Source: Spirochaetota bacterium (GTDB lineage Bacteria > Spirochaetota > GWE2-31-10). From it: a stretch of DNA of 64,000 nucleotides. Both the position numbers and the translations under genes were made by a program. Shown here one piece after another: positions 1 to 64,000 of the stretch. The notes under the pieces were generated by a model. The model saw only the letters and a list, made by a program, of their open reading frames with translations, ran no database searches and was not told the DNA's origin. The first letter of the stretch is position 1; every line of letters starts with the position of its first letter. The stretch spans positions 7,943 through 71,942 of the forward strand of contig JBGUUT010000126.1 in the NCBI GenBank assembly GCA_045133795.1, given 5' to 3'.

Positions 1-874
1 TTCCGCCACCGGGACCGATGTCTCCGATTTTCAAAGTCTTTTTTAATTCTTCCATAATAGGTGTATAAAGAGCATCAACTATATCTTTTGTATAAGTTGG
101 TAACAAATCAAAGATATCGTCTATAGAGCCAAACTGTTTTTTTGAGGACGAGAGTACAACCGCAGTCTTCAAGTCAATGACTGTAGAAGAAAGGTACATT
201 CTGCTTCCTAGCTTGATTATTTGTCCTCTTGCTACCATTGTTGCGTTTATGGCATTACCTAAAGCGACTGTCTTTTCTTTATTCGACCAGTCGGATGCTT
301 GAAATTTCATTTCTTTGATTGTCTTATCAAAGTTCGCTCTGTCTACTACATTTACTTTGCCGGTAGAAACAAGTTCTGCAATAAACAGTTCTGTTATTGC
401 ATCTGCTTCTTCACTGTTTACTGCCCCTGCTGTTATATCAAACGTCGAAACTGCGACATAGGGAAGTTGCATTTCTTGAGTTCCTTTAACTTGCGTAATA
501 CTTGTACTGACTGTTTTAGGATGTCTTAATACTCCGTCTTTAGTTCCGAATGAGTTAAATACAAATTCCGGCATTTCAGGATCTTCAAAATACAGACCAT
601 CATTAGGATTATAAAACTTATAATATTCTATTGGTTTTTCCATTACAAAACGATATTCCCATTCACCTTGTGCATTTCTTACCATCGGTTTGCCCGGTTC
701 TTCCCAGTCATTTGTCATTGTTCCGATACAGTTCACGGCTGACATCTTGTTATTTTTATATGTGATGATACACGTCCATTTGCTGTCTTTTTCCTCATAT
801 CTGACTTTTGCATTTACAGCCATTACGGAAAATAACAACATTGTAACTACTAATAATTTGATTAGTTTTCTCAT
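1..874 (-). CDS. Secreted protein, partial (the 3' end runs off the window start). The C-terminal half has a CsgG/LpoB/TolB-N-like periplasmic fold signature.
   Basis: ATG at 874..872 preceded by AAAGGAGA. My hand translation of the minus strand gives MRKLIKLLVVTMLLFSVMAVNAKVRYEEKDSKW..., a Sec signal peptide ending in an AVNA|K cleavage site, and the frame stays open to position 1. The segment VSTFDITAGAVNSEEADAITELFIAELVSTGKVNVVDRANFDKTIKEM..LGNAINATMVARGQIIKLGSRMYLSSTVIDLKT resembles CsgG/LpoB-type domains. It is absent from the ORF track because it is truncated. Confidence 0.45.
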   Translation of the reverse strand, partial: MRKLIKLLVVTMLLFSVMAVNAKVRYEEKDSKWTCIITYKNNKMSAVNCIGTMTNDWEEPGKPMVRNAQGEWEYRFVMEKPIEYYKFYNPNDGLYFEDPEMPEFVFNSFGTKDGVLRHPKTVSTSITQVKGTQEMQLPYVAVSTFDITAGAVNSEEADAITELFIAELVSTGKVNVVDRANFDKTIKEMKFQASDWSNKEKTVALGNAINATMVARGQIIKLGSRMYLSSTVIDLKTAVVLSSSKKQFGSIDDIFDLLPTYTKDIVDALYTPIMEELKKTLKIGDIGPGGG

Positions 875-901
875 TTATTTGTCTCCTTTATTTTTTGATT
901 A

Positions 902-1957
902 TTATATATGGTCTATAGTAAGAACTGTTTTCGATTTTGGACTTCCCCAAATTCTTTCAAATTGAGTTATAAATTGATTCGATATTTCAGGATTTAATTC
1001 AGAATTTATATAAAATACAAATGAATTCCTTGTTACTTCCGTGGCTGTATACAATGCGATATACAAAATGTTGTCACAGCGGATATAGGAAAAATACGGA
1101 ATATCATCATAGTATTTTAAACAGAGAGAAGCTTCTTGTCTGTTCATGGCGTTTTTAAATTCAAGATTATTTGAAAATGTATCTTTTAGTTCTTGATATT
1201 TCTTTTTTGTTTCTGTTGCTTTATCAAAGAAATCTTTTGTATCACCATTTCTGATATACGAAAATCTAGCTTTAACTAAATTTGATTCCGGTGATAACGC
1301 CATTATTCTGATTCTGGCACTTTGTGTATTAAGTAAGTTATTTTTAAAAATATCTAATGCTTCGGTAGATGTTTCACCTGTCATGCTTAAAATATCAATC
1401 TCTGTTGCTCTAGAAAATGCTGTTTTAATTATATCTTGGACTTTTGGGTCTATTCGTCTTCCGAGAAGATGAAGTCCCTTTTTATCTTCTCTGTTAAAAG
1501 CTATATTTTCACAATATTTATTATGTTCATATATTCTAAAAATATGCTCAACACTTTGCCGTATCTCATTTTTTGTTAATTCTATATCTTTTGAAATAGG
1601 ATTCATATTTGGATATGGATATGCAATAACATTCATTGCTCCTATATCAAAAGGAATCGAATCCTTAGAATTACCTGCTCTCAAAATAATACAAGGTTTA
1701 CCAGTCATGTGGCGGATTCCTAATTCATAAAAAACATTAGGATTTAAATCTGTAATGTCACATACAACTAAATCGGCTTCTTTAAGATTATGTACTATAT
1801 CAGTTGTAATGATATTTCGAGGAATATCAATTGGTAATAAAATATTGAAGTCATCTCCCAGAGCAGGAGTAAGTATATTATCTTGAACATATCTAGAACG
1901 TTTTCGTTCGGGCGAATCCGCTTCTTTCAATGTACAAATAAAAAACGCTGTTTTCAT
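902..1957 (-). CDS. Protein with an N-terminal nucleoside 2-deoxyribosyltransferase-like (SLOG/Rossmannoid) domain and an uncharacterised roughly 220-aa C-terminal domain
   Basis: 351-aa ORF with RBS AAAGGAG. The N-terminus MKTAFFICTL...EADLVVCDITDLNPNVFYELGIRHMTGKPCIIL matches the NDT/SLOG pattern (buried beta-strand start, D-x-x-D, NPNV-x-YELG with the Glu, GKP). The C-terminal region matches nothing I recognise. Confidence 0.55.
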   Translation of the reverse strand: MKTAFFICTLKEADSPERKRSRYVQDNILTPALGDDFNILLPIDIPRNIITTDIVHNLKEADLVVCDITDLNPNVFYELGIRHMTGKPCIILRAGNSKDSIPFDIGAMNVIAYPYPNMNPISKDIELTKNEIRQSVEHIFRIYEHNKYCENIAFNREDKKGLHLLGRRIDPKVQDIIKTAFSRATEIDILSMTGETSTEALDIFKNNLLNTQSARIRIMALSPESNLVKARFSYIRNGDTKDFFDKATETKKKYQELKDTFSNNLEFKNAMNRQEASLCLKYYDDIPYFSYIRCDNILYIALYTATEVTRNSFVFYINSELNPEISNQFITQFERIWGSPKSKTVLTIDHI

Positions 1958-2126
1958 TCTTATTTCTCCTTTATGTTTTGATTATTTTTACTTTCCATTC
2001 CGGAAAGTTTTTTTCTTTTGACCGGGAGTTCGACTTAGCTTTTTGCCGTTTTTTCCTGATGGGAAAAACTTCGTTCGTTCGCAATGCGAACTCACCTTAG
2101 CTCACGTTCGTCACTCCACGAGAACA

Positions 2127-2227
2127 CCTCTCATAACTGCATGAGAAATGCTCTCATAGCATTATGAGAATCTCTCTCATGCCGTTATGAGAACGTCTTC
2201 ACTCGTACTATGAGAGCCCCTCTCATG
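2127..2227. repeat. Tandem array of four imperfect 20-25 bp palindromic units (CTCTCATA-N5-7-TATGAGA). It may be operator-like and lies in the 5' region of the 902..1957 gene.
   Basis: Read directly: cctctcataactgcatgagaa, gctctcatagcattatgagaa, tctctcatgccgttatgagaa, then the inverted-orientation unit tatgagagcccctctcatgc. Additional dyads lie just upstream: GTTCGCA|TGCGAAC at about 2078-2092 and GTTTTTCC-tgat-GGAAAAAC at about 2049-2070. Confidence 0.6.
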
Positions 2228-2228
2228 C

Positions 2229-2963
2229 TTAATCATCGATTGCGTTACAAGCGTAGTTGTAAGTAATCTCACGTATCGAAGCGAGATTTGCTCCGCCGCT
2301 GTAGTTCGTTTTGATTTTCACGGTTACGGCTCCGGCAGGTACTGTCGACGGTACACGTGCGATTATTTGGCTCGGTTTGTTTACTGTCAGTCGGCGTGTT
2401 ACTCTGTGTTCTGCTCCCGTAGAGTCCACGATAAAGATTCCTTGATTTTGGTCGGCTTCATCGGTGATTTTGATTTTTTCGCCGTCGATTACGATGTCGT
2501 CGCCGATTGTGATTGTGCCGTCTTTGAGTCCTGTGGCACCGTCAGTAATCGCCGTGATTCGTGCAGAGGCTGATGTAGCTCCCATTACTTTCACAGATAT
2601 TCCGTCAAGTGTGCTTCGTAAATCTGCTGTCGGTACAAGGTCTACCGTGCGTTTGTGAGTAGCTGGGTCGAAGCTCGCTGCTTCATTTTCCCAAACTCCG
2701 CTTACTCTCGGCGTGATTTGCACTAAGCCGTCACGGAAACTTGAGCATTCTTGGATAAATGCTTTTACTGCATTGTCACGCAGGTTAAGAATATTGAGGA
2801 TTGTGTCCTTGCGGTATTCGCTTCGTTCGCTGACGATTCTTTCCGCTACGTCTTCGTTTGTCAATGTAGCACCGTTAAGGTGAACATCGGCGATACAGTC
2901 TTTGTCATTGTCTTTTGTGAGTGCGTTCGGTCGTAAGTAGACCTGCCATTGGTTGTTTGCCAT
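2229..2963 (-). CDS. Bacteroidetes-type HU-family DNA-binding protein (HU-HIG N-terminal domain plus DUF4469/Ig-like C-terminal domain)
   Basis: 244-aa ORF with RBS AAAGGAG. The N-terminus MANNQWQVYLRPNALTKDNDKDCIADVHLNGATLTNEDVAERIV follows the HU-HIG pattern (basic start, N-x-LT-x-D, Y/C-x-A-x-V) and FDPATHKRTVDLVPTADLR follows the DUF4469-like pattern. Local GC is clearly higher (about 48%) than the flanks (about 33%). Confidence 0.55.
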   Translation of the reverse strand: MANNQWQVYLRPNALTKDNDKDCIADVHLNGATLTNEDVAERIVSERSEYRKDTILNILNLRDNAVKAFIQECSSFRDGLVQITPRVSGVWENEAASFDPATHKRTVDLVPTADLRSTLDGISVKVMGATSASARITAITDGATGLKDGTITIGDDIVIDGEKIKITDEADQNQGIFIVDSTGAEHRVTRRLTVNKPSQIIARVPSTVPAGAVTVKIKTNYSGGANLASIREITYNYACNAIDD

Positions 2964-3031
2964 AGTAAATACTCCTTTGATTTCTTCTTTCCTTATGTGT
3001 AGTAAAGGCTGGAAGAAAGCAAAGAGAATGT

Positions 3032-3047
3032 AAAAAAAAAAAAAAAA
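3032..3047. repeat. A16 homopolymeric tract (T16 on the minus strand), 69-84 bp upstream of the 2229..2963 gene start
   Basis: 16 consecutive A residues counted in the sequence. Confidence 0.9.
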
Positions 3048-3226
3048 CTGTCAAATTTATTGATAATATATAGGAGTAAAAACATTTTTTTGGGCGTGCA
3101 GTTGGCTTCTTTTCTCCTCTTTGGCTGCCGGCACGCTCTTTTTAGGAAAACGGAAAGGTGAAAGAGGGAAGATGAGAAATGAGAATGAACTCACCGAGAG
3201 GAGCGTCCTTTTCTCTTGGGAGTTAT

Positions 3227-3268
3227 AGAGGGTATTCTCTTTTCATCGCAAAAAAGAGAATACCCTCT
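3227..3268. repeat. Perfect 17-bp-stem hairpin (AGAGGGTATTCTCTTTT / AAAAGAGAATACCCTCT), not followed by a T-run
   Basis: The inverted repeat is read directly and is not a canonical terminator on either strand. Confidence 0.7.
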
Positions 3269-3276
3269 AACTTCTA

Positions 3277-3470
3277 CCAACTTTGAACCAAAGTTGCATT
3301 TTAACGCCGGCTATGCCGGCAAAAAGAGCCTTAAACCTAAGTTGGTTTATAAAACTTTAAACCAAAGTTGCATTTTAACGCCGGCTATGCCGGCAAATAA
3401 AGCTCCAAACCTTGCAAAGTTTTAGAAAAGTTTTGTCCCCAAAACGACCATAACTCGCCGGCTATGCCGG
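3277..3470. repeat. Mosaic direct repeats (about 45-bp unit, present 2.5 times). Each unit carries an AT-rich hairpin (CAACTTTG..CAAAGTTG) and a GC hairpin (GCCGGC-TAT-GCCGGC).
   Basis: aaccaaagttgcattttaacgccggctatgccggcaaa occurs at about 3288 and again at about 3358. cgccggctatgccggcaaaag occurs a third time at about 3447, and the aactttaaacc modules are also repeated. Confidence 0.7.
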
Positions 3471-3518
3471 CAAAAGGAACTTTAAACCCACGTGGTTTGA
3501 AAAGCTTTGAAGAAAGCT

Positions 3519-3920
3519 TTAGTTTTGTTGTTCGCCGTTGTAGTCGTTGATTCCGCCGATTTCGATAATATTTGCATATTTTAAATCAATAAGTTTTTGT
3601 GCTGCAATTTTACTGCGGCGACCGCTTCTGCAATAAACAAAGATTTGTTGTTCTTTATTCGGTAAAATCGTTTCACATGTTCGCTCGCTAATATTATCGT
3701 GCGGAAATAAAACTGCACCCGGAATATGACCGGAAGCAAATTCATCTAAGCTGCGAACATCCAGCAAAATATAATCAGAAGATTCTGACATGATTTTTAA
3801 ACCTTCTTCCATCGAAACGGATTGATAAGTAAGATTTTTTTCAGCTTCTTTTTGATTAATACAGTTGAAAAGGAAAGGAACGCACATAAAAATAATCAAA
3901 TATTTAAAGTAATTTCTCAT
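3519..3920 (-). CDS. Rhodanese-like sulfurtransferase domain protein with a signal peptide
   Basis: Rhodanese active-site loop CRSGRRS, a GHIPGA motif and a hydrophobic N-terminus. Confidence 0.8.
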   Translation of the reverse strand: MRNYFKYLIIFMCVPFLFNCINQKEAEKNLTYQSVSMEEGLKIMSESSDYILLDVRSLDEFASGHIPGAVLFPHDNISERTCETILPNKEQQIFVYCRSGRRSKIAAQKLIDLKYANIIEIGGINDYNGEQQN

Positions 3921-4133
3921 GTTGCAAATGTATAGATGAGATTTTGTAATTTATCAATGATAATCACAACTTATTTTTTTCATGGTAAAAACTTTTTTCA
4001 AAAGTCGACAATTAAGAACTTTTTTTTCTTACCGATAAAAGGAAAAGGGAATTTACATTTTACGTAATTTAAATGTAGATGAGACACAGGAGAGCAATTT
4101 TCTTCTGATATTTTTTGCGGCAATGGGCGGGGT

Positions 4134-6932
4134 ATGTTTTTAAAGAATCTTACTATTAATGGCTTTAAATCGTTTTGTGAAGCATCGGAGATAAAATTTG
4201 ATAAAGGGATTTCGGCAATTGTCGGACCTAACGGTTGCGGTAAATCAAATATTGTAGATGCATTAAAGTGGGTTTTGGGAGAACAAAAAAATCGATCTTT
4301 GCGTGCAAACAATATGACGGATGTTATTTTTAAAGGTACTACCGAAAAAAAAGGTTTGGGACGTGCCGAAGTTCGTTTGACATTGGTAAATGAAAACGGG
4401 TTGTTGCCGTTGGATTTTAATGAAGTAGAAGTTGCTCGTATAATTTATGCAGACGGTGAAAATGAATATTACATCAATAAAGAAAAAGTTCGTTTGAAGG
4501 ATATTCATGAGCTTTTTTTTGATACCGGAGTTGGTAAGTCGGCGTATTCATTTATGGAACAGGGAAAAATCGATATGATTCTTTCCAATAAGCCGGAAGA
4601 CCGTCGTTATATTATCGAAGAAGCTGCCGGAATTACAAAATATAAATCACGAAAACATGAAGCAGAAAATAACCTTAATCGTGCGAATGAAAATATTGTT
4701 CGTGCTCAAGATATTTTTTCTGAGGTTTCCAAACAATACGAATCAATGAAAAAACAAGCTGATAAAGCTCAACGTTATATGGAACTTAAAGACGGCGTGC
4801 GAGATTTGGAAATCGAGCTTGGAATCAACAGACTTATGTTGCAAAAAAATATAAAAGACCGTTTTGCCGGCAAACAGTCAAAAGTCGACGATGAATTAGC
4901 GGCGATTCAGGAAGAAATAGACAGCTTGCAATCTGACGTTTCGGAAAAAATGATTGCGGTTAATAATTTGGAACAGGAAAAAATAGACAGACATCGTGAG
5001 ATAGAAAGAACTGACGGAGAAATCAAAGCTTTGAATGTAAAAAATGCTGCTTTACGTGATAAAGAGGCGACAATTTCCAGTTCATTACGTACCGATGAAG
5101 AAAAGCTCGGTCGATTGGATAAAACGATTGCCGATACTGATGAAGAACTGGCGGCTGTTGATGATGAACGTTTTGATACAGTTTCAAAAATCAGCAGTAT
5201 TGAAAAGGATATTTCTCGTCATAACGAAATGATTTCGCAAATTGACATAGATTTGAAAAAAAATGATGAGCAAATCAAATCATTACACGGTTTGATAAAA
5301 GATTTAGCTGCGGAACAGGCAAGTAAACGAGGTCATTTAAAGGAAATTACAGACGCTTTGATTGTAAAGATTGAAGAGTCGCTAAATGTTTTTGATATGA
5401 ATTCTCGTGAAATTATGACGCTAAAGGAAAGTGTCGGCCATGATATTCCGAGAGTACGTGAAGAATTCAGAACTCGTCGTCAATTTTTGGAAGATGTTTT
5501 GAAGATTAGAAATATTCCGTCAGACAGCAGTGCGTTTTTTCAGCAGTTGGAAGATTTCGGAAAACATTTGCAAGATTTGGAAGAAAAACTCGGACACGCC
5601 GGCGAAAATGTAAATAAGTATGTGAAAGCGACTGAAATCTTTATGAATGATATTTTCAGCCCGGAAGGTATTATCCAGAGAAAACGTAAGACAGAACAGG
5701 AAATCGCAGAGTACGATAAACGTATGCATAATTACAGAATTGAAATTGAGAATTTGGAACGAAATTCTGAAACTAAAGAAGAGCAAAAGGAAAATTACAG
5801 AAAGCTTGTGGAAGAAGCAAAAGTAATTTATTCGTCGTTATTGGAAAAACAAAAATCTTTTGACCGTGAAATACAGCGTATTACAAAGATTAAAAATGAA
5901 TATATTGCACAGAAATCGGAAATTGAACGAACAATAAAATCTCGTAACGAAGAGCTTGAAGAAGTTCAATATGAAATTGACGAACTTGACGGTTTGTTGA
6001 GAACCGAACGCAACAAGAAAAAGAAGATAGAAGAACGTATTGAAGAATTGGACAATTTGATTCAATCGGAAAGTGAAAAGATGTCTCAACAGCAGTTGAG
6101 AATGCGTAATATAAACGAGTCTTTCTTAAAAAAGAAAGCGGAAATCGAAGAATTGAAGCTCAAACTTGCGGAAGTAGATACGACAATTAGCGAGATTTAT
6201 CGAAATGCGTACGACAATCTTTCCATTAACTTAAAGGAATATGAGAATTCCGAAAAATATAACACCGGGCGAGAAGCTTCCGTTATCCGAGAAACTCTTT
6301 CCGGAATAAAAAATGACATGATGTCATTGGGGCAAGTAAATATGGCGGCAATGCAGGAATGCGAATCGTTGAAAGAACGTTATGATTTACTTATGTCACA
6401 ATTAGAAGATTTGCAAAAAGGTAAAGATGATTTGCTTACTATAATAAATGAGCTTAACGGAAAGTCTCAAGAGATGTTTGAAAAAACTTATGTGGAAATC
6501 AGAAAGAATTTTCAGATGATTTTCTCTAAGTTATTTAACGGCGGAAAGGCTGATATTTTACTTACGGAACCGGAAAATCTTCTTGAAACCGGTATTGATG
6601 TAGAAGTGCAGCCGCCGGGACAGACTCGAAAAAGTATTACGCTTCTTTCCGGAGGACAGCGAACAATGACGGCAATTGCGTTGATGTTTGCTACTTTTAT
6701 GGTAAAACCGTCGCCGTTTTGTTTGCTGGATGAAATTGACGCAGCGTTGGACGAAGCTAATGTTACTCGTTTTATAGAGTTGGTTCAGGATTTTAAAGAC
6801 CAAAGCCAGTTTGTAATGATTACGCATAATAAAAAAACTATGTCTGCCGCAAATGTAATGTACGGTGTAACTCAAGAAACTATGGGGGTATCGAAAATTG
6901 TTTCTGCAAAATTTATTGAAAAAATTCTCTGA
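4134..6932 (+). CDS. smc: Chromosome segregation protein SMC (short form, 932 aa)
   Basis: The N-terminus FKSF...GPNGCGKSNIVDALKWVLGEQ and the C-terminus LSGGQRTMTAIAL...LLDEIDAALD are SMC head motifs, joined by a long coiled-coil middle. Confidence 0.9.
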   Translation: MFLKNLTINGFKSFCEASEIKFDKGISAIVGPNGCGKSNIVDALKWVLGEQKNRSLRANNMTDVIFKGTTEKKGLGRAEVRLTLVNENGLLPLDFNEVEVARIIYADGENEYYINKEKVRLKDIHELFFDTGVGKSAYSFMEQGKIDMILSNKPEDRRYIIEEAAGITKYKSRKHEAENNLNRANENIVRAQDIFSEVSKQYESMKKQADKAQRYMELKDGVRDLEIELGINRLMLQKNIKDRFAGKQSKVDDELAAIQEEIDSLQSDVSEKMIAVNNLEQEKIDRHREIERTDGEIKALNVKNAALRDKEATISSSLRTDEEKLGRLDKTIADTDEELAAVDDERFDTVSKISSIEKDISRHNEMISQIDIDLKKNDEQIKSLHGLIKDLAAEQASKRGHLKEITDALIVKIEESLNVFDMNSREIMTLKESVGHDIPRVREEFRTRRQFLEDVLKIRNIPSDSSAFFQQLEDFGKHLQDLEEKLGHAGENVNKYVKATEIFMNDIFSPEGIIQRKRKTEQEIAEYDKRMHNYRIEIENLERNSETKEEQKENYRKLVEEAKVIYSSLLEKQKSFDREIQRITKIKNEYIAQKSEIERTIKSRNEELEEVQYEIDELDGLLRTERNKKKKIEERIEELDNLIQSESEKMSQQQLRMRNINESFLKKKAEIEELKLKLAEVDTTISEIYRNAYDNLSINLKEYENSEKYNTGREASVIRETLSGIKNDMMSLGQVNMAAMQECESLKERYDLLMSQLEDLQKGKDDLLTIINELNGKSQEMFEKTYVEIRKNFQMIFSKLFNGGKADILLTEPENLLETGIDVEVQPPGQTRKSITLLSGGQRTMTAIALMFATFMVKPSPFCLLDEIDAALDEANVTRFIELVQDFKDQSQFVMITHNKKTMSAANVMYGVTQETMGVSKIVSAKFIEKIL

Positions 6933-7446
6933 TTTGTGGCATCACGGTAAATCTAAAATATCGGTAGTAAAAAGTGATGTCTTTCCTAAGCATAAGGACG
7001 ATTATTTTATTTATCGAAATAAGCGTGAAATTATAATTATTTTTGCTTCATTGTTAATCGTGTTGTTTTGTGCAGCTTCGATAACTCATCATGCGGTAAA
7101 AAGCGGACAGCGAAAAAAGCAGTTTGCTCAGGCTGAAGAACAGGTAAAAAATGAAAATGTTGAGGTCGAAAAAAAAGCTGTAAGTAAAAAAAAGAAACAA
7201 AAAGTTTCTCCGGCAAGAGAAGTAAAAGCCGGAGTATTAAATGAAGAAGTTTTATTTTTACTCAACGGAGCTGTGGCTTATCCCGTATCCGATAAGGAGC
7301 AGTTTTTTGCAGATTATATCGAAATGTACCCTTTAAATAATTATAACCTTGCCGATACTAATCTTATCATGGATGAATACAACAAGATTATTGAGCAATC
7401 AATAAACGACAGTTGTAGTTTTAACTTTGAACGCAGGAGAAAATAG
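6898..7446 (+). CDS. Hypothetical small membrane protein (the true start may be an internal ATG)
   Basis: The ORF has one predicted TM helix (IIIIFASLLIVLFCAASI) and a Lys-rich region, and it overlaps the 3' end of smc. Confidence 0.4.
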   Translation: MFLQNLLKKFSDLWHHGKSKISVVKSDVFPKHKDDYFIYRNKREIIIIFASLLIVLFCAASITHHAVKSGQRKKQFAQAEEQVKNENVEVEKKAVSKKKKQKVSPAREVKAGVLNEEVLFLLNGAVAYPVSDKEQFFADYIEMYPLNNYNLADTNLIMDEYNKIIEQSINDSCSFNFERRRK

Positions 7447-9716
7447 TGAAAAGATTAGGCGGGATAATCACTGTTTTACTTGTCGTTTTTTGTACGGGAG
7501 CAGTGATTTCTTGTGCCGGTACAAAAAATGCAATAGTAAAAGACTCAAACAAAGAAAATAACACATCAAAAAAATCAGCGGAAAATCAGGCGGAATCTTT
7601 ATCAAATCCGCTTGAGGAATCTAACCAAGTCGATAATACGACCGACTCTGTGGAAAATGACGAATTAACACAAGGTTTAAATCAGACTGAAAATGTACAA
7701 CCGGAAGCTTTTTTGGAAACAGAAAGTCTTACAGCACAACTGTTTGATGTTCCGGGAGTTTTGTTTCAGGAAGAGATTGCTGAGGAAGAATCAGAAATCG
7801 AAGCTGCGATTAATCAAGAAGAAATTGCACATAGCGAAAATATTTCCGGTAACGGCGGAAGCGTACTTTTTACATTAAAAAGAGCTGAAGAAATTAAAAA
7901 CGGTGAATCTGTAGAAACAGAAATTACTGAAGCTGATATTTCTAACGTAGAGCGACCGACAATGACTGTTTTAGAAGAACGTTTGCTCGGTTATAACGGA
8001 AAGTCAGTTTTTAATAATGAAGTGGTAACAGCTGAACCTTCTGTGTCTACTTTTGAAAATTATGAAACTGAACTTGCGGTTTTACCGGCAATTTCTGTTG
8101 AGCCGATTAAATCGGAAGCAACTATTCAGGAAAATGCGTATTTAGCACAGATTATTTCATTACCTAAAATTGCGGAAGAGACTTTGGGCGAAATTGCAAA
8201 AGAAGAAAAATTGTCAGATGAAGAAATTGTTGCAGATATTGAAATTGCAGAAGTTTCAGATGATGAAAATATGTTGTTGTCTGAGCCTAAACCTTTAGAA
8301 ATTGCGTTGGGAAATTCTGTGACTCCTTTCGGATTGCCGGGAAGTTTTCTTTCTCCGCTTGCCAATCCGGATACTGTAGTAAAAGCAATGAATGACAAAA
8401 CGGAAAATGCAGAAACAGAACAAGCTGTTGAGGAAAAAGTAATTTCTGATGTTGTCGAAATGAAAGCTTCTAAGAAAGAAGAAAATCCTGTTGAAATAAA
8501 AAAAGATGTTAAAACTCAACAGTATGTTGAAATTCAACAAAAACCGATTTTATCGACAGAATCTGTTCCGGAAGTTGCATTTGCCGCAAAAAAAACGGAA
8601 GAACAGAATGTTGCTTTAAATGAGATACTTTCTGTGAATAAAATAGAAATGCCTGCTGCGGAAAATAAAGCAGTTTCTGCGAAAAAAGCTTTTCCGGAAA
8701 TGAAAGTTTCGGTAGTTTATCCGCAAGTCGGAGAGCCGGAAGAACTTGAAGAAGTTGAAGATTTTGAAATGAAACCGGATTTTGTTTATCCGCAAGAAAA
8801 AATTTCAGGATTGGAAAATCAGGAAACAATTATCAGAATGCAAGGTGACGGTTGGCGAATAGATTCAATGAATCATAATGCAATGAAGCTTTTGGAACGA
8901 AAAAATAATAGAGACGGTAATACGACTTTCAGAATAAAGAACGGTAATGCCGGGACTGAACAGATTAAATTTACTCGCTATAATGAAGATGAAAATCGTC
9001 ATGAAATTCGTGTTTATTCCGTTGATATAAAACCGGTTTTATTAACTGCAGAAAATAATAAAAAGAATGCTCCTAAAGCAAAAAAGGCAAGTAAATCAAA
9101 AGGAATCGATGATTACAGAAAAACTCTTGCAGACCATTTATTTGCGGATGAAAATTTTGCACAGGCTTCTGTATATTATAAGAAGTTGATAGACGAAAAT
9201 ATTGTAGACAGTGAACTTTTGTATAAGGCTGCTCATTCAATGAAAGAAGCCGGAAATACAAAAAATGCGATGGAATATTATCAAAAGAATTTGGCAGAAG
9301 AAGGGAATCCTTTTTATGATGATGCGATTATCGAATATATTCATCTGTTGAAAGAACAAAAAGAGTTTGATAAGGCGATAAATGTTGTTTATGAACGCGG
9401 TTTATCTAAAAGTGTAAGTGAAGATTGTACTCAAAAATTGTACAGAACATTGGGTGATTTATTTTTTAATGTCAAAAATTATACCGAAGCAATCAGAACT
9501 TACAAAACCGTATTAAGTTTGTATCCGGCAGGTAACGGTGAGGATAAAGCAATGTTCTATTTGGCGTATGCTTTGGAATTGCAGGAAAATCCGGAATTTA
9601 AGGAAGCACAACGTTTTTATCGAGAGCTTTTGGATGTTTATCCTGAATCGCAATATGTGAATTTAAGTCGTTCCAGAATAGGTTTTATAGACCGACATTA
9701 TATTAAAGTTAATTAA
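7446..9716 (+). CDS. Lipoprotein with an acidic low-complexity middle region and C-terminal TPR repeats
   Basis: GTG start, a lipobox (VISCAG), and TPR-like helices at the C-terminus (YYKKLIDEN...AMEYYQKNL...). Confidence 0.6.
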   Translation: MKRLGGIITVLLVVFCTGAVISCAGTKNAIVKDSNKENNTSKKSAENQAESLSNPLEESNQVDNTTDSVENDELTQGLNQTENVQPEAFLETESLTAQLFDVPGVLFQEEIAEEESEIEAAINQEEIAHSENISGNGGSVLFTLKRAEEIKNGESVETEITEADISNVERPTMTVLEERLLGYNGKSVFNNEVVTAEPSVSTFENYETELAVLPAISVEPIKSEATIQENAYLAQIISLPKIAEETLGEIAKEEKLSDEEIVADIEIAEVSDDENMLLSEPKPLEIALGNSVTPFGLPGSFLSPLANPDTVVKAMNDKTENAETEQAVEEKVISDVVEMKASKKEENPVEIKKDVKTQQYVEIQQKPILSTESVPEVAFAAKKTEEQNVALNEILSVNKIEMPAAENKAVSAKKAFPEMKVSVVYPQVGEPEELEEVEDFEMKPDFVYPQEKISGLENQETIIRMQGDGWRIDSMNHNAMKLLERKNNRDGNTTFRIKNGNAGTEQIKFTRYNEDENRHEIRVYSVDIKPVLLTAENNKKNAPKAKKASKSKGIDDYRKTLADHLFADENFAQASVYYKKLIDENIVDSELLYKAAHSMKEAGNTKNAMEYYQKNLAEEGNPFYDDAIIEYIHLLKEQKEFDKAINVVYERGLSKSVSEDCTQKLYRTLGDLFFNVKNYTEAIRTYKTVLSLYPAGNGEDKAMFYLAYALELQENPEFKEAQRFYRELLDVYPESQYVNLSRSRIGFIDRHYIKVN

Positions 9717-9728
9717 TTTTGACTGGCT

Positions 9729-9771
9729 GAGACTGCTCAGAGGTAAATTACCGAGCAGTCCGGCTTTTTTG
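9729..9771 (+). terminator. Rho-independent terminator
   Basis: Stem GACTGCTC/GAGCAGTC followed by a T6 run. Confidence 0.5.
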
Positions 9772-9948
9772 TATATATGCAAGTTTTACGTTTTTCCTTT
9801 GGGATTAATAAAGGTGTTCTATACTTGACAAAAGGTAATGTAAAATTTTAAAAGAGTGCCATTAATAAAGGTAAATAAGCTGAAGTGGAAAAATCGGATA
9901 TGATTTTAGCTTCTTCTTAAAAAATAAAAAAAAGAGTGAGGTTCTGTT

Positions 9949-10671
9949 TTGAAAGCGAAACTTTTCTTTTGTTTTCTGTTGAGTTGTGTTTTTTGCCAAT
10001 TAAATGCACAGGAACAATTGCTTGGAGCTAAAGATCTTTTGGCGTCCATATCGGAAACTTATAAAACAACAATAAAAGATTATGAAGCTAAGGTTACATG
10101 GACACAAGAAAAAGATGTTCAGACCGGGAATTTATGGTTCAAAAATCCTCAAAAATTGAGAATAGATTTTACCGAACCTAAAGGTCAAGTTTTATGTACT
10201 AACGGTTATGAATTTTGGGTTTATATTGACAATATGAATGTGACTTTACATCAAGATATTCTTGCAAAGGAAAAAGAAAAAGACGAAAACGGTAAAATCG
10301 TGGTGAAAGAGCAGAATGTTCTTTTGGAAGCTGTAGGTTTTGACAGATTTTTAAAAGATTATGCAATAGAATATCAAGATGCGAAAACATTGCAGGAATA
10401 CACGGACAAAAACGGTAATGTAAGCAGTGTTTATAAATTTAAATTAATTCGTTGGCGTTCAAGCCAAAATGGTTTTAACGTGATTTATTTAACGGTAGAG
10501 CCAAACGGATTAATTCGTAAAGTTGAAGGAATTACGGCTGCATATAAAAAGATAATCTTTGAATTGGATGATTACAAAGTTAATCCGGGGATTGCGGATT
10601 TAAAGTTTGAGTATGATCCTCCGGCACATGCAAATACAGTTAATAATTTTATATCAAATCAAGGGGACTAA
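9949..10671 (+). CDS. LolA-like outer-membrane lipoprotein-sorting fold protein (secreted)
   Basis: TTG start with an RBS and a signal peptide. The size and beta-rich pattern are typical of the LolA/LolB-like family, but this call is tentative. Confidence 0.4.
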   Translation: MKAKLFFCFLLSCVFCQLNAQEQLLGAKDLLASISETYKTTIKDYEAKVTWTQEKDVQTGNLWFKNPQKLRIDFTEPKGQVLCTNGYEFWVYIDNMNVTLHQDILAKEKEKDENGKIVVKEQNVLLEAVGFDRFLKDYAIEYQDAKTLQEYTDKNGNVSSVYKFKLIRWRSSQNGFNVIYLTVEPNGLIRKVEGITAAYKKIIFELDDYKVNPGIADLKFEYDPPAHANTVNNFISNQGD

Positions 10672-10674
10672 TTG

Positions 10675-11829
10675 ATGGAACCATTGGGCTTATATTTAAA
10701 ACAGGTCAGAGAAGGGAAAAAGCTGACTATCGATAAAGTAATTGAAGATACTTTCATTATGAAAAAATTTATTATTGCAATAGAAGACGATGATTTTTCT
10801 TCTTTTCCGGGAGAAGCTTATCTAAAAGGTTTCTTGCGAAATTACGGAGAATATTTAGGGCTTGATCCGTCTGATTTAATTTCACGTTATGAAAGAATAA
10901 AAATGTCAGAAATGCCGTCACCTACAGAGCTTTTGATTCCTAAACCAAAAGCATTTTTCTCAAAAATGTTGCTGATTGTTTTAATTGTAATGCTTTTGGT
11001 TGCTGTAGTTGTCGGTATTGGTGCTATTGCCGTGGCTATGCGTTCGACAGTTGCAAATACAGCCGTAAAGACAAAAGAAGAAGTTAAAACAGAAAAAGAA
11101 AAGGCTCGTTCTGAAAAGAAAAAGAATCTTTTGGTAAAGGAAAAAAAGAAAGCTCAGGTAGAAACAACTGAAGACAGTAAGTCTAAAGTTTTTACATTTG
11201 AAGCTGAAGCTGATAATTTTACAGTTAAAAAAGATGAGAAAATAAGCTTTAAATTGGATGATGAAAAAACATATTCTATTTGGGTGTCAGAATTAGAGCC
11301 GACTGTTATATTGAAAAGTTCGGCAGACAGACAGCAATTTCTTATAGCGAACGGTTTTACAAATAAGTTTGATGTAAACGGCGACGGAAAAGAAGATTTG
11401 GAAATTGTGTTAAGTTTCTGGACAGATAAAAATGCTACTATCGGTTTAAAAAGAATTGCTAATTCTCTTTGGAGTGACAGCAGTATTGACAGTGAATTCT
11501 TTTTACCGGATACAATCGAGGTTATCGGTGAAAAAGCAAGCAAGTCAGAAATTTCACTAATGATTTCATTTTCTGAAATGGCATATTTGAAATATCAAAT
11601 AGATAAAAATCCGGAAGTAGAAAAGACTTATAAGGTTGGTGCTGTTTTAGAATTAAAGGCAAATGAACGTGTTCTTTTGTGGATGTCGGATGCCGGAGCC
11701 GTAAATGCTGATTTTTCAGAGTATAACAAACGAGTTGTTCTCGGAGAAAAAGGTAAAGTTGACGTGAAGATTATCGGTTGGACTAAAAACAATGGTAATT
11801 ACTCATTACAAATGAGTTCATTGAATTAA
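10675..11829 (+). CDS. RodZ-like protein (N-terminal XRE-type HTH, one TM helix, C-terminal DUF4115-like domain)
   Basis: LYLKQVREGKKLTIDKVIEDTFIMKKFIIAIEDDDFSSFPGEAYLKGFLRNYGEYLGLD matches the RodZ N-terminus, followed by a TM helix and a Lys/Glu-rich linker. Confidence 0.55.
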   Translation: MEPLGLYLKQVREGKKLTIDKVIEDTFIMKKFIIAIEDDDFSSFPGEAYLKGFLRNYGEYLGLDPSDLISRYERIKMSEMPSPTELLIPKPKAFFSKMLLIVLIVMLLVAVVVGIGAIAVAMRSTVANTAVKTKEEVKTEKEKARSEKKKNLLVKEKKKAQVETTEDSKSKVFTFEAEADNFTVKKDEKISFKLDDEKTYSIWVSELEPTVILKSSADRQQFLIANGFTNKFDVNGDGKEDLEIVLSFWTDKNATIGLKRIANSLWSDSSIDSEFFLPDTIEVIGEKASKSEISLMISFSEMAYLKYQIDKNPEVEKTYKVGAVLELKANERVLLWMSDAGAVNADFSEYNKRVVLGEKGKVDVKIIGWTKNNGNYSLQMSSLN

Positions 11830-11833
11830 TGGT

Positions 11834-13180
11834 ATGAAAGAAAAAACAGTTTATATTGAATCTTTAGGTTGTGCAAAAAATCAAGTCGATTCCGAAAAAA
11901 TGGCTGCTCTTTTAGAGCAGCACGGTTGGAATTTAGTTGATAATTCCGAAGAAGCTGTTTGTATTATTATAAATACTTGCGGTTTTATAGAAAGTGCAAA
12001 GAAAGAAGCAATTGATGTTCTTTGTGATGCGATAAAACAAAAACAATGCGGTAAATGTCGTATCGTTGTGGCAGCAGGATGTTTTGCTCAACGATACCAT
12101 GACGCGTTAAAAGAAGAATTTGGTGATGATGAAATAGATGTAATTTTCGGAATCGGAGATATTTCGAAAATTGCAGATATTGTGGAAGACACTTTTTTAA
12201 ATAAACAACCGTCAAAGCGTGTTGAGATTCCGCAAATGGCGGATGATAATCTGTTGGATCGTAAAGTTTCCGGTTTTCCGGGGTCTGCGTACTTACGAAT
12301 CAGTGACGGTTGTTCTAATCATTGTACATATTGTGCTATTCCGTTAATCAGAGGGGAGCTTCATTCCAGAAAGATGGAAGTAATTCTAAAAGAGTTGGAA
12401 TTATTATTACCCGGAACATTAAAGGAATTGAATGTAATCAGTCAAGATACAACAAATTACGGAAAGGATATTTATGGTGAAAGTAAGCTTGCAGATTTAC
12501 TGGAAGCTATTGATGATAAACTTTCTGATGGTATCAGAATGCGTTTGTTGTATATGCATCCTGATCATATTACGGACGATTTGCTTGACAGAATGACCAA
12601 ACTTCGTCATTTCGTACCTTATTTTGATTTGCCGTTTCAATCCGCAAGCAAAAATATTTTACAGAAGATGGGGCGTAAAGGAGATTCACAAACTTATCTT
12701 AGTTTACTTGAACGTATTCGACAGCGTTTTCCGGATGCAGTAATTCGTTCTACATTTATAGTCGGATTTCCGGGAGAAACAGCAGAAGATGCCGAAGAAT
12801 CTTTGGAATTTATAAAACGTGCCGGAATGGAATGGGTTGGGGCGTTTGCTTATTCTCCGGAAGAAGATACGCCGGCTTATGATTTGCCGAACAGAGTAAA
12901 AAAGAATGTAGCTAAAAAACGACTTGATAAATTAATGGAAGTTTCGGAAGAAATTGCATTACCGAGACTTGAAAGATTTGTCGGAGAAAGAGTTGAGGTT
13001 TTGATTGAAGAACGCATTGATGAAGAACTTTGTATCGGGCGTTTTTGGGGACAAGCTCCGGATGTTGACGGATTGACAGTTGTTGAAAGTGCTAATGCAG
13101 TTCCCGGAGAAATGATAGATGTCGAAATCCTAAGATTGAACGGAAAAGATTTCTACGGGATACAATCTGTAAATAATTAG
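11834..13180 (+). CDS. rimO: Ribosomal protein S12 methylthiotransferase RimO (radical SAM, MiaB family)
   Basis: N-terminal LGCAKNQVDSE, the radical SAM motif CSNHCTYCAIP and a C-terminal TRAM domain. Confidence 0.8.
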   Translation: MKEKTVYIESLGCAKNQVDSEKMAALLEQHGWNLVDNSEEAVCIIINTCGFIESAKKEAIDVLCDAIKQKQCGKCRIVVAAGCFAQRYHDALKEEFGDDEIDVIFGIGDISKIADIVEDTFLNKQPSKRVEIPQMADDNLLDRKVSGFPGSAYLRISDGCSNHCTYCAIPLIRGELHSRKMEVILKELELLLPGTLKELNVISQDTTNYGKDIYGESKLADLLEAIDDKLSDGIRMRLLYMHPDHITDDLLDRMTKLRHFVPYFDLPFQSASKNILQKMGRKGDSQTYLSLLERIRQRFPDAVIRSTFIVGFPGETAEDAEESLEFIKRAGMEWVGAFAYSPEEDTPAYDLPNRVKKNVAKKRLDKLMEVSEEIALPRLERFVGERVEVLIEERIDEELCIGRFWGQAPDVDGLTVVESANAVPGEMIDVEILRLNGKDFYGIQSVNN

Positions 13181-13208
13181 TTTTATAAAAAGTATTACCG
13201 GAGGGAAA

Positions 13209-15293
13209 ATGAACGACTTTATGATGGGGCTCAATCCACGCCAAATGGATGCGGTTTTGAGTGAATCTAAACATCTTCTTATCTTAGCCGGTGCTGGTTC
13301 CGGGAAGACTAAAACGATTACGACACGAATCGCACATCTTTTGCAAAATGAAGAAGTACATCCCGGACAGATTTTAGCTTTAACATTTACAAATAAAGCT
13401 GCACGTGAAATGAAAGAGCGTGTTTTTTCATTTATCGGGGAACGTCCCGGTTTGCTGTTGAAAACTTTTCATTCTTTCGGTGCTACTTTTTTACGGCGTT
13501 ATGCAGAATGTGTGGGGCGTAAAGATAACTTTGTAATTTATGACGACCATGATTCGAATCACTTGCTTGATTTGACAGCGGCAAAATACGGTGTTCAAAA
13601 AAGTGATTTAAAAGTTTTGAAGAAATGGGTGAAACGTTATAAGCAAAATTTAGAAGCCGTAACGGAACAACCTGACAATCCTAATTTTCTTGAGATTTAT
13701 GAAGAATATAACAAAGCTTTAATTAATTATAATGCGTTTGATTTCGAAGATTTAATTTTTCAATGTGTAAGAATTCTGGAAAATAATCAAGCAGTCGCAG
13801 ATTATTATCATAATCGTTATTTGCACGTTCTTGTGGATGAATATCAAGATACAAATATGTCGCAGGAGCGTTTTTTGTCATTACTTTGCGGAGATAAAAC
13901 TTCGCTTGTAGTTGTCGGTGATGAAGACCAGTCTATTTATAGATTTCGCGGAGCTGACGTTGAATTGATTCTTAATTTCCCGGAGAAATATCAGGACACT
14001 GAAATTGTGAGACTGGAAGAAAATTATCGTTCTACGGAAAATATTTTGAATGCAGCGAATGCTGTTATTTCTAATAATACTTCACGATTGGGGAAAACTC
14101 TTTTTTCGGCTAAAGGAGCAGGTTCTAAAGTTCGTTTGGCAAAAAATGAGAACGAAAATGAAGAAGGCGATTACATTGCCAACGAGATAAAATCTTGTGG
14201 TTATGATTTGAAAGAAACGGCAGTTTTGGTGCGAATAAATGCTCAAACTCGTGCGATAGAAGAAAGTTTCAGACGAGGGAAAATTCCTTATGTTGTAATC
14301 GGAAGTTTGAGTTTTTACGAACGTGAAGAAATAAAAGACGTTCTTTTGCTGTTACGCTGGTTTTCTAATACTTTTGATGCGTTGGCGTTTTCACGTTTTG
14401 TTAATAAACCTGCACGAGGAATCGGCAAGAAATCTTTGGAAACTTTTTTGGAATTTGCAGATAGCCGATACGGCGGAAATATTTATAATGCGTTGAATAA
14501 TGTTGCAACTAGCGGATTAAAAGGTAAAACTCTTAAAGCGTTACAAGATTTGGCGGCGATTTTCTTTGATTTCGAAAAGCAGTTTTCTACGGGAAGTGTG
14601 CAAGAAGTTTTTGCGGAATATTTGGAAAAACTCGGAGTTATCGAATATTATTCCAATATCGATAAATGTGACGGAACGGACAGAGTTGATAATATAAAAG
14701 AATTTGTTAACGGCTTGGCTGATGTTGAGCCGGGGCTGGAAAATATTACTTCTTTCCTTGAAGAAAACGCTTTGATTAGTCAGAGTGATAAGATAGACGA
14801 TGAGGACACAGTAAAAATAATGACTGTTCATCATGCAAAAGGTTTGGAATTTGAAAATGTTTTTATTTCCGGCTTGGAACAAGATCTTTTTCCTCACGGT
14901 ACATCGTTGATGGAATATTGCGATGATGAAGAAGAACGGCGTTTGTTTTACGTTGCGATTACCAGAGCAAAAAAAGAGCTTTATTTGTGTTATACAAAGT
15001 CACGCTTTTTACACGGACATCGCTGCATGAATCCGCCGTCATCATTTTTGGCGGAGATTCCGAATGAATTGTTGGAGTTGATAAAAAGTAATAAAAGTGA
15101 TACTACATCTGAAAAATTTTCTGAATTTGTCGAAGGTCGTATGGTACGTCATCGTGATTACGGCAGCGGAAGAATTTTGAAAGTTAGAAACGCCGGAAAA
15201 TATTATTTGGCAAGTATAGATTTTTTTGATTATTCACAAGCAGAAGTAATTTTAAATTATGAAGCTAAGAAAATGGAGTTTATTGATGATTAA
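13209..15293 (+). CDS. ATP-dependent DNA helicase, UvrD/PcrA/Rep family
   Basis: LNPRQMDAVL, GAGSGKT, DEYQDT, VGDEDQSIYRFRGA, a TRAK-like region and a C-terminal Tudor-like tail. Confidence 0.85.
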   Translation: MNDFMMGLNPRQMDAVLSESKHLLILAGAGSGKTKTITTRIAHLLQNEEVHPGQILALTFTNKAAREMKERVFSFIGERPGLLLKTFHSFGATFLRRYAECVGRKDNFVIYDDHDSNHLLDLTAAKYGVQKSDLKVLKKWVKRYKQNLEAVTEQPDNPNFLEIYEEYNKALINYNAFDFEDLIFQCVRILENNQAVADYYHNRYLHVLVDEYQDTNMSQERFLSLLCGDKTSLVVVGDEDQSIYRFRGADVELILNFPEKYQDTEIVRLEENYRSTENILNAANAVISNNTSRLGKTLFSAKGAGSKVRLAKNENENEEGDYIANEIKSCGYDLKETAVLVRINAQTRAIEESFRRGKIPYVVIGSLSFYEREEIKDVLLLLRWFSNTFDALAFSRFVNKPARGIGKKSLETFLEFADSRYGGNIYNALNNVATSGLKGKTLKALQDLAAIFFDFEKQFSTGSVQEVFAEYLEKLGVIEYYSNIDKCDGTDRVDNIKEFVNGLADVEPGLENITSFLEENALISQSDKIDDEDTVKIMTVHHAKGLEFENVFISGLEQDLFPHGTSLMEYCDDEEERRLFYVAITRAKKELYLCYTKSRFLHGHRCMNPPSSFLAEIPNELLELIKSNKSDTTSEKFSEFVEGRMVRHRDYGSGRILKVRNAGKYYLASIDFFDYSQAEVILNYEAKKMEFIDD

Positions 15294-15576
15294 TAAAGAA
15301 ACAATTGATCGAATCTGCGATATGGCAAGACTTGAAATCAGTGAAAATGATAAGGATAAATTTGTCGGTCAGATGAATGATATTCTTGGTTATGTAGAAT
15401 CAGTTGCGAAACTTGATACAAGTTCTGTCGGTGACAGGGAAAGTGTTTTTGATGAGAAAAATGTAATTGATGAAGATGAAATTGAAAATGGATTGTCTGC
15501 CAGTCAGTTAAGAAAGTATACAAAAAATTATCTTGACGGTTATTATGCTGTTCCTAAGATTTTAAATAAAGGCTGA
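15286..15576 (+). CDS. gatC: Glu-tRNA(Gln)/Asp-tRNA(Asn) amidotransferase subunit C
   Basis: [37 protein letters not shown] is typical of GatC. The start is taken at the internal ATG. Confidence 0.75.
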
Positions 15577-15586
15577 GTTTTATATT

Positions 15587-16126
15587 ATGGAAAATTTAAT
15601 TACTCAAATAATAACGCAAATCGGCGAGAATCCGGAGCGTGAAGGACTTTTGAAAACTCCTGAGCGTGCGGCTAAAGCTTTGAAATTTCTCACAAAAGGT
15701 TATGAAGAAAAGCTTGAGGATATAATTAACGGAGCTGTTTTTCAGGCAGAAGACAATGAAATGGTAGTTATTCGTGATATAGAATTTTATTCATTATGCG
15801 AACATCATATGTTACCGTTTTATGGGAAATGTCATATCGGTTATATTCCGAACAAGTCGATTTTGGGACTTTCTAAGTTTGCACGAATTACAGATCATTT
15901 TGCTCGACGCTTGCAAGTTCAGGAACGACTTACAACTCAGATTGCCGATGCTGTACAAGAAATTTTGCAACCTTTGGGAGTCGGAGTAACGATAGAGGCT
16001 TCACATCTTTGCATGATGATGCGTGGCGTGCAGAAACAAAATAGTTTTACTATTACAAATTCATTGCGTGGCGTGTTTAAGTCTGATGTAAGAACACGAA
16101 ACGAATTTTTGCGTTTGATTCGTTAA
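15587..16126 (+). CDS. folE: GTP cyclohydrolase I
   Basis: [23 protein letters not shown] and the overall size. Confidence 0.9.
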
Positions 16127-16135
16127 TATTAGATT

Positions 16136-16181
16136 AAAAAATCATAAGGTACCTTGTAGATAAACGAGGTACCTTTTTTTA
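16136..16181. terminator. Bidirectional Rho-independent terminator between folE and the convergent transporter gene
   Basis: Stem AAGGTACC/GGTACCTT flanked by an A-run and a T-run. Confidence 0.6.
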
Positions 16182-17126
16182 TACCAGAAGCAATGCTAAA
16201 AGCGGAATAGTAAAGATAGAAAGCATTGTAGATAAAAAAACAGATTGTGCTGCTGTCTCGCAGTTTCCGCCGTAAGCTTGAGCCAGTATAGGAGTACTTG
16301 CAGCTGCCGGCATTCCGCAGATAAGTACGATTACTCCCAAAAACATTTTATTGTCGATAAAATTGCGCAATATTAACCATAAAATACAAGGCAGAACCAG
16401 AAGCCGCAGTCCGGACAGAATATAGAGTCGCCAATTTGTAAATGCTTTTGTCAGACTGTTTTGAGCTAAAATTGCACCGATTACGAACATTGACATCGGA
16501 ATTGTTACATCACCGAGAAGTTCCATCGGTTCTTTTATTACTTGCGGTAGGTGAATATTCATCGCAAATAAAGCAAAACCGATGATGACCGAAACGACGC
16601 CCGGATTTAATATTTGCGAGATTGAAATGTGGTAACTCTTGCCCGGTTCCGATGTACGGGAAAAAGTTTTGTCTTGCATTAAAAGAATTACACCGAGTGT
16701 GAATGTCAAAAAGTTGAACGGAAGGTTGTAAATCGCAGCGTAAAATAACGCACCTTCTCCGAATACAGATTTTACGACCGGGAACCCCATAAATGCGACG
16801 TTGGAAAAAATCGTGACAAATTGAAAAACTCCTCTTTCGCCGTTGTGCGGTTTGAGAATAAAAGGAATTATCAACGCGATAAAAAAAGAAGCTGCATATA
16901 CACTGATTGAAATAAATAATAATTGTGCACTTTCTATCAAAAGGGAAGCATTGTAATTCATTTGCATGGAAACTATGGTTAATGCGGGAAGCGTAACTTT
17001 TAAAATGATGTTATTAATTCCGCGAGTTGTTGTGTTGTCGAAGATTTTTAATCTTCGTGCAATAAAACCGGCTAATAATAACAAAAATAAAACAAGAACT
17101 TTTCCCAGTACGACTGACGGATTCAC
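16179..17126 (-). CDS. AEC (auxin efflux carrier/malate permease-like) family transporter
   Basis: Polytopic membrane protein with 10 TM segments and AEC-like topology. Confidence 0.7.
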   Translation of the reverse strand: MNPSVVLGKVLVLFLLLLAGFIARRLKIFDNTTTRGINNIILKVTLPALTIVSMQMNYNASLLIESAQLLFISISVYAASFFIALIIPFILKPHNGERGVFQFVTIFSNVAFMGFPVVKSVFGEGALFYAAIYNLPFNFLTFTLGVILLMQDKTFSRTSEPGKSYHISISQILNPGVVSVIIGFALFAMNIHLPQVIKEPMELLGDVTIPMSMFVIGAILAQNSLTKAFTNWRLYILSGLRLLVLPCILWLILRNFIDNKMFLGVIVLICGMPAAASTPILAQAYGGNCETAAQSVFLSTMLSIFTIPLLALLLV

Positions 17127-17386
17127 GATAATTTTCCTTTATTTTTTTATGAAATTAATAAAAGCACAATATGCTCTAAAACGCTTTCTTTGTAAATATG
17201 AAACCTTCTTTGTTTATTTGTGAATCAAAGAAATTGAATAAGATGTATAAAATTTGAATGTAAGTAATCGTTAAGATTTGCTTGGTGTGTATAAAGGATA
17301 AAATTTGATTTGTGATTATTTTTATACATAAATGTAAATGAAACTTGACAATGCTTCATGATTCTTCTACTATGGATGAAATATGA

Positions 17387-18934
17387 ATGGAGGGCAAGAT
17401 TATGGTTTATGTTATAGTCAGTCTTGTTTCCATCCTTATTGGCGGACTAACCGGATTTATTATTAGAATGATAATTGGTAAAGTTGACCTTAATTCAGCG
17501 GAAAACAAAGCCAAAATTATTTTAAGAGAATCAGAATTGGAAGCGGAATCTAAGAAAAAAGAACTTCTGCTGGAATCAAAGAATTCTATGATTCAAGAAC
17601 GAAATAGTTTTGAGCGAGAAACTAGAGAGCGAAGAGCTGAGTTACAAAAATATGAACGTAGAGTAACTCAGAAAGAGGAACAACTGGAGAAAAAAATTGA
17701 AGATCTTGAAAAAAAGGTCTTTGATGTCGGCGTGAAAGAAAAAGAATGTGAAGCCAAGTCAAATGAAGTTTCTAAATTGATAGAAACTTGGCATCAAAAT
17801 CTTGAAAAGTTGGCAGGTATGTCTTCTGAGCAGGCTAAAGAAATTCTTATAAAGGAATTGGAAGGTAAAGCAAAAGAAGATGCTCATCATCTTATTACTA
17901 AGATAGAAGAGGAAGCAAATAGAACTGCAACTAAAAAGGCAAGAGAAGTTCTTTTAACAACCATGCAACGTGTATCTTCTGAAGTAACTTCTGAAGTAAC
18001 GGTGGCGAGCGTTTCTCTCCCTAATGATGAGATGAAAGGTCGAATTATTGGTAGAGAAGGAAGAAACATTCGAGCATTAGAAACTCTTATTGGTGTTGAT
18101 GTTATTATTGATGATACTCCAGAAGCAGTAGTAATTTCTTGTTTTGACCCTGTAAGACGTGAAATTGCAAAAATCGCTCTTAGTCGACTTGTTGCTGACG
18201 GAAGAATTCATCCAACCAGAATTGAGGAAGTTGTCAATAAAGTTATCAATGAAGTTAATGAAACGATTTTTGATGAAGGTGAAAAGACAACAATGTCTCT
18301 TGGTATTCATGGTTTACCTTTGGAGGGAATGGTTGCATTAGGACGGCTTTATTATCGTTCTAGTTACGGACAAAATGTTCTTTATCATTCTATTGAAGTT
18401 GCTAAAATTGCCGGTGTTTTGGCAGCAGAATTGGGGTGTGATGTAGCTTTGGCTAAGAGAGCCGGGTTGCTTCATGATATTGGAAAAGGTGCCACAACGG
18501 ATGGAGAAAGTAGTCATACAGAAGCTGGTTATGAAATGGCTAAGAAATTCGGAGAATCCGAAAAAGTTCTTAATGCTATTTTAAGTCACCACGGAGATGT
18601 AGAGCCTACTTGTTTAGAGTCGGTTATTGTACAAATTGCAGATGCAATCAGTGCAAGCCGTCCTGGAGCGAGACGAGAAAGTATTGAAGGTTATATTAAG
18701 CGTCTGGAAAGCTTGGAAAAATTAGCAGAAAGTTTTGAAGGTGTTGAAAAAGCTTATGCAATTCAAGCAGGACGTGAAGTCAGAGTTGTTTTAAACAACG
18801 TAAAAACTGATGAAAGAACCGCAGCAGAAATTGCTAAGGAAATTGCAAAGAAAATTGAAGCTGAGCTTCGTTATCCTGGTAAAATAAAAGTTACTGCGAT
18901 AAGAGAAACCAGATTTATAGAATATGCAAGATAA
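17387..18934 (+). CDS. rny: Ribonuclease Y
   Basis: N-terminal TM helix, coiled coil, KH domain (GRIIGREGRNIRALE) and HD domain (HSIEVAKIAG...LLHDIGK). Confidence 0.9.
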   Translation: MEGKIMVYVIVSLVSILIGGLTGFIIRMIIGKVDLNSAENKAKIILRESELEAESKKKELLLESKNSMIQERNSFERETRERRAELQKYERRVTQKEEQLEKKIEDLEKKVFDVGVKEKECEAKSNEVSKLIETWHQNLEKLAGMSSEQAKEILIKELEGKAKEDAHHLITKIEEEANRTATKKAREVLLTTMQRVSSEVTSEVTVASVSLPNDEMKGRIIGREGRNIRALETLIGVDVIIDDTPEAVVISCFDPVRREIAKIALSRLVADGRIHPTRIEEVVNKVINEVNETIFDEGEKTTMSLGIHGLPLEGMVALGRLYYRSSYGQNVLYHSIEVAKIAGVLAAELGCDVALAKRAGLLHDIGKGATTDGESSHTEAGYEMAKKFGESEKVLNAILSHHGDVEPTCLESVIVQIADAISASRPGARRESIEGYIKRLESLEKLAESFEGVEKAYAIQAGREVRVVLNNVKTDERTAAEIAKEIAKKIEAELRYPGKIKVTAIRETRFIEYAR

Positions 18935-18965
18935 AAACTTTCACACACACTTGTTTGTGAGTTTC

Positions 18966-19006
18966 AAAAAGCCATATACAGAGAAAATGTATATGGCTTT
19001 TTTTAT
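18966..19006 (+). terminator. Rho-independent terminator after rny
   Basis: Stem AAAGCCATATAC/GTATATGGCTTT followed by a T-run. Confidence 0.7.
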
Positions 19007-19105
19007 TTGTGTTGCTTGATGAACTTTTTCTTTAATCTTATCAGAAAGTAAACATTATCAATTTGAATTATTTGTTTTGTTGTAATTTTTGAATATTAAA
19101 AGAGC

Positions 19106-19147
19106 ATAAAAAAAAGCGGCAGTTGTATAAAACTGTCGCTTTTTTGA
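19106..19147 (-). terminator. Rho-independent terminator after rpsI
   Basis: Stem GCGGCAGTT/AACTGTCGC flanked by an A-run and a T-run. Confidence 0.55.
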
Positions 19148-19164
19148 TATATAAAAGATACAAA

Positions 19165-19575
19165 TTATCTCTTTGAGAATTGGAATCTTTTTCTTGCTTT
19201 TTTCTGACCGAATTTCTTTCTTTCTACCATTCTTGGGTCACGAGTTAAAAGTTTCAAACTCTTTAAAGGTTTATGGTTGTTCGTATTGTCAATTAAATCC
19301 AAAGCTCTTGCAATTGCATGACGAATTGCACCAGCTTGTCCGCTTAATCCACCACCGTAAACATTTATAGAAATATCGTACTGTTCTAAGCTGTTTGTCA
19401 CAACTAAAGGTTGTTTTACAATCATGTCGTAAGTTCCGACAGGGAAGAAATCAGCAAGAGTTTTTCCGTTTACTTTAATTTCTCCCTTACCTTTTACTAC
19501 AACTACTCTGGCTACTGAAGTTTTTCTTCTACCTGTAGCAAAATATTTATTTCCAATTTTTTTTGCAATACCCAT
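19165..19575 (-). CDS. rpsI: 30S ribosomal protein S9
   Basis: GGGLSGQAGAIRHAIARAL and the C-terminal KKARKRFQFSKR. Confidence 0.9.
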   Translation of the reverse strand: MGIAKKIGNKYFATGRRKTSVARVVVVKGKGEIKVNGKTLADFFPVGTYDMIVKQPLVVTNSLEQYDISINVYGGGLSGQAGAIRHAIARALDLIDNTNNHKPLKSLKLLTRDPRMVERKKFGQKKARKRFQFSKR

Positions 19576-19589
19576 TCATGTCTCCTTAA

Positions 19590-20045
19590 TTATTTGATTT
19601 CCAGTTTTTCAGGGTTCTGAGAAACTTGTTTATAATCAGCACCAGCATAAACTCTTACATTTCTGAATAATTCACGTCCTAAAGGTCCATGTGGAAGCAT
19701 ACCTTTAATAGCTTGTTCCATAGGGTAAGTAGGTTTCTTTTCCATAACTTTGTCATAAGAATTTTCTGTAAGTCCGCCCGGATATCCTGAGTGTCTGTAA
19801 TACATTTTATCAGAACCTTTGTTTCCTGTCATTACAGCTTTTTCTGCATTAATAATAATAACGTTATCACCGGTATCAAGGTGTGGTGTATAAATAGCTT
19901 TGTGTTTTCCTCTTAAAATATAAGCTGCTCTTTCAGCAACACGTCCCATAGAAACGCCAGCAGCATCGATAAGATACCATTTTTTCTGAATATCTTTTTT
20001 TGTAACATTGTAAGTTTTAAAGTGATTCATTTTAACTCCTGTCAT
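19590..20045 (-). CDS. rplM: 50S ribosomal protein L13
   Basis: The L13 N-terminal pattern (KTY...KKWYLIDA) and the conserved rplM-rpsI order. Confidence 0.9.
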   Translation of the reverse strand: MTGVKMNHFKTYNVTKKDIQKKWYLIDAAGVSMGRVAERAAYILRGKHKAIYTPHLDTGDNVIIINAEKAVMTGNKGSDKMYYRHSGYPGGLTENSYDKVMEKKPTYPMEQAIKGMLPHGPLGRELFRNVRVYAGADYKQVSQNPEKLEIK

Positions 20046-20382
20046 TTTTGAAAATCCAATAAAATGTAACGGGATTACCGGAATTTCACACAGCTTTTAC
20101 GGCTGGTTGGCACCGAAAAAGACTGTTGGCAAACTAGCACAAATTTTAATTGTTAGCAAGTTTATTTTCGAACAAAGGGGGGAATGGTTTAATTTAAAAA
20201 TTATTTTTTTGGGGGAGAAAAATATTTTGTGTAATTTATTTCAGTTTAGGGTTATAAAAATTTCCTTTTTTCAATGAAATTGCCGATTCGCATATATGAT
20301 TTTTTAAAATATATAACCGTATGGTTTTATAGATAAGATATTGTATACTGACTTTTTAAATTAGGAAATTAAGGGGAAATTA

Positions 20383-21120
20383 ATGAAAAAGCTATGTTTG
20401 ATTATGTCTGTTTTGTTTATCTGCAGTTCAATTTTGTTTGGTGAGGAAAAAAAACAAGAGGAAAAAAAGAGTGCATTGACATGGGTACAAAACATGGGGG
20501 TTGTACGAAAAGCTTTAATCGACTCAAATAAAATTCAGGAGTTGGAACGAGTTGATAAAGAAATACTTAACCAAATAAAGGAAAAGAATATTTCGGATTG
20601 CGAAAAAGAAGCTGCACAATTGATTGGTTATATTATTGTTTCAAAAAATTATTATTCTACGGCTAACACAGCATTAGGTTTGGAAGTGCTCTTTTCTGAT
20701 TTTTCAGATAAGAATTATTTTTTAGATACAGTTTGTGAGATTGCCAGTTATGATTTTATGTCAAATTATTTGGTTCTTTCAACGGTACTTACCGGTTTTA
20801 GAAAAAGCTTGGGTGTAGATGAAGATAAACTTTTTAAAAGTTACAAAATAATATCAGCTAATTTTTCTTCTTATGTTTGTGACCAATCGAAAGTAGGTTC
20901 AATTCCGGTAATAACTTCTTTGATTTTATTTTTAAATGATTATTTTGTTTTAGTAGAAGACGGGAAGTTAGCAGGACATTATAATTCTGTCGCAGAAGAT
21001 ACTTTCGGGATTTTAAGTTCTTTATTACACGGAGATTTGAAAAAATATCAGGGCGGTGCAGATCTTCAGAAAAACTTCAATTTTTATGCGAATAATCGTC
21101 GAGAACGCGGTGCGTACTGA
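20383..21120 (+). CDS. Hypothetical secreted protein
   Basis: Signal peptide present and no recognisable domain. Confidence 0.5.
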   Translation: MKKLCLIMSVLFICSSILFGEEKKQEEKKSALTWVQNMGVVRKALIDSNKIQELERVDKEILNQIKEKNISDCEKEAAQLIGYIIVSKNYYSTANTALGLEVLFSDFSDKNYFLDTVCEIASYDFMSNYLVLSTVLTGFRKSLGVDEDKLFKSYKIISANFSSYVCDQSKVGSIPVITSLILFLNDYFVLVEDGKLAGHYNSVAEDTFGILSSLLHGDLKKYQGGADLQKNFNFYANNRRERGAY

Positions 21121-21146
21121 TTTATACTAAATTAATAAGGGAAAAT

Positions 21147-22598
21147 ATGAATACGGCAGAAAAGATTCTTGAGCAATATAAAACGATAACGATGATACAA
21201 TATTTGGAACAAGTATTAGATTGGGACTGTGAGGTGAATCTTCCCAACGGCGGTTATGCATATCGTGCGGAGCAAGCTGCGTGGCTTGCCGGTGCTGTAC
21301 ATCAAAAACTCACAGAACCAAAATTTGTTGAAGATGTATTAAGTTATGTTCCCGGTGATAATGCTTTGCAAAATGATGAGATTGCACACATCAGAAGAAT
21401 AGTGGAATTGGAGCAGAAAATTCCGGAAAAGCTTCGTAAGGAAAAGGCTCGTCTTTCTGCAAAAGCGGGAGGTTTGTGGGAGGCTGCAAAGAAATCAGGA
21501 GATGATTCGGAATTTCTTCCGATATTAACTCAGATAATTCATTTGGAGCATGAATATTGTAAATGCAAAGGTTTCGAAAAAGATATTTATGATGCGTTGC
21601 TTGATGATTATGACAGAAATCTATCGTATTCGTTTGTAGAAAAATTATTTAATAATTTAGTTCCGCAATTGAAAGAACTTATAAATAATGCCAAAGAAGA
21701 CAGCAGAAAATTACGTTTTTTTGCAGATAAGACAAAACAAGAAAAACTCAGTCGTATAGTAATTAATGAAATCGGTCTGGATTCTCAACGTTCTCGGCTT
21801 GATATATCGACTCATCCTTTTACGGCGACTTTAGGTATCGGGGATGTTCGAATTACAACTAATTATGATGAAAATAATTTTACGTCTTCTATGTTCAGTA
21901 CCTTGCACGAAGGTGGACATGCCCTTTATGAATTGGAGACTCAAAAGATTTTTGGGGATTCTCCCTGTGCGTCTATAGTTTCGTTGGCACAACACGAATC
22001 GCAATCTCGTTTTTTTGAAAATACAATAGGGCGAAGTAGAGCTTTTTGTGAATATATTTTTCCACAGTTAAAAGAACTTTTCTTGCCGGAGGATATTACA
22101 CCGGAAATTTTTCATGATAGCGTAAACAGTGTGTCATATACGCCTATTCGTGTAGATTCCGACGAACTTTATTATAATCTTCATATTGCGTTGCGAACAA
22201 AATTGGAACATAGTTTGATTAATGATGACTTGCAACCGAAAGATTTGAGTGACGCATGGGATTATGAATTTGAGCTTTTGTTTAACAAAAAACCGGAGTC
22301 AAAAAAAGACGGTTATTTGCAGGACGTGCATTGGTCTTGCGGATTGTTCGGATATTTTCCGACATATACAATAGGAAATCTTATTGCGGCACAGCTTGCG
22401 ACAAAGGTAAATAGTGACACCGGGATTTTTGATAAGGCATTTGATAAAAACAGTATTCCGACCATAAAAGAATGGTTATGTAAGAATTTTTATGTTTACG
22501 GAAACAGATATTGTACTGAAGATTTAGTGAAGAAAGTAACGGGACAGTCGCTAAGTACAGATTCTTTGATTGCAGATTTGAAAAAGCGTTATTGTTAG
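21147..22598 (+). CDS. M32 family carboxypeptidase (Taq-like)
   Basis: HEGGHALYE zinc motif, HPF motif (STHPFT) and the overall length. Confidence 0.8.
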   Translation: MNTAEKILEQYKTITMIQYLEQVLDWDCEVNLPNGGYAYRAEQAAWLAGAVHQKLTEPKFVEDVLSYVPGDNALQNDEIAHIRRIVELEQKIPEKLRKEKARLSAKAGGLWEAAKKSGDDSEFLPILTQIIHLEHEYCKCKGFEKDIYDALLDDYDRNLSYSFVEKLFNNLVPQLKELINNAKEDSRKLRFFADKTKQEKLSRIVINEIGLDSQRSRLDISTHPFTATLGIGDVRITTNYDENNFTSSMFSTLHEGGHALYELETQKIFGDSPCASIVSLAQHESQSRFFENTIGRSRAFCEYIFPQLKELFLPEDITPEIFHDSVNSVSYTPIRVDSDELYYNLHIALRTKLEHSLINDDLQPKDLSDAWDYEFELLFNKKPESKKDGYLQDVHWSCGLFGYFPTYTIGNLIAAQLATKVNSDTGIFDKAFDKNSIPTIKEWLCKNFYVYGNRYCTEDLVKKVTGQSLSTDSLIADLKKRYC

Positions 22599-22602
22599 AG
22601 GC

Positions 22603-23460
22603 ATGGTTATGAAAATAATTGCAGATTCTCATTTACATTCAACTTTTTCTTCCGACGGAAAAAATTCTATCAAAGAAATGGCTTTTTCAGCTATAGAAAA
22701 AGGAATAAAAACGATAACTTTTACAGACCATGTCGATATCGATTATCCGATATGTCCGAATCCTCAAACCGGCAAAGTTGAAATATTTAACAAATTAAAT
22801 ATAGATGAATACCGCAAAGCCTTAACTGCATTGCAAGTCGAATTCTGCAATAGATTACAAATATTAATCGGCGTAGAAACCGGCTTGCAACCGAATACTT
22901 CTATTCATTCCAGAACTAAAGATTTTACCGACAGGCTCAATCCTGACTTTATAATTGCCAGTACACATTGTGCCTGCGGGCAAGTTTTGGCTCCGTATAG
23001 TTTTTTTAAGGATAGAACAAGAGATGAGGCGTATCGTAAATATCTTGAAGAAGTTCTTGCAAACCTTAGTATGACGGACAATTATGATACTGCAGCTCAT
23101 CTTGATTTTGTAGAAAGATATTACCCGGCAGAAAATGTAGAAGAAAAATTATTGAAATACGAAGACTTTGCTGATGTAATAGATGAAATCTTGCTTACGC
23201 TTATTCGTAAAGATAAAGCCTTAGAAATTAATACTGCCGGTATTCGTTATGGGCTGGGAGTTCCTCACCCGTCACAAAGAATTCTTTTAAGATACAAAGA
23301 GCTGGGCGGAAAACTTATTACCATAGGAAGTGATGCTCATCGAGCGACAGATATTGCGGCAGATTTTGAGACTGTAGCTCAATATTTGTTAGATGCCGGT
23401 TTTAAAGAATATTGTGTTTTCGAAAACAGAAAACCGAGATTGTTGGCTTTTGGAAAATAA
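22603..23460 (+). CDS. PHP-domain histidinol-phosphatase family protein
   Basis: N-terminal ADSHLHSTFSSDG and a second metal site DHVD. Confidence 0.7.
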   Translation: MVMKIIADSHLHSTFSSDGKNSIKEMAFSAIEKGIKTITFTDHVDIDYPICPNPQTGKVEIFNKLNIDEYRKALTALQVEFCNRLQILIGVETGLQPNTSIHSRTKDFTDRLNPDFIIASTHCACGQVLAPYSFFKDRTRDEAYRKYLEEVLANLSMTDNYDTAAHLDFVERYYPAENVEEKLLKYEDFADVIDEILLTLIRKDKALEINTAGIRYGLGVPHPSQRILLRYKELGGKLITIGSDAHRATDIAADFETVAQYLLDAGFKEYCVFENRKPRLLAFGK

Positions 23461-23472
23461 AAAAGGAAACAA

Positions 23473-24243
23473 ATGAAAATTATCTTAACAGATTTAGATG
23501 AAACTTTGCTTCATTCAGATAAGACGATTTCTGACTATACAAAAGATGTTTTATCACAATGTAGAGCTTGCGGAATTTTAGTGGGATTTTGTACTTCACG
23601 AGGAATGGCCGGAATCCGTGATTATATAAAACAGATTCAACCTGACATTGTGATTTGTAACGGCGGAGCTTGTATTTATTATAATGACGAATTAGTTCAT
23701 TCTGCAACTTTTACGACAGAAGAAACACGTGAGATTTTAGCAAAGGCGTATGAGGTTTGCGGTGAGAGCTGTGAAATAACTTTGGATACTCTGGAGTATA
23801 TTTATTGGAACAGAGGAAAAGATGAAACCGTGAAATATGTAGATAATGCAATTTTTGATGATTTTTCAAATTTTGCACAGCCGGCAATGAAAATTTGTGT
23901 TCAGACCGATGACCCGGAAAAAGCAAAAATGATTGCACAATGCGTAACGTCTTGTGATTATCTGTCGTTTTCGGATATTCCGTGGTATAAATTTTCAAGC
24001 GGAATTGCGACTAAAGAATATGCGGTGAAAGTGCTTTCAGAGAAATTAAAAGTTTCTTTAGATGAAATAATTGCGTTCGGTGATGATTTTAACGATATCG
24101 GGATGTTAAAGCTTTGCGGTAAGGGAATCGCTATGGAAAATGCAATTTTGCAGGTAAAAGAAGTTGCCGATGATATTACGTTGTCAAATAATGAAGACGG
24201 AGTGGCAAAATATTTGCAATTACATGGTATAATTACAATGTAG
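23473..24243 (+). CDS. Cof-type HAD-IIB family hydrolase
   Basis: Motif I DLDETLL and a C-terminal GDDFND motif. Confidence 0.75.
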   Translation: MKIILTDLDETLLHSDKTISDYTKDVLSQCRACGILVGFCTSRGMAGIRDYIKQIQPDIVICNGGACIYYNDELVHSATFTTEETREILAKAYEVCGESCEITLDTLEYIYWNRGKDETVKYVDNAIFDDFSNFAQPAMKICVQTDDPEKAKMIAQCVTSCDYLSFSDIPWYKFSSGIATKEYAVKVLSEKLKVSLDEIIAFGDDFNDIGMLKLCGKGIAMENAILQVKEVADDITLSNNEDGVAKYLQLHGIITM

Positions 24244-24291
24244 CATAATTGTAGAAGAACTACCTGAATCAAAAAAATCTTGAGGTAACAA

Positions 24292-26487
24292 ATGGACCAA
24301 TTAAAACAAAACTTAGAACGAATTTTAAAAGTGCGTGATGTCGACCTTGGGCTTTTTATACTTGCAATGCATTCACTTATAGAACGTTGTCTTAGTGAAA
24401 AATACGGTACGGGGAATTATGATTCCGATAACACATTCGGAACTCTGCTAGGCCGTTATATAAATGATTATTATAATACTCACGGGAAGCCGGGATTCCC
24501 ATGTGCTGAAAAAAGAATTTTATCAAATGCCGAATGGAATTTGTTTCAAAGTCTGAAGAAGCTTTATAAAAATCACCATCTTTCTAATGATGTTCGTCAC
24601 AGATTTGACACAAAAAATATAGAAGAAGCTCAGGCGACCGTAAAATGTTTCCTTTCATTCGCAGAAGCGGAAAATTGGAAATTTCATGAATTGTTGAATA
24701 AACTCAAAAGAGAACTGGAAACTTGGGATTCTCACAGTTCATATCAAAGCGAAGAACTTACAAAAGCAATCGCACTGATTAAACAGTTAAAAGCGGAAAA
24801 TGAAAATCTGGCAGAAAAAGTAAATACTTTTGAAGATTTGCAAAATCAGTTGAATGTTTTAACTTCTAAAGAAAATCTATTAAAAACTCAACTTCAGGAA
24901 ACGGAAGCACGTCTTTCAAAAAAAGATGCAAAAGTTGATGAACTCAGAAAAAAGACGCATGACCAAATGATGTCTTTTCAAAACGAAAAGAAAGAAATTT
25001 TGGAACAATTAAAAGAATATGAATCGACAAAAGAATATATTTCTCATTTAGAAAAGGTCGCTTTTTATACAAAAACTCGCCATGATTACGAATCGTCCGT
25101 AACAAAGCTTACAACCGAACAAACAGAAGTTTTGGAACAAATCAAATTGAATAAAGATTATCTTGTAAAAGGTTCTGCCGGAACTGGGAAGTCTTTGGTT
25201 CTTTTAAAAACTTTAGAAAAATCTGTAGAGTCTTTGAAGTCGGACTTAAACTTTGAAACGATAAAAAATCATTTCAGGCTTTTAACATACACAAAAAGTT
25301 TGGTTAAATATAATCAGTATGTCACAAAAATACTGGGAACTGAAATCCCGGAGGAAACAATAACAACGGCGGATTCATTCCTTTTTTCTATGATGAAAAA
25401 ATTCTATCCGGCAAAAGATATTTCCTTTGGTTTTGAAGATTTTTTTGACGCTATTTTTGCTTGTGAAAAATTTTCAGCGAAAGAAGTTTTTACAGAGTGT
25501 CAGGAATTTATTTGGGCAAATTGCATTACAAAAGAAGCGTACATCGAAAAAGTTTGTGACCGTGTAGGTATGAAAAATCCGATGAAAAAGGAAGAGCGAA
25601 TTGTAATGTGGGCAGCTTTGGAAAATGCTGAAAAGCAACTTGAAACATATGATAAATGGCCTCGCAATTTTGCTGCAAAAAAGATAATTGAAGCAATGGA
25701 AGAGGCGATAAAAAATGATAATACTGATTTTCGTGCTGAATATTCGTTTGTGGATGAAGCACAAGATTTACCGCCGGTAATTCTTTCGCTTATAAAAAAA
25801 GCGACAAACAGAGGTGTGTTTCTTGCAGGAGACAGCGACCAGTCGATTTATAGAAAAGGTTTTAATTGGAATAGTTCCGGAATCGATATCAGAGGAAGAA
25901 CAAAAATTCTTAAAACGAATTTTAGAAACACAAATCAAATTCACGATTTTGCGGAAAATTACCGTAGAAAATTTAAGAATATGGATAAAACTTCTGAACC
26001 GACAGCTTTTAGACCTGGCCCGCCGGTGGAACATTCAATCGGCGAAAATACAAATGATTTAATGAATCAAATTGTTCAGCAAGTAAAACTTCTTTTGAAT
26101 GTTTTAAAATATGATGAAGAAAATATTTGTATTATCGCAAATCAAAATCAAAAACTGGAAAAAATCCGAAATCTTTTGGATAAAAAGCTTGGCATAAAAA
26201 GTTTTCAGATAGTGGAGAAAGATTTTGATTTTGCAGAATCAAAAGGAATCAGACTTTGTACAATGCAAAACTGTAAAGGCTTGGATTTCCCTGTTGTTTT
26301 ATTTTTGGCAGACCACAGAATCCAAGGGGCAGAACAACAATCGGTGTTTGATTCGGAAACTTATTATGAACAACAATACAATATGGTTTACGTTTGTCTG
26401 ACACGTGCAATGGAAATGCTTCATATTTTTACCGTAAAAACTTCAGAATTTGCTCCGTTTAAGGATTTGACTTTAGATTCAGAATAA
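24292..26487 (+). CDS. Standalone UvrD-like SF1 helicase protein with an unknown all-alpha N-terminal domain and a coiled-coil linker
   Basis: Helicase motifs read directly: GSAGTGKS (Walker A), FVDEAQDL (motif II), LAGDSDQSIY (III), KTNFRNTNQI (IV), CKGLDFPVV (V) and YVCLTRAME (VI). Residues 1-130 have no recognised motif and residues 130-270 are heptad-rich. Confidence 0.6.
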   Translation: MDQLKQNLERILKVRDVDLGLFILAMHSLIERCLSEKYGTGNYDSDNTFGTLLGRYINDYYNTHGKPGFPCAEKRILSNAEWNLFQSLKKLYKNHHLSNDVRHRFDTKNIEEAQATVKCFLSFAEAENWKFHELLNKLKRELETWDSHSSYQSEELTKAIALIKQLKAENENLAEKVNTFEDLQNQLNVLTSKENLLKTQLQETEARLSKKDAKVDELRKKTHDQMMSFQNEKKEILEQLKEYESTKEYISHLEKVAFYTKTRHDYESSVTKLTTEQTEVLEQIKLNKDYLVKGSAGTGKSLVLLKTLEKSVESLKSDLNFETIKNHFRLLTYTKSLVKYNQYVTKILGTEIPEETITTADSFLFSMMKKFYPAKDISFGFEDFFDAIFACEKFSAKEVFTECQEFIWANCITKEAYIEKVCDRVGMKNPMKKEERIVMWAALENAEKQLETYDKWPRNFAAKKIIEAMEEAIKNDNTDFRAEYSFVDEAQDLPPVILSLIKKATNRGVFLAGDSDQSIYRKGFNWNSSGIDIRGRTKILKTNFRNTNQIHDFAENYRRKFKNMDKTSEPTAFRPGPPVEHSIGENTNDLMNQIVQQVKLLLNVLKYDEENICIIANQNQKLEKIRNLLDKKLGIKSFQIVEKDFDFAESKGIRLCTMQNCKGLDFPVVLFLADHRIQGAEQQSVFDSETYYEQQYNMVYVCLTRAMEMLHIFTVKTSEFAPFKDLTLDSE

Positions 26488-26504
26488 AACTGTTTATGAA
26501 CCAA

Positions 26505-26558
26505 TAAAAAAATACCGTGTTTGTTTTTTGGGAGAAAACAAACACGGTATTTTTTTGT
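26505..26558. terminator. Bidirectional Rho-independent terminator
   Basis: 17-bp stem AATACCGTGTTTGTTTT/AAAACAAACACGGTATT flanked by an A-run and a T-run. Confidence 0.75.
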
Positions 26559-26582
26559 ATTGAAGTCTAATTTTAATATTTT

Positions 26583-28745
26583 TTAAACTTTAAATTGGTC
26601 GATTTGACTGCTGATTTCATCGATAGAGTCTATTAATTTAGGAGTAATGTCATTTAATTCATTACCGGAGTCTTTTATTTTTGAAGTTTGCTCTGTTATT
26701 AATGCCATGCATTTTTGCATTTCTCCCGTAATTTCGTGAAGATGTTTTATTTCCTCAAGAATGGATTGGTTGCCTATTGACATTCTTTTGCTGGCGTTAC
26801 GAACATCTGTGGTATTGTTATTCATTGTATATAATGAATCGAATATTTGCTTTGAACCTTCGTTTTGTTCGTCCATCGATTTTCTTATACTGAGAATCAT
26901 TTCATTTGTAGAGTTTATAAGTGCGGAAACTCTTGAAAATGCTTCCATTGATTCAATTGATGCTTGTACTACATCTTTAATAGAACCGGTGATTTTGTTT
27001 AATTGCTCATTAATTCTGTTTGATTCCAATGAAGAACTTTCAGAAAGTTTTTTTATTTCATCGGCTACAACACTGAATCCTTTTCCTGATTCTCCGGCGT
27101 GAGCTGCTTCGATTGCGGCATTTATAGCAAGAAGATTTGTTTGTTGTGCGATGGTAGAAATAATAGTGTTTGCATTTTGCAAAGTTTGAGATTGTATTTC
27201 AATGTCTTTAATTTTTTGACTTACCAATTCCTGCTTTTTTATTCCGACGTTTGTATTGTTGAATAACAAAGCAAAGGAGTCAGCCATTGTGTCTATTGAT
27301 TTATCGACAGATGAAATATTTCCTATCATTTGTTCTATGGCGGAGGAGGCACGAGTAACTCCGGTTGCTTGTTTTTCTATCATGTCTTCTAAAGATTGTA
27401 TGTTTTCGGAGATTTCAGTTACGGAACTTGTAGTTGAATTAATGCTGTTTCCCTGTGTTGTAATTTGAACTTGCATATCTTCAATATCTAAAAAAAGAGA
27501 TGATATGGAACTGGTTGTGGCGGATGTATTTTCTTTCATTATTTTGCCGACATTAGTAAGATTTTCCTTTGACTCTTTTATGTCGGTAATTATATTTTGC
27601 AGTTTTTCTTCAAAGAGATTGAAACTCTGTACAACAGCACCGATTTCGTCGTCTGATGAAATTATAATACGTTTTGTAAGGTCGGCATGACCGGTTGCGA
27701 TTTCGTTAATTGCAGATTTTACAATGTTAAGCGGTCCGATAGAACGAGAAATAATAAAACCAACAATAAAAACAGAAATTAAAGTAAGGAATGTAACGTA
27801 AATTATAATGATATTTCGTACTCGGTTTATCCCTTTTTGAAAGTCATTGTAAGGGACGGAAATTATGGCAGTCCATTGAGTTTCCGGTATTTTTTGAAAA
27901 GCTAAAATATAAGCTTGATTGTCTTGAGTAAATTTAATTACACCTTTTTCTTCTGTTTTAATTTTTGAAATTTTTTCTATGTATTCTTTATTTTCAGATG
28001 CTGATGCATTTGTGAATAAATTCTCAACGTAAAAGTTTTCATAATTTGTATTATTTTCTAGATATTTTTCAGAGGCAACAATTGTTCCCGGAGAGTGAAA
28101 TTCAGAAAATGCTTCATTTTTTCCGCCGATACCGTCTTGTAAAGTTATTAAAAATGCGGAACGATTGTCACCGGCTTTATGATTTATGGCAAGTTGGCTT
28201 AATTGCAGACCGTCGATTACACAAAAAAGCACGTTTACAACTTTATTATTTTCGTCAAAGACGGGAACTGAATAAAATATCGCAGGGGCATTTGTAACTT
28301 TGTTGATAAAAGGGTCGCTTACGAATCTTTTTCCGGTTGTATATGGATGTTGAAAATATTTTCTTTCGGTAAAAGGAATTTTCTTTACACCGTTGTTTAT
28401 CCATGCAAAACCTTTTGTATCAAGAATGCATACGTCAATGTAATCTTTATTGCTATACATTGCTTCATAAATAGTATGAGTTTTTTCCAACAAATCAATA
28501 TTAGAATTTCTTATTTCCGGTAAAGCGGCAAGAGTCTCTAACATTTTAAACTCTCGTTCATTTTTCGCTTTTATAGTATCAACTGTTGCATGAACGGATT
28601 CTATAAGAGCATTTGTCATTTCTTCTTCAAGGCTGTGTTTGGCACTTCTTATAGAAATTAATGCAATAGAAGCAAAAGACAATATCATGATAATTAAAAC
28701 TATAAGACCGATTTTTAATTTTAAGCTTTTCATTGATTTCTCCAT
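26583..28745 (-). CDS. Methyl-accepting chemotaxis protein (periplasmic Cache-like sensor, HAMP, MA domain)
   Basis: Two TM helices flank a roughly 280-aa periplasmic domain. A HAMP domain and the conserved methyl-accepting hairpin ([29 protein letters not shown]) follow. Confidence 0.85.
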
Positions 28746-28814
28746 TCTGATAAGAAAAAAATTAACAAATTATTATACTTTTATAAATGTATTAATGTAA
28801 ATAAAATATCGTTA

Positions 28815-28859
28815 ATAAAAAAAATAGCAGATTAATTAAGAAATTAATCTGCTATTTTT
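28815..28859 (-). terminator. Rho-independent terminator after lgt
   Basis: Perfect 17-bp stem AAAATAGCAGATTAATT/AATTAATCTGCTATTTT with a T-run on the minus strand. Confidence 0.7.
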
Positions 28860-28868
28860 ATTCAAAAT

Positions 28869-29942
28869 TTATTTAGTTTTTGTTTTTTCCTTATTAATAC
28901 AAGGTAAATCTTTGGGCTTGTAGAGATATTTAATAAATAGAGCCAATAAAATCCCGGATGCAAACATCAAAAATGAAAGTATTTGTCCCATAGAGAATAT
29001 TCCGGCAACAGTTCCGATATATTTACCTGATGAAAAATCGGCAAATTGGTAATCCGGTTGTCGGAAAAATTCAACGATAAAACGTGCGATGGCATAACCG
29101 CAAATATAAAATGTACCTTGATAACCTTGTAACGGTTTGTATTTTCTTGTGATAAACCACATAACAAGGAACAAAAGAATTCCTTCTAAAAATATTTCAT
29201 AAATTTGTGAAGGGTGACGCGGAAGATTAATAGCGGTTACAACGGAATTATTTAACATCATTTTTCCGACAAGACCGTTTATTGTATCTCCGGCAGCCGT
29301 TGTGATAATTCCTGTGGTTTCATTTACTTGCCATTGTAATTTTTCCAAAACTTTTTGTACGTCCGGTAAACTCAAAGGCAGTTTTTCGGCATCCGGAAAA
29401 ATCATTCCTATCGGATTTGCGGTTATTCTTCCGTAAAGTTCGGCATTAATAAAATTCCCCAAACGTCCGAATGCGTATCCTAACGCTGTTGACGGGAAAA
29501 TTACGTCGATGGCTTCACGCCAGTCTATCTTTTTGATAGTAGCGTATGTTGCCAATGAAACAAATATTCCGATTACGGCTCCGTGATATGCCATTCCGGC
29601 AAAACCGGTGAATTGTCCGCGTGAATTTATCGGAATCAAAATTTCTGTCAAATGTCTTGAGAAATACGGCCAATCGTAAACTAAGCAGTAGAATATTCTC
29701 CCGCCTAATATTAATCCGATTACTCCTATAAAAAACATGTTATCCAGTCTTTCATCATTGAGAGTTTTCAGTTTGTCTTTGTAGTAACGAATTTGATAAT
29801 GTGCCAGAACTAAGAAAATAAGAAGTCCGACGATATACATAACTCCGTACCAGCGAATAACACCTAAAAATGATAATGCCGGCGGAAAGTTTACTCCGGC
29901 AAAAACTTCGGGTTTGAGCCAGGATGGAAAATAATTTGGCAT
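28869..29942 (-). CDS. lgt: Prolipoprotein diacylglyceryl transferase
   Basis: Lgt signature region HPSQIYE, the G-rich motif and a polytopic membrane topology. It is longer than typical Lgt. Confidence 0.8.
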   Translation of the reverse strand: MPNYFPSWLKPEVFAGVNFPPALSFLGVIRWYGVMYIVGLLIFLVLAHYQIRYYKDKLKTLNDERLDNMFFIGVIGLILGGRIFYCLVYDWPYFSRHLTEILIPINSRGQFTGFAGMAYHGAVIGIFVSLATYATIKKIDWREAIDVIFPSTALGYAFGRLGNFINAELYGRITANPIGMIFPDAEKLPLSLPDVQKVLEKLQWQVNETTGIITTAAGDTINGLVGKMMLNNSVVTAINLPRHPSQIYEIFLEGILLFLVMWFITRKYKPLQGYQGTFYICGYAIARFIVEFFRQPDYQFADFSSGKYIGTVAGIFSMGQILSFLMFASGILLALFIKYLYKPKDLPCINKEKTKTK

Positions 29943-30102
29943 GTTGTCCTCTTTTAAAAATTAAAAATTTTGTTTGAAGTATCATTACTAATGAAAAAAA
30001 TCAATATAAATACAAAATTAGACAAGCTAAAATACTTGCTTAAAAGCTATTTTAATTCTAATATGCACAAATTTTTTCTAGTTTACATTATAGAAAGATT
30101 TT

Positions 30103-31359
30103 ATGGAGGAAAGCGTGAAAATTTGGATAAAAATGCTTATTGCAATGATTTTTGGAGTTGTTCTGGCAATATTTTTACCGGCAGATAATGCTTCATTTAA
30201 AACAATATTACCGTTGTTGTCGAAAATCTCGTTAAATATATTGTTATATTTTGCAGTGTTGCATACTTTTGTAAAATTTTATGTCGGTATTGTTAATTTG
30301 AAGCAAAAGAAGTTAACTGTCAGAAAATCATTAATTGTTTTCTTTTTATGTGTATTGGCATCTTTAGGATTTACGGCTGCAATATCGGTTTTTGCGATGA
30401 ATATTTTTTCATCACCTCAAGAATCGTTTTTTAATTTTAATCAACATTCTTCTTATAAAATGCAGTTGTTTACGTTTTCAGATTTGCTTTTGAATATTTT
30501 TCCGGATAATGCAGCAACCATTCTTACAAAAAGTACTTCTTTTTTATTTCCGTTGTTAGTTTTAGCATTAATATTGGCTTTAGGTTCATTAAAGAACGGA
30601 AAAAAAGCAGAACCGTTTTATGATATTATGAATTCTTTAGGCGGCATTCTTGATACGATTGAATTTTATGTATTAGAATTTGCTCCGATATTTTCATTTT
30701 TTATTATTGCAGCTTTTATTCGTTACGGATTTTCGGACGTTTCGAATATTGCGATAATTCTTCGTCCTATCGGAATAATTGTTGTGGTATGTATGGTAAC
30801 TCTTGCGGTTATTTCCGTTTTCTTTCATGTATTTTTTAAAATTAATCCGACATATTATTATCGAAATATTTTAGGTGCAGCTCTTGTCGGTGCTGCTACC
30901 GGAAATGTTATTTCGACAATCGTTCCGTTAAATTTGCATTTGAAACGTAATGTAAAATTGAATCATGATATTGTTGATATTTTGGTTCCTATGGGAAGTA
31001 TTTTGAATCAAACCGGAACGGTAATTGTATCTACGGTAGTTTTAATGTCCATAATTGTAGGTTATTCTTTAAATATTCTCACATTGGAATTGCAGTTTTC
31101 TATTTTTATGTTGGTGATTTTATTTTCTTTCAGACTGGACGGAAGTACAGAATTTACTTTCCTTGTCTTGATAGCAATGATATTTAAAGTTCCGAGTTTA
31201 CATTTGGAAGAATCAAGTTATTTGTTGTTTATAGGGTTAGCTCCTTTGTTTTCACGTATTGCCGTATTTATAAATGTTTTTACCAGCGGAATTTATACAT
31301 TGATGGCTGCACGTTATGTGTCCGGTATACAGCCGATGGAAAATCAAGATTTAATTTAA
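30103..31359 (+). CDS. Polytopic membrane protein, possibly a divergent cation symporter (SDF/DAACS-like)
   Basis: About 10 TM segments. The N-terminal region is loosely reminiscent of sodium:dicarboxylate symporters. Confidence 0.35.
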   Translation: MEESVKIWIKMLIAMIFGVVLAIFLPADNASFKTILPLLSKISLNILLYFAVLHTFVKFYVGIVNLKQKKLTVRKSLIVFFLCVLASLGFTAAISVFAMNIFSSPQESFFNFNQHSSYKMQLFTFSDLLLNIFPDNAATILTKSTSFLFPLLVLALILALGSLKNGKKAEPFYDIMNSLGGILDTIEFYVLEFAPIFSFFIIAAFIRYGFSDVSNIAIILRPIGIIVVVCMVTLAVISVFFHVFFKINPTYYYRNILGAALVGAATGNVISTIVPLNLHLKRNVKLNHDIVDILVPMGSILNQTGTVIVSTVVLMSIIVGYSLNILTLELQFSIFMLVILFSFRLDGSTEFTFLVLIAMIFKVPSLHLEESSYLLFIGLAPLFSRIAVFINVFTSGIYTLMAARYVSGIQPMENQDLI

Positions 31360-31376
31360 AATCAAGGATTTGATAA

Positions 31377-32138
31377 ATGATTGAAAAAAGTTATCAGACA
31401 GTAGACGGCCGTGTAATTTCTTATTGTGATAATGAAGCATTTGATAAAAAAACTGTTGTATTTCTTCATGGTTGGGGGTGCGATAAGGAAAATCTTCGTG
31501 GGATTTATTTGTTATTATGTGAAGATTTTCGTGTTATTTCAATAGATTTACCGGGATTCGGGAAGAGTAACCGGCCGGCGGAAACTTGGGGCAGTAGTGA
31601 TTATGCAAAAGACATTGCTGGCTTTTTGAAAAGTTGCGGAATAGAAAAATATAGTTTGTTCGGACATTCTTTTGGTGGCAAGATCGCTTTTCTTATTGCT
31701 TATTTATATCCACAAAATGTGGAAAGATTGGTTTTAATGGCTGCAAATGTTTTGCGTAATCGTCACGGTTTGGCGTGGTATTGGAAAGTTTGGACTTACA
31801 AGCTGATGAAAAAAGTTATGAGTATTTTTTATTCTCGTGAGAAAATTGAAGAGTGGAAAAAAAGATTTGGTTCTGAAGATTATAAAATGTCAGAAGGTAT
31901 GCGTGATATTTTAGTCAAAGAAGTCAATGAAGATTTTTCATCTTTGTTGTCGAAAGTGAATATTCCGGTTTTTTTATATTGGGGAAAAAAAGATACAGCA
32001 ACTCCGCTTTGGATGGCAAAGAAAATAAATCGCAATTTATCAGATTGCGGAATGTTTGTAGTTGATAACGGAACTCATTATCCTTTTTTGCAGGATATGA
32101 GGATTGTTTCGATAATAAAAACTTTTATTTTGAATTGA
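31377..32138 (+). CDS. Alpha/beta hydrolase
   Basis: VVFLHGWG, the nucleophile elbow GHSFGG and a C-terminal His. Confidence 0.7.
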   Translation: MIEKSYQTVDGRVISYCDNEAFDKKTVVFLHGWGCDKENLRGIYLLLCEDFRVISIDLPGFGKSNRPAETWGSSDYAKDIAGFLKSCGIEKYSLFGHSFGGKIAFLIAYLYPQNVERLVLMAANVLRNRHGLAWYWKVWTYKLMKKVMSIFYSREKIEEWKKRFGSEDYKMSEGMRDILVKEVNEDFSSLLSKVNIPVFLYWGKKDTATPLWMAKKINRNLSDCGMFVVDNGTHYPFLQDMRIVSIIKTFILN

Positions 32139-32145
32139 GGGATTT

Positions 32146-33828
32146 ATGTTTACGCTGATGTTTGTTTTTTTCTTGGCGGGTTTGTGTTTTGTCAAGATTA
32201 TTATTCAAGGTATTTATTTGATTCATAAATTACAACAAGTAGGGTATAGCAATGCCAAAATGTTGACGTGGTTGGAAGGTGCGGTTTATAGAAAAGTTTT
32301 GGTTTGGAACTTGTTCGAATTGTTTATTCCGTTATTGGTAATTTTGATATTTTATTTTGTAACTAAAGGTCAATTATCTCTATATAAATGGATTACTTCT
32401 ATTGTAATGGTAAGTGTTTTTATGTGGAAAATTATTCACCCTTTTATTGCCGGGTGGATGGGGCCGAGAGCTAATTACAAGAAGCCTTTGGTTTATACGG
32501 CTCGTGTAAAACGTCTAATGTTTACATTGTGTCTTTTGGTGTTTATAATATTATTGCTTACTTTTTCATCGGTAATTTACCCTATAGAGAGTTTTTCTCT
32601 CAGTTCTTGGAACTTTTTACGTTACAATGCGTTTATTTTGCTTTACAGTGTTTTAACTCCTATTTTTATATTAATTGCTAATTTATTAAATGCTCCGGCA
32701 GAAATGCTTGTTCGTCATATCTATTTTGTAAAAGCTAAAAATAAACTTAAAAAATCGCAAATTGATTCTATCGGTATAACCGGAAGTTTTGGGAAAACGT
32801 CGACAAAATTTTTTTTGGCAAGCATACTGAATTCTAAATACAAAACGCTAACAACGCCCTCATCTTTTAATACACCTATGGGAATTTCTAAAGTGTTAAA
32901 CGGGGAGGATTTAAATGATTATAAATATTTTACGGCAGAAATGGGAGCGGATCATGTCGGTGATATAAAAGAACTTTGTAATTTAGTTCAGCCTAAAGCC
33001 GGAATTATTACGGCCGTAGGAATTCAACACCTTGAGACATTTGGAACTCCTGAAAATATTTTAAAGACAAAATTAGAGCTTTTTGACGCAATTCCGGATG
33101 AAGGCTTCGGTATTTATAATTATGATTGTACTATGTTGCGTAACGAAATTGCGGAGCGTTCTTATAATTTCCCTTTATATACGTACAGTGTTGAACCGCA
33201 AAATTTTTCGAGTGTTGATTTGTATGCCAAAGATATTATTCAAAGCCGTGAAGGTTTGTCTTTTTTGGCAATTTTTAAGGACGGCAGAGAATTAAAAATA
33301 AAAACCGGTTTATTAGGACGTCATAATGTACAAAATCTTTTAGCAGTGATTTTGGCAGCGTGGAAAAGCGGATTAAGTGATAAAGAAATAGAGTTTGGAA
33401 TGAGAAATATTGAAGCTGTGGAACATCGTCTAAAACGTATAGATTCCGGTAGCGGTGTTTTAGTTTTAGATGATGCTTTTAATTCGAATTATAACGGTGC
33501 GATTGAAGCTGTAAATGTATTAAATGAAATCGGAGAACATAAAAAGATAATTGTTACACCCGGATTCGTAGAATTGGGCGAAATGGAAGAAGAACAAAAT
33601 CGAAAGTTCGGTAATTATATGGCATCAAAAATTGATTATGCAATTCTTGTCGGAGGGGGAAAAAGTATGTCTATCCGTGACGGACTTTTGGATAACGGTT
33701 TTATTTATGACCATATTTTTTATGTAAACAGCTTATCTGAGGCTCAGGAAGTTTTGGCTAAGATATTGAGTTTTGGTGATGTTGTTTTATTTGAAAATGA
33801 TTTGCCGGATGTCTATTCTGGTAAATAG
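32146..33828 (+). CDS. Mur ligase family protein (MurF-like central and C-terminal domains) fused to an N-terminal roughly 200-aa polytopic membrane domain
   Basis: ITGSFGKTSTK P-loop, DDAFNSN, and 5-6 predicted TM helices in residues 1-190. Confidence 0.6.
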   Translation: MFTLMFVFFLAGLCFVKIIIQGIYLIHKLQQVGYSNAKMLTWLEGAVYRKVLVWNLFELFIPLLVILIFYFVTKGQLSLYKWITSIVMVSVFMWKIIHPFIAGWMGPRANYKKPLVYTARVKRLMFTLCLLVFIILLLTFSSVIYPIESFSLSSWNFLRYNAFILLYSVLTPIFILIANLLNAPAEMLVRHIYFVKAKNKLKKSQIDSIGITGSFGKTSTKFFLASILNSKYKTLTTPSSFNTPMGISKVLNGEDLNDYKYFTAEMGADHVGDIKELCNLVQPKAGIITAVGIQHLETFGTPENILKTKLELFDAIPDEGFGIYNYDCTMLRNEIAERSYNFPLYTYSVEPQNFSSVDLYAKDIIQSREGLSFLAIFKDGRELKIKTGLLGRHNVQNLLAVILAAWKSGLSDKEIEFGMRNIEAVEHRLKRIDSGSGVLVLDDAFNSNYNGAIEAVNVLNEIGEHKKIIVTPGFVELGEMEEEQNRKFGNYMASKIDYAILVGGGKSMSIRDGLLDNGFIYDHIFYVNSLSEAQEVLAKILSFGDVVLFENDLPDVYSGK

Positions 33829-33918
33829 AATTTTTTCAGTGAAGAAAATAGGGTATTTTATGAGTAAAAAATATTTTTTATTCATAAAATAAAAAAAAAC
33901 TATTTTTTAGAAAAATAA

Positions 33919-33946
33919 TTGACACGGGATTTTTATAGAGTATTAT
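33919..33946 (+). promoter_or_regulatory. Sigma70-type promoter (TTGACA-N16-TATTAT) upstream of the ABC transporter operon
   Basis: The hexamers are read directly, about 40 bp upstream of the RBS AAGGAG. Confidence 0.4.
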
Positions 33947-33985
33947 AGATATGTTTTTAATACTTTATTAATTAAGGAGAAAAGA

Positions 33986-35206
33986 ATGCGAAGATTAGGA
34001 ATCTTGTTTGTTACAGCCCTAATGACTCTATTGACTATAGTTCCTTCTTTTGGTGCTAGAAAGAAAATAGAAGTTTGGTGTACAGACAAAGAAGTTGCAG
34101 GGCTTGAACCTGTAGCGAGAGAATTCAAAAAGAAGAACAAGGTTGAAGTTGAAATCGTTGTTCAAGCAGAAGTTCGTTCTAAGTACAAACAAGCTGCTAT
34201 TGCAAAAACAGGACCAGACATTGTTGTTGGTGCTCACGACTGGGTTGGTGAGTTGGCAAAAAATGGTGTTATTGGTGAAATTAACCTTTCTAAAAATGAT
34301 AAGGAAAAATATTTCCCTGTAGCAGTAGAAGGTTTTACTTACAACGGAAAAATGTACGGTGTTCCTTATTGTGTAGAAGCAGAAATTTTATTCTATAACA
34401 AGAAATTAATTTCTACTCCTCCTGCAACATGGGAAGAATTGTTGGAAACAGCAAAAAAAATGACTGACGGAAATGGAAAATATGGATTCCTTTACGGAAT
34501 TGATAACAATTTCTATAATAACTTCCCATTTATCGGTTCTCAAGGTGGATATATCTTCAAATGGGAACAAGATAAAGGTCGTTTTGATATCTTAGATGTT
34601 GGTTTGGATACTCCGGGCTCTATCGATGCTTGTAACTTCATTTACAAACTTGTTCAAGAAGGTGTTGTTCCACCATCAACAAACAACGGTGTTGTAATTT
34701 CTAGCTTCAAAGACGGTAAAGCTGCTATGGTTATGGATGGTCCTTGGAATACTAAAGACTATGTAGATAACATGGGTGCTGATGTTGTAGGTGTTTCTAA
34801 ACTTCCTACATTGAACGGAAAGAAAACTGTTCCTTTTGTTGGAGCAAGAGGTTTTATGTTGAACAGTGCTTCTAAAGTTCAGGCTGATGCTCTTAGCTTT
34901 ATGATTAGTTTTGCTGGAGATGAAAAAGGACAAGTTGCTATGTTTAAAGCAGGCGGAAGACCACCTGCACACGTAAAAGCATGTGAAGAAGCTAAAAAAT
35001 TAGACCCTAGCGTTGGTGTTGTTATTGAGTCTGTAATGGACGGTGTTCCAATGCCAAACGTTAAAGCTATGGCAGTTATTTTCAATTATGCTGCTGGTAT
35101 GATTGACAAATTCAAAACTGGTGAACAATCAGTAGAAAATGCAGTTAAAACTGCTGTAAGTACTATCAGAGGAGAACTTTCTGATAAACAAGCTAGATAT
35201 GAATAA
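33986..35206 (+). CDS. ABC transporter substrate-binding protein, MalE-like (maltose/maltodextrin family)
   Basis: Signal peptide, and KIEVWCTDKE...GAHDWVGELAKNGV matches the MalE N-terminus. Confidence 0.8.
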   Translation: MRRLGILFVTALMTLLTIVPSFGARKKIEVWCTDKEVAGLEPVAREFKKKNKVEVEIVVQAEVRSKYKQAAIAKTGPDIVVGAHDWVGELAKNGVIGEINLSKNDKEKYFPVAVEGFTYNGKMYGVPYCVEAEILFYNKKLISTPPATWEELLETAKKMTDGNGKYGFLYGIDNNFYNNFPFIGSQGGYIFKWEQDKGRFDILDVGLDTPGSIDACNFIYKLVQEGVVPPSTNNGVVISSFKDGKAAMVMDGPWNTKDYVDNMGADVVGVSKLPTLNGKKTVPFVGARGFMLNSASKVQADALSFMISFAGDEKGQVAMFKAGGRPPAHVKACEEAKKLDPSVGVVIESVMDGVPMPNVKAMAVIFNYAAGMIDKFKTGEQSVENAVKTAVSTIRGELSDKQARYE

Positions 35207-35220
35207 TATCTGATGTTAAT

Positions 35221-35257
35221 GGTGTAAGTTTCTTTTAGAGGCTTACACCTCTTTTTT
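35221..35257 (+). terminator. Rho-independent terminator
   Basis: Stem GGTGTAAG/CTTACACC followed by a T-run. The downstream permease genes are therefore probably transcribed separately or by read-through. Confidence 0.5.
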
Positions 35258-35348
35258 GTATATAAATACTTTTTTATATACTTGAACGTTTTTTATTGGT
35301 TTAAAATTAGAAAATAATTATTAACTAAATATAAATGAGGAATATATA

Positions 35349-37862
35349 ATGAATGGTGAAAAAGATAAGTTTGCACCAGAGAATAAGCCTAAGGATAGTC
35401 CTTTAGGGAAAATCATTGCGACATTGATTGTTGGCGGGATTACACTTTTTCTCTGTATATCTCTTTTCGGTAAGTTCGGAAAGCTATTAATTCCTACACT
35501 TGTTCTTGTAGCAGGTGGGTTCCTTCTTCTTACAGTTTGGCTGAAAAGTTTGTATATTTATAGATACTTATATTCAGCAATGATTATTATCAGTATATTT
35601 ACGCTTTATCCAATATTTTATACAATATTTATTGCGTTTACTAATTACGGTACCGGTCATTTATTAGTAAAAGAAAGTGCTAAGGAAGAATTGTTAAACA
35701 GTAAATGGCATGTATATGAAGATGAAGAACCTTTGTATGCCGAATTCTTTATATCTGAACAATATGTAACAGATGTTAATGAAAAATGGAAAGCTGAGTA
35801 TGACAAGTATCAAAAAGCACTTGAAAATGCAGGCAGTGAATCTAAAGAAGAAAAGATTGAAGATGATTGGAGTAGAAAAGAAATCGAAGTAGTTAACAGC
35901 TGTTTCGAAAGCTTGAAATTATCTGATGTTGTTGCATTCTTTTTTGAAACAGAAGAAATTGAAGTTGGAGCAGATGCTCTTCCTTTGGAAGCTAGCGTAA
36001 GTTCTGATGCAAGCAATGATACGGTTGCATTTCCTAAAGTTTATCAAGCGAAGTATTTCAAAGAAGGACATGACGAGGGATTCCGTTTAGAACCTGTAGC
36101 TTTTGATAAGTTAAGTGAACTGACAAAAGGTATGTATTTGGTTAATGAACAAGTAAGAGTTAATCCTGAAGCAGATGATGATTATGATTATGATGATGAA
36201 TCTTATGCAGTTGCATTAAATGATATCGCTGTATTAAAATTAGCATTAGAAAAACTTCCTTTTATGTTATACGATGAAACAAGTGATGTAGAAAAGAAAT
36301 TCTTAAACAGTAGAACTAATGAGTTCATGAGAAAAGAAAAACTTTTCACAGAAAAAGAAGATGGTAATGTTTATCGATTAACAGAACTTGGAAACGGTAA
36401 ATTTGGTTATGAAACTCGTGTTTGGGAAGAAAATAAAAACGGTGTTTTTGTTGTTACTGAAGACGGAAATAAACCAACTTTCTGGAAAGAATATGAATTA
36501 CCGGCATTGGAATATGTTTATTCAATGTTCAAGTTGTCTAGCAATAAGGAAGTAGAAAAATTCTTAGAAAGTAATTTTTCTAAATTTGCTTTAGACCAAG
36601 ATTATGTGCCTTCTTTTGAAAAAATCAAAGGGGTGAAAAAAACTGAAGTTTCTGAGGCTGATTTAGTTCCTGTTTTTGATGAAATTAAAGCGGTTAATAA
36701 AAAAATCAAAGAATTTAATCGTGAAATCCCATTGATGAAAAAGGCTTTTATTGAACAAAAAAGTCAGGAAATTGCCAGACTTAATAAAGAAGCCGAAGGT
36801 GAAATGGCTAAAAAAAGAGATGAAATTGCTTCTTTAAAAAATAAGATTAAAGATTTGAAAAAGCAATCTTTGAGTAAAGCAGATCATCCGTATTTAGTAG
36901 TTGAACAAATTACTGAAAATAATAAAAAGATTAAAATCTTAAGTAATGAAATTCGTCGTTTAAAAATAGACCACGAAGGTCGTTTAGTTCAGTTGAAATC
37001 AGTGGATTTCCCAAAATTAAAGAATGTAAAACTTAAATTTGAAGAAAATTCAAATATTGAGTCTGTTCTTGAACCGGGATATATGGTTACTGTTGCGTTG
37101 AAAAACTTTACTAAGATTTTTACGACAAGAAATATTACTTCTCCGTTCTTACGTGTATTTATTTGGACAGTTTTGTGGTCATTGTTCTCTGTATTATCTT
37201 CATTTGCAGCCGGTTTGGCATTGGCATTGGTATTAAATGCCGGAGATTTGAAAGGACGATATTTCTACAGAACATTGTTTATTTTACCGTATGCAATCCC
37301 TTCATTTATAACAATCTTAATGTGGGGAGGATTCTTAAATGAAGATTTTGGTATCATAAACCTTGCAACTGGCGTTACAATTCCATGGTTAAGTGACCCT
37401 AACGGAATTTTGCCTAAAGTAAGCTGTGTTGTTGTAAACTTATGGTTAAGTTTCCCTTATCAGATGATTATAAGCTTGGGTGCATTACAGTCAATTGATG
37501 CTAGTATGTATGAAGCTGCAGATGTTGATGGTGCAACAAAAGCACAACAATTCTGGAAAATTACATTGCCGTTATTGTTAGTTACTTTAGGACCAATGTT
37601 GGTTGGATCATTTGCGTTTGCATTTAACAACTTTGGTGGTATCTTCCTTTTAACAGGTGGTGGTCCGGTTATGGATCCGGGTGTTCTTCCGGGACAAACA
37701 GATATTTTGATTTCTTATACATATAAACTGGCATTTGGTGCTAATGAAACAGATTATGGTTTAGCTTCTGCTATTGGTATTATCGTATTCTTCATCATTG
37801 GTACTATTACATTCTTACAGTTCAAGTATACAGGAGCTTTCAAGGAGGTAGACAATGCTTAA
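35349..37862 (+). CDS. ABC sugar permease, MalF-like, with a roughly 490-aa periplasmic insertion
   Basis: Three N-terminal TM helices, a large coiled-coil-rich soluble domain, then the core permease with the EAA-like region (YEAADVDGATKAQQFWKITLP). Confidence 0.75.
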   Translation: MNGEKDKFAPENKPKDSPLGKIIATLIVGGITLFLCISLFGKFGKLLIPTLVLVAGGFLLLTVWLKSLYIYRYLYSAMIIISIFTLYPIFYTIFIAFTNYGTGHLLVKESAKEELLNSKWHVYEDEEPLYAEFFISEQYVTDVNEKWKAEYDKYQKALENAGSESKEEKIEDDWSRKEIEVVNSCFESLKLSDVVAFFFETEEIEVGADALPLEASVSSDASNDTVAFPKVYQAKYFKEGHDEGFRLEPVAFDKLSELTKGMYLVNEQVRVNPEADDDYDYDDESYAVALNDIAVLKLALEKLPFMLYDETSDVEKKFLNSRTNEFMRKEKLFTEKEDGNVYRLTELGNGKFGYETRVWEENKNGVFVVTEDGNKPTFWKEYELPALEYVYSMFKLSSNKEVEKFLESNFSKFALDQDYVPSFEKIKGVKKTEVSEADLVPVFDEIKAVNKKIKEFNREIPLMKKAFIEQKSQEIARLNKEAEGEMAKKRDEIASLKNKIKDLKKQSLSKADHPYLVVEQITENNKKIKILSNEIRRLKIDHEGRLVQLKSVDFPKLKNVKLKFEENSNIESVLEPGYMVTVALKNFTKIFTTRNITSPFLRVFIWTVLWSLFSVLSSFAAGLALALVLNAGDLKGRYFYRTLFILPYAIPSFITILMWGGFLNEDFGIINLATGVTIPWLSDPNGILPKVSCVVVNLWLSFPYQMIISLGALQSIDASMYEAADVDGATKAQQFWKITLPLLLVTLGPMLVGSFAFAFNNFGGIFLLTGGGPVMDPGVLPGQTDILISYTYKLAFGANETDYGLASAIGIIVFFIIGTITFLQFKYTGAFKEVDNA

Positions 37863-39129
37863 TAAAAAGAAAACTATTGGTTCTATAATAGGAGAAATTT
37901 GTCAGCATATAGTTCTAATCTTTATTGCTTTTGTTGTATTAGTTCCTATTATAGAAGTTGTATTTGCAGGTTTTCGTAAGAATCAGGCAATTTATGGACC
38001 TCATTTTGGGTTGATTCCTATTATTGATACAAATACTTGGATTGATACAAATGAGTCAGACAGACGTGCCAATATGGTAAAAAAGAACGTTTTGATTGCT
38101 CGTTTTACAAATGCAGTAGATGGAATGTCTGAATTAGAGATAATGGATAATGAAGTTGTCGGAAAATTAAAAGTTGCTTCGGCAAAGAAAACTGATAGTG
38201 TAGCAGCACAGGATGTTAAAAATACTTTTATCAAAATGGTAAAAGGTAATGGAAAAAGCACTTTAGTTGACCTTTTCAAAACTTCATTTGATAATTGGAA
38301 AGCTGATTCTGCAACGGATTCGAAAGCTGTAAAAACAGTCGAAGATATGTTCTTCTCTAGTAACGGTGCAATGAGATATGTTTATGATGTTCGATTTACA
38401 TTCGATAACTATAAAATATTTTTTACCGGTATAGGTGTTCCTGATAATCCGAGAGCAAAATTCCCTATGTTGAAATGGTTTTTGAATTCAATAATTGTTT
38501 CATTGTCTGTTGCTATAGTACAGTTGGCAATTGTTGCGTTAGCTGGATATGCATTCAGCCGTTTTAACTTTGGTGGTAAAAAAATTGGATTGATGACAAT
38601 CTTAACTATTCAGGTATTCCCTGGTACCATGGCTATGGTTGCATTGTATTTGTTGCTTACATATTTAGGAAAGATTCATCCGATATTTGGTTTGAATAGT
38701 TTGGTCGGATTGATATTGATTTATCTAGGTGGTGGTATTCCGTTCAATATTTGGATGGTAAAAGGATACTTTGATTCAGTTCCTAAAGCACTTGAAGAAT
38801 CTGCTATGATTGACGGTGCTACACCATGGCAGGCATTTACAACAATTATTTTGCCTTTAGTTCGTCCTATTTTGGCTGTAGTAACAATTCTTCAGTTTGT
38901 AGGTCAATATAACGAATACGTTTTGGCTTCTGTAATGTTGACTTCTCCTGAAAACTTTACTTTAGCGGTAGGTTTACAATCATTTATTGCTGGTCAAGGT
39001 GCAATGAATACCAGATTCGGTATTTTTAGTGCGGCAGCGTTTATCGGTTCATTACCTATTGTAGTATTGTGGTTGTCACTACAAAATCAGATTATTTCCG
39101 GTTTAACAGGTGGATCTGTAAAAGGTTAA
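37855..39129 (+). CDS. ABC sugar permease, MalG-like, with a roughly 150-aa periplasmic insertion
   Basis: TM1, an insertion, then the core with EESAMIDGATPWQAFTTIILP. Confidence 0.75.
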   Translation: MLNKKKTIGSIIGEICQHIVLIFIAFVVLVPIIEVVFAGFRKNQAIYGPHFGLIPIIDTNTWIDTNESDRRANMVKKNVLIARFTNAVDGMSELEIMDNEVVGKLKVASAKKTDSVAAQDVKNTFIKMVKGNGKSTLVDLFKTSFDNWKADSATDSKAVKTVEDMFFSSNGAMRYVYDVRFTFDNYKIFFTGIGVPDNPRAKFPMLKWFLNSIIVSLSVAIVQLAIVALAGYAFSRFNFGGKKIGLMTILTIQVFPGTMAMVALYLLLTYLGKIHPIFGLNSLVGLILIYLGGGIPFNIWMVKGYFDSVPKALEESAMIDGATPWQAFTTIILPLVRPILAVVTILQFVGQYNEYVLASVMLTSPENFTLAVGLQSFIAGQGAMNTRFGIFSAAAFIGSLPIVVLWLSLQNQIISGLTGGSVKG

Positions 39130-39161
39130 TTCACAGGTTGAATTTGGTGATTTAATTTATG

Positions 39162-39205
39162 AAGTGTATTTCTTGGATGTTTTTTCAAGAAATACACTTT
39201 TTTTA
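39162..39205 (+). terminator. Rho-independent terminator after the ABC operon
   Basis: Stem AAGTGTATTTCTTG/CAAGAAATACACTT followed by a T-run. Confidence 0.7.
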
Positions 39206-39221
39206 TTTGTACAGGTGGGGA

Positions 39222-39268
39222 GAATAAAAAAATCTTCCTTATCCTTGAAATGGTTGGATAAGGAAGAT
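39222..39268 (-). terminator. Rho-independent terminator after the flagellar rod gene
   Basis: Stem ATCTTCCTTATCC/GGATAAGGAAGAT with a T-run on the minus strand. Confidence 0.65.
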
Positions 39269-39295
39269 TTTTATTTTTTAAATTAAATTACGGAT

Positions 39296-40150
39296 TTAAC
39301 CTCTTGCAATTCCGGCTTGGTTAATTGCTTTTCCCAATAGATTATCATGGCTTTGAATTGCTTTTTGATTTGCTTCATATAGTCGCTGAACTTCAATCAT
39401 TTGTACCATTTCGGAAACAACATTAACATTAGAACCTTCTCTGAATCCTTGCAAAACTTCAGGGCGATTGTTTCCTGTTGCAATTTGAGCTGAACCCGAA
39501 AATTCTGTTGAATAATATAGTGAGCTACCTTCTTTGCGAAGTTCTCTTTCCCTAGGGAATCTTACGATTTTTAGAGTTCCTATTAATTCTCTTTCTTTCC
39601 ATTCATTTTCATCTTTTTTTACCAAGCGATTAGGATCACTGTCGTATTCTTTATTAACGTAGATATTTCCTTCTTTATCGATTGCGAAGTTATTTTCTTT
39701 GATTTGGATGTATCCGGTTTCAGAAAGAACTTTGTAACCTTCTTTTGTTACAAGATAACCATCTTTATCAAGAGTAAAAGCTCCGTTACGAGTATATCGT
39801 TCGCCTCGTTCGGTTTCGATAGTCATAAAGCCTTTACCGTTGAGTGCAAAGTCAAAATCGTTATTAGTTTCTTTTAAATTTCCCTGCTCCCAAACAGTGA
39901 AGTTTTCATTTAATTCTACTCCGGTTCCTAGTTTCCCTACGACAGGCATAGTATCGTAACTTCCCAAAGGAAAAGACATTAAACCGTCATCGTTTCCACG
40001 TCGAATTTGTATATCAGGAAAAGCTTTCATAACAGCAACATCTTTTTTATATGCTGACAAATCCACATTTGCCATGTTATTAGAAATTATATCCATTTTC
40101 CCTTGCATTACAGACATACCTGCAGCACTAGTATGAATCCCTCTTATCAT
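39296..40150 (-). CDS. flgG: Flagellar basal-body rod protein, FlgG/FlgF family
   Basis: N-terminal MIRGIHTSAAGMSVMQGKMDIISNNMANV and C-terminal SNVNVVSEMVQMIEVQRLYEANQKAIQ, both rod-family signatures. Confidence 0.75.
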   Translation of the reverse strand: MIRGIHTSAAGMSVMQGKMDIISNNMANVDLSAYKKDVAVMKAFPDIQIRRGNDDGLMSFPLGSYDTMPVVGKLGTGVELNENFTVWEQGNLKETNNDFDFALNGKGFMTIETERGERYTRNGAFTLDKDGYLVTKEGYKVLSETGYIQIKENNFAIDKEGNIYVNKEYDSDPNRLVKKDENEWKERELIGTLKIVRFPRERELRKEGSSLYYSTEFSGSAQIATGNNRPEVLQGFREGSNVNVVSEMVQMIEVQRLYEANQKAIQSHDNLLGKAINQAGIARG

Positions 40151-40327
40151 ATTTCCTCCCGTTAATTTAAAAGACAATCATAAAAACTATCGTATTTTTT
40201 TTAGAAACCTTAATGGATGAGGAATATATAAGATTTAAATTGTAGTAAAATTGTCTTATTTATTCCATGAAGTAATTTTTTATGATAAAGTCGATTTTAA
40301 TATTTATTATAGGTTAAGGATGAAAAT

Positions 40328-41908
40328 ATGACAGCAGTAACAGTTAGCGGAGAAAATTTAACAATCGAAGATGTGTGTGATGTTGCGTATAAAAATGAAA
40401 AAGTTCAACTTCCGGAAGATAAACAATTTTGGGAAACGATAGAAAAATCTCGAAAATTTTTAGAAGATTATATTGCAACTGGAGTTCCGACTTACGGTGT
40501 AACAACAGACTTTGGAGATTCTTGTCATAATCAAATTAGTGTGGATAAAGCTGGAGAATTACAGCGTGTAATTTGTACTTACCACGGAATCGGTCTGGGA
40601 CCAAAATTTGATCACGAAACTGCACGTGCTGTAGTTCTTTGCCGTTTAAACGGAAATGTAAAAGGTGGTCATTCGGCAATTAGACCGCAACTTGCGAAAA
40701 TGATGCTTACTTTGCTGAATAAAGATATTATTCCTGTAATTCCGCAACTTGGTTCGGTAGGAGCTTCCGGAGATTTGACTCCGTTAAGTTATGTCGGAGC
40801 TGTAATTATGGGACAGCGTGAAGTTTATTATAAAGGAAAAATTGTTCCGACAATGGAAGCATTTAAGGCTGAAGGAATTGAACCGCTTCCGATAGAAGCA
40901 AAAGAAGGGCTTGCAATTATGAATGGAACATCTGTTATGACTGCAGTTGCTTCTTTAGCTTGGAAAAAAGCAGAACGCCTTGCAAAAATTTCAGACTTTT
41001 TAACAGCAGTTACATCAGAAATTACTCGCGGAAAAGATACGCCTTTTGTTGCTAAAGTCAGTGAAATTAAAAATCATAGCGGACAATGTGAAAGTGCAGC
41101 TTACGTTTATAATATTATTAAAGATTCAAAGCGAGTTTTTCGTTATGAAGACTTTTTGAATAATCAGATAGAAAAAATGGACGGAAAAGGTTTTGTCGCT
41201 CAGCAAAATAAAATTCAAGACAGATATTCTATTCGTTGTGCACCGCAGATTACAGGCGTTTATCGTGATACTTTGCAAATTGCACGCAATTGGATTACGG
41301 AAGAATTAAACTCTGCAAATGACAATCCTTTAGTTGATATTGAAGCCGGTCGTCTTTATAACACAGGAAATTTCTATGGCGGTCATATTTGTGCTGCTTG
41401 TGATTATATGCGTACGGCATTGGCAAATATTTCAGATCTTTCAGATAAACAAGCCGAAGTTATTATTGATGGAAAATTCAATGGTTTAACTGAAAATTTG
41501 ATTCCGTTTACACCGGAAGACCACCCTCGTGCAGGACTTCGTCTCGGATTTAAAGCTGCACAGATTACAATCAGTGCAATTCGTGGTGAAGTAATGAGTT
41601 ATTGTTTTCCTGTAAGTTTAACAAGTCAGCCGACAGAAGCTTTAAATCAAGATAAAGTTTCTATGGGTACAATCAGTGCTCGTAAATGGGCCGAACAAAT
41701 TGAGCTTGTATATTTGCAATTTGCGACACACCTTTTGGCAGCAATGCAAGCTGTTGATTTGGCAGGAAAAGAAGATTTTGCACCGTTTACTAAAAAAGTT
41801 CACGATGAAGTTCGAAAAATCAGTGCCTTTGTTGAAGATGACAGAGAATTGGACAAGGAAGCTACGGAAGTTGCAGAATGGTTGAAAACTACTGATTTAT
41901 TTGCTTGA
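40328..41908 (+). CDS. hutH: Histidine ammonia-lyase family (aromatic amino acid ammonia-lyase, MIO-dependent)
   Basis: GASGDL MIO-forming triad and the overall length. No other hut genes are adjacent. Confidence 0.7.
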   Translation: MTAVTVSGENLTIEDVCDVAYKNEKVQLPEDKQFWETIEKSRKFLEDYIATGVPTYGVTTDFGDSCHNQISVDKAGELQRVICTYHGIGLGPKFDHETARAVVLCRLNGNVKGGHSAIRPQLAKMMLTLLNKDIIPVIPQLGSVGASGDLTPLSYVGAVIMGQREVYYKGKIVPTMEAFKAEGIEPLPIEAKEGLAIMNGTSVMTAVASLAWKKAERLAKISDFLTAVTSEITRGKDTPFVAKVSEIKNHSGQCESAAYVYNIIKDSKRVFRYEDFLNNQIEKMDGKGFVAQQNKIQDRYSIRCAPQITGVYRDTLQIARNWITEELNSANDNPLVDIEAGRLYNTGNFYGGHICAACDYMRTALANISDLSDKQAEVIIDGKFNGLTENLIPFTPEDHPRAGLRLGFKAAQITISAIRGEVMSYCFPVSLTSQPTEALNQDKVSMGTISARKWAEQIELVYLQFATHLLAAMQAVDLAGKEDFAPFTKKVHDEVRKISAFVEDDRELDKEATEVAEWLKTTDLFA

Positions 41909-42055
41909 TAATTACCCTATATATAAAACAAGTTGACAGAAAATAAAAAAAAGATTATATGTTTCAGGCAACTTATCCAATGGAATAATGATAGGAAAAG
42001 AAGCGTAAATAATATGCCGGTTTATCGGTTTACATAAAGTGGAGGACAAGTAACA

Positions 42056-42283
42056 ATGGGAAGATGTTGTGAAGTATGTGGAAAAGGAACTAGTGTTGGA
42101 TATAATGTACCAAGAAAAGGTTTGTGCAAAAAGAAAGGTGGTACAGGTTCTAAAATTGGTGTAAGAACAAAAAGAACATTTAAAGCAAATTTAGTTGATA
42201 AATCTCTTAATGTAGATGGTGAAATGAGAAAAGTAAAAATCTGCATGAGATGTTTGAGAACTTTGAACAAAGTAGAAAGATAA
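42056..42283 (+). CDS. rpmB: 50S ribosomal protein L28 (C4 zinc-ribbon form), divergent
   Basis: MGRCCEVCGKG...NLVD...KVKICMRCL has the L28 pattern (R-x-C-x-V-C-GK N-terminus, a second CxxC, about 75 aa), plus an RBS and a downstream terminator. Confidence 0.55.
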   Translation: MGRCCEVCGKGTSVGYNVPRKGLCKKKGGTGSKIGVRTKRTFKANLVDKSLNVDGEMRKVKICMRCLRTLNKVER

Positions 42284-42300
42284 TATCTTTTGTTTGTGAG

Positions 42301-42333
42301 AAAAGGCAGTCCTGTTTTGGACTGCTTTTTTTA
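42301..42333 (+). terminator. Rho-independent terminator after rpmB
   Basis: Stem GCAGTCC/GGACTGC followed by a T7 run. Confidence 0.65.
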
Positions 42334-42474
42334 TTTGTTGGGGCTAAAATGAATACTGGTTATTTTGATTGTTTGTTTAACTTGAAAAGATATTAAATTG
42401 CTTTGTGGGGGAAGAAAATAAAAAAGCTGCTCTAATCAATAGAACAGCTTTTTTATTTTTACTCACATAAAAAA

Positions 42475-42564
42475 TTATTTTTTCTTATGTCTATTCTTTC
42501 TTAATTTTTTCTTTCTTTTGTGTTTTGCAATCTTTGCTCTTTTTTTCTTTTTTACTGATGGCAT
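42475..42564 (-). CDS. 29-aa extremely basic peptide, bS22-like small ribosomal protein candidate
   Basis: Not in the ORF track. Translation is MPSVKKKKRAKIAKHKRKKKLRKNRHKKK. An RBS AAGGA lies 6-10 nt upstream, and an upstream TTGGCA-N17-TATAGT promoter-like element sits at about 42590-42625 on the minus strand. Confidence 0.45.
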   Translation of the reverse strand: MPSVKKKKRAKIAKHKRKKKLRKNRHKKK

Positions 42565-42663
42565 ATCTATTCCTTTTTCTAAGAATTTTGTTTCCAAATA
42601 ATTTTGTACACTATATACTATTTTCAATAAGTTGCCAAACAATTTTTTGCTTTTAGAGTACTT

Positions 42664-43578
42664 TTAAGCTAAAAAGTTATTCACAAGTGATAGAATTTCA
42701 TCTTCTTGATTTGGTGAAAACCAATAGACGTCATCCATTTTTCTAAACCATGTTAATTGTCGCTTGGCATAGTGTCGAGAGTTTTGTTTAATTTTTTCTA
42801 CAGCTTCTTGAAAAGAACATTTTTTTTCAAAATAATCGAGAAACTCAACATAACCGATACCTTTCATTCCCCAGTCATTTCGTGTATATCCCATTTCTAA
42901 AAGCTTTCTAACTTCATTTTCAAGTCCGGCTTGAATCATAATATCAACGCGTTGATTAATTTTTTCGTATAAATCTTCTCGTGAAATATTTAAGCCGATT
43001 TTCAAATAAGAAACATTGTTTAAATTATTACGTTCTTCCTTATAGAAATCAGAAAGTTTACGACCTGTTCCGAAAAATACTTCTAAGCCACGTAATATTC
43101 GTTGAGAATCGTTTTTACTTAATCTGGTAGATAGTTCATAATCTACAAGTTCAAGCATACGAAATATCCATTCTTTATCGCGTTTTAGCAATAATTCTCG
43201 TAAGCGATTTCGTAAAACTTCATCAATTTTAGGAATGTCGACAATTCCGTTTATTAATGTTGAAAAATAAAATCCCGTTCCTCCGACAAGGAACGGAATT
43301 TTATTATGTTTTGCAATAGAAATAATTTTATCTTCACTGAAGCGTTTAAAATCTCCGGCAGTAAAAGGTTCATCTGGATTTACAACATCAATTAAATGAT
43401 GAATAACTCCGTCTTGTTCTTGCGGAAGAATTTTTGCAGTCCCTATGTCCATGTGACGATAAACTTGCATTGAATCTACAGAAATTATTTCCGCATTATT
43501 CTTTTTTGCAAGTTTTAATGATAAGGCTGTTTTCCCAACGCCGGTAGGTCCAAATAAAGCTACAGCTCGATAATTCAC
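42664..43578 (-). CDS. miaA: tRNA dimethylallyltransferase
   Basis: GPTGVGKT P-loop and the length. Confidence 0.9.
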   Translation of the reverse strand: MNYRAVALFGPTGVGKTALSLKLAKKNNAEIISVDSMQVYRHMDIGTAKILPQEQDGVIHHLIDVVNPDEPFTAGDFKRFSEDKIISIAKHNKIPFLVGGTGFYFSTLINGIVDIPKIDEVLRNRLRELLLKRDKEWIFRMLELVDYELSTRLSKNDSQRILRGLEVFFGTGRKLSDFYKEERNNLNNVSYLKIGLNISREDLYEKINQRVDIMIQAGLENEVRKLLEMGYTRNDWGMKGIGYVEFLDYFEKKCSFQEAVEKIKQNSRHYAKRQLTWFRKMDDVYWFSPNQEDEILSLVNNFLA

Positions 43579-43580
43579 TA

Positions 43581-43778
43581 TTATTCTTCTTCTACTCTAT
43601 ATTTTACTTTTCCTAAAAGAACTTGGCGTAAAGCTGCCGGTACGATTTTACCTTTGTGTGTTTTCTTTACTTCTTCGTCTTTTGTTAAATTAATTTGTAT
43701 TGCTCTTTTTATGGCAGCACAAGTTAATTCATATCTGTTTCCTTTGTAATCGATAAGTTCATCTACTGGTACAATCAT
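43581..43778 (-). CDS. rpoZ: DNA-directed RNA polymerase subunit omega
   Basis: MIVPVDELIDYKGNRYELTCAAIKRAIQI and the position downstream of gmk. The start is trimmed to the internal ATG. Confidence 0.7.
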   Translation of the reverse strand: MIVPVDELIDYKGNRYELTCAAIKRAIQINLTKDEEVKKTHKGKIVPAALRQVLLGKVKYRVEEE

Positions 43779-43806
43779 GTAAACTCCTTTATTATAATTT
43801 ATCAAA

Positions 43807-44373
43807 TTATTCAAAAATGTACTTTTGTAATTCACGATATGCATCATCTAAATCTTTATTTATGATTACATAATCGTATTTGTCTTTTTGTGCAATTTCT
43901 CCGATTGCATTTTTTAATCTTCGTTCAATTGCGTCTTGTGATTCAGTGCCTCTTTTTTCTAAGCGGCTTTTTAACACTTCAATATTTTCCGGTGCAATAA
44001 ATAAAAATATTGCAGGGATTTTTGTATTTCTTACGCTGTCGGCACCTTGAACATCAATATCCAATATACAGTTTTTACCGGCTAAAAGAATCTCTTCGAC
44101 TTCAGTTTTTCCGGTTCCGTAATAATTATCATGTACGCACGCCCATTCAAGAAAATCGTTACTTTCAATTTTTTTCTTAAAAGTTTCAGTGTCTGTAAAA
44201 TAATAATCTTTCCCGTGAGTTTCACCGTTTCTAGGATTTCGAGATGTATACGAAACCGAAAAACTTACTTTATCTGGATATTCCTGAAACAGTCGGTGTA
44301 ATAATGTACTTTTACCGACACCGGAAGGACCGGATATGACTACTAATTTACCTTTATTTTTCGTATTACTCAT
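43807..44373 (-). CDS. gmk: Guanylate kinase
   Basis: GPSGVGKST and the GMP-binding region. Confidence 0.9.
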   Translation of the reverse strand: MSNTKNKGKLVVISGPSGVGKSTLLHRLFQEYPDKVSFSVSYTSRNPRNGETHGKDYYFTDTETFKKKIESNDFLEWACVHDNYYGTGKTEVEEILLAGKNCILDIDVQGADSVRNTKIPAIFLFIAPENIEVLKSRLEKRGTESQDAIERRLKNAIGEIAQKDKYDYVIINKDLDDAYRELQKYIFE

Positions 44374-45240
44374 TTATTCAATATTCCTGATTTGTTCACG
44401 TATTTTTTCAATAGCATTTTTTATTATAATAACACTGTCTGTAATTTTAGATAATGAAACTTTACTGCCGAGAGTGTTAATTTCTCGGTGCATTTCCTGA
44501 CACAGAAAATCTAATCTTTTACCGATGTCGGAAGATTCTTCGCAAATGTTACAAAAATGCTCAATATGATGTTTTAAACGTTCTAATTCTTCGTTTACGC
44601 AAGAATGTGAGACCATTATTCCGACTTCATTTAACAATCTGTCTTGATCTACATGCTCTCCGATAAGTTCATTCATTTTTTTATGAAGCTCATCGAAAAT
44701 ATTTTTTTCCATTTCAGGAATATAAGTTTCGATAACATCGCGACTTTGGCGAATTTCGTCTAAAATACTGAGAATGTTTTTCTTTGTAGATTCGCCTTCT
44801 TTTGCTTTCATTACAAAAACATCTTTTATGTTCTCGGACAAACTTTCTTTTATAACATCAAGATAAGATGAAAAATCACGTTTATTTTCAACATTGAGTA
44901 CATCGTCATAATGCAAAAGATGACTGAGTTTTACTTCGTCATTTAAACCGCAACCTTCAATGAGAGAACGTAAACTGTCTGCATATTGTTTGGCAATTGT
45001 TACATTTGGTTCTATTTTAGAAGTAAGCTCTTTTACTCGAATGAAAACGCTTACATCAACTTTCCCACGAACAAAATGTTTATTTATAAAGTTACGTATT
45101 TCAAGCTCCAAAGAACTCAAAAGTCCCGGAAGTCGAACATTTACTTCAAGAAAACGATGATTTACCGTTTTAATTTCAGTAGAAATATAAGTATCTCCTA
45201 CATAAAAATCTCTAAAAGCATATCCTGTCATTCCAGTCAT
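44374..45240 (-). CDS. yicC: YicC/YloC family stress-induced protein
   Basis: MTGYA N-terminus, the length, and the conserved yicC-gmk synteny. Confidence 0.8.
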   Translation of the reverse strand: MTGMTGYAFRDFYVGDTYISTEIKTVNHRFLEVNVRLPGLLSSLELEIRNFINKHFVRGKVDVSVFIRVKELTSKIEPNVTIAKQYADSLRSLIEGCGLNDEVKLSHLLHYDDVLNVENKRDFSSYLDVIKESLSENIKDVFVMKAKEGESTKKNILSILDEIRQSRDVIETYIPEMEKNIFDELHKKMNELIGEHVDQDRLLNEVGIMVSHSCVNEELERLKHHIEHFCNICEESSDIGKRLDFLCQEMHREINTLGSKVSLSKITDSVIIIKNAIEKIREQIRNIE

Positions 45241-45439
45241 AACTAAAACCTCTTTTGTAAAGGATTATCTATATCATATTCAAAGGTTTTTGGCAATTGA
45301 AAAAGAGTGCGGCGGACTAAGATATAGTATATATACGTTTATGAATAAAGTAAAATTGGGATGTTGAAACAGCGGATTTTTTGGTCAGATTTTTTTTGTG
45401 ATAAAGAAAATTTTCATTTTTTTTGTTTTTAAAAAGCAT

Positions 45440-45468
45440 TTGACATTATTTATTTCTCAAAATATAAT
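45440..45468 (+). promoter_or_regulatory. Consensus sigma70 promoter TTGACA-N17-TATAAT, giving an approximately 230-nt 5' leader for the RRM protein gene
   Basis: Both hexamers are perfect and the spacer is 17 nt. Confidence 0.45.
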
Positions 45469-45702
45469 GTTTTTGCTCTTTGTTATATCCATCGTTGAGA
45501 AAATATTTTGTATTCAATGGTACATGTAGAATACACATTTGTAATTGCTAATATGACTGGGACTTTTGTCCAATTATAAAATACAACTCAAATAAATCTA
45601 ACCTTGAGCTGCTTATCGTTGATAGGCATCTTATTAATAAAAGGAAAAGTCATAAGCTTTTTCTTTGTTCTAATTTTATTTTTTTAAGAGAAGGGAAAAC
45701 CC

Positions 45703-45972
45703 ATGGGAAAGAAAATCTATGTAGGTAACATGAACTACAACACAACACAAGAAACATTGGAAGCAACTTTCGGTGAATTTGGAGCAGTTACATCTGTTAA
45801 AATTATTACAGACCACATGACAGGTCGTCCAAAAGGATTTGCTTTTATTGAGATGGAAACAGAAGATGCAGCTCAAAATGCAATTAATGCACTTAACGGA
45901 AAAGAATTGGATGGAAGAGCTTTGAGAGTAAATGAAGCTCACGATAAACCATTTAACAAAAGACCGGAATAA
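45703..45972 (+). CDS. RRM-domain RNA-binding protein
   Basis: RNP2 IYVGNM and RNP1 KGFAFIEM. Confidence 0.8.
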   Translation: MGKKIYVGNMNYNTTQETLEATFGEFGAVTSVKIITDHMTGRPKGFAFIEMETEDAAQNAINALNGKELDGRALRVNEAHDKPFNKRPE

Positions 45973-46004
45973 GTATTTATCAATGATTTATTATTGAGTT
46001 TTTA

Positions 46005-46031
46005 AAGTGGTCAATAAGACCACTTTTTTTA
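46005..46031 (+). terminator. Rho-independent terminator
   Basis: Stem AAAGTGGTC/GACCACTTT followed by a T-run. Confidence 0.7.
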
Positions 46032-46117
46032 TTGATGTGATTTTGTGTAAATATATTTCAGATTATTAAATCTTGAATACGATAATAAATATTATTTTTT
46101 AATTCGAAGGTTCTGTA

Positions 46118-46711
46118 ATGGCTGTTAGAAAAAAGTTTTTACTTACTATTTTTTTTGTAATCGATATTTTACTAATTCTTATTTCATCAGAAATAATTGC
46201 ATTGAAATTCTCATCGTTATCAAAAGATTATGAAAAGCAATTGTTTGATAATGTTGTTGATAATAAATTATGGCAAGACAGTGAAAGTCTGAAAACAATT
46301 CCGAACGGGGTTATCAGAGTTTTATGGCGTAAATGTTCAGATGAAAAAATATTTTCTCCGATTATTTATGATACTCGTTATTACAAAAATAGCGATTTTA
46401 CATCACGTCTTTCACCTAATTCTTTTAATATATATAAAATGCAGAAGGATAAAGAAGAGTATATTGCATGGATAAAACCGTTTTCGGTTCCGGTTTGTAT
46501 GAGATATATTTTTATTCCGATATTAGTGACGATTTTTATTATTTTATTTTTTAACATAATTTTTATTTTACTGTTTGTTCCTAAGATTGCGGATGAGATT
46601 GTACAAGAAGAAGATTCTGAAGAGGATAATCTTGAAACTAAAACTTATGAGTTGACACCGGAAGAACTTGAAGGTTTGTTAGGTAAAGATGAAGAAGTTG
46701 ACGAGATTTAG
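46118..46711 (+). CDS. Hypothetical membrane protein with an acidic C-terminus
   Basis: Two TM helices and a C-terminal EEDSEEDNLE... tail. Confidence 0.45.
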   Translation: MAVRKKFLLTIFFVIDILLILISSEIIALKFSSLSKDYEKQLFDNVVDNKLWQDSESLKTIPNGVIRVLWRKCSDEKIFSPIIYDTRYYKNSDFTSRLSPNSFNIYKMQKDKEEYIAWIKPFSVPVCMRYIFIPILVTIFIILFFNIIFILLFVPKIADEIVQEEDSEEDNLETKTYELTPEELEGLLGKDEEVDEI

Positions 46712-47418
46712 AAATAGTCGGTCCATTTCCCTTTATTAGTTTCGTGTGTAGTTAAATCTTTACGTAATTTATTTATGAAATCATCGCGTTTGATATTTTC
46801 GGCTCCGTAGCGTGCCATGTTTTCTGTATAGGCTTGACAGTCGACGATATCCAGACCTAATGCCGGCATTTTTTCCGTAAGCGTTATAAACGCCGTTTTG
46901 GAAGCGTTGTCGGCACGAGAAAACATTGATTCTCCGAAGAAGTAATTTCCCAGTGACACACCGTACAAGCCTCCGACTAATTTTTCTTCCAGCCAGCACT
47001 CTACCGAGTGAGCATATCCCATTTCAAAGAGTTTACAATATCCGTCTATAACAGCCGGTGTAATCCATGTGCCGTATTGTCCTTCTCGTTTTATTATTCT
47101 GCAGCTTTTTATCACTCCTTTAAAACATGTATCAGCCGTAATTCTATACGGACTGCGTTTCATCCATTTTCGCATACTTTTCCCGATGTGCAACTTTTCC
47201 AACGGTAAAACAAATCTTTCTACCGGTGATTGCCACAAAATCGGCATTGATTCGTCATACCAAGGGAAAATTCCGTTTTGGTAAGCAACCAGAAGTCGTT
47301 CCGGCGTAATTTTTCCTCCGATAGCAACAATATCATCAAGTGCTTCTAAAGGTTCCGGAAAGTTGTAATTTCCATTTTCGGTAATAAAATATCGTCCGTT
47401 AAACAAAAAATATGACAT
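46708..47418 (-). CDS. aat: Leucyl/phenylalanyl-tRNA--protein transferase
   Basis: PERLLVAYQNGIFPWY, a C-terminal acyltransferase fold, and the position immediately after clpA. The start is trimmed to an internal ATG abutting the clpA stop. Confidence 0.7.
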   Translation of the reverse strand: MSYFLFNGRYFITENGNYNFPEPLEALDDIVAIGGKITPERLLVAYQNGIFPWYDESMPILWQSPVERFVLPLEKLHIGKSMRKWMKRSPYRITADTCFKGVIKSCRIIKREGQYGTWITPAVIDGYCKLFEMGYAHSVECWLEEKLVGGLYGVSLGNYFFGESMFSRADNASKTAFITLTEKMPALGLDIVDCQAYTENMARYGAENIKRDDFINKLRKDLTTHETNKGKWTDYF

Positions 47419-47419
47419 A

Positions 47420-49705
47420 TTACTCCTGTTGTGTTGACAAAGTCTTGACTTGAATTTCAGAATTATCCGTAACATCGCAAAATATATTTGTGACATTTTG
47501 TTCTTTTCTGAAAAGTACGATATCAATTAATTTATCTTTTATTTCTTGTTCAATAATTCTGGCAATTTCTCTGGCACCGAATTCTTCAGAGAAACCTTTT
47601 TGAGCAATAACATCACGGCAGGCGGAAGTTATTTCCAATTCAATTCCTTTTTTATTTAGGAACTTTTTAAGTTCATCAATTTGTTGTTCTATAATTTTAT
47701 AGATTTGTTCTTTTCCTAAATGATTGAAAGGGACTACGGCATCAAGTCTATTTCTGAATTCCGGCGTAAAAGTATTTTTTACGGCAGTCATCATTGAGGC
47801 TGTTCTGGAATGAGTTTTTGTGCTTCCCAATCCGATAACGGAATTTGCGTCGTGAGCTCCGGCGTTTGAAGTCATAATAAAAATAACATTTCTGAAATCT
47901 GCTTTTCGTCCTTGATTGTCAGTTAAAGTGGCGTAATCCATTATTTGTAATAATGTACTGAAAATGTCAGCATGTGCTTTTTCTATTTCATCAAGTAAAA
48001 CGACGGATTCCGGATGTCTGCGAACGGCTTCAGTCAATAATCCTCCGTTTTCATAACCGACATATCCGGCGGAAGCTCCCAGTAATTTTGAAACAGTATA
48101 TTTTTCTTGATATTCACTCATATCAAATCGAAGCAACGGAATTTCCAAATATTTTGCAAGTTGTTTTGTCAATTCAGTTTTTCCGACACCGGTCGGTCCT
48201 ACAAACAAAAGCGAAGCGATAGGTTTTTCTTCATTGTGAAAACCGGCTTTTGCACGTTTTACGGCTGTGGCCAATATATCAGCGGCTTCATCTTGTCCGA
48301 AAATAGAACTTTTCAAATGAGATGCAAGGTGTATTAATTTGTCATTTTGACTCAGTACGACATTATCAAGTGAAATCCCTGTAATTTTAGAAACGATTTT
48401 TTCTATAGCTTCAGTATCTATTTTATTGTTTTTAGATTGTTTGCTATTTTTTATATTTCCTTTTTTATAAAAAGAACCGCATTTCAATTGACATAGAGCT
48501 CCGGCTTCATCAATTATATCGATAGCTTTGTCCGGCAATCTTCGTTCGTTCATATATTTTACAGATAAATCAACGGCTTTTTTTAGTGCAGAATCGGTAT
48601 AACGGACGTTGTGATATTTTTCAAAGTTGGCTTTTACTTGTTTTAAAATATTAAGACATTCTGCCGGAGTCGGCTCGGAAATATCAACTTTTTGGAAGCG
48701 ACGAAGAAAACCTTTATCTCGTTCTATATAATTTTTGAAATCTTCGTAGGTTGTTGTTCCGATACAACGAATTTGTCCATTTGTAAGTACCGGTTTTAAC
48801 ATTTCAGAAGCACTTAACGCACCGTCTCGTCCGCCGCCTAATTCCATTATTGAGTGAATTTCGTCGATAAACAAAATACATTTGCCTTTTTTATCAAGAA
48901 AATCGATAACAAGTTTTATGCGTTCTTCAAATTCTCCGCGAAATTTTGTGCCGGCTATTAAGCCACCTATGTTCAAGGAGTATAAACGGAAATCTTTTAA
49001 ACAATCCGGAACTTCTCCGGAAAACAGGCGTGCGGCAACTGCATTTCCCAGAGCTGTTTTTCCGACACCGGCATCACCGATAAGTAGCAGGTTGTTTTTT
49101 ATTCTGCGACATAAAATATGAAATATTCGTTCTAATTCTTTTTCTCGTCCGATTACGGGGTCTTCCGACGGTTTTAATTCTTGACAGAGTTCTTCAAGCA
49201 TAATGGTTTCATCGGGAAACATTCCGTCATCGTCAAAACGCATATCAGCATCTAAATCTTCATCGGATTTAACGTACATCTGATTATGAGCAACTTGTTG
49301 AATAAAAGAAAATTCATCAAGTCCGGATTTTTTAAGAAAATACAATGCAAAAGATGAATTGTCTTGTAGATAAAAAAATGAAACCAGAAGATGGTCTAAT
49401 TGAATTTCTTCTTTATCCGCACATTGACAGCTTGTTTCTGCAAGTGTCAAAAGATTTAACGAAAGCATACTGAAAGGCGGATTATCTATTTCCCTTATTT
49501 TCTCCATCTTTGTACAGAAAAAGTTTTCTAAATCTTTTCTTAATGAAGTTAAATCCGCACCGGCAGCCGAAAGCCATCTTTGAGCTTTCGGGTCTGATAA
49601 GATTGCTGAAAGAATGTGTTCCGGAGTTATGTATTCATGCTTATTTTGTATAGTTATATCTTTGGCATAATCTAAAATATTTTGGACTTTTTCACTGAAT
49701 ATCAT
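47420..49705 (-). CDS. clpA: ATP-dependent Clp protease ATP-binding subunit ClpA
   Basis: Two AAA+ modules (GDAGVGKT and GPTGVGKT), the N-domain, and the conserved clpS-clpA order. Confidence 0.9.
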   Translation of the reverse strand: MIFSEKVQNILDYAKDITIQNKHEYITPEHILSAILSDPKAQRWLSAAGADLTSLRKDLENFFCTKMEKIREIDNPPFSMLSLNLLTLAETSCQCADKEEIQLDHLLVSFFYLQDNSSFALYFLKKSGLDEFSFIQQVAHNQMYVKSDEDLDADMRFDDDGMFPDETIMLEELCQELKPSEDPVIGREKELERIFHILCRRIKNNLLLIGDAGVGKTALGNAVAARLFSGEVPDCLKDFRLYSLNIGGLIAGTKFRGEFEERIKLVIDFLDKKGKCILFIDEIHSIMELGGGRDGALSASEMLKPVLTNGQIRCIGTTTYEDFKNYIERDKGFLRRFQKVDISEPTPAECLNILKQVKANFEKYHNVRYTDSALKKAVDLSVKYMNERRLPDKAIDIIDEAGALCQLKCGSFYKKGNIKNSKQSKNNKIDTEAIEKIVSKITGISLDNVVLSQNDKLIHLASHLKSSIFGQDEAADILATAVKRAKAGFHNEEKPIASLLFVGPTGVGKTELTKQLAKYLEIPLLRFDMSEYQEKYTVSKLLGASAGYVGYENGGLLTEAVRRHPESVVLLDEIEKAHADIFSTLLQIMDYATLTDNQGRKADFRNVIFIMTSNAGAHDANSVIGLGSTKTHSRTASMMTAVKNTFTPEFRNRLDAVVPFNHLGKEQIYKIIEQQIDELKKFLNKKGIELEITSACRDVIAQKGFSEEFGAREIARIIEQEIKDKLIDIVLFRKEQNVTNIFCDVTDNSEIQVKTLSTQQE

Positions 49706-49717
49706 ATTTTATTCTGC

Positions 49718-50023
49718 TTACTCCTCTTCAATTGTACATAATAACGGGAAATGTTGTTCTCGTGCCGCAGTTGTGACTAGTGCTACTTTAGTTTCTGCAA
49801 TGTCAAGCGTGTAAGTTCCAACATTTGCTTGTCCTTTATTGTGAACTGCAGCCATTAAAAAGACTGCTTCATCATGAGATTTATGGAATATCTCAACCAA
49901 CACGGAAACAACAAAGTCCATCGTAGTGTAATCATCATTATGCATGATTACATGGTACATAGACGGTTCTTTAAATTTTGTTTGTTCAATGGTAATATTA
50001 GAACTTTCTCTTTTATATGCCAT
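49718..50023 (-). CDS. clpS: ATP-dependent Clp protease adaptor ClpS
   Basis: MYHVIMHNDDYTTMDFVVSVL and the length. Confidence 0.85.
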   Translation of the reverse strand: MAYKRESSNITIEQTKFKEPSMYHVIMHNDDYTTMDFVVSVLVEIFHKSHDEAVFLMAAVHNKGQANVGTYTLDIAETKVALVTTAAREQHFPLLCTIEEE

Positions 50024-50576
50024 ATACGACTGCCTTTCTCAAAGTTTCAGCGTTATCTTTTCCGCAAAAAACAGAAACCATTGATAACCCTAAATCTAAA
50101 GCTGTTCCTACGCCGCGACTTGTGATAATCTTACCGTCGATAACAACAGAATCTTCTGAGTATATACCGGTTTTAATTTTAGAGGCGGTAGACGGGTAGC
50201 AAGTGAATTTTTTATTTTCTAAAACACCGGCATCGGCTAAAACTAACGGAGCGGCACAAATAGCACAGACATATTTATCGTTTTTAGCAAAATCTTGTAC
50301 TGCATTAACAACATTTTTATTTGCTTGTAAATTTGTGACGCCCGGCATTCCGCCCGGAAGAAAAATACAATCTGCATTTTTTAAATCTGTGTCATTCCAC
50401 AATTTATCTGCAATAATTTTAAAATCATGTGCTCCGGTAACAGTCAGTTGCTCTGTCGATGAAACAATGCAAACATCAAGTTTTGCACGTCGAAGTAAAT
50501 CCGTAACGGCAATAAATTCTGTTTCTTCAAATCCTTCCGCTAATATTGCAATTATTTTCATATTATAAAACCTCAC
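50013..50576 (-). CDS. DJ-1/PfpI family protein
   Basis: EGFEETE motif and a nucleophile-elbow Cys (CAICAAP). Confidence 0.75.
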   Translation of the reverse strand: MRFYNMKIIAILAEGFEETEFIAVTDLLRRAKLDVCIVSSTEQLTVTGAHDFKIIADKLWNDTDLKNADCIFLPGGMPGVTNLQANKNVVNAVQDFAKNDKYVCAICAAPLVLADAGVLENKKFTCYPSTASKIKTGIYSEDSVVIDGKIITSRGVGTALDLGLSMVSVFCGKDNAETLRKAVVYGI

Positions 50577-50605
50577 TTTGACTTTGTAATTTTCTTATCA
50601 GCATA

Positions 50606-51631
50606 TCAAAAAATAACGACATCAAAATAACTTTTGTATTCTTCCAGTGTTTTCTTTTCAACTTCTTTTTTTGCATTTTTAATATTTTTCTTTTTTACTT
50701 CATCCATTGCGATAGCATAAGCATCTTCGCCGGTAATTTCTTTTTCAGGAATTCTTTCGATTAAATAGAAAATAAAAACGCCGTCTTGTGTAGCAAAAAG
50801 TTTTGGTACAAGCCCGTAATCGGCTTGAGAAAGAGTAGTCAAAATGTCTTGAGAAAAACGTTTTTTTGTATATTCATCTTCACGTTCTACTTTTCCGTAG
50901 TATCCTATAGGCGATTGTCTCAAGGAATACAGGTCTTCGGAATAATTTTTTGCCATCGCACTGAAATCTGCACCGCCTTTTAAACGGCCTAAACATTCCT
51001 CTGCGGTTTTGCATTTTTCGGCAATTTCATTTTTGGTAAGTTGTCTTCCTTCCTTAGAAAAAAAGGAGAAATAAATTAACATCAAATCGTATGTTTCTGA
51101 TTTTTTGAATAATCTGGGATTGTCTTTTATAAAGTTGTCAATTTCCTCTTGGCTGATTGTGTTGTTTTTCAGTTCGACTTCGGAATATAATGCGTTCATA
51201 TAATTTTCAACCATAATTCTTTTTATTGTGTAATCACGGTATTCTCTCATCGAACGATTTTGAAATCCTATGGAATTAAGAAATTCTTGGTCGGAAATTG
51301 ATTCGGTATCACGACGAAAATGAAGTGCGTAATATTGTTTTTCTTCCTTTATTGCATCCAGTATGACTTTTTCGTCCGGAACCGGCAGTCTGATTTTTGC
51401 GGCTTGATATAAGATTTCAAAATTAATGAGATTTTCTAAGGCTTGTTCGTATGAAACTTTAGATTGTCGCATAGCTTCTTCGACTTCGCTTTTTAGGAAA
51501 ACTTTATTTCCGACTTTAGCTGCACGATTTTTTTTGAAATCAAGCTTTGCGGCAAATACAAGGCTGCTTTCGGCAAATAAAAGAACAGTGATAAAAAATA
51601 TAAAAAAATTATTACGGTTAATTATTTTCAT
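50606..51631 (-). CDS. SurA/PrsA-like peptidyl-prolyl isomerase (parvulin) with a signal peptide
   Basis: A SurA-like N-terminal chaperone region and a parvulin-like GGADFSAMAKNYSED...GYYG segment. Confidence 0.55.
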   Translation of the reverse strand: MKIINRNNFFIFFITVLLFAESSLVFAAKLDFKKNRAAKVGNKVFLKSEVEEAMRQSKVSYEQALENLINFEILYQAAKIRLPVPDEKVILDAIKEEKQYYALHFRRDTESISDQEFLNSIGFQNRSMREYRDYTIKRIMVENYMNALYSEVELKNNTISQEEIDNFIKDNPRLFKKSETYDLMLIYFSFFSKEGRQLTKNEIAEKCKTAEECLGRLKGGADFSAMAKNYSEDLYSLRQSPIGYYGKVEREDEYTKKRFSQDILTTLSQADYGLVPKLFATQDGVFIFYLIERIPEKEITGEDAYAIAMDEVKKKNIKNAKKEVEKKTLEEYKSYFDVVIF

Positions 51632-51730
51632 AACTCAATATCCTTATGTGATTTAAAGAGTTTTGTAACACAAGAGATGACAAATCTCAATTAGTTTCAT
51701 TATAGAAAAGTAAGAAAATAAAAGTCGTAA

Positions 51731-51759
51731 TTGACAAGGATATTATCTATCGATATAAT
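51731..51759 (+). promoter_or_regulatory. Consensus sigma70 promoter TTGACA-N17-TATAAT
   Basis: Perfect hexamers about 65 bp upstream of the PPIase start. Confidence 0.4.
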
Positions 51760-51822
51760 CGCACGAAAATTTCAGACAAAGAAATATGATTATTTGTTAT
51801 CATCAAAAACGATGGAGGGAAT

Positions 51823-52884
51823 ATGAAAAAAAATGCCAAAATAATCTTGTTTTTTTTGGCAATACTTAGTATTGCATCATGTAAAAAAGCACCAAACATA
51901 AAGGAGAATGGAATGTTTGCAGTATTTAATACAAATATGGGAAGTTTTACTTGCCAATTATTTTATGACAAAGTTCCTGTAACCGTAGGAAATTTTGTAA
52001 GCCTTGTAGAAGGTAAAATGGAATTTACCGATCCTAAAACCGGCGATAAAGTAAAGAAAAGATATTATGACGGTTTAATTTTTCATAGAATTATTGACGG
52101 TTTCATGATTCAGGGCGGTGATATTTTGGGAACAGGTTACGGTGGCCCGGGATATTCTTTTATCGATGAGTTTGATTCTTCATTGAAACATTCAAGCGAA
52201 GGTATTCTTTCTATGGCTAATGCCGGTCCGGATACAAACGGAAGCCAATTTTTTATAACTTTGGTTCCTACGCCACATTTAGACGGTCGTCATGCTGTAT
52301 TCGGAAAAGTTGTTGACGGAATGGAAGTTGTTCGTGAAATCGGAAAAGTTAAAGTTGACCAAAACGACCGTCCGTTTAAAGAAGTTTTTATCAAAAACAT
52401 TGAAATAGTAAGAAACAGTGATGAAGCTAAAGCTTTTGACGAACTTGCAGCGTTCGGTAAACAAAATGAAATCTTGAAAAAAAGAGAAATCGAAAACGAA
52501 GCTAAAAAAGTTGAATTGTTGAAAACTTTGGGTTGTGACGGTCTTGAAATGAAGAAAACTTCATCAGGAATGGAGTATTGTGTTCTTAAAGACGGTTCTG
52601 GAAAACAACCTACAAAAGGTAAAATCATTACAGCTCATTATGCCGGATATTTCTTAGACGGAAGTAAATTTGACAGTTCTTATGACAGAGGTGAACCGTT
52701 TAACGTTAATATCGGAGTAGGAAGAGTTATTCCGGGATGGGATGAAGCACTTCTTGATATGAAAGAAGGTGAAAAAAGAGTAATTATTCTTCCTTATTAT
52801 TTAGCTTACGGAGAGCGTGGTTACGGTCCGATTCCGCCGAAAGCTACATTAGTATTTGAAGTAGAGCTTTTAAAAGCAGAATAA
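51823..52884 (+). CDS. Bifunctional peptidyl-prolyl isomerase lipoprotein (N-terminal cyclophilin plus C-terminal FKBP)
   Basis: Lipobox LSIASC, the cyclophilin segment FHRIIDGFMIQGGD...GPDTNGSQFFIT, and the FKBP segment GKIITAHYAGYFLDGSKFDSS...IPGWDEAL. Confidence 0.8.
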   Translation: MKKNAKIILFFLAILSIASCKKAPNIKENGMFAVFNTNMGSFTCQLFYDKVPVTVGNFVSLVEGKMEFTDPKTGDKVKKRYYDGLIFHRIIDGFMIQGGDILGTGYGGPGYSFIDEFDSSLKHSSEGILSMANAGPDTNGSQFFITLVPTPHLDGRHAVFGKVVDGMEVVREIGKVKVDQNDRPFKEVFIKNIEIVRNSDEAKAFDELAAFGKQNEILKKREIENEAKKVELLKTLGCDGLEMKKTSSGMEYCVLKDGSGKQPTKGKIITAHYAGYFLDGSKFDSSYDRGEPFNVNIGVGRVIPGWDEALLDMKEGEKRVIILPYYLAYGERGYGPIPPKATLVFEVELLKAE

Positions 52885-52895
52885 TTTTGTTAAAG

Positions 52896-52939
52896 TAAAA
52901 AAAATGTTGTTCTTAATGTTTTAAGAGCAACATTTTTTT
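52896..52939 (+). terminator. Rho-independent terminator
   Basis: 15-bp stem AAATGTTGTTCTTAA/TTAAGAGCAACATTT followed by a T-run. Confidence 0.7.
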
Positions 52940-52966
52940 ATAATGCTGGGTATATAAAACAGAGTA

Positions 52967-53725
52967 ATGAGGGGTTCAGAAATGCTTTTTGTTAATTTTT
53001 TCTTAAATATTATAACTTATTTGGCTTTGGTTATCATGACAGTATGTTCTGTTCCGCTTTTTTTCTGGTTGTTGTTTATTAAAAAAACATCACGATTTCC
53101 TATTGCATCAAAATTAATTTTTGGACCGTGGTCGTTTATTATAAACAGAGTCTTGTGTCATATTAATCTCAAAATCAGGGGACAGGAGTTTGTTGATAAG
53201 AAACGTAAAACAATTTATATCTGTAATCATCAATCATGGCTCGACATTACAACGTTTATAAACAGTACCGGAGCTGTTCCGATTTCAAAAGAGGAAGTAA
53301 AAAAGATTCCGTTTTTAGGAATGATGATTGTTTATAACGGACCGATTTATTTACAGCGAAATAATACCAAAGACAGACTCGGAATAATAAAAGAAGTTCG
53401 AGAACTTTTCAGTGATGAAAAAAGAGCACAATCGCTTTGTTTTTTTCCGGAAGGAACACGAAGTATCAACGGAGAATTACAAGCTCCTAATTTGGCATTG
53501 ATAAAACTTGCTTATAAAATGAATGTTCCTGTAGTTCCGGCTGCAATTAACGGAACAATAAACGTACTTCCTAAAGGTAAGATTTTTATCAGAGGATTCA
53601 AAAAAGTTACTTTAGAATATACGCAACCGATTTTACCTGGCGATTATCCGGACAGCAATTCGTTCAGTGAAGCTTGTTGGGAAAGAGTAAAGACTACTTA
53701 TGATAAACTTGTTTCGGAAAATTAA
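52967..53725 (+). CDS. plsC: 1-acyl-sn-glycerol-3-phosphate acyltransferase
   Basis: NHQSWLD (the HX4D motif) and FPEGTRS, with an N-terminal TM helix. Confidence 0.75.
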   Translation: MRGSEMLFVNFFLNIITYLALVIMTVCSVPLFFWLLFIKKTSRFPIASKLIFGPWSFIINRVLCHINLKIRGQEFVDKKRKTIYICNHQSWLDITTFINSTGAVPISKEEVKKIPFLGMMIVYNGPIYLQRNNTKDRLGIIKEVRELFSDEKRAQSLCFFPEGTRSINGELQAPNLALIKLAYKMNVPVVPAAINGTINVLPKGKIFIRGFKKVTLEYTQPILPGDYPDSNSFSEACWERVKTTYDKLVSEN

Positions 53726-53890
53726 TTAGTTTTTCTCGTCTGAAGTTTGTAATACGTAATATTTAAAAACATTTAGTAAATTTTCTTGTAAGACCCCTTG
53801 TTCTGTTTATTTTGGCTTGAATGAAATAGAGGAACATTATATAGTTAAAAATATTTGATAAATTTTCTTGCTACTTGGGAGGTGGAGAGA

Positions 53891-56800
53891 ATGAGAAGGG
53901 CTTTTGTTCGAACCGGAAATATTTTTGGGTATGTAAGTTTATTTCTGATGTTTATATTTTTCGGTTGTACACAGGAATGTATGAATGGTGATAAGCCTGA
54001 AAAAAAAGTCGAAAAAAATAAACATTCTACGACTTTACAGGATGTGGTAAATAATGCAGCTGCCGGTGAAGAAATTGATTTAGCGGAATATGAAAGCATT
54101 ACAGACTACAATGCCGTAATAAGTAAGCAACTTGTTATTAAAAACGGAAGCTTGAGTAATGCAAAATTAGTTATAGATTCCGAAAATGTCAAACTTGATA
54201 AAGTAAAAGGTGTTTCCGTAACAACATTGTCAGCTTCTTCTTTAACTATAACTGACAGTAGTATTAATGAGTTACTGTTTATCGGGAAAAACTATTCAGA
54301 CAACAGCACTTCAAGAAGTTCTAAATCATATTCTTTTATGAAAGAAAGCAGCGTGACGATGAACGGAATATCAACCGTTAATTGCGTTACTATGAATTTC
54401 AGTAAAGCGAAATTAAAAATATCGGACGGTTCTTCTGCCGAAACTGTAGCAATTTTAGATGATGCGGCAATTTCCGGAAAAATTGAAGAATTAGTAATTA
54501 AAGAATTAAATACTGCGGTGACTTTAGAAAAAGCAAATATTACAAATGTTGTAATGGACGGTTTTAATTCTCAACTTGCGGTATTGGATACAGAGACTGT
54601 ATTAGAAAATGTATCTATAAATACGGAATGTAAAATCTTGTGTAATGCGGTTATGTCGGATGAAATGGAAAAGGCGTTTACTTCAGACGGTGTATTGACT
54701 GTTGTGGATATGACGGAAAAACCGCAATTGGAACGTTTGTTAATATTAAGTATGCCTACAAATATTTTCAGCGACAACGGTGAAATAGATTTTACCGGAT
54801 TGAAAGTTTGCGGTGTATATGAAAATGTTACGTCAAAAGTTTATACGGGTGTCGGCGAAGAAGAAAACAAAGAAGCTTTTATGAAATTGGAAACCGATTA
54901 TAAAATAGAAGTGATTTCGGAAGAAGACGGTATTATAAAAGTTCGTATAAGCAAAGACGGAAAAGAATGTATTTTTGAAATGCTTGATTCCGAGAAAATT
55001 GCAAAGTATACGGTAAAACATTGTCAGGAAAATGCAGAAAATGAGAATTACGAAATTATTGTAACTGCAGATACAGAAACAAAAACCGGAAAAGTTGGCG
55101 AACTTACAAATGCAGAGGCAAAAACTTATGAAGGTTATACTGTTGAGCCTATAGAGCAAGTTGAAATAACGGCAGACGGAAATGCTACAGTATATATTAA
55201 ATACAAGAGAAACAGAGTTACATTGACGTTGAAATTTGACGACGGAACAACAACTACAGATAAAAAAATAAATGGAAAATATGGAGTAACGGTACCGACA
55301 GTAGAGACTCCGACTAGAAATGGATATAATTTTGCCGGTTGGAATCCGCAGTTACCGGAGACTTTCCCTGCCGAAAGTACGACATATACGGCTAAGTGGG
55401 CAAAAGAGGGAGATTATATTATCACGTACGAGCTTAACGAAGGAACAAATGCCGACAGTAATCCGCCAAGTTATAATGAAGAAACATTGCCTATAACATT
55501 AGCCGATGCAACCAGAGAAGACTATATATTCGGCGGCTGGTACAAAGATAAAGATTGTACAGAAGAAAACAAAGTGACCAAGATCCCTAATGGTTCAACC
55601 GGAAATATTACGCTTTACGCAAAATGGATTGCACGAACTTTAGAGCAGACGTTTGAGGCTGGCTATTCAAATCAAAACAATGCTAATGCAAACGGTGTTT
55701 CATATAATACGGACAAAGGTTATGGTGTTGTAACGGTAAAAGCTCCGGATTCTACCGAATCAGTTTGGGATTATTATGTAAGGTCAAAGGATGTGACTTT
55801 TACGTATAAAAAAAATTATACGGTTTCGGTAGATTTAAAAGCAGACAAAGCGAGCGTTGTTGCGATTGCAGCGGCAAGAGCGGATATGTTTTTTACAGTC
55901 GGAACAGAATGGACAACTTGTACTTTTGAAACCGGCTATTTGGAAACAGACCTTTCGAATAAAGAACAAAATTGTATAACAATCGGTTCCGGATTGGTTG
56001 GAACGCTTTCTATATCAAATCTGGTTATTACAAAAACAGAGGAAAATGACAACTTGCCGACATTAAGTTTCTTTATTGAAAAAGCCGGTATTAATACTTA
56101 TTTGAATTCAGATTTTGCAACGAAAAATATTATCGAAGTTGAGAAAGCAAAAGATGCTGAGACTGAAACTAAAATACTCGGATATAAGCTTACACTTAAT
56201 TCTACCGGTGTGTCTTTACAATTGAGAGATTATGCTCCTGTTTCAGGAAATAAATTAAACAGGGCGATTTTTAATCTTAAAACAGACAATGAGATCTTGA
56301 ATTCTGCCGTGGTGGCTTCGGTGGCTTCTTCAAGCGGTTATGTAAATTGTTGGAATAAGGCGTCCGTTATAGGAACTTCCGGAAAAGATTGCGAGGTATG
56401 TTTCCCTTCATATTCAGAAGAGACTTCCGGCGTGGAAGAGTGTGCGGTAGAGGGGATTATTAGCAAAGATGCGAACAATGGAATCACAGAACAGGTCGGA
56501 AATACGATAACTATTACGAACTTTTCAATTACTAATGTCACTGATTTGGCAAATTCTGGCAAAACTTTTGCAATAAAGAAAACAGAAAACAACTCAGATA
56601 TTTGGAGTAAATCGAGCTCAGTGCCTTTTTACGTAGACGTAACTATTCCTGCTAATAATCACACTGTTTTTGATGTACTTTTAGGAAATAAAGTTGAAGA
56701 GGGTAAATCTTTCAACTGGGATGATGTTACTCGATTCTTGTACCAAAAGACTTCCGGGGAACTTATCGATAATTCGAATGTAGTTAAATATGTGATTGAC

Positions 56801-57385
56801 AAAGGTAGTAGTGGTAATCCGACATATAAATTGGTTAATACATCGACAGAGAGCGATGTTACTTGTATAATTACACTTACAAAAGACCTAAAGGTTGAAA
56901 TCTCAGAAGGATTAGTTATTAATCTTGATGATGAAACTAATAACCTTAAACAGACTATTAGAGAGTACATAAATGAAGTTGCTGGTGATGTAAACGAAAA
57001 GACAATAAGAATAACTGGTGTAGATGGCAATAACTATATAAATGATATATCTGAAGGTTTGGGGAAAGGTTCTTCTGATGCTCGTATAAATCTAGATTTA
57101 AGCGGAGTGACGGGATTGAGTGAGATTCCGGAATATGCTTTTGAAGATTGCGATAACTTGGTAAGCATTACAATTCCTGCCGGTGTAAATATAATCGGAG
57201 CAAATGCTTTTAGTGATTGTACTTCGTTAGAAGAAGTTTACTTTATGGAGACTGGTGTTATGTGGGATTTGATGGATACTGAAATTACAGTTGTGGGAAC
57301 TATCACAGTTAGTACTGATGCCAAGGAAAATGCAAGAAACCTACTAGCAAACTCTTCTTATGATTGGGGTAAATCAGATTATTAA
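53891..57385 (+). CDS. Large surface lipoprotein with Listeria-Bacteroides (Flg_new) repeats and C-terminal BspA-type leucine-rich repeats
   Basis: RBS GGAGG and a lipobox (FFGC). The Flg_new-type repeats include NGYNFAGWNP...YTAKWA and EDYIFGGWYKDKDC...LYAKWIA. The BspA-like LRR is IPEYAFEDCDNLVSITIPAGVNIIGANAFSDCTSLEEVYF. Confidence 0.7.
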   Translation: MRRAFVRTGNIFGYVSLFLMFIFFGCTQECMNGDKPEKKVEKNKHSTTLQDVVNNAAAGEEIDLAEYESITDYNAVISKQLVIKNGSLSNAKLVIDSENVKLDKVKGVSVTTLSASSLTITDSSINELLFIGKNYSDNSTSRSSKSYSFMKESSVTMNGISTVNCVTMNFSKAKLKISDGSSAETVAILDDAAISGKIEELVIKELNTAVTLEKANITNVVMDGFNSQLAVLDTETVLENVSINTECKILCNAVMSDEMEKAFTSDGVLTVVDMTEKPQLERLLILSMPTNIFSDNGEIDFTGLKVCGVYENVTSKVYTGVGEEENKEAFMKLETDYKIEVISEEDGIIKVRISKDGKECIFEMLDSEKIAKYTVKHCQENAENENYEIIVTADTETKTGKVGELTNAEAKTYEGYTVEPIEQVEITADGNATVYIKYKRNRVTLTLKFDDGTTTTDKKINGKYGVTVPTVETPTRNGYNFAGWNPQLPETFPAESTTYTAKWAKEGDYIITYELNEGTNADSNPPSYNEETLPITLADATREDYIFGGWYKDKDCTEENKVTKIPNGSTGNITLYAKWIARTLEQTFEAGYSNQNNANANGVSYNTDKGYGVVTVKAPDSTESVWDYYVRSKDVTFTYKKNYTVSVDLKADKASVVAIAAARADMFFTVGTEWTTCTFETGYLETDLSNKEQNCITIGSGLVGTLSISNLVITKTEENDNLPTLSFFIEKAGINTYLNSDFATKNIIEVEKAKDAETETKILGYKLTLNSTGVSLQLRDYAPVSGNKLNRAIFNLKTDNEILNSAVVASVASSSGYVNCWNKASVIGTSGKDCEVCFPSYSEETSGVEECAVEGIISKDANNGITEQVGNTITITNFSITNVTDLANSGKTFAIKKTENNSDIWSKSSSVPFYVDVTIPANNHTVFDVLLGNKVEEGKSFNWDDVTRFLYQKTSGELIDNSNVVKYVIDKGSSGNPTYKLVNTSTESDVTCIITLTKDLKVEISEGLVINLDDETNNLKQTIREYINEVAGDVNEKTIRITGVDGNNYINDISEGLGKGSSDARINLDLSGVTGLSEIPEYAFEDCDNLVSITIPAGVNIIGANAFSDCTSLEEVYFMETGVMWDLMDTEITVVGTITVSTDAKENARNLLANSSYDWGKSDY

Positions 57386-57407
57386 ATCTGTGATTTATTT
57401 TTAGATA

Positions 57408-57456
57408 TAAAAAAGCATACCGTAAAGTTTTTCGCTTTTAGGTATGCTTTTTTTGT
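57408..57456. terminator. Rho-independent terminator. It is copy 1 of a duplicated terminator and is bidirectional in form.
   Basis: Stem AAAAGCATACC/GGTATGCTTTT followed by a T-run. A near-identical copy lies at 57716-57759. Confidence 0.65.
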
Positions 57457-57465
57457 TGCAGTTAA

Positions 57466-57573
57466 TTATTTATTTAGCTCGGCGTAAAGTTCAGCTTTAG
57501 CTTTTATTACAGTGTCGATTAATGTGTCCGGTGCAACGATTGTTTTCTCATTGTTGGGAAAAACTTCGCTCAT
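57466..57573 (-). pseudogene. Duplicated fragment of the proS 3' end (last roughly 30 codons), with a fortuitous ATG
   Basis: The stretch at about 57471-57560 is roughly 85% identical to 57771-57863. Its translation MSEVFPNNEKTIVAPDTLIDTVIKAKAELYAELNK compares with the ProS C-terminus ...NNEKTIVALDALIDTVVKAKAELYAELNK. Confidence 0.55.
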
Positions 57574-57595
57574 GTATTACGTACATTCGCCACAG

Positions 57596-57712
57596 CCGGA
57601 ACGATGTTATTCCATTAAGCTCGAACGATGTGTTTTAGCTAGCCGGAACGATGTGTTTCATTAAGCTGGAACGATGTGTTTCATTAAGCTGGAACGATGT
57701 GTTCACGTTGCG
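57596..57712. repeat. Tandem repeat of about 23 bp x 5 (consensus GGAACGATGTGTTTCATTAAGCT), contiguous with no spacers
   Basis: Copies read at 57596, 57622, 57644, 57668 and 57691. The last copy is degenerate. Confidence 0.75.
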
Positions 57713-57715
57713 AAT

Positions 57716-57759
57716 AAAAAAGCATACCGTAAGTTTCTCGCTTTTAGGTATGCTTTTTT
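57716..57759 (-). terminator. Rho-independent terminator of proS (copy 2)
   Basis: Same stem as at 57411-57451, with a T-run on the minus strand. Confidence 0.7.
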
Positions 57760-57770
57760 GTGTAGTTTAA

Positions 57771-59498
57771 TTATTTGTTTAACTCAGCGTAAAGTTCGGC
57801 TTTGGCTTTTACTACAGTGTCGATTAAAGCGTCCAAGGCAACGATTGTTTTCTCATTGTTGCCAATAGTCACTTCTGCACCGCCGTTTTGCAATGATTTT
57901 TCGCCTAATGCAATTTTTATAGGAGAACCGATAAGGTCTGCGTCTTTAAATTTAAATCCCGGAGATGCGTTTCTGTCATCATAAAGAACTTCTATTCCGG
58001 CAGCTTTCAATTTTGCATAAATGTCTTCACAGATTTCTTTTACGTTGTTTTGGTTGTCTTTGTGCAATCCTATCAACTCTACTTCAAACGGAGCGATAGA
58101 AATAGGCCATAAGATTTTGTCTTCATCGGCACGAACTTCCAAAACACTTGCAAGAAGACGACCGACACCGATTCCGTAACATCCCATAATCATCGGAACT
58201 TCTTTTCCTTCTTTATTTAGGTACATACATTTCATAGATTGTGTGTATTTTGTACCGAGTTTAAAAATATTTCCGATTTCGATACCACGTTTTACTGTCA
58301 AAGGTTTACCGCAACATGGACAAGCTTCACCTTCGTTTACACTGGAAATATCCAAAACTTCGTCAGTATTCCAGTCTCTTCCAAAATTTGTGTTTTTTGT
58401 GTGTACATCAATTTTGTTTCCGCCGGCAATCAGATTGCTAGAGTTGGCTGCAGACTCATCTGCTATGATTCGAACTTTTTTACCGTTGAAAGTCTGTCCT
58501 ACAGGTGAGGCAAAACCTTTTACTATACCGGCAGCTTCAAGTTCTTCGTCAGTTGCAAGGAAAATTGTTTTTGCTTTCAAGTAATTGCGTAGTTTTGTTT
58601 CGTTTATTTCCAAATCTCCGCGAATTGCACAGAATGCCAATTCTTCTCCGGTAGAATAAACAACGGCTTTTAAAGTGTGGTCGGCTGTAGTTCCCAAGAA
58701 TGTTGCAACTTCATCGATAGTTTTTTGGTTCGGTGTAGCGACATCTTCCATCGACAACATTTCTTCTTTCAAATAATCACGTTTTGCTTTTGCAACTTCT
58801 TTGTTTGCACGGTAGTCGCATGATGAACAAATTACGAGTGTATCTTCACCGGCTTCTGTTACAGCCATAAATTCATCAGCTCCGGAACCTCCCATCATTC
58901 CGGTATCGGAAGAAACTGCAAGGGCGTTGATTCCGCAACGTTTGAAAATTTTATGATATGCATCGTACATTTCTTGATAATATTTTTCTAAATCTTCGTA
59001 AGATTCATGGTAAGAGTAAGCGTCTTTCATTACGAATTCACGTACTCGGATTAAACCGCCTCGAACTCTCGGTTCATCACGGAATTTAGTTTGTAATTGG
59101 TAAACTTTCATCGGTAATTGCTTGTAAGATGTCACGGCATAACGAATTAAATCGGTAACGATTTCTTCGTGTGTCATGCTCAAAACCATTTTTCTGCCGC
59201 TTCTGTCATCAAAGCGAAGTAATTCTTCTCCGACCCTTTCGTAGCGACCGGACTCTGCCCAAAGTGAAGCCGGTACTGCTACAGGCATATTGATTTCTTG
59301 ACAGCCGGTAGCGTCCATTTCTTCACGAATTATATTTTCTATTTTCTTTAAAGCTCGCCAAGCGATAGGTAAGTAAGTAAATATACCGGCTCCGACTTGT
59401 TTTACATAGCCGCCGCGTAATAATAATTTGTGACTTTTTAAATCTGCGTCTTTTGGTGTTTCTTTTGTTGTTTTTAATAAATATCCGGAAAGTTTCAT
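57771..59498 (-). CDS. proS: Proline--tRNA ligase (bacterial type with an editing INS domain)
   Basis: Class II motifs, the length (575 aa), and an N-terminus typical of ProS (MKLS.YLLKTTKE). Confidence 0.9.
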   Translation of the reverse strand: MKLSGYLLKTTKETPKDADLKSHKLLLRGGYVKQVGAGIFTYLPIAWRALKKIENIIREEMDATGCQEINMPVAVPASLWAESGRYERVGEELLRFDDRSGRKMVLSMTHEEIVTDLIRYAVTSYKQLPMKVYQLQTKFRDEPRVRGGLIRVREFVMKDAYSYHESYEDLEKYYQEMYDAYHKIFKRCGINALAVSSDTGMMGGSGADEFMAVTEAGEDTLVICSSCDYRANKEVAKAKRDYLKEEMLSMEDVATPNQKTIDEVATFLGTTADHTLKAVVYSTGEELAFCAIRGDLEINETKLRNYLKAKTIFLATDEELEAAGIVKGFASPVGQTFNGKKVRIIADESAANSSNLIAGGNKIDVHTKNTNFGRDWNTDEVLDISSVNEGEACPCCGKPLTVKRGIEIGNIFKLGTKYTQSMKCMYLNKEGKEVPMIMGCYGIGVGRLLASVLEVRADEDKILWPISIAPFEVELIGLHKDNQNNVKEICEDIYAKLKAAGIEVLYDDRNASPGFKFKDADLIGSPIKIALGEKSLQNGGAEVTIGNNEKTIVALDALIDTVVKAKAELYAELNK

Positions 59499-59629
59499 TT
59501 TATCTCCTTTTAAATTACGGAAAATATTTTATTACGAATGTTTTTTTGTATGTATTTGAAAAACAGGGCATTTTACAAAAAATTACAGGAAATGCAATGT
59601 ATCTACGCTAATTTACAACTGCAAAAATG

Positions 59630-60028
59630 TTATTTTTGACAAATAAGACTGGCAAGAGTTCGTTGTGCGAAATAGTCTTCGATATTGTTAGATAATCCTT
59701 TCCACAATGAATTCATAATACACTCGTCACCGTTTGGGCAAAGATTGTCGTTGCAATCATTCAAACATACAGTTCCGTCAAGTGCATGGTAAATATTTAA
59801 TAAAGTAATATCTTGCGGTGCATGGAGTAATAAATAACCGCCTTTTGCACCGCGAGAAACTTTAACCAGACCGGCTTTTTTTAAAGAAGTCGCAATTTGT
59901 TCTAGATATTTCGGCGAAATCTGTTCCTTGTCGGCGACTTCTTTTATTTGTACGAGTTGATCCGGATAATTTAATGCAAGATTTATCATGAAACGAAAAC
60001 CGTAACGAACTTTTGCAGAGATTTTCAC
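59630..60028 (-). CDS. Rrf2 family transcriptional regulator (IscR-like, with a 3-Cys cluster-ligand motif)
   Basis: The wHTH segment ISPKYLEQIATSLKKAGLVKVSRGAKGGYLL and the cysteine motif C-x5-C-x5-C. Confidence 0.8.
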   Translation of the reverse strand: MKISAKVRYGFRFMINLALNYPDQLVQIKEVADKEQISPKYLEQIATSLKKAGLVKVSRGAKGGYLLLHAPQDITLLNIYHALDGTVCLNDCNDNLCPNGDECIMNSLWKGLSNNIEDYFAQRTLASLICQK

Positions 60029-60039
60029 TTTAGATAATC

Positions 60040-61059
60040 CTATTTGCTTACGATTTCAATCATTTTTTTCAAAGATTGAGCTGCAAATTCTTTATATTGC
60101 GATTCAACATTTACAAGGTTTTCCAAAGCAACTCCATTTTCGATATGTTGCTTTACGTTTTGTAATGATTTAAGCAAAAGTTCCGGTGTTGTTTTTGCCA
60201 TGTTTGTACATACGGAGTCTTTTAGCATATAAATATTTTTTGTCGGGAATTCGACAGCCAAACGTTTTACAAATGTACTTTCAGTTCCCACAATCCAGCT
60301 GCTTCCGTCCGGTGATGCGGCTATTTTTTTCAAAATGTATTCTGTAGAACCGCTGTCGTCAGAGTTATCAACTACATCTTTTGTACTTTCCGGATGGACA
60401 ATAACTTTTGCTTCCGGATATTTTTTTCGCATTTCTGTAACGTCTGAAACAGTAAAATTTAGGTGAATCGGACAGAAGCCGTCCCAAAGAATTACTTTTT
60501 CGTTGTTATATTCAGATATATTTTTGCAATTTATAGTATCTTTTTCTGTCAGTCCCAGCTTCATCGCTGTATTGATTCCCAAATTTCTGTCCGGAAAGAA
60601 CAGAACTTTTTTGCCTTGATTTAAATAGTATTTCATAATTTTTTCGGCATTTGATGAAGTACACACACTTCCGCCGTGTTTTCCGCAGAAACTTTTTAAA
60701 TCTGCGTATGAATTCATATAGACAATCGGAGCGATATTATCTTTGTCCGGTAAAGACGCAAATATTTTTTCTACAGTGTCCAAATCTGCCATGTTTGCCA
60801 TAGGACAGTCTGCTGTCGGAGCAGGAATGACTACTTTTTGTCCGGAAGTGCTTAAAATGTCAGCACATTGTGCCATAAATAAAACACCGCAGAAAACAAT
60901 GAATTCAGCATTTGTTTTACAACAATCTACTGCTAACATATAAGAATCTCCGACAAAATCAGCGACATCTACGACATCTTTTGCTTGATAGTGATGTACC
61001 GGAATTACAACTTTATTGCCCAATTCTTTTTTTAATGCTTTAATTTCATTCATAACCAT
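60040..61059 (-). CDS. nadA: Quinolinate synthase A
   Basis: HHYQ, IVFCGVLFMAQCADIL, the three conserved Cys, and the length. Confidence 0.85.
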   Translation of the reverse strand: MVMNEIKALKKELGNKVVIPVHHYQAKDVVDVADFVGDSYMLAVDCCKTNAEFIVFCGVLFMAQCADILSTSGQKVVIPAPTADCPMANMADLDTVEKIFASLPDKDNIAPIVYMNSYADLKSFCGKHGGSVCTSSNAEKIMKYYLNQGKKVLFFPDRNLGINTAMKLGLTEKDTINCKNISEYNNEKVILWDGFCPIHLNFTVSDVTEMRKKYPEAKVIVHPESTKDVVDNSDDSGSTEYILKKIAASPDGSSWIVGTESTFVKRLAVEFPTKNIYMLKDSVCTNMAKTTPELLLKSLQNVKQHIENGVALENLVNVESQYKEFAAQSLKKMIEIVSK

Positions 61060-61226
61060 ATCTAACTCCTAGTTTTGTAAATTATCATATCTGATTTTGA
61101 AATGGAAGTTTTTACAAAAAAACTCAGTTTTAGTAGTACTTAAAAGGTATACATTAATATAATTTTTATGTATAAAAACATATTCAACTTATATAATTTC
61201 AGATTGGAAAATTTAAGGAAGGTGGA

Positions 61227-63944
61227 ATGAGATATTTTTTGATTGTAATGACGTGTTTTATGTATTTGTCTTTTCTTGCTTGTTCGGCTCCGACGGAAGA
61301 TTTGAAAAATACAGAAAATGAGAGCAGTAATAAGGTAATCATAGATATTCAAAAAAATCAGTTTTCTCTTACTTACGGCGGCGAAGAAATAAAAGATAAT
61401 AAAGCTTTTGCAAAAAGCGGTGCCGCATTAAAAGTTTTGACAGATATTTCTGATAAGACCGGAGATTTGTCTTTCCGATGGTACAAAGATGATAAAGAAA
61501 TTTCGGGTGCTACAAAGGATTCTTATGTCGTTACTGAATATGCAACCTATTACTGTGTTGTGTCAAATCTTATAGCCGGGGAAGATTATAAGGAAGATGT
61601 TACAACAGATAAGGTTGAAATAGTTCAAAATGAGATTTCATTTCAGGATGTTGTAAACAATGCAGAAAGCCGTTCGGCAAAAAAGTTGACTATTACCGAT
61701 ACTGCGGTTTCTTATGATTCGGAAGAAATTGAGCTGGGAGATGGTTTCAGTCAATATTCTTTTACCGGAGGAGATGCGGTAATAAAAAAGAGTTTGGTGA
61801 TTTCATCATCAGCTGGTTCTTCACTTTTAAATAAATCTAAATTATCAATAGATGTAGATAAAGTAACTTTGAATAAAGTGACGCTTTCTACGGTCGAAGC
61901 AACGTCTTTGCTCGGAAAAGGTTCACTTACAATAACAGATTCAAAATTAAGTAATTTGTTGATAAACGGCGGTGGTTATAACTCTATTCATTTAGAGGGG
62001 GCCAATGATATCGAAAATGCCAGTTTCGGGAAGTTGGATGACGGCAGAACTGAATATACTCGTGTAGAAATTGCTGCAAACGGAAAAACTACGATTGGTA
62101 CTTTAGATGTTTCTGAAGGTAGCGGAATATTGGATTCTAAAGGAAACGGCGTGGTAAAAAATATGATATTCAACGGTAATTCACGCAGTGGTAACGATGA
62201 AAAGTTTTCTGTGGAAAGCTTGGCTCTTGATTTATCTTCGAATGTTACAATTCCGGAAGGCGTTATTACGATTTATTTTGGTAAAGATAACGATGGAAAA
62301 TATGAACCGAAATTTAAAATATTTTTATCTCCTACTGTAATGCTTAATGAAACTTTTTTAAATCAGGCGGGATTAAAACTTTGGGGGGATGATTTCTATG
62401 GTTATTCATGGCGTGATGTGGATAGCGAAAAAAAATATGAGATAACAATCTTAACAAGAAGTGTTATCAGCGATTTATTGAAAGATGATACAAAGATTCT
62501 TAAGTTGTCTTGTGCGGCAAAGGAAAAAGCAATTTTTTTACCGCATATTATGCCGACAGAATGCTTAATGTTTAAAAATAATAATTGGATTACTGCCGTA
62601 AAACAATTTCATTTGACGCATTATTCTAAATTGTATGAATCTTTAAGTAATCACGAAGATACAATCGATATTGATGATCAGGAAGAAGTAGAATTGGAAA
62701 CTCTTTTACTTAATCCGGATACTGACGATTACGTATATCCGGATTTAAAAGGGTATGAAAATGCTTTTTCCGTAGTTCATGATAATAACCGTAATGTTTA
62801 TGCTACGATAGCTTGCGGAAATGTTACGAGTACCACAGACTTAACACGTTATGGGCACTTTTATATAAAAATGTTGCGTGAAGAAGATATTACCGACAGT
62901 TTGAACGGAAAAGAAAGTAATATTAGTATGGAAAAAATATTTGAATTACCGGATTATCTTACAGACTTAAGTTATTTAGGGGGGGTATCTTCTGACTATT
63001 CTGCTGTAAATACAAAAGTTGCTTATTTTATGAATGTAGGCGATTTTTGTTTTAACAATAATTTTGTAGCTTCTTTTGCCAGATTGGCTGTAAACGGTGA
63101 CGGAACTAAGTTGTATTTATTGACCGGTGCGGACGGTAAGGATATGACCGGAGAAACTTACAAGCTTTGTGTTTATGATTTAACAAGTAAAAGTGATAGA
63201 ATTTCACCGACAGAAATCAGTGTGACTTGGAAATCTGGAGTTCCGCAAGCAATGGCATTGAGTGAAGACGGAACTAAGTTGTATGTCGCAGAAATTGCTT
63301 ATAGTGTAGATGGTTATGAAGGGATTTCTGTAGAAGATTATAATAGTTATATAAATACTTATACATTAAACGAAAATTCAGCTGTTTATTCTGGAGAATT
63401 ACTTTCTTATTGTGATTTGCCGGATACAAGCGATTTTGGATACGCCAATTTAAACAGTAAACTTTTCTTTGGTAAAACTCGTGTCGGAGTCAGCGACATG
63501 AAAACCGGTAATGGATGTTTGTACATAACAACGGAGAATGTAAATAGGCACGTTTCTGTTTCGCCGAAAGTTACTCGTTATAGCCGTGGTGCTTTAACTA
63601 TTGTAGATTTAAGTACCGGAGAGATTAAAGCAGGAAAAGAAGCAATCGGTTGGTCGGAAAGTAATATTCCTACAGAGGCGAAAGAGTATTCTTGTTTTTA
63701 CGGTCCGACAAGAATTTTAGCTGTAGAACCGAAAAAGATTATAATCCTTGATGACGGAAACATTGATGATGAGGAAGTTCTTGATTTCTCTTTGAATATG
63801 TCAGGTTCTGCAATATGGAGCGAAAAATTCTTAAAGCAGAAAAATAGAGTGGCAGTATACGATTTGGAAAAAGAAACGTTAAACTTTGCCAATATGGGGT
63901 CTGCTTTCGGTTTGTATTCAACTCGAGTTAACGGTTCATTCTAA
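61227..63944 (+). CDS. Large surface lipoprotein, paralogous at its N-terminus to the 53891..57385 protein
   Basis: Lipobox (LACS). ISFQDVVNNAESR...LTITDTAV parallels TTLQDVVNNAAAG...LTITDSSI in the other protein. It is Asp/Gly-rich with beta-propeller-like repeats. Confidence 0.65.
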   Translation: MRYFLIVMTCFMYLSFLACSAPTEDLKNTENESSNKVIIDIQKNQFSLTYGGEEIKDNKAFAKSGAALKVLTDISDKTGDLSFRWYKDDKEISGATKDSYVVTEYATYYCVVSNLIAGEDYKEDVTTDKVEIVQNEISFQDVVNNAESRSAKKLTITDTAVSYDSEEIELGDGFSQYSFTGGDAVIKKSLVISSSAGSSLLNKSKLSIDVDKVTLNKVTLSTVEATSLLGKGSLTITDSKLSNLLINGGGYNSIHLEGANDIENASFGKLDDGRTEYTRVEIAANGKTTIGTLDVSEGSGILDSKGNGVVKNMIFNGNSRSGNDEKFSVESLALDLSSNVTIPEGVITIYFGKDNDGKYEPKFKIFLSPTVMLNETFLNQAGLKLWGDDFYGYSWRDVDSEKKYEITILTRSVISDLLKDDTKILKLSCAAKEKAIFLPHIMPTECLMFKNNNWITAVKQFHLTHYSKLYESLSNHEDTIDIDDQEEVELETLLLNPDTDDYVYPDLKGYENAFSVVHDNNRNVYATIACGNVTSTTDLTRYGHFYIKMLREEDITDSLNGKESNISMEKIFELPDYLTDLSYLGGVSSDYSAVNTKVAYFMNVGDFCFNNNFVASFARLAVNGDGTKLYLLTGADGKDMTGETYKLCVYDLTSKSDRISPTEISVTWKSGVPQAMALSEDGTKLYVAEIAYSVDGYEGISVEDYNSYINTYTLNENSAVYSGELLSYCDLPDTSDFGYANLNSKLFFGKTRVGVSDMKTGNGCLYITTENVNRHVSVSPKVTRYSRGALTIVDLSTGEIKAGKEAIGWSESNIPTEAKEYSCFYGPTRILAVEPKKIIILDDGNIDDEEVLDFSLNMSGSAIWSEKFLKQKNRVAVYDLEKETLNFANMGSAFGLYSTRVNGSF

Positions 63945-63967
63945 AAAAACTAAGTCAATAATTTTAA

Positions 63968-64000
63968 AAGACACATTTCGTTTGTGAAGTGTGTCTTTTT
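63968..64000 (+). terminator. Rho-independent terminator
   Basis: Stem AGACACATTTC/GAAGTGTGTCT followed by a T-run at the window end. Confidence 0.5.

Follow-up and report, generated by a model that had tools for sequence, protein, structure and literature searches.

The segment between positions 862 and 3520 consists of three independent layers and is not a single inserted islet. It lies in a 64,000-nucleotide stretch of contig JBGUUT010000126.1 from a Spirochaetota bacterium, here called the window. The layers are a self-contained HU-HIG gene unit (promoter, coding sequence and 3′ array), a cassette carrying a 351-aa gene, and dispersed hairpin modules of the REP/BIME type (Table 1). We hold it probable, with moderate confidence, that they form a mosaic in a treponeme-like spirochaete of the ruminant gut, at a locus that is variable and rich in surface proteins, with a putative switching mechanism.

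An initial annotation had read 875–3520 as one accessory islet, an interpretation that was partly supported. All the features it listed were found where it placed them, including two open reading frames on the − strand, a repeat array, an A16 tract (3032–3047) and hairpins (3226–3489), and its 830 bp of non-coding DNA measured 826 bp (271 + 555). The single islet did not stand, as the HU-like unit (~2113–3058) and the cassette (862–2025) have separate histories, with different identities and different partners in their homologous blocks. Positions 2120–3058 are 89–90% identical to loci L002–L004, in a different gene context.

Table 1. Features in and beside the segment (positions in the window)
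Feature	Position	Strand	Evidence or description
Lipoprotein-type secreted gene, 5′ part	2..874	-	Pfam CsgG 1.2e-4, TolB_N, LpoB; continues to the left beyond position 1
Layer 2: exchanged cassette, 1.16 kb, with 351-aa gene	862..2025	-	97.9% nt identity over 1,167 bp to L085/L086
Leader/RBS direct repeat D7, copy 1	868..903	-	AATAATCAAAAAATAAAGGAGACAAATAAATG; downstream edge of cassette
351-aa gene	902..1957	-	DNPH1/NDT/MilB-like, TIR-related N-terminal domain; PLD-fold C-terminal domain
Leader/RBS direct repeat D7, copy 2	1951..1986	-	Upstream of 351-aa gene
Junction hairpin	1982..2014	-	A7-CTTTCC-GGAAT-GGAAAG-TAAAAATAA; upstream edge of cassette
Layer 1: HU-HIG gene unit	3054 to ~2113	-	Promoter, coding sequence and 3′ array
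Tandem palindrome array, ~4.7 units	~2113..2228	-	TRF period 23
HU-HIG gene, Ig subclade, 244 aa	2229..2963	-	Pfam HU-DNA_bdg 6.8e-26, DUF4469 4e-24
5′ leader of HU-HIG mRNA	2964..3026	-	Conserved in 7 loci
Sigma-70-type promoter of HU-HIG gene	3027..3054	-	Promoter scan, 10/12
Layer 3: REP/BIME-like hairpin modules	3196..3520		Dispersed repeats upstream of HU-HIG gene
Perfect 18-bp inverted repeat I10	3226..3269	.	8-nt loop
Three tandem REP/BIME-like modules	3279..3489	.	74–77 nt, several short hairpins each
Rhodanese, PspE-like, single-domain	3519..3920	-	Pfam Rhodanese 1.9e-15; lipoprotein-type signal; NCBIfam matches for PspE-like below cut-off

The HU-HIG gene, its promoter and its palindrome array

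The 244-aa protein has no signal peptide, and its residues 3–226 match PDB entry 4FMR (3.5e-11). Two-domain architecture and full-length similarity to 4FMR liken it to the Ig-fused subclade (PF14848 + PF14734) of the HU-HIG clade defined by Burroughs et al. (2017, PMC5499826). These authors describe a multi-copy, fast-diverging family of Bacteroidota and spirochaetes, with lineage-specific expansions, occasional transfer to spirochaetes and no conserved protein-coding operon partner, and propose that it works in biological conflicts. The initial annotation had seen a Bacteroidetes-type architecture, but the HU-DUF4469 family, large and present in multiple copies, is native to treponemes (276 homologous clusters, most of them Treponema; PMC5499826).

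The gene has a GC content of 47.6% (z = +5.5) and a GC3 of 46.1% (z = +4.9), compared with means of 34.8 ± 2.3% and 26.7 ± 4.0%, respectively, for the other 40 open reading frames of at least 150 aa; bin 2001–3000 is the highest in GC of the 64 bins in the window. The GC jump reported initially is therefore real, but it is no evidence for a recent insertion, because every HU-DUF4469 gene examined has 45–48% GC within surroundings of 34–37%, including a paralogue only 25% identical. High GC is a trait of the whole HU-HIG family. Expression-linked codon bias was ruled out as its cause, since groEL has a GC3 of 0.215.

The promoter has the form TTGACA-16-TACATT, with the −35 at 3054–3049 and the −10 at 3032–3027. 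Its 16-nt spacer consists of one G and 15 T, the first 15 of a T16 run (3047–3032) whose last T opens the −10; the A16 tract is thus the spacer of a near-consensus HU-HIG promoter. In relatives, the tract at this promoter is T12, T13, T16 (five sites), T17 (two), at least T17, and T19. Three samples of one locus have tracts of 13, 12 and at least 17 nt, and two samples of a second have 17 and 19; these lengths come from short-read metagenome assemblies, in which long homopolymers are error-prone, and only these two same-locus sets differ. The poly-T-spaced promoter is an attribute of one treponeme subfamily of HU-HIG genes. In the 5′ leader an anti-SD pairing of CUCUUU with AAGGAG is possible; the consensus folds weakly (−3.6 kcal/mol, one covarying pair).

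The array begins 2 nt past the HU-like gene's stop codon, repeats the unit ATGAGAG-n3-YTCTCAT-n6 and has a folding z-score of −7.9. The array accompanies its gene in L002–L004 and L095 as well. Of 31 non-redundant family loci (23 spirochaete and 8 Bacteroidota), 28 match themselves best at a lag of 23; one does so at 24 and another at 46. Among 189 control windows the best lag was 22–24 in 22, about chance, and none of the 189 reached 0.6 identity. The arms are locus-specific, with a different sequence in each of the six paralogues of a Parabacteroides strain, and they drift freely in sequence while pairing is retained. Because a convergent gene comes next in L125, the array belongs to the HU-HIG gene. 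Array and A16 tract, previously counted among the hallmarks of inserted DNA, both look like functional parts of the HU-like gene unit and not like repeat debris, and on the sequence comparison a 23-nt period kept across two phyla cannot be neutral. A 23-nt array of this kind was not found described in the literature; the account of the subclade mentions no non-coding partner (PMC5499826), in contrast to the conserved 3′ palindrome array here.

We infer that the array is a strand-symmetric cis element of fixed geometry, its half-sites flipping orientation about every 11.5 bp. Recognition would be through shape and not sequence; the most plausible binder is the HU-HIG protein of the adjacent gene, and the array would gate or insulate transcription between the HU-HIG gene and a variable cargo. 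Binding by this protein is itself doubtful, because in 4FMR the Ig domain occludes the HU clasp, for which reason the authors deem canonical DNA binding unlikely (PMC5499826), and because the HU domain is invariant between loci whose arms differ considerably. Covariation with the array is confined to the last ~22 residues and may be simple linkage.

Alternatively, the array may act as RNA, as a hairpin chain of the HU-HIG mRNA, in its 3′ UTR or between cistrons, that shields the message upstream of it against 3′ exonucleases and attenuates read-through, with no need of a specific protein partner. We consider this possible but rather unlikely. It would account for an onset 3–71 nt past the stop codon at nearly every locus, for folding z-scores of −2.4 to −8.8 relative to shuffled sequence in all arrays but one, for the usual position, between co-directional genes and without a strong terminator, and for pairing that survives the drift of the arms; the occluded clasp of 4FMR also speaks against DNA binding (PMC5499826). 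However, hairpin stability requires no strict 23-nt period across two phyla, and in Fulvitalea a canonical intrinsic terminator parts the gene from the array. Nor was a sense/antisense bias detected (G-U pairs 86 versus 107; sense fold stabler in 11 of 29), in a test that is blind to hairpins made of Watson–Crick pairs only.

Enterobacterial REP sequences share one genome-wide consensus, and intercistronic REPs are mRNA stabilisers in operons. The 3′ array occupies the position of such a stabiliser, but is gene-family-specific, strictly periodic and locus-specific in sequence. The modules at 3196–3520 are, like BIMEs, short intergenic palindromes, dispersed and mosaic, although no RAYT transposase was seen. 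Each of the three tandem modules holds GCCGGC-TAT-GCCGGC among its hairpins and contains GCCGGCTATGCCGGC (3 window matches versus 0 expected). The 64-kb window has no further copies of the module; relatives in L002, L003 and L094 are situated upstream of HU-HIG genes, and L005 gives 18 HSPs. Repeats also stand beside a binding-protein gene in F plasmid sopC, downstream of sopB, in parC/ParR and in the heptad arrays of omega proteins. As in those systems, tandem repeats bearing inverted repeats adjoin the gene of a protein with a nucleic-acid-binding fold, and their sequence varies between paralogous systems. Unlike them, the array has far shorter units (23 bp), many copies per chromosome and no ParA-type ATPase, and variation in the repeats is not matched in the presumed DNA-binding domain.

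The exchanged cassette and the 351-aa protein

The cassette runs from the junction hairpin through a leader and the 351-aa gene to a second leader copy that reaches the ATG of the next gene. The flanks of its L085/L086 copy are not similar to the window at the nucleotide level, and that copy also lies behind a HU-DUF4469 gene, a paralogue with 25% amino acid identity. From its sequence, the cassette has clearly been exchanged recently; the exchange could be duplication or transfer, because L085/L086 may be the same genome or another species. The two leader copies are 83% identical, and the motif AATCAAAAnATAAAGGAG occurs in the 64 kb only within them. The junction hairpin, which occurs once in the window and reads as an intrinsic terminator on the + strand (terminator-like site 1990–2008), was found in three unrelated contexts, each time between a HU-HIG array and the gene that comes next downstream. 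Most likely the cassette was swapped in by recombination through these common hairpin and leader sequences. In L095 a DGR fills the same slot.

The SLOG domain initially assigned to the 351-aa protein was rejected; the domain is NDT/DNPH1/TIR-like instead. The N-terminal domain (residues ~1–146) carries an invariant NPNVFYELG and retains the catalytic Glu, and the C-terminal domain (residues ~160–351) has a PLD fold lacking the HKD motif. The protein thus appears to combine an N-glycosidase-type domain with a catalytically dead PLD-like domain, the latter probably in a ligand-binding role. It differs from the N-glycosidases DNPH1/Rcl, nucleoside 2-deoxyribosyltransferases and MilB and from bacterial TIR-domain effectors in this PLD-fold fusion, in a Pfam NDT score below threshold and in having no known defence-system partners.

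Homologues 45% identical to the 351-aa protein are likewise followed by CsgG-like lipoprotein genes, so the secreted-protein gene that had been taken for the left flank belongs with the 351-aa gene; the suggestion of a left boundary beyond position 1 was right in spirit. Contig L001, 100% identical to window positions 1–2792, lengthens this reading frame to 392 aa or more, with an additional Lcl_C/DUF1566 domain (Lcl_C 7.9e-8; 33 bits, cut-off 34.9). The CsgG/TolB_N–Lcl_C lipoprotein gene is the conserved partner of the 351-aa gene, and the two products would work together.

That the 351-aa gene, with or without this partner, is an anti-phage or conflict effector module in a small defence hotspot behind HU-HIG genes seems to us unlikely. 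A PADLOC TIR-effector profile matches it (8e-7), at domain level only, and the retained Glu, the recent cassette exchange, the DGR in the L095 slot and the FRG, PDDEXK_2 and ATPase_2 genes near homologues point the same way, as do the size of the N-terminal family (12,299 representatives at E ≤ 1e-3, fused to many different C-terminal domains) and the proposed conflict function of HU-HIG proteins (PMC5499826). However, no known system architecture or partner gene (cyclase, sensor, SIR2 etc.) is present, viral contigs yielded no copies, and a periplasmic or surface lipoprotein is an unusual partner for a cytoplasmic nucleotide-directed effector.

Gene order around the segment

In three related species (SMC 87–94% identical), homology to the window begins only at 4010–4103, just upstream of smc, where gene order differs in three of four related species; the stretch sits at a gene-order break. 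The rhodanese–smc housekeeping block proposed earlier fails because the two genes are adjacent in only one of the four (L008). The rhodanese is the right-hand neighbour, outside the mosaic. In L008 (SMC 89%), the same hairpin modules come after the rhodanese and the contig then ends, which suggests that one related species shares the right-hand part of the arrangement. Comparison thus bore out the accessory view in the broken order and the exchanged 862–2025, but not as one unit.

Horizontal acquisition of 875–3520 as one small islet between conserved genes, for example from Bacteroidota, is very improbable. The strong GC outlier, the unconserved order upstream of smc and the supposed transfer of the HU-HIG clade from Bacteroidetes to spirochaetes (PMC5499826) would fit it. 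However, the two components differ in homologous blocks, identities and partners, the Treponema HU-HIG genes are abundant and diverse, and the left flank gene is a conserved partner of the 351-aa gene. Besides being family-wide, the GC excess is limited to the HU-HIG gene, and the adjoining 351-aa gene has the lowest GC3 of the window (0.185, z = −2.1). As first noted, there is no tRNA in the 64-kb window and no integrase or transposase domain in the four open reading frames at 2–3920, to which the domain scan was limited. The direct repeats suggested at the outer junctions (~875 and ~3520) were not found (score 9 versus a shuffled mean of 8.5). Genomic islands and integrated elements share the atypical composition and the location at a gene-order break, but here integrase, tRNA target and flanking repeats are lacking and the components have independent histories.

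An ancestral, stable locus, with similarities due to ordinary paralogy and repeats to neutral slippage, would suit the order in L008 but is largely refuted and scarcely credible, given 97.9% identity of 862–2025 beside unrelated flanks, the absence of the whole arrangement upstream of smc in three related species and a 23-nt period that, being conserved across phyla, cannot be neutral.

A putative phase-variable switch

Mycoplasma hyorhinis vlp has a phase-variable promoter with a poly-A homopolymer between −35 and −10. In T. pallidum, transcription is controlled by poly-G tracts between −35 and −10, as at tp0126 and tpr (PMC7864442). The promoter described here likewise has a homopolymer as the spacer of a sigma-70-type promoter, its tract length varies between samples of one locus, and the modal length gives a 16–17-nt spacing. 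It differs in a tract of poly-T (12–19 nt) and not poly-G, and in that a cytoplasmic HU-like gene comes first, surface proteins following by presumed read-through. Treponeme HU-HIG genes, differing in this from the described subclade, usually precede lipoprotein or surface-protein genes. In T. denticola, the HU-HIG gene TDE_2259 and the adjacent lrrA drop together (−5.18 and −5.69 log2, respectively; PMC12724145).

In the mosaic reading, slipped-strand changes in the T run would shift promoter spacing between permissive (16–18) and non-permissive (12–13) values, and would make the HU-HIG gene phase-variable. The promoter scan found no promoter-like site on the − strand in 1958–2228; since the downstream genes have no such site of their own, they would switch together with the HU-HIG gene through read-through.

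Layout and probable piecemeal turnover upstream of smc

The initial annotation had described two open reading frames (ORFs), a GC jump, palindromes, an A16 run and hairpin modules in this segment, and all of them were found.

Coordinates of features in the window and what distinguishes them
Feature	Position	Strand	Remark
Left lipoprotein-type gene	2-874	-	Ends in an Lcl_C/DUF1566 domain (also L001 1919-3094)
Exchanged cassette	862-2025		Carries the 351-aa ORF
Leader copies	868-903, 1951-1986		One on each side of the 351-aa ORF
351-aa ORF	902-1957	-	271 bp of non-coding DNA between it and the 244-aa ORF
Palindromes	about 2113-2228		Far beyond chance
244-aa HU-HIG ORF	2229-2963	-	555 bp of non-coding DNA between it and the rhodanese gene
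HU-HIG leader	2964-3026	-	Would-be anti-Shine-Dalgarno pairing
A16 run	3032-3047		Far beyond chance
Perfect 18-bp inverted repeat	3226-3269		Far beyond chance
Three hairpin modules, 74-77 nt	3279-3489		Far beyond chance
Rhodanese gene	3519-3920	-	Neighbour of smc
smc	4134-6932		Strand opposite to the two focal ORFs
Flg_new/LRR_5 BspA-type surface-protein gene	53855-57385	+
Second 23-nt-period array	57594-57703		Context 57380-57800
Duplicated terminator and gene-end segment	about 57410-57495, 57718-57800		Flanks the second array
proS	57771-59498	-

The SMC protein is 94%, 92%, 89% and 87% identical to those of four metagenome-assembled genomes named 'Spirochaetales/Spirochaetota bacterium', one of them from the caecum of a water deer, and close homologues of both focal proteins bear the name Treponema sp. 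Over window 1-2792, the Logan contig L001 has 100% identity. No match was returned when the exact sequences of the HU-like and rhodanese proteins were looked up. The rhodanese, previously labelled housekeeping, proved to be a small, PspE-like protein of one domain that carries a lipoprotein-type signal (...LFNC), and its adjacency to smc, read as a housekeeping block, is kept in only one of four related species.

The segment had been proposed as one accessory islet. As already noted in the initial annotation, mobility functions are not apparent: the four ORFs at 2-3920, scanned against Pfam, gave no integrase, transposase or recombinase domain, and ARAGORN found no tRNA or tmRNA gene in the 64 kb at which insertion could have occurred. 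The direct repeats anticipated at the outer junctions (about 875-900 versus 3480-3520) did not materialise, since the best local alignment scored 9, against a mean of 8.5 and a maximum of 13 for shuffled sequences; whole-segment junction repeats were rejected on this basis. The sole real junction repeat, formed by the two leader copies, brackets the 351-aa gene only. In three related species (L006, L011 and L007) homology to the window starts at 4010-4103 and other genes precede smc, so that the arrangement is absent, while in a fourth (L008) the rhodanese gene and the modules are shared and the contig breaks inside the modules; all four are species other than that of the window. These differences, together with the missing junction repeat, indicate an area that is variable between species and point to its piecemeal turnover rather than to one insertion. 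As an islet, the proposal was partly right only, and it is in itself ordinary. A phage or plasmid origin was rejected given sparse matches: for the HU-HIG protein, one weak match among 50,697 phage records and three in large, non-mobilizable plasmid-labelled Bacteroidota records (Parabacteroides, Fulvitalea), with neither focal protein on IMG/VR contigs.

The hairpin modules (within 3196-3520) occur at no other place in the window. Relatives of them precede the HU-HIG promoters of L002, L003 and L094, and L005, a locus rich in surface-protein genes, gave 18 module HSPs. Their behaviour is similar to that of REP/BIME-type dispersed repeats, with a concentration in variable surface-protein loci.

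The HU-HIG family and its 23-nt palindromic array

The 244-aa protein contains an HU-DNA_bdg domain (PF14848, 91.2 bits versus a cut-off of 30) and a C-terminal Ig-like DUF4469 domain (PF14734, 84.9 bits versus 22.6) according to Pfam, and structure 4FMR matches its residues 3-226 (3.5e-11). By these profile matches it is a member of the Ig-fused subclade of the HU-HIG clade (Burroughs et al. 2017). The one comparative study of these proteins that was found describes the clade as massively expanded in Bacteroidetes and as having passed to spirochaetes on occasion; the Ig domain occludes the HU clasp, the genes are without conserved operonic partners, and a role in conflict is only a guess there (PMC5499826). 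Our database search recovered 276 homologous clusters, mostly from Treponema and with several paralogues per genome (at least two and at least three in two Treponema genomes, and six in one strain of Parabacteroides distasonis). The architecture, previously termed Bacteroidetes-type, is therefore also native to treponemes. The 64-kb window holds one HU-HIG copy, and no further copy of either focal gene was found in it. A control tblastn search for non-Ig HU-HIG genes, with the HU domain alone, returned only the query itself.

The HU-HIG ORF has a GC content of 47.6% and a GC3 of 46.1%, compared with 34.8 ± 2.3% and 26.7 ± 4.0% for the other 40 long ORFs; this places it at +5.5 SD in GC (the 351-aa gene lies at -2.1 SD in GC3) and makes its 1-kb bin the GC maximum of the window. 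The reported GC jump is therefore real at this ORF. However, every family member examined, including a paralogue only 25% identical, has 45-48% GC amid surroundings of 34-37%, so the jump is a family-wide trait and silent on recent insertion at this locus. Codon bias of a highly expressed gene was rejected as its cause because groEL from the same kind of genome has a GC3 of 0.215. GC-biased gene conversion within a recombining multigene family is one possible cause.

The palindromes of the window form an array that starts 2 nt past the HU-HIG stop codon and in which the unit ATGAGAG-n3-YTCTCAT-n6 recurs about 4.7 times at a period of 23. Window 2120-3058, from the -35 hexamer through the array end, is 89-90% identical to a block in L002-L004, where the neighbouring genes are different. 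We surveyed every family locus that could be fetched, 31 non-redundant loci in all (23 spirochaete, 8 Bacteroidota). In 28 of them the 3' flank matched itself best at a lag of exactly 23, the three others giving 24, 46 (by TRF) and no array, whereas among 189 control windows the best lag was 22-24 in 22, about the chance level, and none reached 0.6 identity. The arms are 5-9 nt long and locus-specific (ATGAGAG, ATGTGAG, TATCTAA, GTATCG, TAGATA, TTGAAG, GGTAAC, TCCCTA and others), with two spacers making up the unit to 23; in one P. distasonis strain an array follows all six HU-HIG paralogues, with different arms in each. That the array is part of the HU-HIG gene, rather than of a downstream promoter, follows from L125, where the next gene is convergent. 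The array is a conserved, apparently undescribed cis-element attached to the HU-HIG family in two phyla; the literature searched contained no description of 23-nt arrays beside HU-HIG genes. Partition cassettes (ParB/parS, SopB/sopC-like) likewise have an array beside a protein gene, but a ParA-type ATPase is not adjacent in any of the 31 loci.

Side observations bear on how such arrays are recorded. A scaffold N run in L002 (10856-10960) lies inside the 23-nt array, and many family contigs, about 1 kb long, stop at the arrays or the T tract or close to them. Arrays and T tracts break short-read assemblies; how many copies the family has, and in which contexts, is therefore probably under-reported. 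Far from the HU-HIG gene, between a surface-protein gene and proS, the window carries a second tandem array of 23-nt period, with 4.7 copies of GGAACGATGTGTTTCATTAAGCT; it is not palindromic, and its shared period may be a coincidence or a remnant.

Whether the array acts as DNA or RNA, and what binds it, were considered together. Recognition of the array by shape, probably by the HU-HIG protein, is the reading we prefer, tentatively and at somewhat less than an even chance; the array would then be a gate or insulator. Its main rival, which we consider only slightly less likely, takes the array for an RNA hairpin stabiliser or attenuator. A sense-strand RNA signature was rejected, as folding energy and G-U counts are alike on both strands (sense strand more stable in 11 of 29 arrays; 86 versus 107 G-U pairs). 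In Fulvitalea the HU-HIG gene is separated from the array by a canonical terminator. The strand symmetry, the strict period and the Fulvitalea terminator make us lean towards a strand-symmetric, DNA-level element of fixed geometry. Rfam 15 gave only sub-threshold microRNA-like matches on the window palindromes and none in 14 family loci, and a known RNA family was rejected accordingly. Sequence-specific recognition by the HU domain was also rejected: this domain is identical across loci with ATGAGAG, ATGTGAG and TATCTAA arms. Co-variation with the array group is confined to the final 22 or so residues of the protein, and L095 is a recombinant in which the C-terminal end and the array came together. 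With the closed HU clasp suggested by 4FMR (PMC5499826), these observations argue against the HU-HIG protein as a sequence-specific binder of the array.

The exchanged cassette and its 351-aa protein

The cassette downstream of the array, which has been exchanged recently, is 97.9% identical to a stretch of L085/L086 with unrelated flanks, an HU-HIG paralogue of 25% identity with a GGTAAC array upstream and a 210-aa Lcl_C protein downstream. Its upstream edge is the hairpin A7-CTTTCC-GGAAT-GGAAAG-TAAAAATAA, which turned up in three contexts, each time between an HU-HIG array and the next gene downstream and nowhere else. At the downstream edge lies a leader with an RBS; one copy of it stands on either side of the 351-aa gene, and the window has no other. 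The idea that this AATAATCAAAA...AAGGAG leader is the general RBS context of the genome was rejected, there being only two occurrences in 64 kb. Recombination through the shared hairpin and leader sequences would be the simplest route of exchange. Integron attC sites were rejected, as the ends are a leader and a hairpin with a 6-bp stem, with no GTTRRRY core, and there is no integrase near the cassette in 2-3920.

Homologues of the 351-aa gene at 45% identity in other treponemes have CsgG-like lipoprotein genes directly 3', and the gene left of the cassette, a conserved partner of the 351-aa gene, is of the same kind (CsgG/TolB_N plus Lcl_C). In L095, the slot behind a 92%-identical HU-HIG gene and an ATGAGAG array is taken by a diversity-generating retroelement (DGR), followed by a CsgG-like gene. 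This retroelement (L095 650-3717; bAvd, 1.5e-22; template repeat; reverse transcriptase, 4.6e-20; then a CsgG/TolB_N-like lipoprotein gene) fills the exact slot held by the 351-aa gene in the window. The Lcl_C/DUF1566 domain that ends the left gene is a common DGR target fold, and the C-terminus of the 210-aa Lcl_C protein (L086 2092-2724) is 96% identical to the L095 template repeat across 25 nt. The Lcl_C neighbours may be DGR-diversified surface proteins; tblastn found no reverse transcriptase gene in the window.

An AlphaFold2 model of the 351-aa protein (mean pLDDT 82) has two domains. The first is predicted to adopt the flavodoxin-like NDT fold. Residues N72, N74, Y77 and E78 do not vary among 50 homologues, and within the invariant NPNVFYELG the YELG aligns, in a profile alignment, with the YELG of Rcl/DNPH1, the Glu of which is catalytic in Rcl. 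The Pfam NDT profile (PF05014) scored 14.3 bits, below its gathering threshold of 28.8, and a PADLOC TIR effector profile matched at 8e-7. The C-terminal domain has a predicted PLD fold; it contains only two histidines (H163 and H350), and in place of an HxK(x)4D motif the protein has a single HxK at residue 145, in the linker, with no Asp after it. The N-terminal domain family comprises 12,299 representatives at E up to 1e-3, with many different C-terminal domains, and the full architecture is rare. The earlier label 'SLOG' is unsupported because no LOG or DprA-type match was obtained by profile or structural similarity. No partner genes of known TIR systems (Thoeris, CBASS, Pycsar) lie beside the gene, its neighbours being the HU-HIG and lipoprotein genes, and four other contexts of homologues showed the same neighbours or unrelated genes. 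We suggest that the protein may be a ligand-controlled N-glycosidase.

A poly-T promoter and a putative two-part module

On the gene strand, the sequence TTGACA-G-T16-ACATTC precedes the HU-HIG gene, giving a -35 TTGACA, a 16-nt spacer (G plus 15 T) and a -10 TACATT, with 10 of 12 matches. The A16 tract is therefore present as described, not as repeat debris but as the promoter spacer of this gene. All close HU-HIG relatives (88-97% amino acid identity) have the same promoter. The tract has 16 T in the window, L005, L113, L121 and L122, 17 in L094 and L119, 19 in L120, 13 in L002, 12 in L003 and at least 17 in L004. L002, L003 and L004 represent one locus in three samples, and L119 and L120 one locus in two; lengths per locus are 13/12/at least 17, 17/19 and, in a third, 16/16/16, all derived from short-read assemblies, a caveat on the differences. 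In sequence, this anatomy is that of a slipped-strand phase-variable promoter, and we regard it as a candidate. Poly-G tracts between the -35 and -10 set transcription in T. pallidum (PMC7864442); the homopolymer-in-spacer layout is the same, with poly-T instead of poly-G at the HU-HIG gene. Slippage of the T tract would make transcription of the HU-HIG gene phase-variable, and read-through from its promoter may extend into the 351-aa and lipoprotein genes. Promoter-like sites were not detected on the minus strand of 1958-2228.

Published expression data touch on this arrangement. In T. denticola, the HU-HIG gene TDE_2259 and the adjacent lrrA (BspA; TDE_2258) fall together in one mutant, by -5.18 and -5.69 log2, a drop of ~36- to 50-fold in a trtA deletion clone (PMC12724145, Table 1). 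This joint fall supports the view that an HU-HIG gene is co-expressed with the surface gene downstream of it; as speculation, its cause could be a phase switch in the clone instead of regulation by TrtA.

The HU-HIG leader also has pairing potential, its 5' CUCUUU being able to pair with the Shine-Dalgarno AAGGAG as a would-be anti-SD, beside an inner UUCC/GGAA stem. Seven loci conserve the pairing, with one covarying pair only and a weak consensus energy of -3.6 kcal/mol. Six HU-HIG paralogues of 59-65% identity on other metagenome contigs (L097, L099, L101, L106, L109 and L112) are without the poly-T promoter and share a long GC-rich leader hairpin, GGGGGAGGGAAACAACC...GCTCTGAAC...GGTTTGTCCCTCCCCC, ~100 nt 5' of the start codons, which has no Rfam match.

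We propose, as a whole reading that we hold to be doubtful, that the Ig-type HU-HIG gene and its array form an undescribed two-part module, a protein with its own structured nucleic-acid platform, which recurs many times per genome in Bacteroidota and Spirochaetota. What the protein would read is the geometry of the array (cruciform-prone duplex or hairpin chain) and not its sequence, and the complex would be a switchable insulator or gate before variable cargo genes, surface-protein and fimbrial ones among them. A slippery poly-T promoter would be a further addition in some treponemes.

In Parabacteroides, as in treponemes, HU-HIG genes tend to precede surface-structure genes. In P. distasonis an HU-HIG gene with its 23-nt array lies within a fimbrial cluster (L115; NZ_OY725834.1 150565-156272), in the order DUF4906, HU-HIG and two fimbrillin genes, and another Parabacteroides paralogue (L123) adjoins a site-specific integrase.

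For annotation, recent insertion should not be concluded from a GC jump at an HU-DUF4469 gene. Should the poly-T promoter be phase-variable, the kind of on/off switch known from T. pallidum would also exist in commensal treponemes, where it would front loci with BspA-like, Flg_new, DGR-diversified and CsgG-like surface proteins. HU-HIG genes are among the largest unexplained gene expansions of gut Bacteroidota and are found in treponemes of the mouth, gut and rumen as well. Given a conserved non-coding partner of strict geometry, the question of their function becomes directly testable, and the two-part module, if true, would give this enigmatic expansion a concrete cis partner and a function.

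Follow-up and report, generated by a model that had tools for sequence, protein, structure and literature searches.

An NDT-like module joined to a PLD fold lacking the HKD motif in Treponema-like bacteria: a plausible one-protein sensor and effector of immunity

Does this locus encode a self-contained immune protein, or does its product serve nucleotide metabolism, the cell envelope or the maintenance of a neighbouring gene island? The window (the whole stretch of DNA analysed, 64,000 nt) carries one long open reading frame at positions 902 to 1957 according to the ORF listing. The protein, termed NDT–X here, is plausibly a single-protein sensor–effector of immunity: it may act in the cytoplasm in abortive infection or immunity, as a two-domain protein whose N-domain would be the effector and whose pseudo-PLD domain would be the switch. 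The probability of this reading is put at about 0.45. The gene is laid out as follows:

902..1957, minus strand: NDT–X open reading frame, 351 aa, stop codon within the coordinates
1966..1971, minus strand: Shine-Dalgarno sequence AAGGAG, 8 nt before the ATG at 1957

The 99 % identical protein P0001 is annotated with a 15-aa N-terminal extension, which in the window falls into another reading frame; the correct length is therefore 351 aa. NDT–X is predicted to be cytoplasmic, with neither a signal peptide nor a transmembrane segment. Its GC content is 29.9 % and its GC3 is 18.5 % (5th percentile of same-size windows), as against a GC3 of 32 % for the SMC gene. Weak Pfam matches of the protein to Imm43 and DUF155 (E 0.015–0.12) were taken as noise.

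Fold searches were carried out separately for the two domains, as the initial annotation had advised, and the predicted models returned an NDT/MilB/TIR-like N-domain and a PLD-fold C-domain. The first part of the protein comprises these features:

1598..1957, minus strand: N-domain (residues 1 to ~120), a putative NDT/DNPH1-type, TIR-like Rossmannoid N-glycosidase module
1724..1759, minus strand: catalytic-type motif D67-I-T-D-L-N72-P-N74-V-F-Y77-E78, invariant in A1, A4 and A5
1478..1597, minus strand: linker (residues ~121 to 160), a long helix at 122–146 followed by a low-confidence loop in the secondary structure of model 1

An NDT/SLOG domain had been proposed here on the strength of the strings FFICTL and EADLVVCDITDLNPNVFYELGIRHMTGKPCIIL, which are both present in the ORF. 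The NDT-like half of that assignment is borne out, whereas the SLOG label is not, as LOG, DprA and ThsA-SLOG are missing from the top 60 fold matches and a GGxGT-type motif is absent. With the family profile, the best PDB match and hence nearest solved relative by sequence is DNPH1/Rcl, aligned over the catalytic motif. The Glu in the YELG helix of NDTs is the established nucleophile (E98 in LlNDT). HMMER aligned EADLVVCDITDLNPNVFYELGIRHMTGKPCIIL of the target to the ADVVVAEVTQPSLGVGYELGRAVALGKPILCL motif of Rcl/DNPH1, which places E78 on the YELG Glu, so that the proposed conservation of a catalytic-type Glu holds. This Glu corresponds to the catalytic residue E98 of LlNDT (10.1101/2023.08.16.553469). 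The N-domain family, found at no fewer than 585 genomic loci in Bacteria and Archaea, has the signature D-x4-N-P-N-V-x-Y-E-[LI]-G; in this family and in the distant NDT–X relatives the residues D67, N72, N74, V75, Y77 and E78 never vary, and D67 provides the acidic residue that precedes the Glu at the end of the previous strand.

NDT, DNPH1 (Rcl) and MilB have in common a flavodoxin-like alpha/beta fold, also present in the predicted model of the N-domain, and a motif running from a hydrophobic strand-D-x-T through Y-E-L-G to G-K-P, with Glu at the nucleophile position. The target differs from them in that N-P-N-V-x-Y-E stands for D-x-G-T-x-x-E, in a conserved S-x-x-R-x-R-S after strand 1, in its fusion to a second domain and in its score against Pfam NDT (PF05014), which at 14.3 bits (E 0.046) is below the gathering cut-off of 28.8 bits. 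Relatives exceed this cut-off: P0006 with 31.7, P0010 with 37.6, P0027 with 33.0 and the L023 protein with 33.5 bits. The fold matches of the model are MilB, which is the best, true NDTs and TIR domains; this fold evidence comes from a mediocre model, because the catalytic helix (residues 73–84) has a pLDDT below 50 in the full-length prediction.

The wider family is used in conflict systems, as the initial annotation had stated. The PADLOC CBASS effector model PDLC00733, which is labelled 'TIR', was matched by 80/80 sampled relatives and by the target itself at 8e-7. Four relatives are fused to STING (prok_STING) with the N-domain at the N-terminus, and the L023 and L099 fusions have the same effector-N/sensor-C layout as the target; further fusion partners are CAP12/Pycsar TIR and TPR repeats. 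Both the conserved Glu and these fusions suggest that the N-domain serves as effector and not as sensor, nucleotide sensing being one of the options of the initial annotation, and by analogy the domain may cleave an N-glycosidic bond. From these family-level observations we infer a conflict-system function for NDT–X itself. The NDT-like–STING fusions also mean that CBASS-type effectors use an NDT/DNPH1-like module and not just the canonical TIR, which bears on the substrates that such effectors might destroy.

The predicted model has a TIR-like fold, the TIR domain being represented in Pfam by PF01582, PF13676 and PF10137. The target gave no match at E<=1 to the Pfam models TIR, TIR_2, ThsB_TIR or CAP12-PCTIR_TIR, and the N-domain family profile found no TIR chain in the PDB. 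Activity of the SfSTING TIR is filament-driven, with the dimer mate completing the active site. Membership of the N-domain in the same sequence family as this TIR was considered and rejected: fold and residue spacing agree, the sequence searches do not support it, and since no sequence-level match was found the match in spacing may be a coincidence.

The second part of the protein, some 220 residues that had been described as matching no family, can be assigned:

905..1477, minus strand: C-domain 'X' (residues ~161 to 351), PLD fold without HKD, DUF5919-like
1049..1099, minus strand: degenerate HKD region P287-Y-F-S-Y291-I-R293-C-D295-N-x5-Y303, from family conservation

The C-domain was modelled with high confidence (pLDDT 91) and its structural matches belong exclusively to the PLD superfamily, the best being the non-catalytic TrmB sensor domain, TrmBL2 and FAM83. 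The catalytic motif HxK(x4)D(x6)GSxN (HKD) is absent; the strand reads F289-S-Y291-I-R293-C-D295-N in the target and Y/F-x-Y-x-R/K-x-D in the family consensus, with Tyr or Phe in the position of the catalytic His. P287 is invariant and D295 is kept in 81/90 of the X family. Polar residues are retained at the degenerate site, with a surface rich in Arg, Lys, Tyr, Ser and Asp. The target also has a long helical insertion (C-domain residues 99–132).

Could the polarity be the reverse, with the PLD-fold domain as nuclease or phosphodiesterase effector and the NDT-like domain as nucleotide-binding sensor? Many PLD-fold defence proteins are nucleases, the fold matches include SauUSI, NucT, Nuc and BfiI, and Rossmannoid relatives such as SLOG include sensors. 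We consider this highly improbable all the same, given the loss of the HKD His across the family, the non-catalytic nature of the best fold matches, and the invariant Glu of an N-domain that forms the effector half in the STING fusions.

DUF5919, the C-terminal domain of TrmB/TrmBL2 and the DUF1669 of FAM83 have, like the target, a PLD fold without catalytic HKD; in the target this fold is coupled to an NDT-like module. By sequence the C-domain is probably related to DUF5919 (PF19319), through a transitive link via remote homologues, without a direct above-threshold match: 45/90 of its HMMER relatives match the Pfam model (best 1.2e-10), P0081 scores 25.2 bits with the cut-off at 23.5, P0198 carries the DUF5919 label in the precomputed table, and the Pfam HMM gave no match of the target itself at E<=1. 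No PDB match was obtained for the C-domain by sequence, either as single sequence or as profile, and a word-indexed homology search with its profile returned the family itself and nothing more.

Among 87 remote X relatives, the majority have two N-terminal TM helices, while in the remainder the module is TIR, NDT-like, EAD4 or EAD7. Since X is paired with such different modules, a sensor or regulatory role is suggested for it; the pattern resembles the effector-swapping seen with SAVED, STING and CARF. The pseudo-PLD domain probably acts as the switch of the NDT-like module. A more ambitious proposal goes further: the DUF5919-like pseudo-PLD would represent a class of immune sensor not recognised until now, with a role like that of SAVED, STING, CARF or cNMP-binding domains, interchangeably coupled to 2TM, TIR, NDT-like or EAD effectors and responding to a nucleotide-like or nucleic-acid signal, and in Treponema the effector would ride as a mobile cassette in a surface-protein island with an allele-specific DNA-binding protein and an operator array. 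This extended form is rather doubtful. The literature searched contained no mention of DUF5919 and no named defence system with an NDT plus PLD-like architecture. The contigs of TIR–X and other X relatives (P0133, P0126) are too short for informative context, and the neighbours of a Lysobacter NDT–X–NUDIX protein are a housekeeping RelA and unknowns.

If NDT–X is a sensor–effector, it could work as follows. The pseudo-PLD domain, probably as a dimer like single-HKD PLD domains, would bind a trigger; candidates are a protein, a nucleic acid and a small molecule with a phosphate group. Binding would make the N-domains oligomerise, and neighbouring subunits would complete each other's active sites in the manner of NDTs and TIRs. 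The assembled enzyme would then hydrolyse NAD(P)+ or a (deoxy)nucleotide at the N-glycosidic bond, deplete the pool and thereby halt replication of the cell or the phage. The effector of Retron type II-A (Retron-Eco1/Ec86) is built on the same two-lobe plan, with an NDT-like lobe for catalysis and a C-terminal lobe for recognition; it is an NAD(P)+ N-glycosidase that requires dimerisation and a trigger. Its C-terminal domain, however, is DNA-binding and differs in fold from that of the target, which has no RT and no msr/msd nearby, and no sequence match between the target and the solved Eco1 effector was detectable. The CBASS effectors TIR-STING (Cap12) and TIR-SAVED differ in turn: the target has a pseudo-PLD domain in place of STING or SAVED and its loci lack a CD-NTase/cyclase. 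None of the loci of the family has a signal-generating enzyme (CD-NTase, cyclase, TIR, RT) among its annotated neighbours. This lack weighs against the sensor–effector model, as do the sub-threshold Pfam NDT score, the mediocre model of the N-domain, the housekeeping surroundings and the transitive DUF5919 link. If the model is true, the dead PLD becomes a new sensor fold among the few domains known to control the immune effectors of bacteria, be they NADases, N-glycosidases or pore-formers, DUF5919 gains a function, and a defence candidate is obtained from host-associated spirochaetes, for which we know of almost no characterised phage-defence biology.

The distribution of the gene, its composition and its recent exchange bear on whether it is accessory, as had been proposed. 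The full NDT–X architecture was found in 5 protein clusters only, all Treponema-like and 45–99 % identical. The C-domain profile gave 353 pattern matches in 185,579 species-representative genomes (GTDB), of which 0 were confirmed; the viral scan with this profile yielded no family locus, and the only locus recovered by the metagenome scan was the known one of P0005, now on a longer contig. From one locus to another the outer flanks change, and in composition the gene is an outlier, both of which agree with accessory status. Comparison with other loci delimits an exchanged segment:

862..2025, minus strand: recently exchanged cassette, from identity steps against L007/L008 and L104

The cassette shares 97.9 % identity with L007/L008, where the flanks show no homology otherwise, and 97–100 % identity with L104, where the remainder of the surrounding module is about 85 % identical. 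For the NDT–X segment dS is 0.02–0.10, as against 0.4–0.7 for the genes on either side, and identity changes abruptly where the cassette ends; the segment is therefore taken as recently exchanged. With a dN/dS of 0.16–0.36, the sequence comparison indicates a mobile cassette under purifying selection.

Purifying selection would also suit a metabolic enzyme for nucleotide sanitising or salvage, namely a DNPH1/MilB-like hydrolase of (modified) NMPs in which the pseudo-PLD serves only allostery or oligomerisation and genetic conflict plays no part. The closest solved relatives, DNPH1/Rcl by sequence and the CMP/hmCMP hydrolase MilB by fold, and the housekeeping genes flanking the gene in the window are in line with it. 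Nevertheless, such a role is improbable in view of the extreme rarity and patchiness of the gene, its recent horizontal exchange and outlying composition, the fusions of its N-domain family to STING, TIR and TPR together with the CBASS effector match of every sampled member, and the recurrence of X with 2TM, TIR and EAD modules.

The sensor–effector reading leaves one constant of the locus unexplained, namely its secreted neighbours. The initial annotation had seen no partner genes; comparison of the neighbourhoods, which it had recommended as a search for a conserved cassette, revealed both a four-gene island and a constant adjoining gene:

2..874, minus strand: conserved partner gene, starting 27 nt after the target stop codon, 3' end past the window edge
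2229..2963, minus strand: HU-DNA_bdg plus DUF4469 protein, 244 aa, first gene of the four-gene island

Within the window the partner encodes a signal peptide, an unannotated region of ~110 aa, a CsgG/TolB_N/LpoB-like domain and the start of Lcl_C (DUF1566); in P0211 the full-length protein has 406 aa. A secreted CsgG/LpoB-like (±DUF1566) gene adjoins NDT–X at every locus in five diverged lineages, with gaps of 12–105 nt, upstream in some lineages and downstream in others. The partner CsgG/LpoB-like proteins gave no match in PADLOC. The order of the four-gene island is kept at different genomic positions in the lineage of the window, where the island adjoins housekeeping genes (rhodanese, SMC) and not a classical defence island. 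Other lineages do have neighbours of a defence type: the P0004 homologue adjoins an FRG gene that matches PDC-S15, a candidate system, and an SspD/BrxP-like PAPS reductase adjoins P0198; a 443-aa partner in the P0198 operon had no PDB or PADLOC match.

This pairing raises the possibility that NDT–X and the adjoining CsgG/LpoB-like–DUF1566 protein(s), perhaps with the HU/DUF4469 protein, form an envelope-linked module, which would either couple an envelope or surface event (phage adsorption, damage) to a cytoplasmic nucleotide-cleaving response or take part in making or regulating these surface proteins. Besides the constant adjacency and the preserved island order, it is favoured by the partner-family profile, which matches a single ORF in the 64-kb window, the one adjoining the target, and in the 21-kb L001 no ORFs other than the two that flank the gene. 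The partners, however, carry signal peptides and are exported, while NDT–X is cytoplasmic without a TM link, and since at least 229 clusters make up the partner family as against 5 for NDT–X, most partner genes exist without it. The step in dS and the GC3 speak for separate evolutionary histories of NDT–X and its flanks, the cassette of L007/L008 adjoins a quite different, Lcl_C-only protein, and distant NDT–X relatives have partners of other kinds. Such a module is unlikely; if it holds in place of the sensor–effector model, the constant pairing would point to a link between envelope proteins and cytoplasmic nucleotide chemistry.

Between the HU/DUF4469 gene and the cassette lies the palindromic array noticed earlier, and further repeats border the island:

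2118..2226, no strand assigned: palindrome array ATGAGAG-N3-YTCTCAT with a 23-nt period, between the HU/DUF4469 stop and the cassette
3172..3522, no strand assigned: 60–75-nt repeat copies with the CGCCGGCTATGCCGGC core, family D1, bordering the island

The initial annotation was right about both the array, which gives 7 strand matches with 0.08 expected, and the GC-anomalous neighbour, as the HU/DUF4469 gene has a GC content of 47.6 %, the window maximum. The array shows a one-unit indel relative to L103/L104, and L008 carries an allele-specific counterpart whose sequence changes with the HU allele. This covariation would fit an addiction or toxin gene that stabilises a variable surface-protein island, with NDT–X as an enzyme dangerous at all times that an upstream DNA-binding protein on the array would keep transcriptionally off. 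DNA-binding genes do lie upstream in four lineages, encoding HU/DUF4469 in the window, L007/8 and L103–105 and a divergent HTH_3 in L009 and L010. Yet binding of HU/DUF4469 to the array is putative, comparison with L007/L008 places the array beyond the boundary of the cassette, NDT–X of L001 adjoins no regulator of this kind, and a small antitoxin-like ORF is absent, all of which makes an addiction function very unlikely.

No tRNA or known RNA was found in the islet, with nothing above threshold in Rfam for positions 1–4200; the palindromes gave sub-threshold miRNA-hairpin noise only. The 36-nt leader repeats that bracket the target were rejected as a family-wide insertion signature, being confined to the window and L007/L008. 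In L103–L105, copies of the CGCCGGCTATGCCGGC-core repeat flank the module on one or both sides.

The best-supported reading of NDT–X is that of a single-chain sensor–effector protein, in which the pseudo-PLD domain would be the switch and the NDT/DNPH1-type, TIR-like domain would act as a Glu-dependent N-glycosidase on NAD(P)+ or a (deoxy)nucleotide; its function is inferred throughout. The features of the window which are discussed here are the following:

902..1957, minus strand: target NDT–X, 351 aa
874 to past the left window edge, minus strand: CsgG/LpoB-like partner gene, 27 nt after the target stop
2229-2963, minus strand: HU-DNA_bdg/DUF4469 gene
2118-2226: ATGAGAG-N3-YTCTCAT palindrome array with 23-nt period, directly after the HU/DUF4469 gene
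3172-3522: tandem repeats with a CGCCGGCTATGCCGGC core, upstream of the island

A ribosome-binding site (AAGGAG) lies 8 nt ahead of the target ATG. The metagenomic homologue P0001 is called 15 residues longer and this extension is out of frame in the window, so 351 aa is the right target length. No signal peptide or hydrophobic segment was found in the protein. The sequence strings quoted by the initial annotation, which had described a SLOG/NDT-like protein with a C-terminal part of no recognised family, are present in it.

Direct family evidence for the N-domain (residues 1 to about 120) is weak and transitive evidence strong. The target scored E 0.046 and 14.3 bits against Pfam Nuc_deoxyrib_tr (cut-off 28.8), its sole PDB phmmer match was Rcl/DNPH1 (E about 1), and in PADLOC it matched PDLC00733, a CBASS effector model labelled TIR, at E 8e-7. 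Relatives of the domain with other C-termini number in the hundreds, several of them above the Pfam NDT cut-off, and a search of bacterial and archaeal species-representative genomes for the signature NPNV[FM]YE[LI] gave at least 585 loci confirmed by tblastn. In an alignment of 80 members N-P-N-V-x-Y-E is invariant, and the F (strand 1), A-D-L(T), K-P and P-F-D motifs are nearly so. The best solved relative of the alignment profile was Rcl/DNPH1 (E 0.018; the alignment covers the catalytic motif), and no TIR chain was found by it among solved structures. All 80 relatives match the PADLOC CBASS effector model, and four of them are fused to prok_STING (two, in loci L023 and L099, confirmed one by one). 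Fusion to a CAP12/Pycsar TIR domain is seen in another relative, and to TPR repeats in many; therefore, this module serves as the effector half in immune proteins of the sensor–effector type, whose N-effector/C-sensor order is the same as in the target. The two confirmed STING fusions (L099 7983-12683, Emticicia sp. 17c; L023 7980-9122) match Rcl/DNPH1 and Pfam NDT in their N-domain, not a TIR model, and the L099 gene adjoins a small DprA/SLOG-like ORF and Cas6b/RAMP genes.

In the SfSTING paper F6, S10, R78, N80, E84 and D110' are given as active-site residues. Residues F5/F6, N72, N74, E78 and D104 of the target resemble this site, with identical N-to-E and E-to-D spacings; since sequence searches found no homology of the N-domain to the SfSTING TIR, the likeness is suggestive only.

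For the C-domain (X, residues ~161-351), a word-indexed search returned nothing beyond five full-length homologues, and a profile of residues 143-351, searched exhaustively with HMMER, gave 89 proteins at E<=1e-3, including 12 at E<=1e-10. The Pfam scan assigned DUF5919 (PF19319) to 45 of 90 X-domain sequences and PLDc_2 to 3. X lacks the HKD motif, the equivalent strand being F-S-Y291-I-R293-C-D295. A polar set is kept in the family: D188, R217, S225, R231, R/K281, Y283, D284, P287 (invariant), Y291, R/K293, D295, Y303, S312 and H/Q332. We infer that X is probably a regulatory domain binding a ligand, nucleic acid or protein, and not an enzyme. Its N-terminal partners in the Pfam scan were NDT (5), TIR_2 (4), TIR (3) and ThsB_TIR (2); CAP12/Pycsar TIR, EAD4, EAD7 and one ARMT1-like fusion were also seen, and most other relatives have a 60-100-aa N-terminus with two predicted TM helices. 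This swapping of 2TM, TIR, NDT and EAD partners is like the pattern of SAVED, STING, CARF and cNMP-binding domains. One relative, P0122 (L019-L021; 706 aa), carries X at residues 124-317 and a C-terminal ARMT1-like damage-control phosphatase domain. The literature search found no paper mentioning DUF5919.

Single-HKD PLD domains (Nuc, Zucchini) form their site across a dimer. NDTs are active in dimeric or hexameric form, and in SfSTING a dimer mate completes the TIR site when filaments form; by analogy with all three, activation of NDT–X would depend on oligomerisation. The Retron-Eco1 effector, in which an NDT-like domain is the NAD(P)+ hydrolase in defence and a C-terminal domain serves recognition, is a direct precedent. 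The NDT–X family loci contain no signal-producing enzyme, therefore the trigger would be sensed directly or made elsewhere. Both domains come from known superfamilies, and conflict systems are already known to use NDT/TIR-type effectors. The fusion of NDT-like and DUF5919-like pseudo-PLD domains, the pairing of the pseudo-PLD with 2TM, TIR and EAD modules and the Treponema island setting appear to have no description in the literature searched.

The full architecture is very rare, with five clusters at 90 % identity (one annotated Treponema sp.) which are 99 % (P0001), 66 % (P0002) and 45-47 % (P0003-P0005) identical to the target. Neither 185,579 species-representative genomes nor viral contigs yielded a member. 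D67/N72/N74/Y77/E78 and R231/P287/D295 are invariant through to the distant NDT–X proteins, namely P0198, P0142, P0162, P0187, P0081 and a Lysobacter NDT–X–NUDIX protein. The latter (L058 8001-9605, Lysobacter hankyongensis, 535 aa, NDT-like, pseudo-PLD X and NUDIX) is the sole X-domain carrier among the 80 closest genomic N-domain carriers. The neighbours of distant NDT–X proteins are different ones. In the conserved three-gene P0198 operon (L014-L018, five metagenomic contigs) a PAPS-reductase-family gene, which is SspD/BrxP/DndC-like (PADLOC SspD 6e-21, BrxP 2e-18), comes first, the NDT-like-DUF5919 gene (377 aa) second and an unannotated 443-aa gene third. The P0004 homologue has an FRG gene 1.6 kb away, with a hit to PDC-S15, a candidate defence system (E 1e-33).

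The neighbourhood comparison proposed by the initial annotation revealed an exported CsgG/TolB_N/LpoB/FlgO-like protein gene, usually also with an Lcl_C (DUF1566) domain, directly adjoining NDT–X in every Treponema-family locus. The gaps are 12-105 nt. In L010 and L012 the partner lies upstream of NDT–X; it is downstream of it in the window, L007/8 and L009, and L001 has one on either side. The partner-family profile matches a single ORF in the whole 64-kb window, the neighbour of the target, and in the 21-kb L001 the two ORFs flanking NDT–X and no others; hence the adjacency is not an artefact of abundance. The family comprises at least 229 clusters, the named ones from Treponema or Treponemataceae, so most partner genes occur without NDT–X and the association is one-way. 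The partners have no match in PADLOC, and their constancy is not explained by the sensor–effector model. Residues 24-130 of the window partner form an extra ~110-aa N-terminal region ahead of the CsgG/LpoB-like domain, without Pfam match and absent from the L009, L010 and L012 partners. Rpn-type nuclease/transposase-like genes (PDDEXK_2, Transposase_31) directly follow the CsgG-like gene of the module at L001 11932-12669 and L104 4730-5620; the NDT-X proteins of these two lineages share only 45 % identity.

Three further loci, L103-L105, were reached through close partner orthologues; they carry the four island genes of the window in unchanged order: HU-DNA_bdg/DUF4469, NDT–X (96-98 % aa identity), the partner (403-406 aa) and a second CsgG-like gene (267 aa). 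Their DNA is about 90 % identical to window 3058..1, and the outer flanks differ:

window: rhodanese and SMC upstream; downstream past the window edge
L103: FAA_hydrolase and an ABC gene upstream; GidB and pseudouridine synthase downstream
L104: Transposase_31 gene downstream

The dS values for HU/DUF4469, NDT–X and partner are 0.70, 0.023 and 0.39 against L104, and 0.62, 0.10 and 0.42 against L103; the history of NDT–X evidently differs from that of its neighbours within the module. DNA identity rises from 80-91 % to 97-100 % at about 2110-2215 and returns to 84-93 % at the partner start codon. In L007/L008 a segment of 1.17 kb (window 2025..862) shows 97.9 % identity; its flanks have no detectable DNA homology to the window on either side, and code for an HU/DUF4469 allele of 30 % identity and for a different protein with Lcl_C only. 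Compared with its host the target is rich in AT (GC3 18.5 % vs 31-32 % for partner and SMC), and its dN/dS is 0.16-0.36 on few substitutions. As judged from sequence comparison, the dS contrast, identity steps, L007/L008 segment, GC3 and dN/dS together show a functional gene that moved between strains as a cassette in the recent past, and the earlier proposal of an accessory gene rather than a universally conserved housekeeping paralogue is borne out.

The HU/DUF4469 gene is single copy and, at 47.6 %, is the GC maximum of the window (mean 34.4 %); against orthologues in the same module its dS is 0.6-0.7 and dN/dS 0.06. The palindrome array behind it gives 7 strand matches vs 0.08 expected, with no other site in the 64-kb window, and L103 and L104 differ from it by exactly one 23-nt unit (2119-2141). 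At the same position after its 30 %-identical allele, L008 (760-860) has another array (GGTAAC-N5/6-TTACC, ~4 copies, similar period). These arrays suggest that a DNA-binding protein co-evolves with its sites, whose copy number varies. The palindromic CGCCGGCTATGCCGGC-core repeats (60-75 nt; family D1 at 3279-3489) recur at L103 7305-7440, L104 4348-4528, L105 193-286 and 4676-4856, and L007 4750-4807, bordering the module on one or both sides in other strains (both in L105); a REP/MITE-like element is one possibility, an island boundary/recombination site another.

Within the conserved cassette, a perfect 7-bp hairpin (ACTTTCC-GGAAT-GGAAAGT, 1990-2008) lies just 5' of the target RBS and is terminator-like on the plus (antisense) strand only. 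The downstream partner and the target each have a 36-nt leader/RBS region (868-903 and 1951-1986); the two are 83 % identical direct repeats which bracket the target ORF, likewise in L007/L008 and not in other family loci.

Follow-up and report, generated by a model that had tools for sequence, protein, structure and literature searches.

The plasmid centromeres sopC of F and parS of P1 are tandem repeats that contain inverted repeats, and they lie after the sopB and parB genes, respectively. Theta-replicating plasmids carry iterons at their origins, direct repeats with a period of about 22–23 bp that are bound by winged-helix Rep proteins. REP/BIME arrays are bound by HU, IHF and gyrase, stabilise mRNAs and are spread by RAYT transposases, and Escherichia coli HU also binds REP-derived RNAs. 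In type III toxin–antitoxin systems the ToxI array lies upstream of the toxin gene; its 36-nt units are strand-specific RNA and are cut by the nuclease partner. Integron attC sites are single imperfect palindromes of 57–141 bp with strand-specific extrahelical bases, and they need the IntI integrase. Finally, phase-variable capsule loci of Bacteroides begin with genes for the locus-specific regulators UpxY and UpxZ, and UpxY is a NusG-like protein that acts on the 5′ leader.

We describe here an array of tandem palindromes directly downstream of a gene for an HU-HIG protein. It lies in a 64-kb window (the whole stretch of spirochaete DNA that was analysed, 64,000 nucleotides), and the features discussed below are listed in Table 1. 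Searches of Rfam and of the searchable literature on DUF4469, HU-HIG and tandem hairpins found no description of such arrays, and we regard them as a newly recognised cis feature of HU-HIG genes.

The product of the gene has an HU-DNA_bdg domain (PF14848, E = 6.8e-26, residues 6–128) followed by a DUF4469 Ig-like domain (PF14734, E = 4e-24, residues 136–232), and it is homologous to PDB 4FMR (E = 3e-17, residues 5–230). By these sequence matches it belongs to the Ig subclade of the HU-HIG clade. The clade was described by Burroughs et al. as a family without conserved genomic linkages, and the same authors doubted classical DNA binding, given that the Ig domain fills the canonical DNA cleft in 4FMR (PMC5499826). 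The closest relatives of the protein are found in Treponema and other Spirochaetota. As is characteristic of the clade, the family shows lineage-specific expansion (at least four copies in the genome of Treponema sp. HNW and at least seven in that of OMZ 840) and no conserved operon partner, the downstream genes being diverse. In the window the HU-HIG gene has a GC content of 48% in surroundings of about 35%, and the array shares the base composition of the gene. A rhodanese gene, SMC and a TIR/SLOG-like ORF are its neighbours, and there is no ParA gene.

Table 1. Features of the array locus in the 64-kb window
Feature	Position	Strand	Remarks
Low-GC cargo ORF (the initial annotation's SLOG gene)	902..1957	-	Weak TIR-effector match; variable slot downstream of the array
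32-nt A-tract and hairpin ACTTTCC-N5-GGAAAGT	1982..2013	.	25–35 nt upstream of the start codon of the downstream gene
Hairpin (2048–2069) and perfect palindrome (2077–2091)	2048..2091	.	Window-specific spacer, outside the conserved array
Tandem palindrome array	2105..2228	-	About 5.5 units, 23-bp period
Last ~39 codons of the HU-HIG gene	2232..2348	-	Only strongly variable protein segment in relatives; co-inherited with array type
HU-HIG (Ig subclade) gene	2229..2963	-	244 aa; HU-DNA_bdg, then DUF4469 Ig-like domain
Sigma-70-like promoter candidate, TTGACA-16-TACATT	3027..3054	-	Promoter scan

Read in the sense of the HU-HIG gene, the array begins 2 nt after the stop codon (TAA) and is built of 20-bp palindromes, TTCTCAT-N6-ATGAGAG, with 3-nt linkers. 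The period is exactly 23 bp according to TRF (copies of repeat family D1 at 2120, 2143, 2166 and 2212), rather than the approximately 21 bp of the initial annotation, which had also counted four units, the last of them flipped. On the plus strand the half-sites ATGAGAA and CTCTCAT alternate, with ten starts at 2118, 2128, 2141, 2151, 2164, 2174, 2187, 2197, 2210 and 2220, at distances of 10 and 13 bp by turns, and an extra degenerate half-site at 2105–2111 completes the count given in Table 1. The apparent flip is an artefact, because a degenerate half-site at 2197–2203 (CTTCACT) masks what is otherwise an unbroken alternation. The dyads themselves are present as annotated and are not random: TCTCAT-N3–9-ATGAGA occurs three times in the window against 0.07 expected from shuffles, and none of 100 shuffles reached three. 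Every occurrence lies at 2129–2192, so the motif is not a generic dispersed repeat within the 64 kb. A separate 23-bp array, an orphan, is present elsewhere in the window at 57594–57703. The array has no unique spacers of similar length such as define CRISPR, as its arms are 3–6 nt apart and its unit is 23 nt. At gathering score Rfam 15 has no family match in the window, the array giving sub-threshold, generic miRNA-like hairpins, and in 20 related loci its sole matches were TD-2 repeats in the flanks, with none on the arrays.

In position the array resembles sopC and parS, since its tandem inverted-repeat units lie immediately 3′ of the gene of a putative binding protein; as in those systems, where protein specificity differs too, the sequence of the site differs from one locus to another (see below). 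It differs from them in having a unit of 23 bp rather than 43 bp and no nearby ParA-type partner, and in its association with an HU fold instead of a ParB or RHH fold; the genes here are chromosomal and multi-copy. Iterons have a similar period near two helical turns, system-specific sequences and a place beside the gene of the cognate protein (here putative), but here the units are palindromic, the adjacent gene encodes an HU fold, and nothing points to a replicon. Like REP/BIME elements, the array consists of palindromic units in alternating orientation, in tandem and 3′ of a gene. REP, however, is one sequence dispersed genome-wide, whereas here each gene copy has a private half-site, and the array keeps to a 23-bp period and to one gene family. 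We therefore do not place it among REP/BIME elements, given the confinement of the motif within the window and the half-sites particular to each locus.

The array makes up the right-hand part of the 271-bp spacer between the HU-HIG gene and the next ORF, which has a GC content of 29%, no Pfam or NCBIfam match and a weak match to a PADLOC TIR effector (8e-7). The initial annotation regarded the whole spacer as the leader of this ORF, taken as a SLOG gene. Comparison with close relatives is informative here. In contig L006, whose HU-HIG protein is 93% identical, both window 2141–3115 and window 1–894 align, so that synteny holds on both sides, and a 233-aa membrane protein gene lies between the array and a conserved lipoprotein gene in place of the SLOG ORF and the 1958–2104 spacer. 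In L065 (protein 92% identical) the gene and its array precede a diversity-generating retroelement (avd, TR, RT), and L001 and L002 (protein 97% identical) have both in another genomic context with a Flg_new surface protein downstream. In all of these, homology stops within about 10 nt of the last array unit. Thus, the SLOG ORF is one of several alternative cargo genes. On this comparison we assign the array to the HU-HIG gene rather than to the SLOG/TIR-like ORF, because the syntenic contig keeps gene and array together with a different downstream gene.

The proposal of a multi-operator in the SLOG leader, with specific control of that gene, is consistent with the location of the array 156–271 bp upstream of the SLOG start codon with no promoter-like site between. 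It is nevertheless already contradicted, and largely refuted, by the comparative data, since the syntenic L006 has the array without the ORF and arrays of the same kind precede dozens of unrelated downstream genes, or convergent genes; we consider it very improbable. What survives of the operator idea is the non-randomness, strand symmetry and fixed helical period that sites for a dimeric DNA-binding protein would have. The hairpin at 2048–2069 (I15/I20, arms GTTTTTTCC/GGGAAAAAC) and the perfect palindrome at 2077–2091 (I22, GTTCGCA/TGCGAAC) do exist as annotated, but they fall outside the conserved array because they lie within 1958–2104, which is absent from L006, and neither has a counterpart there or in the other loci. 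The neighbouring element at 1982–2013 looks like an intrinsic terminator on the plus strand and is 100% identical in L001 and L002, where it has the same position and a different gene downstream. The suggestion that the array is a junction left by the insertion of foreign DNA was correct in that cargo replacement starts at its distal edge, and incorrect in that the array predates the insertion. We also considered a diversity-generating retroelement target, with its variable region and hairpin, at the 3′ end of the HU-HIG gene; this was dropped because the L065 TR, which encodes a C-lectin-type motif, does not match that 3′ end. Nor does the window contain any long repeat of that 3′ end.

The initial annotation also named the neighbouring HU-family gene as a possible partner of the array, and a genetic linkage is borne out across two phyla. 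One genome per species was scanned, which gave 56 loci, 30 from spirochaetes and 26 from Bacteroidales, the latter with proteins 26–35% identical to that of the window. Among the 54 with enough 3′ flank (30 spirochaete and 24 Bacteroidales), 39 have a palindromic array in the 300 nt that follow the stop codon (23/30 and 16/24, respectively). It usually starts no more than about 60 nt past the stop codon, and its period is 23 nt in 35 loci and 24 nt in four. Beyond these 39, several more loci have sub-threshold period-23 remnants; a clear array is missing in 15 of the 54. The half-sites are wholly different from locus to locus (TTCGTATCG, CTCCCT, CTTAGAT, CCCAAT, TCAAAG, CGACTAAC, CCACA, CTTGG and others). 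A blind scan of 423 kb for periods 15–35 returned 47 arrays of period 23, six of period 24 and a handful of others, nearly all directly 3′ of an HU-HIG coding sequence or of a 3′ fragment of one. Further examples are found in annotated P. distasonis records (L062 and L068), in a metagenome contig (L064) and in oral T. denticola-like contigs (L069–L071), where an LRR_5 gene comes next. In L038 the array is 5′ of the gene. Two apparent cases were set aside, a “24-nt array” in L049 that is a coding repeat, hence a false positive, and a chance similar motif in L066, a eukaryote-like contig.

Near-identical loci differ in the number of units (L001 and L002, L017 and L018, L023 and L032), and in L028 and L034 a duplicated 3′ gene fragment with its array flanks an Rpn/Transposase_31-like gene. 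A general link to Rpn/Transposase_31 genes was rejected: they are adjacent in L028, L029 and L034, but two other Rpn genes have no array. A phage origin was likewise discarded, as there is no relative in viral contigs and a single weak match in phage records.

When the units are aligned on their dyads, a 20-bp palindrome emerges with fixed outer edges, a free centre of 4–8 nt and a 3-nt linker that completes the 23; the lengths of arms and centre vary across arrays and their sum is always 23. For covariation we took a single unit from each of 20 independent arrays and aligned these units without gaps, with seven arm pairs. Arm positions are paired in 92.9% of cells, compared with 52.6% in shuffles and about 40% in slid controls; the best-pairing unit was picked from each array, which raises the percentage paired and not the covariation. 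Double-sided changes number 63 (expected, 19.9). The covariation score of 1.106 was reached by none of 500 shuffles, for which it is 0.284. Consensus units reproduce this picture. The arms covary strongly, and the palindrome is under selection.

The array type is inherited together with one part of the protein. Paralogues in Treponema sp. HNW and OMZ 840 are 97–99% identical over their first ~205 aa (90–98% in DNA) and 44–77% identical over the last 39 aa, and after the stop codon, arrays included, they are unrelated; nucleotide identity between paralogues thus declines toward the array. Over the first 200 residues HU-HIG proteins cluster by genome, and the proteins of L023, L024, L025 and L061, 93–98% identical to each other, have three array types. 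Outside the C-terminal segment, the gene copies of each genome are homogenised. Conversely, a TTAGAT-type array and the C-terminal loop SGTxxP are common to L024/L025, L059 and L017, whose N-terminal parts (first 200 aa) are only 55–72% identical, and the loop FSTGNKT accompanies TTCCCC arrays in L035 and again in the 3′ fragment displaced in L028. Array types are therefore old, their sequences are conserved, and they pass down with the one segment of the protein that varies. In the four-way alignment of the TTAGAT loci the TTAGAT/ATCTAA half-sites are invariant, and adjacent coding DNA and the palindrome centres have diverged. The sequence of the half-sites, and not structure alone, probably matters, because it is more conserved than adjacent coding DNA. 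Since near-identical HU domains occur with unrelated half-sites, any sequence specificity would have to sit in the last ~40 residues. The co-inheritance looks like that of a cognate specificity pair; it is suggestive only, because physical linkage and gene-conversion boundaries give the same pattern.

A strand-specific RNA helix is expected to tolerate G·U far better than A·C mismatches and to fold better in the sense orientation. In 36 arrays, with the register set by Watson–Crick pairs only, the in-stem mismatches comprise 41 G·U, 33 A·C and 133 others, and individual arrays split 10 versus 11. The preponderance of the other mismatches is the expectation for unfiltered mutation, and a 2:1 excess of G·U seen with a G·U-permissive register proved to be a register bias that is gone with the Watson–Crick-only register. 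When arrays alone are folded, the sense strand has the lower energy in 19 and the antisense strand in 16 (p = 0.26); a borderline strand result on 150-nt windows was lost under later controls. Neither measure, then, has the marks of a strand-specific structured RNA. GC and AT skews of the arrays are about zero, compared with an AT skew of 0.21 in adjacent coding sequence. Where positions vary, left arms pair no better with the right arm of their own unit than with other right arms of the array, and unit-level compensation, which would have distinguished the two hairpin registers, gave no signal. Thus, by mismatch, folding energy, skew and compensation, the arrays behave as strand-symmetric objects with a fixed helical period, and this is a better fit to dimer sites in double-stranded DNA, or to cruciforms, than to independent RNA hairpins. 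A longer RNA from the window, 278 nt, folds at −93 kcal/mol in the sense orientation (z = −7.6) and at −82.4 in the antisense.

Strand symmetry also separates the array from two of the systems introduced above. It shares with ToxI/ToxN a tandem repeat array that lies beside a protein gene and is private to each system, but it is downstream, strand-symmetric and made of 23-nt units, and there is no nuclease. With attC it has in common its palindromic form, a structure that is conserved while the sequence varies, and a place at a cargo junction, 3′ of an ORF; attC, however, is not tandem, and the array has neither strand-specific extrahelical bases nor an IntI integrase.

On the other side of the gene, the spacer of the promoter candidate is a T16 tract (3032–3047). 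Promoters controlled by slippage classically have a homopolymer tract in this place. Close relatives have T12, T13, T15, T16 or at least T17 here, and the length differs between two contigs with an identical encoded protein, with the caveat that homopolymers are unreliable in metagenome assemblies; the tract makes this promoter a phase-variation candidate. Some P. distasonis members of the family are closely preceded by 20–24-bp inverted repeats that flank 260–420 bp, one pair of which adjoins an integrase, and this layout resembles an invertible promoter. The arrangement is reminiscent of UpxY/UpxZ, in that a multi-paralogue gene is the first after a (candidate) phase-variable promoter, lies upstream of surface-structure genes and has a cis element of its own. 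The HU-HIG fold is different from theirs, and the element is a tandem palindrome array after the gene.

Downstream genes often encode surface proteins (LRR_5 in 6 of 27, as well as Flg_new and fimbrillin), and in 31 of 40 loci the following gene has the same orientation. A promoter and terminator scan of the window found no minus-strand promoter or terminator between the HU-HIG gene and the SLOG ORF, with no terminator-like site on that strand in 1958–2228, and the array was accordingly rejected as an intrinsic terminator; only 6 of 37 loci have a canonical terminator after the array. In T. denticola, TDE_2259, which has the same architecture, and the adjacent lrrA (TDE_2258) were at log2 −5.2 and −5.7, respectively, in one mutant clone (PMC12724145). 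The joint drop is compatible with co-transcription from a switchable promoter, an interpretation that is ours and not a conclusion of the authors of that study.

The linkage of gene and array, the period, the covariation of the arms, the strand symmetry, the co-inheritance with the C-terminus and the variable cargo slot lead us to the following model, to which we tentatively assign a probability of about 45%. The array would be a DNA-level, private binding array between a phase-variable promoter–gene unit and a variable cargo slot, the nucleic-acid partner, linked in cis, of the HU-HIG(Ig) protein whose gene lies directly upstream, and it would act mainly as double-stranded or cruciform-prone DNA. 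Protein dimers would occupy the 20-bp palindromes side by side, 23 bp apart. The gene, with its variable C-terminal ~40 residues, and the array constitute one inherited unit at the head of a slot whose cargo is a TIR/SLOG-like ORF here and an LRR or fimbrial surface protein, or a diversity-generating retroelement, elsewhere. An occupied array would stand between the cargo and the phase-variable HU-HIG promoter as a roadblock or mark specific to the locus, and as a roadblock it would set the amount of transcription that reaches the cargo gene, so that binding of the protein may affect downstream expression. Several observations count against this model: the doubt raised by the filled cleft of 4FMR (PMC5499826), the unrelated half-sites of paralogues with near-identical HU domains, which leave specificity to a C-terminal segment that is itself physically linked to the array, the loci that have no clear array, the 5′ array of L038 and the orphan at 57594–57703. 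A site right after the stop codon on the strand of the gene also resembles a 3′ UTR element.

This last point is the core of a reading that we find somewhat unlikely, in which the array would be transcribed with the HU-HIG message, in its 3′ UTR or between cistrons, and act as RNA. Folded as a row of 7-bp stem-loops or as a single long, imperfect foldback, it would stop 3′ exonucleases, keep Rho from loading or direct RNA processing, and would thereby stabilise that message and set its ratio to that of the downstream gene; the protein might bind the hairpins. The array may be part of a 3′ UTR, because no terminator separates it from the gene, and in most loci it starts 0–60 nt past the stop codon on the strand of the gene, with the canonical sense terminators, where present, after it. 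The low folding energy of the window's sense RNA, the conservation of structure across different sequences and the precedent of REP/BIME arrays, with their effect on mRNA stability and the binding of REP-derived RNAs by HU, also favour a role as RNA. On the other hand, G·U and A·C mismatches are nearly balanced, the folding energy of the array alone is equal in sense and antisense, and independent hairpins do not require an exact 23-nt period. The array of L038 is 5′ of its gene, no Rfam family matches, and the half-sites are kept between diverged species in their sequence, beyond what pairing demands.

Two readings without a role in binding or as RNA are, in our view, improbable. The array may be a recombination junction or hotspot, a fragile boundary for cargo exchange and the end of paralogue gene conversion, as the abrupt end of homology about 10 nt from the last unit in the window, L006 and L065, with different cargo beyond, would suggest. 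The copy-number differences within the three pairs of loci named above, the duplicated fragments and arrays around the Rpn/Transposase_31-like gene of L028/L034 and the drop in paralogue identity toward the array agree with this. It leaves unexplained, however, a 23/24 period shared by two phyla and half-sites that are more conserved than coding DNA, and no recombinase is consistently near: two further Rpn genes lack an array, and viral contigs gave no match. It is equally improbable that the array is a self-maintaining satellite, a quasi-palindrome kept symmetric by template switching during replication and homogenised by slippage, which would be a functionless hitch-hiker on an often-duplicated gene family. 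Such an origin would account for the strand-symmetric pattern, a mismatch spectrum like that of raw mutation, the lack of unit-level compensation, the polymorphic copy number and the orphan 23-bp array. Yet the array persists after the same gene family in both phyla, where the proteins are only 26–35% identical, and it keeps both its fixed place at the stop codon and its fixed 23/24 period; array types are also conserved across species.

A broader proposition can also be entertained, which we regard as rather unlikely as a whole. HU-HIG(Ig) proteins and their private arrays would be cognate pairs, with specificity in the variable C-terminal loop of the Ig domain, and together they would constitute an unrecognised, widespread locus-addressing system in gut and oral Bacteroidales and Treponema, in which each paralogue controls only its own locus at the head of phase-variable surface-protein and defence/cargo loci.

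The HU-HIG proteins are a large and fast-expanding family in Bacteroidales and some spirochaetes. A conserved partner in cis would supply this family with a first concrete ligand that can be tested, and would tie it to phase-variable surface proteins (LrrA/BspA-type and fimbrillin) and to defence and cargo genes. The arrays also explain the fragmentation of these loci in metagenome assemblies, and they mark a hotspot of cargo gene exchange.

Between the array and a conserved lipoprotein gene lies a slot whose cargo differs among the window and the related contigs L006 and L065 (see the table, in which L numbers denote contigs or loci carrying HU-HIG relatives). At its end the L006 lipoprotein carries a C-lectin-type motif that resembles the TR of L065. 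In the window, the SLOG ORF and the lipoprotein gene are each preceded by one and the same leader/RBS sequence, which also lies ahead of the L065 lipoprotein gene and may represent a cassette boundary or a translation leader common to these genes. In several loci a small hairpin lies between the array and the ribosome binding site of the downstream gene, the downstream genes differing from locus to locus, and when read on the opposite strand this hairpin is a canonical intrinsic terminator.

Coordinates of features in the window and in related loci
Feature	Position	Details
Cargo slot	window 902-2104	TIR/SLOG-like ORF
Cargo slot	L006 998-1759	233-aa membrane protein
Cargo slot	L065 1143-2990	complete avd-TR-RT retroelement
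Leader/RBS sequence	window 882-903, 1965-1986; L065 1137-1174	AATAATCAAAAxATAAAGGAGA, ~22-35 nt
Small hairpin	window 1982-2013; L001 6038-6069; L002 5175-5206; L069 4400-4425	preceded by an A tract
Promoter-like site of HU-HIG gene	window 3027-3054	T16 tract (3032-3047) forms the -35/-10 spacer
Hairpin-rich element	window 3279-3489	upstream of HU-HIG gene; 3 tandem copies of ~75 nt (AACTTTGAACCAAAGTT...GCCGGCTATGCCGGC)
Second tandem array	window 57594-57703	23-bp period, unit GGAACGATGTGTTTCATTAAGCT
Inverted repeats (Parabacteroides)	L067 1110-1407; L052 2562-2868; L053 2461-2917	CCTTAT...ATAAGGG; directly upstream of HU-HIG genes
Rpn/Transposase_31-like gene	L028 3855-5150; L034 3855-5140	duplicated HU-HIG 3′ end on both sides
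Array with TTCTCAT/ATGAGAG half-sites	L064 10488-10620	minus strand

Close relatives have T tracts of different lengths (T12, T13, T15, T16 or at least T17) in the promoter-like site that precedes the HU-HIG gene, so this site is a candidate for a slippage-type phase-variable promoter. In the Parabacteroides loci the inverted repeats are 20–24 bp each and enclose 260–420 bp, and in L067 they are adjoined by a site-specific integrase; the arrangement looks like an invertible promoter. Relatives of the hairpin-rich element of the window are dispersed in the flanks of four other loci (L001, L002, L004 and L007), and the flanks of other Treponema loci are full of TD-2 RNA (RF03162) repeats.

The second array of the window has no adjoining HU-HIG gene, and its stems require G.U pairs on the plus strand. 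On either side lies one copy of a direct duplication (57449-57556 and 57754-57861) that comprises the proS 3′ end plus a terminator, and an LRR_5/Flg_new gene is situated upstream of the array. The half-sites of the HU-HIG-linked window array recur in L064, where the HU-HIG protein is of the Bacteroidales type (33–36% identical to Bacteroidales members) and has no similarity to the window protein detectable at E=1e-3. The shared half-sites could reflect either convergence or transfer of the array type.

The duplicated HU-HIG 3′ end in L028 and L034 comprises the last 45 codons, and each duplicate is followed by a different array, the TCAAAG type after one and the TTCCCC type after the other (types are named by half-site). 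This arrangement suggests recombination at the gene–array boundary. Among the HU-HIG paralogues of Treponema sp. HNW and OMZ 840 (L008, L009, L011, L012 and L014), the DNA is 90–98% identical from the ATG to about +590 and diverges beyond that point; their N-terminal parts group by genome and their C-terminal parts by array type. The pattern is one of concerted evolution in which the 3′ module is protected.
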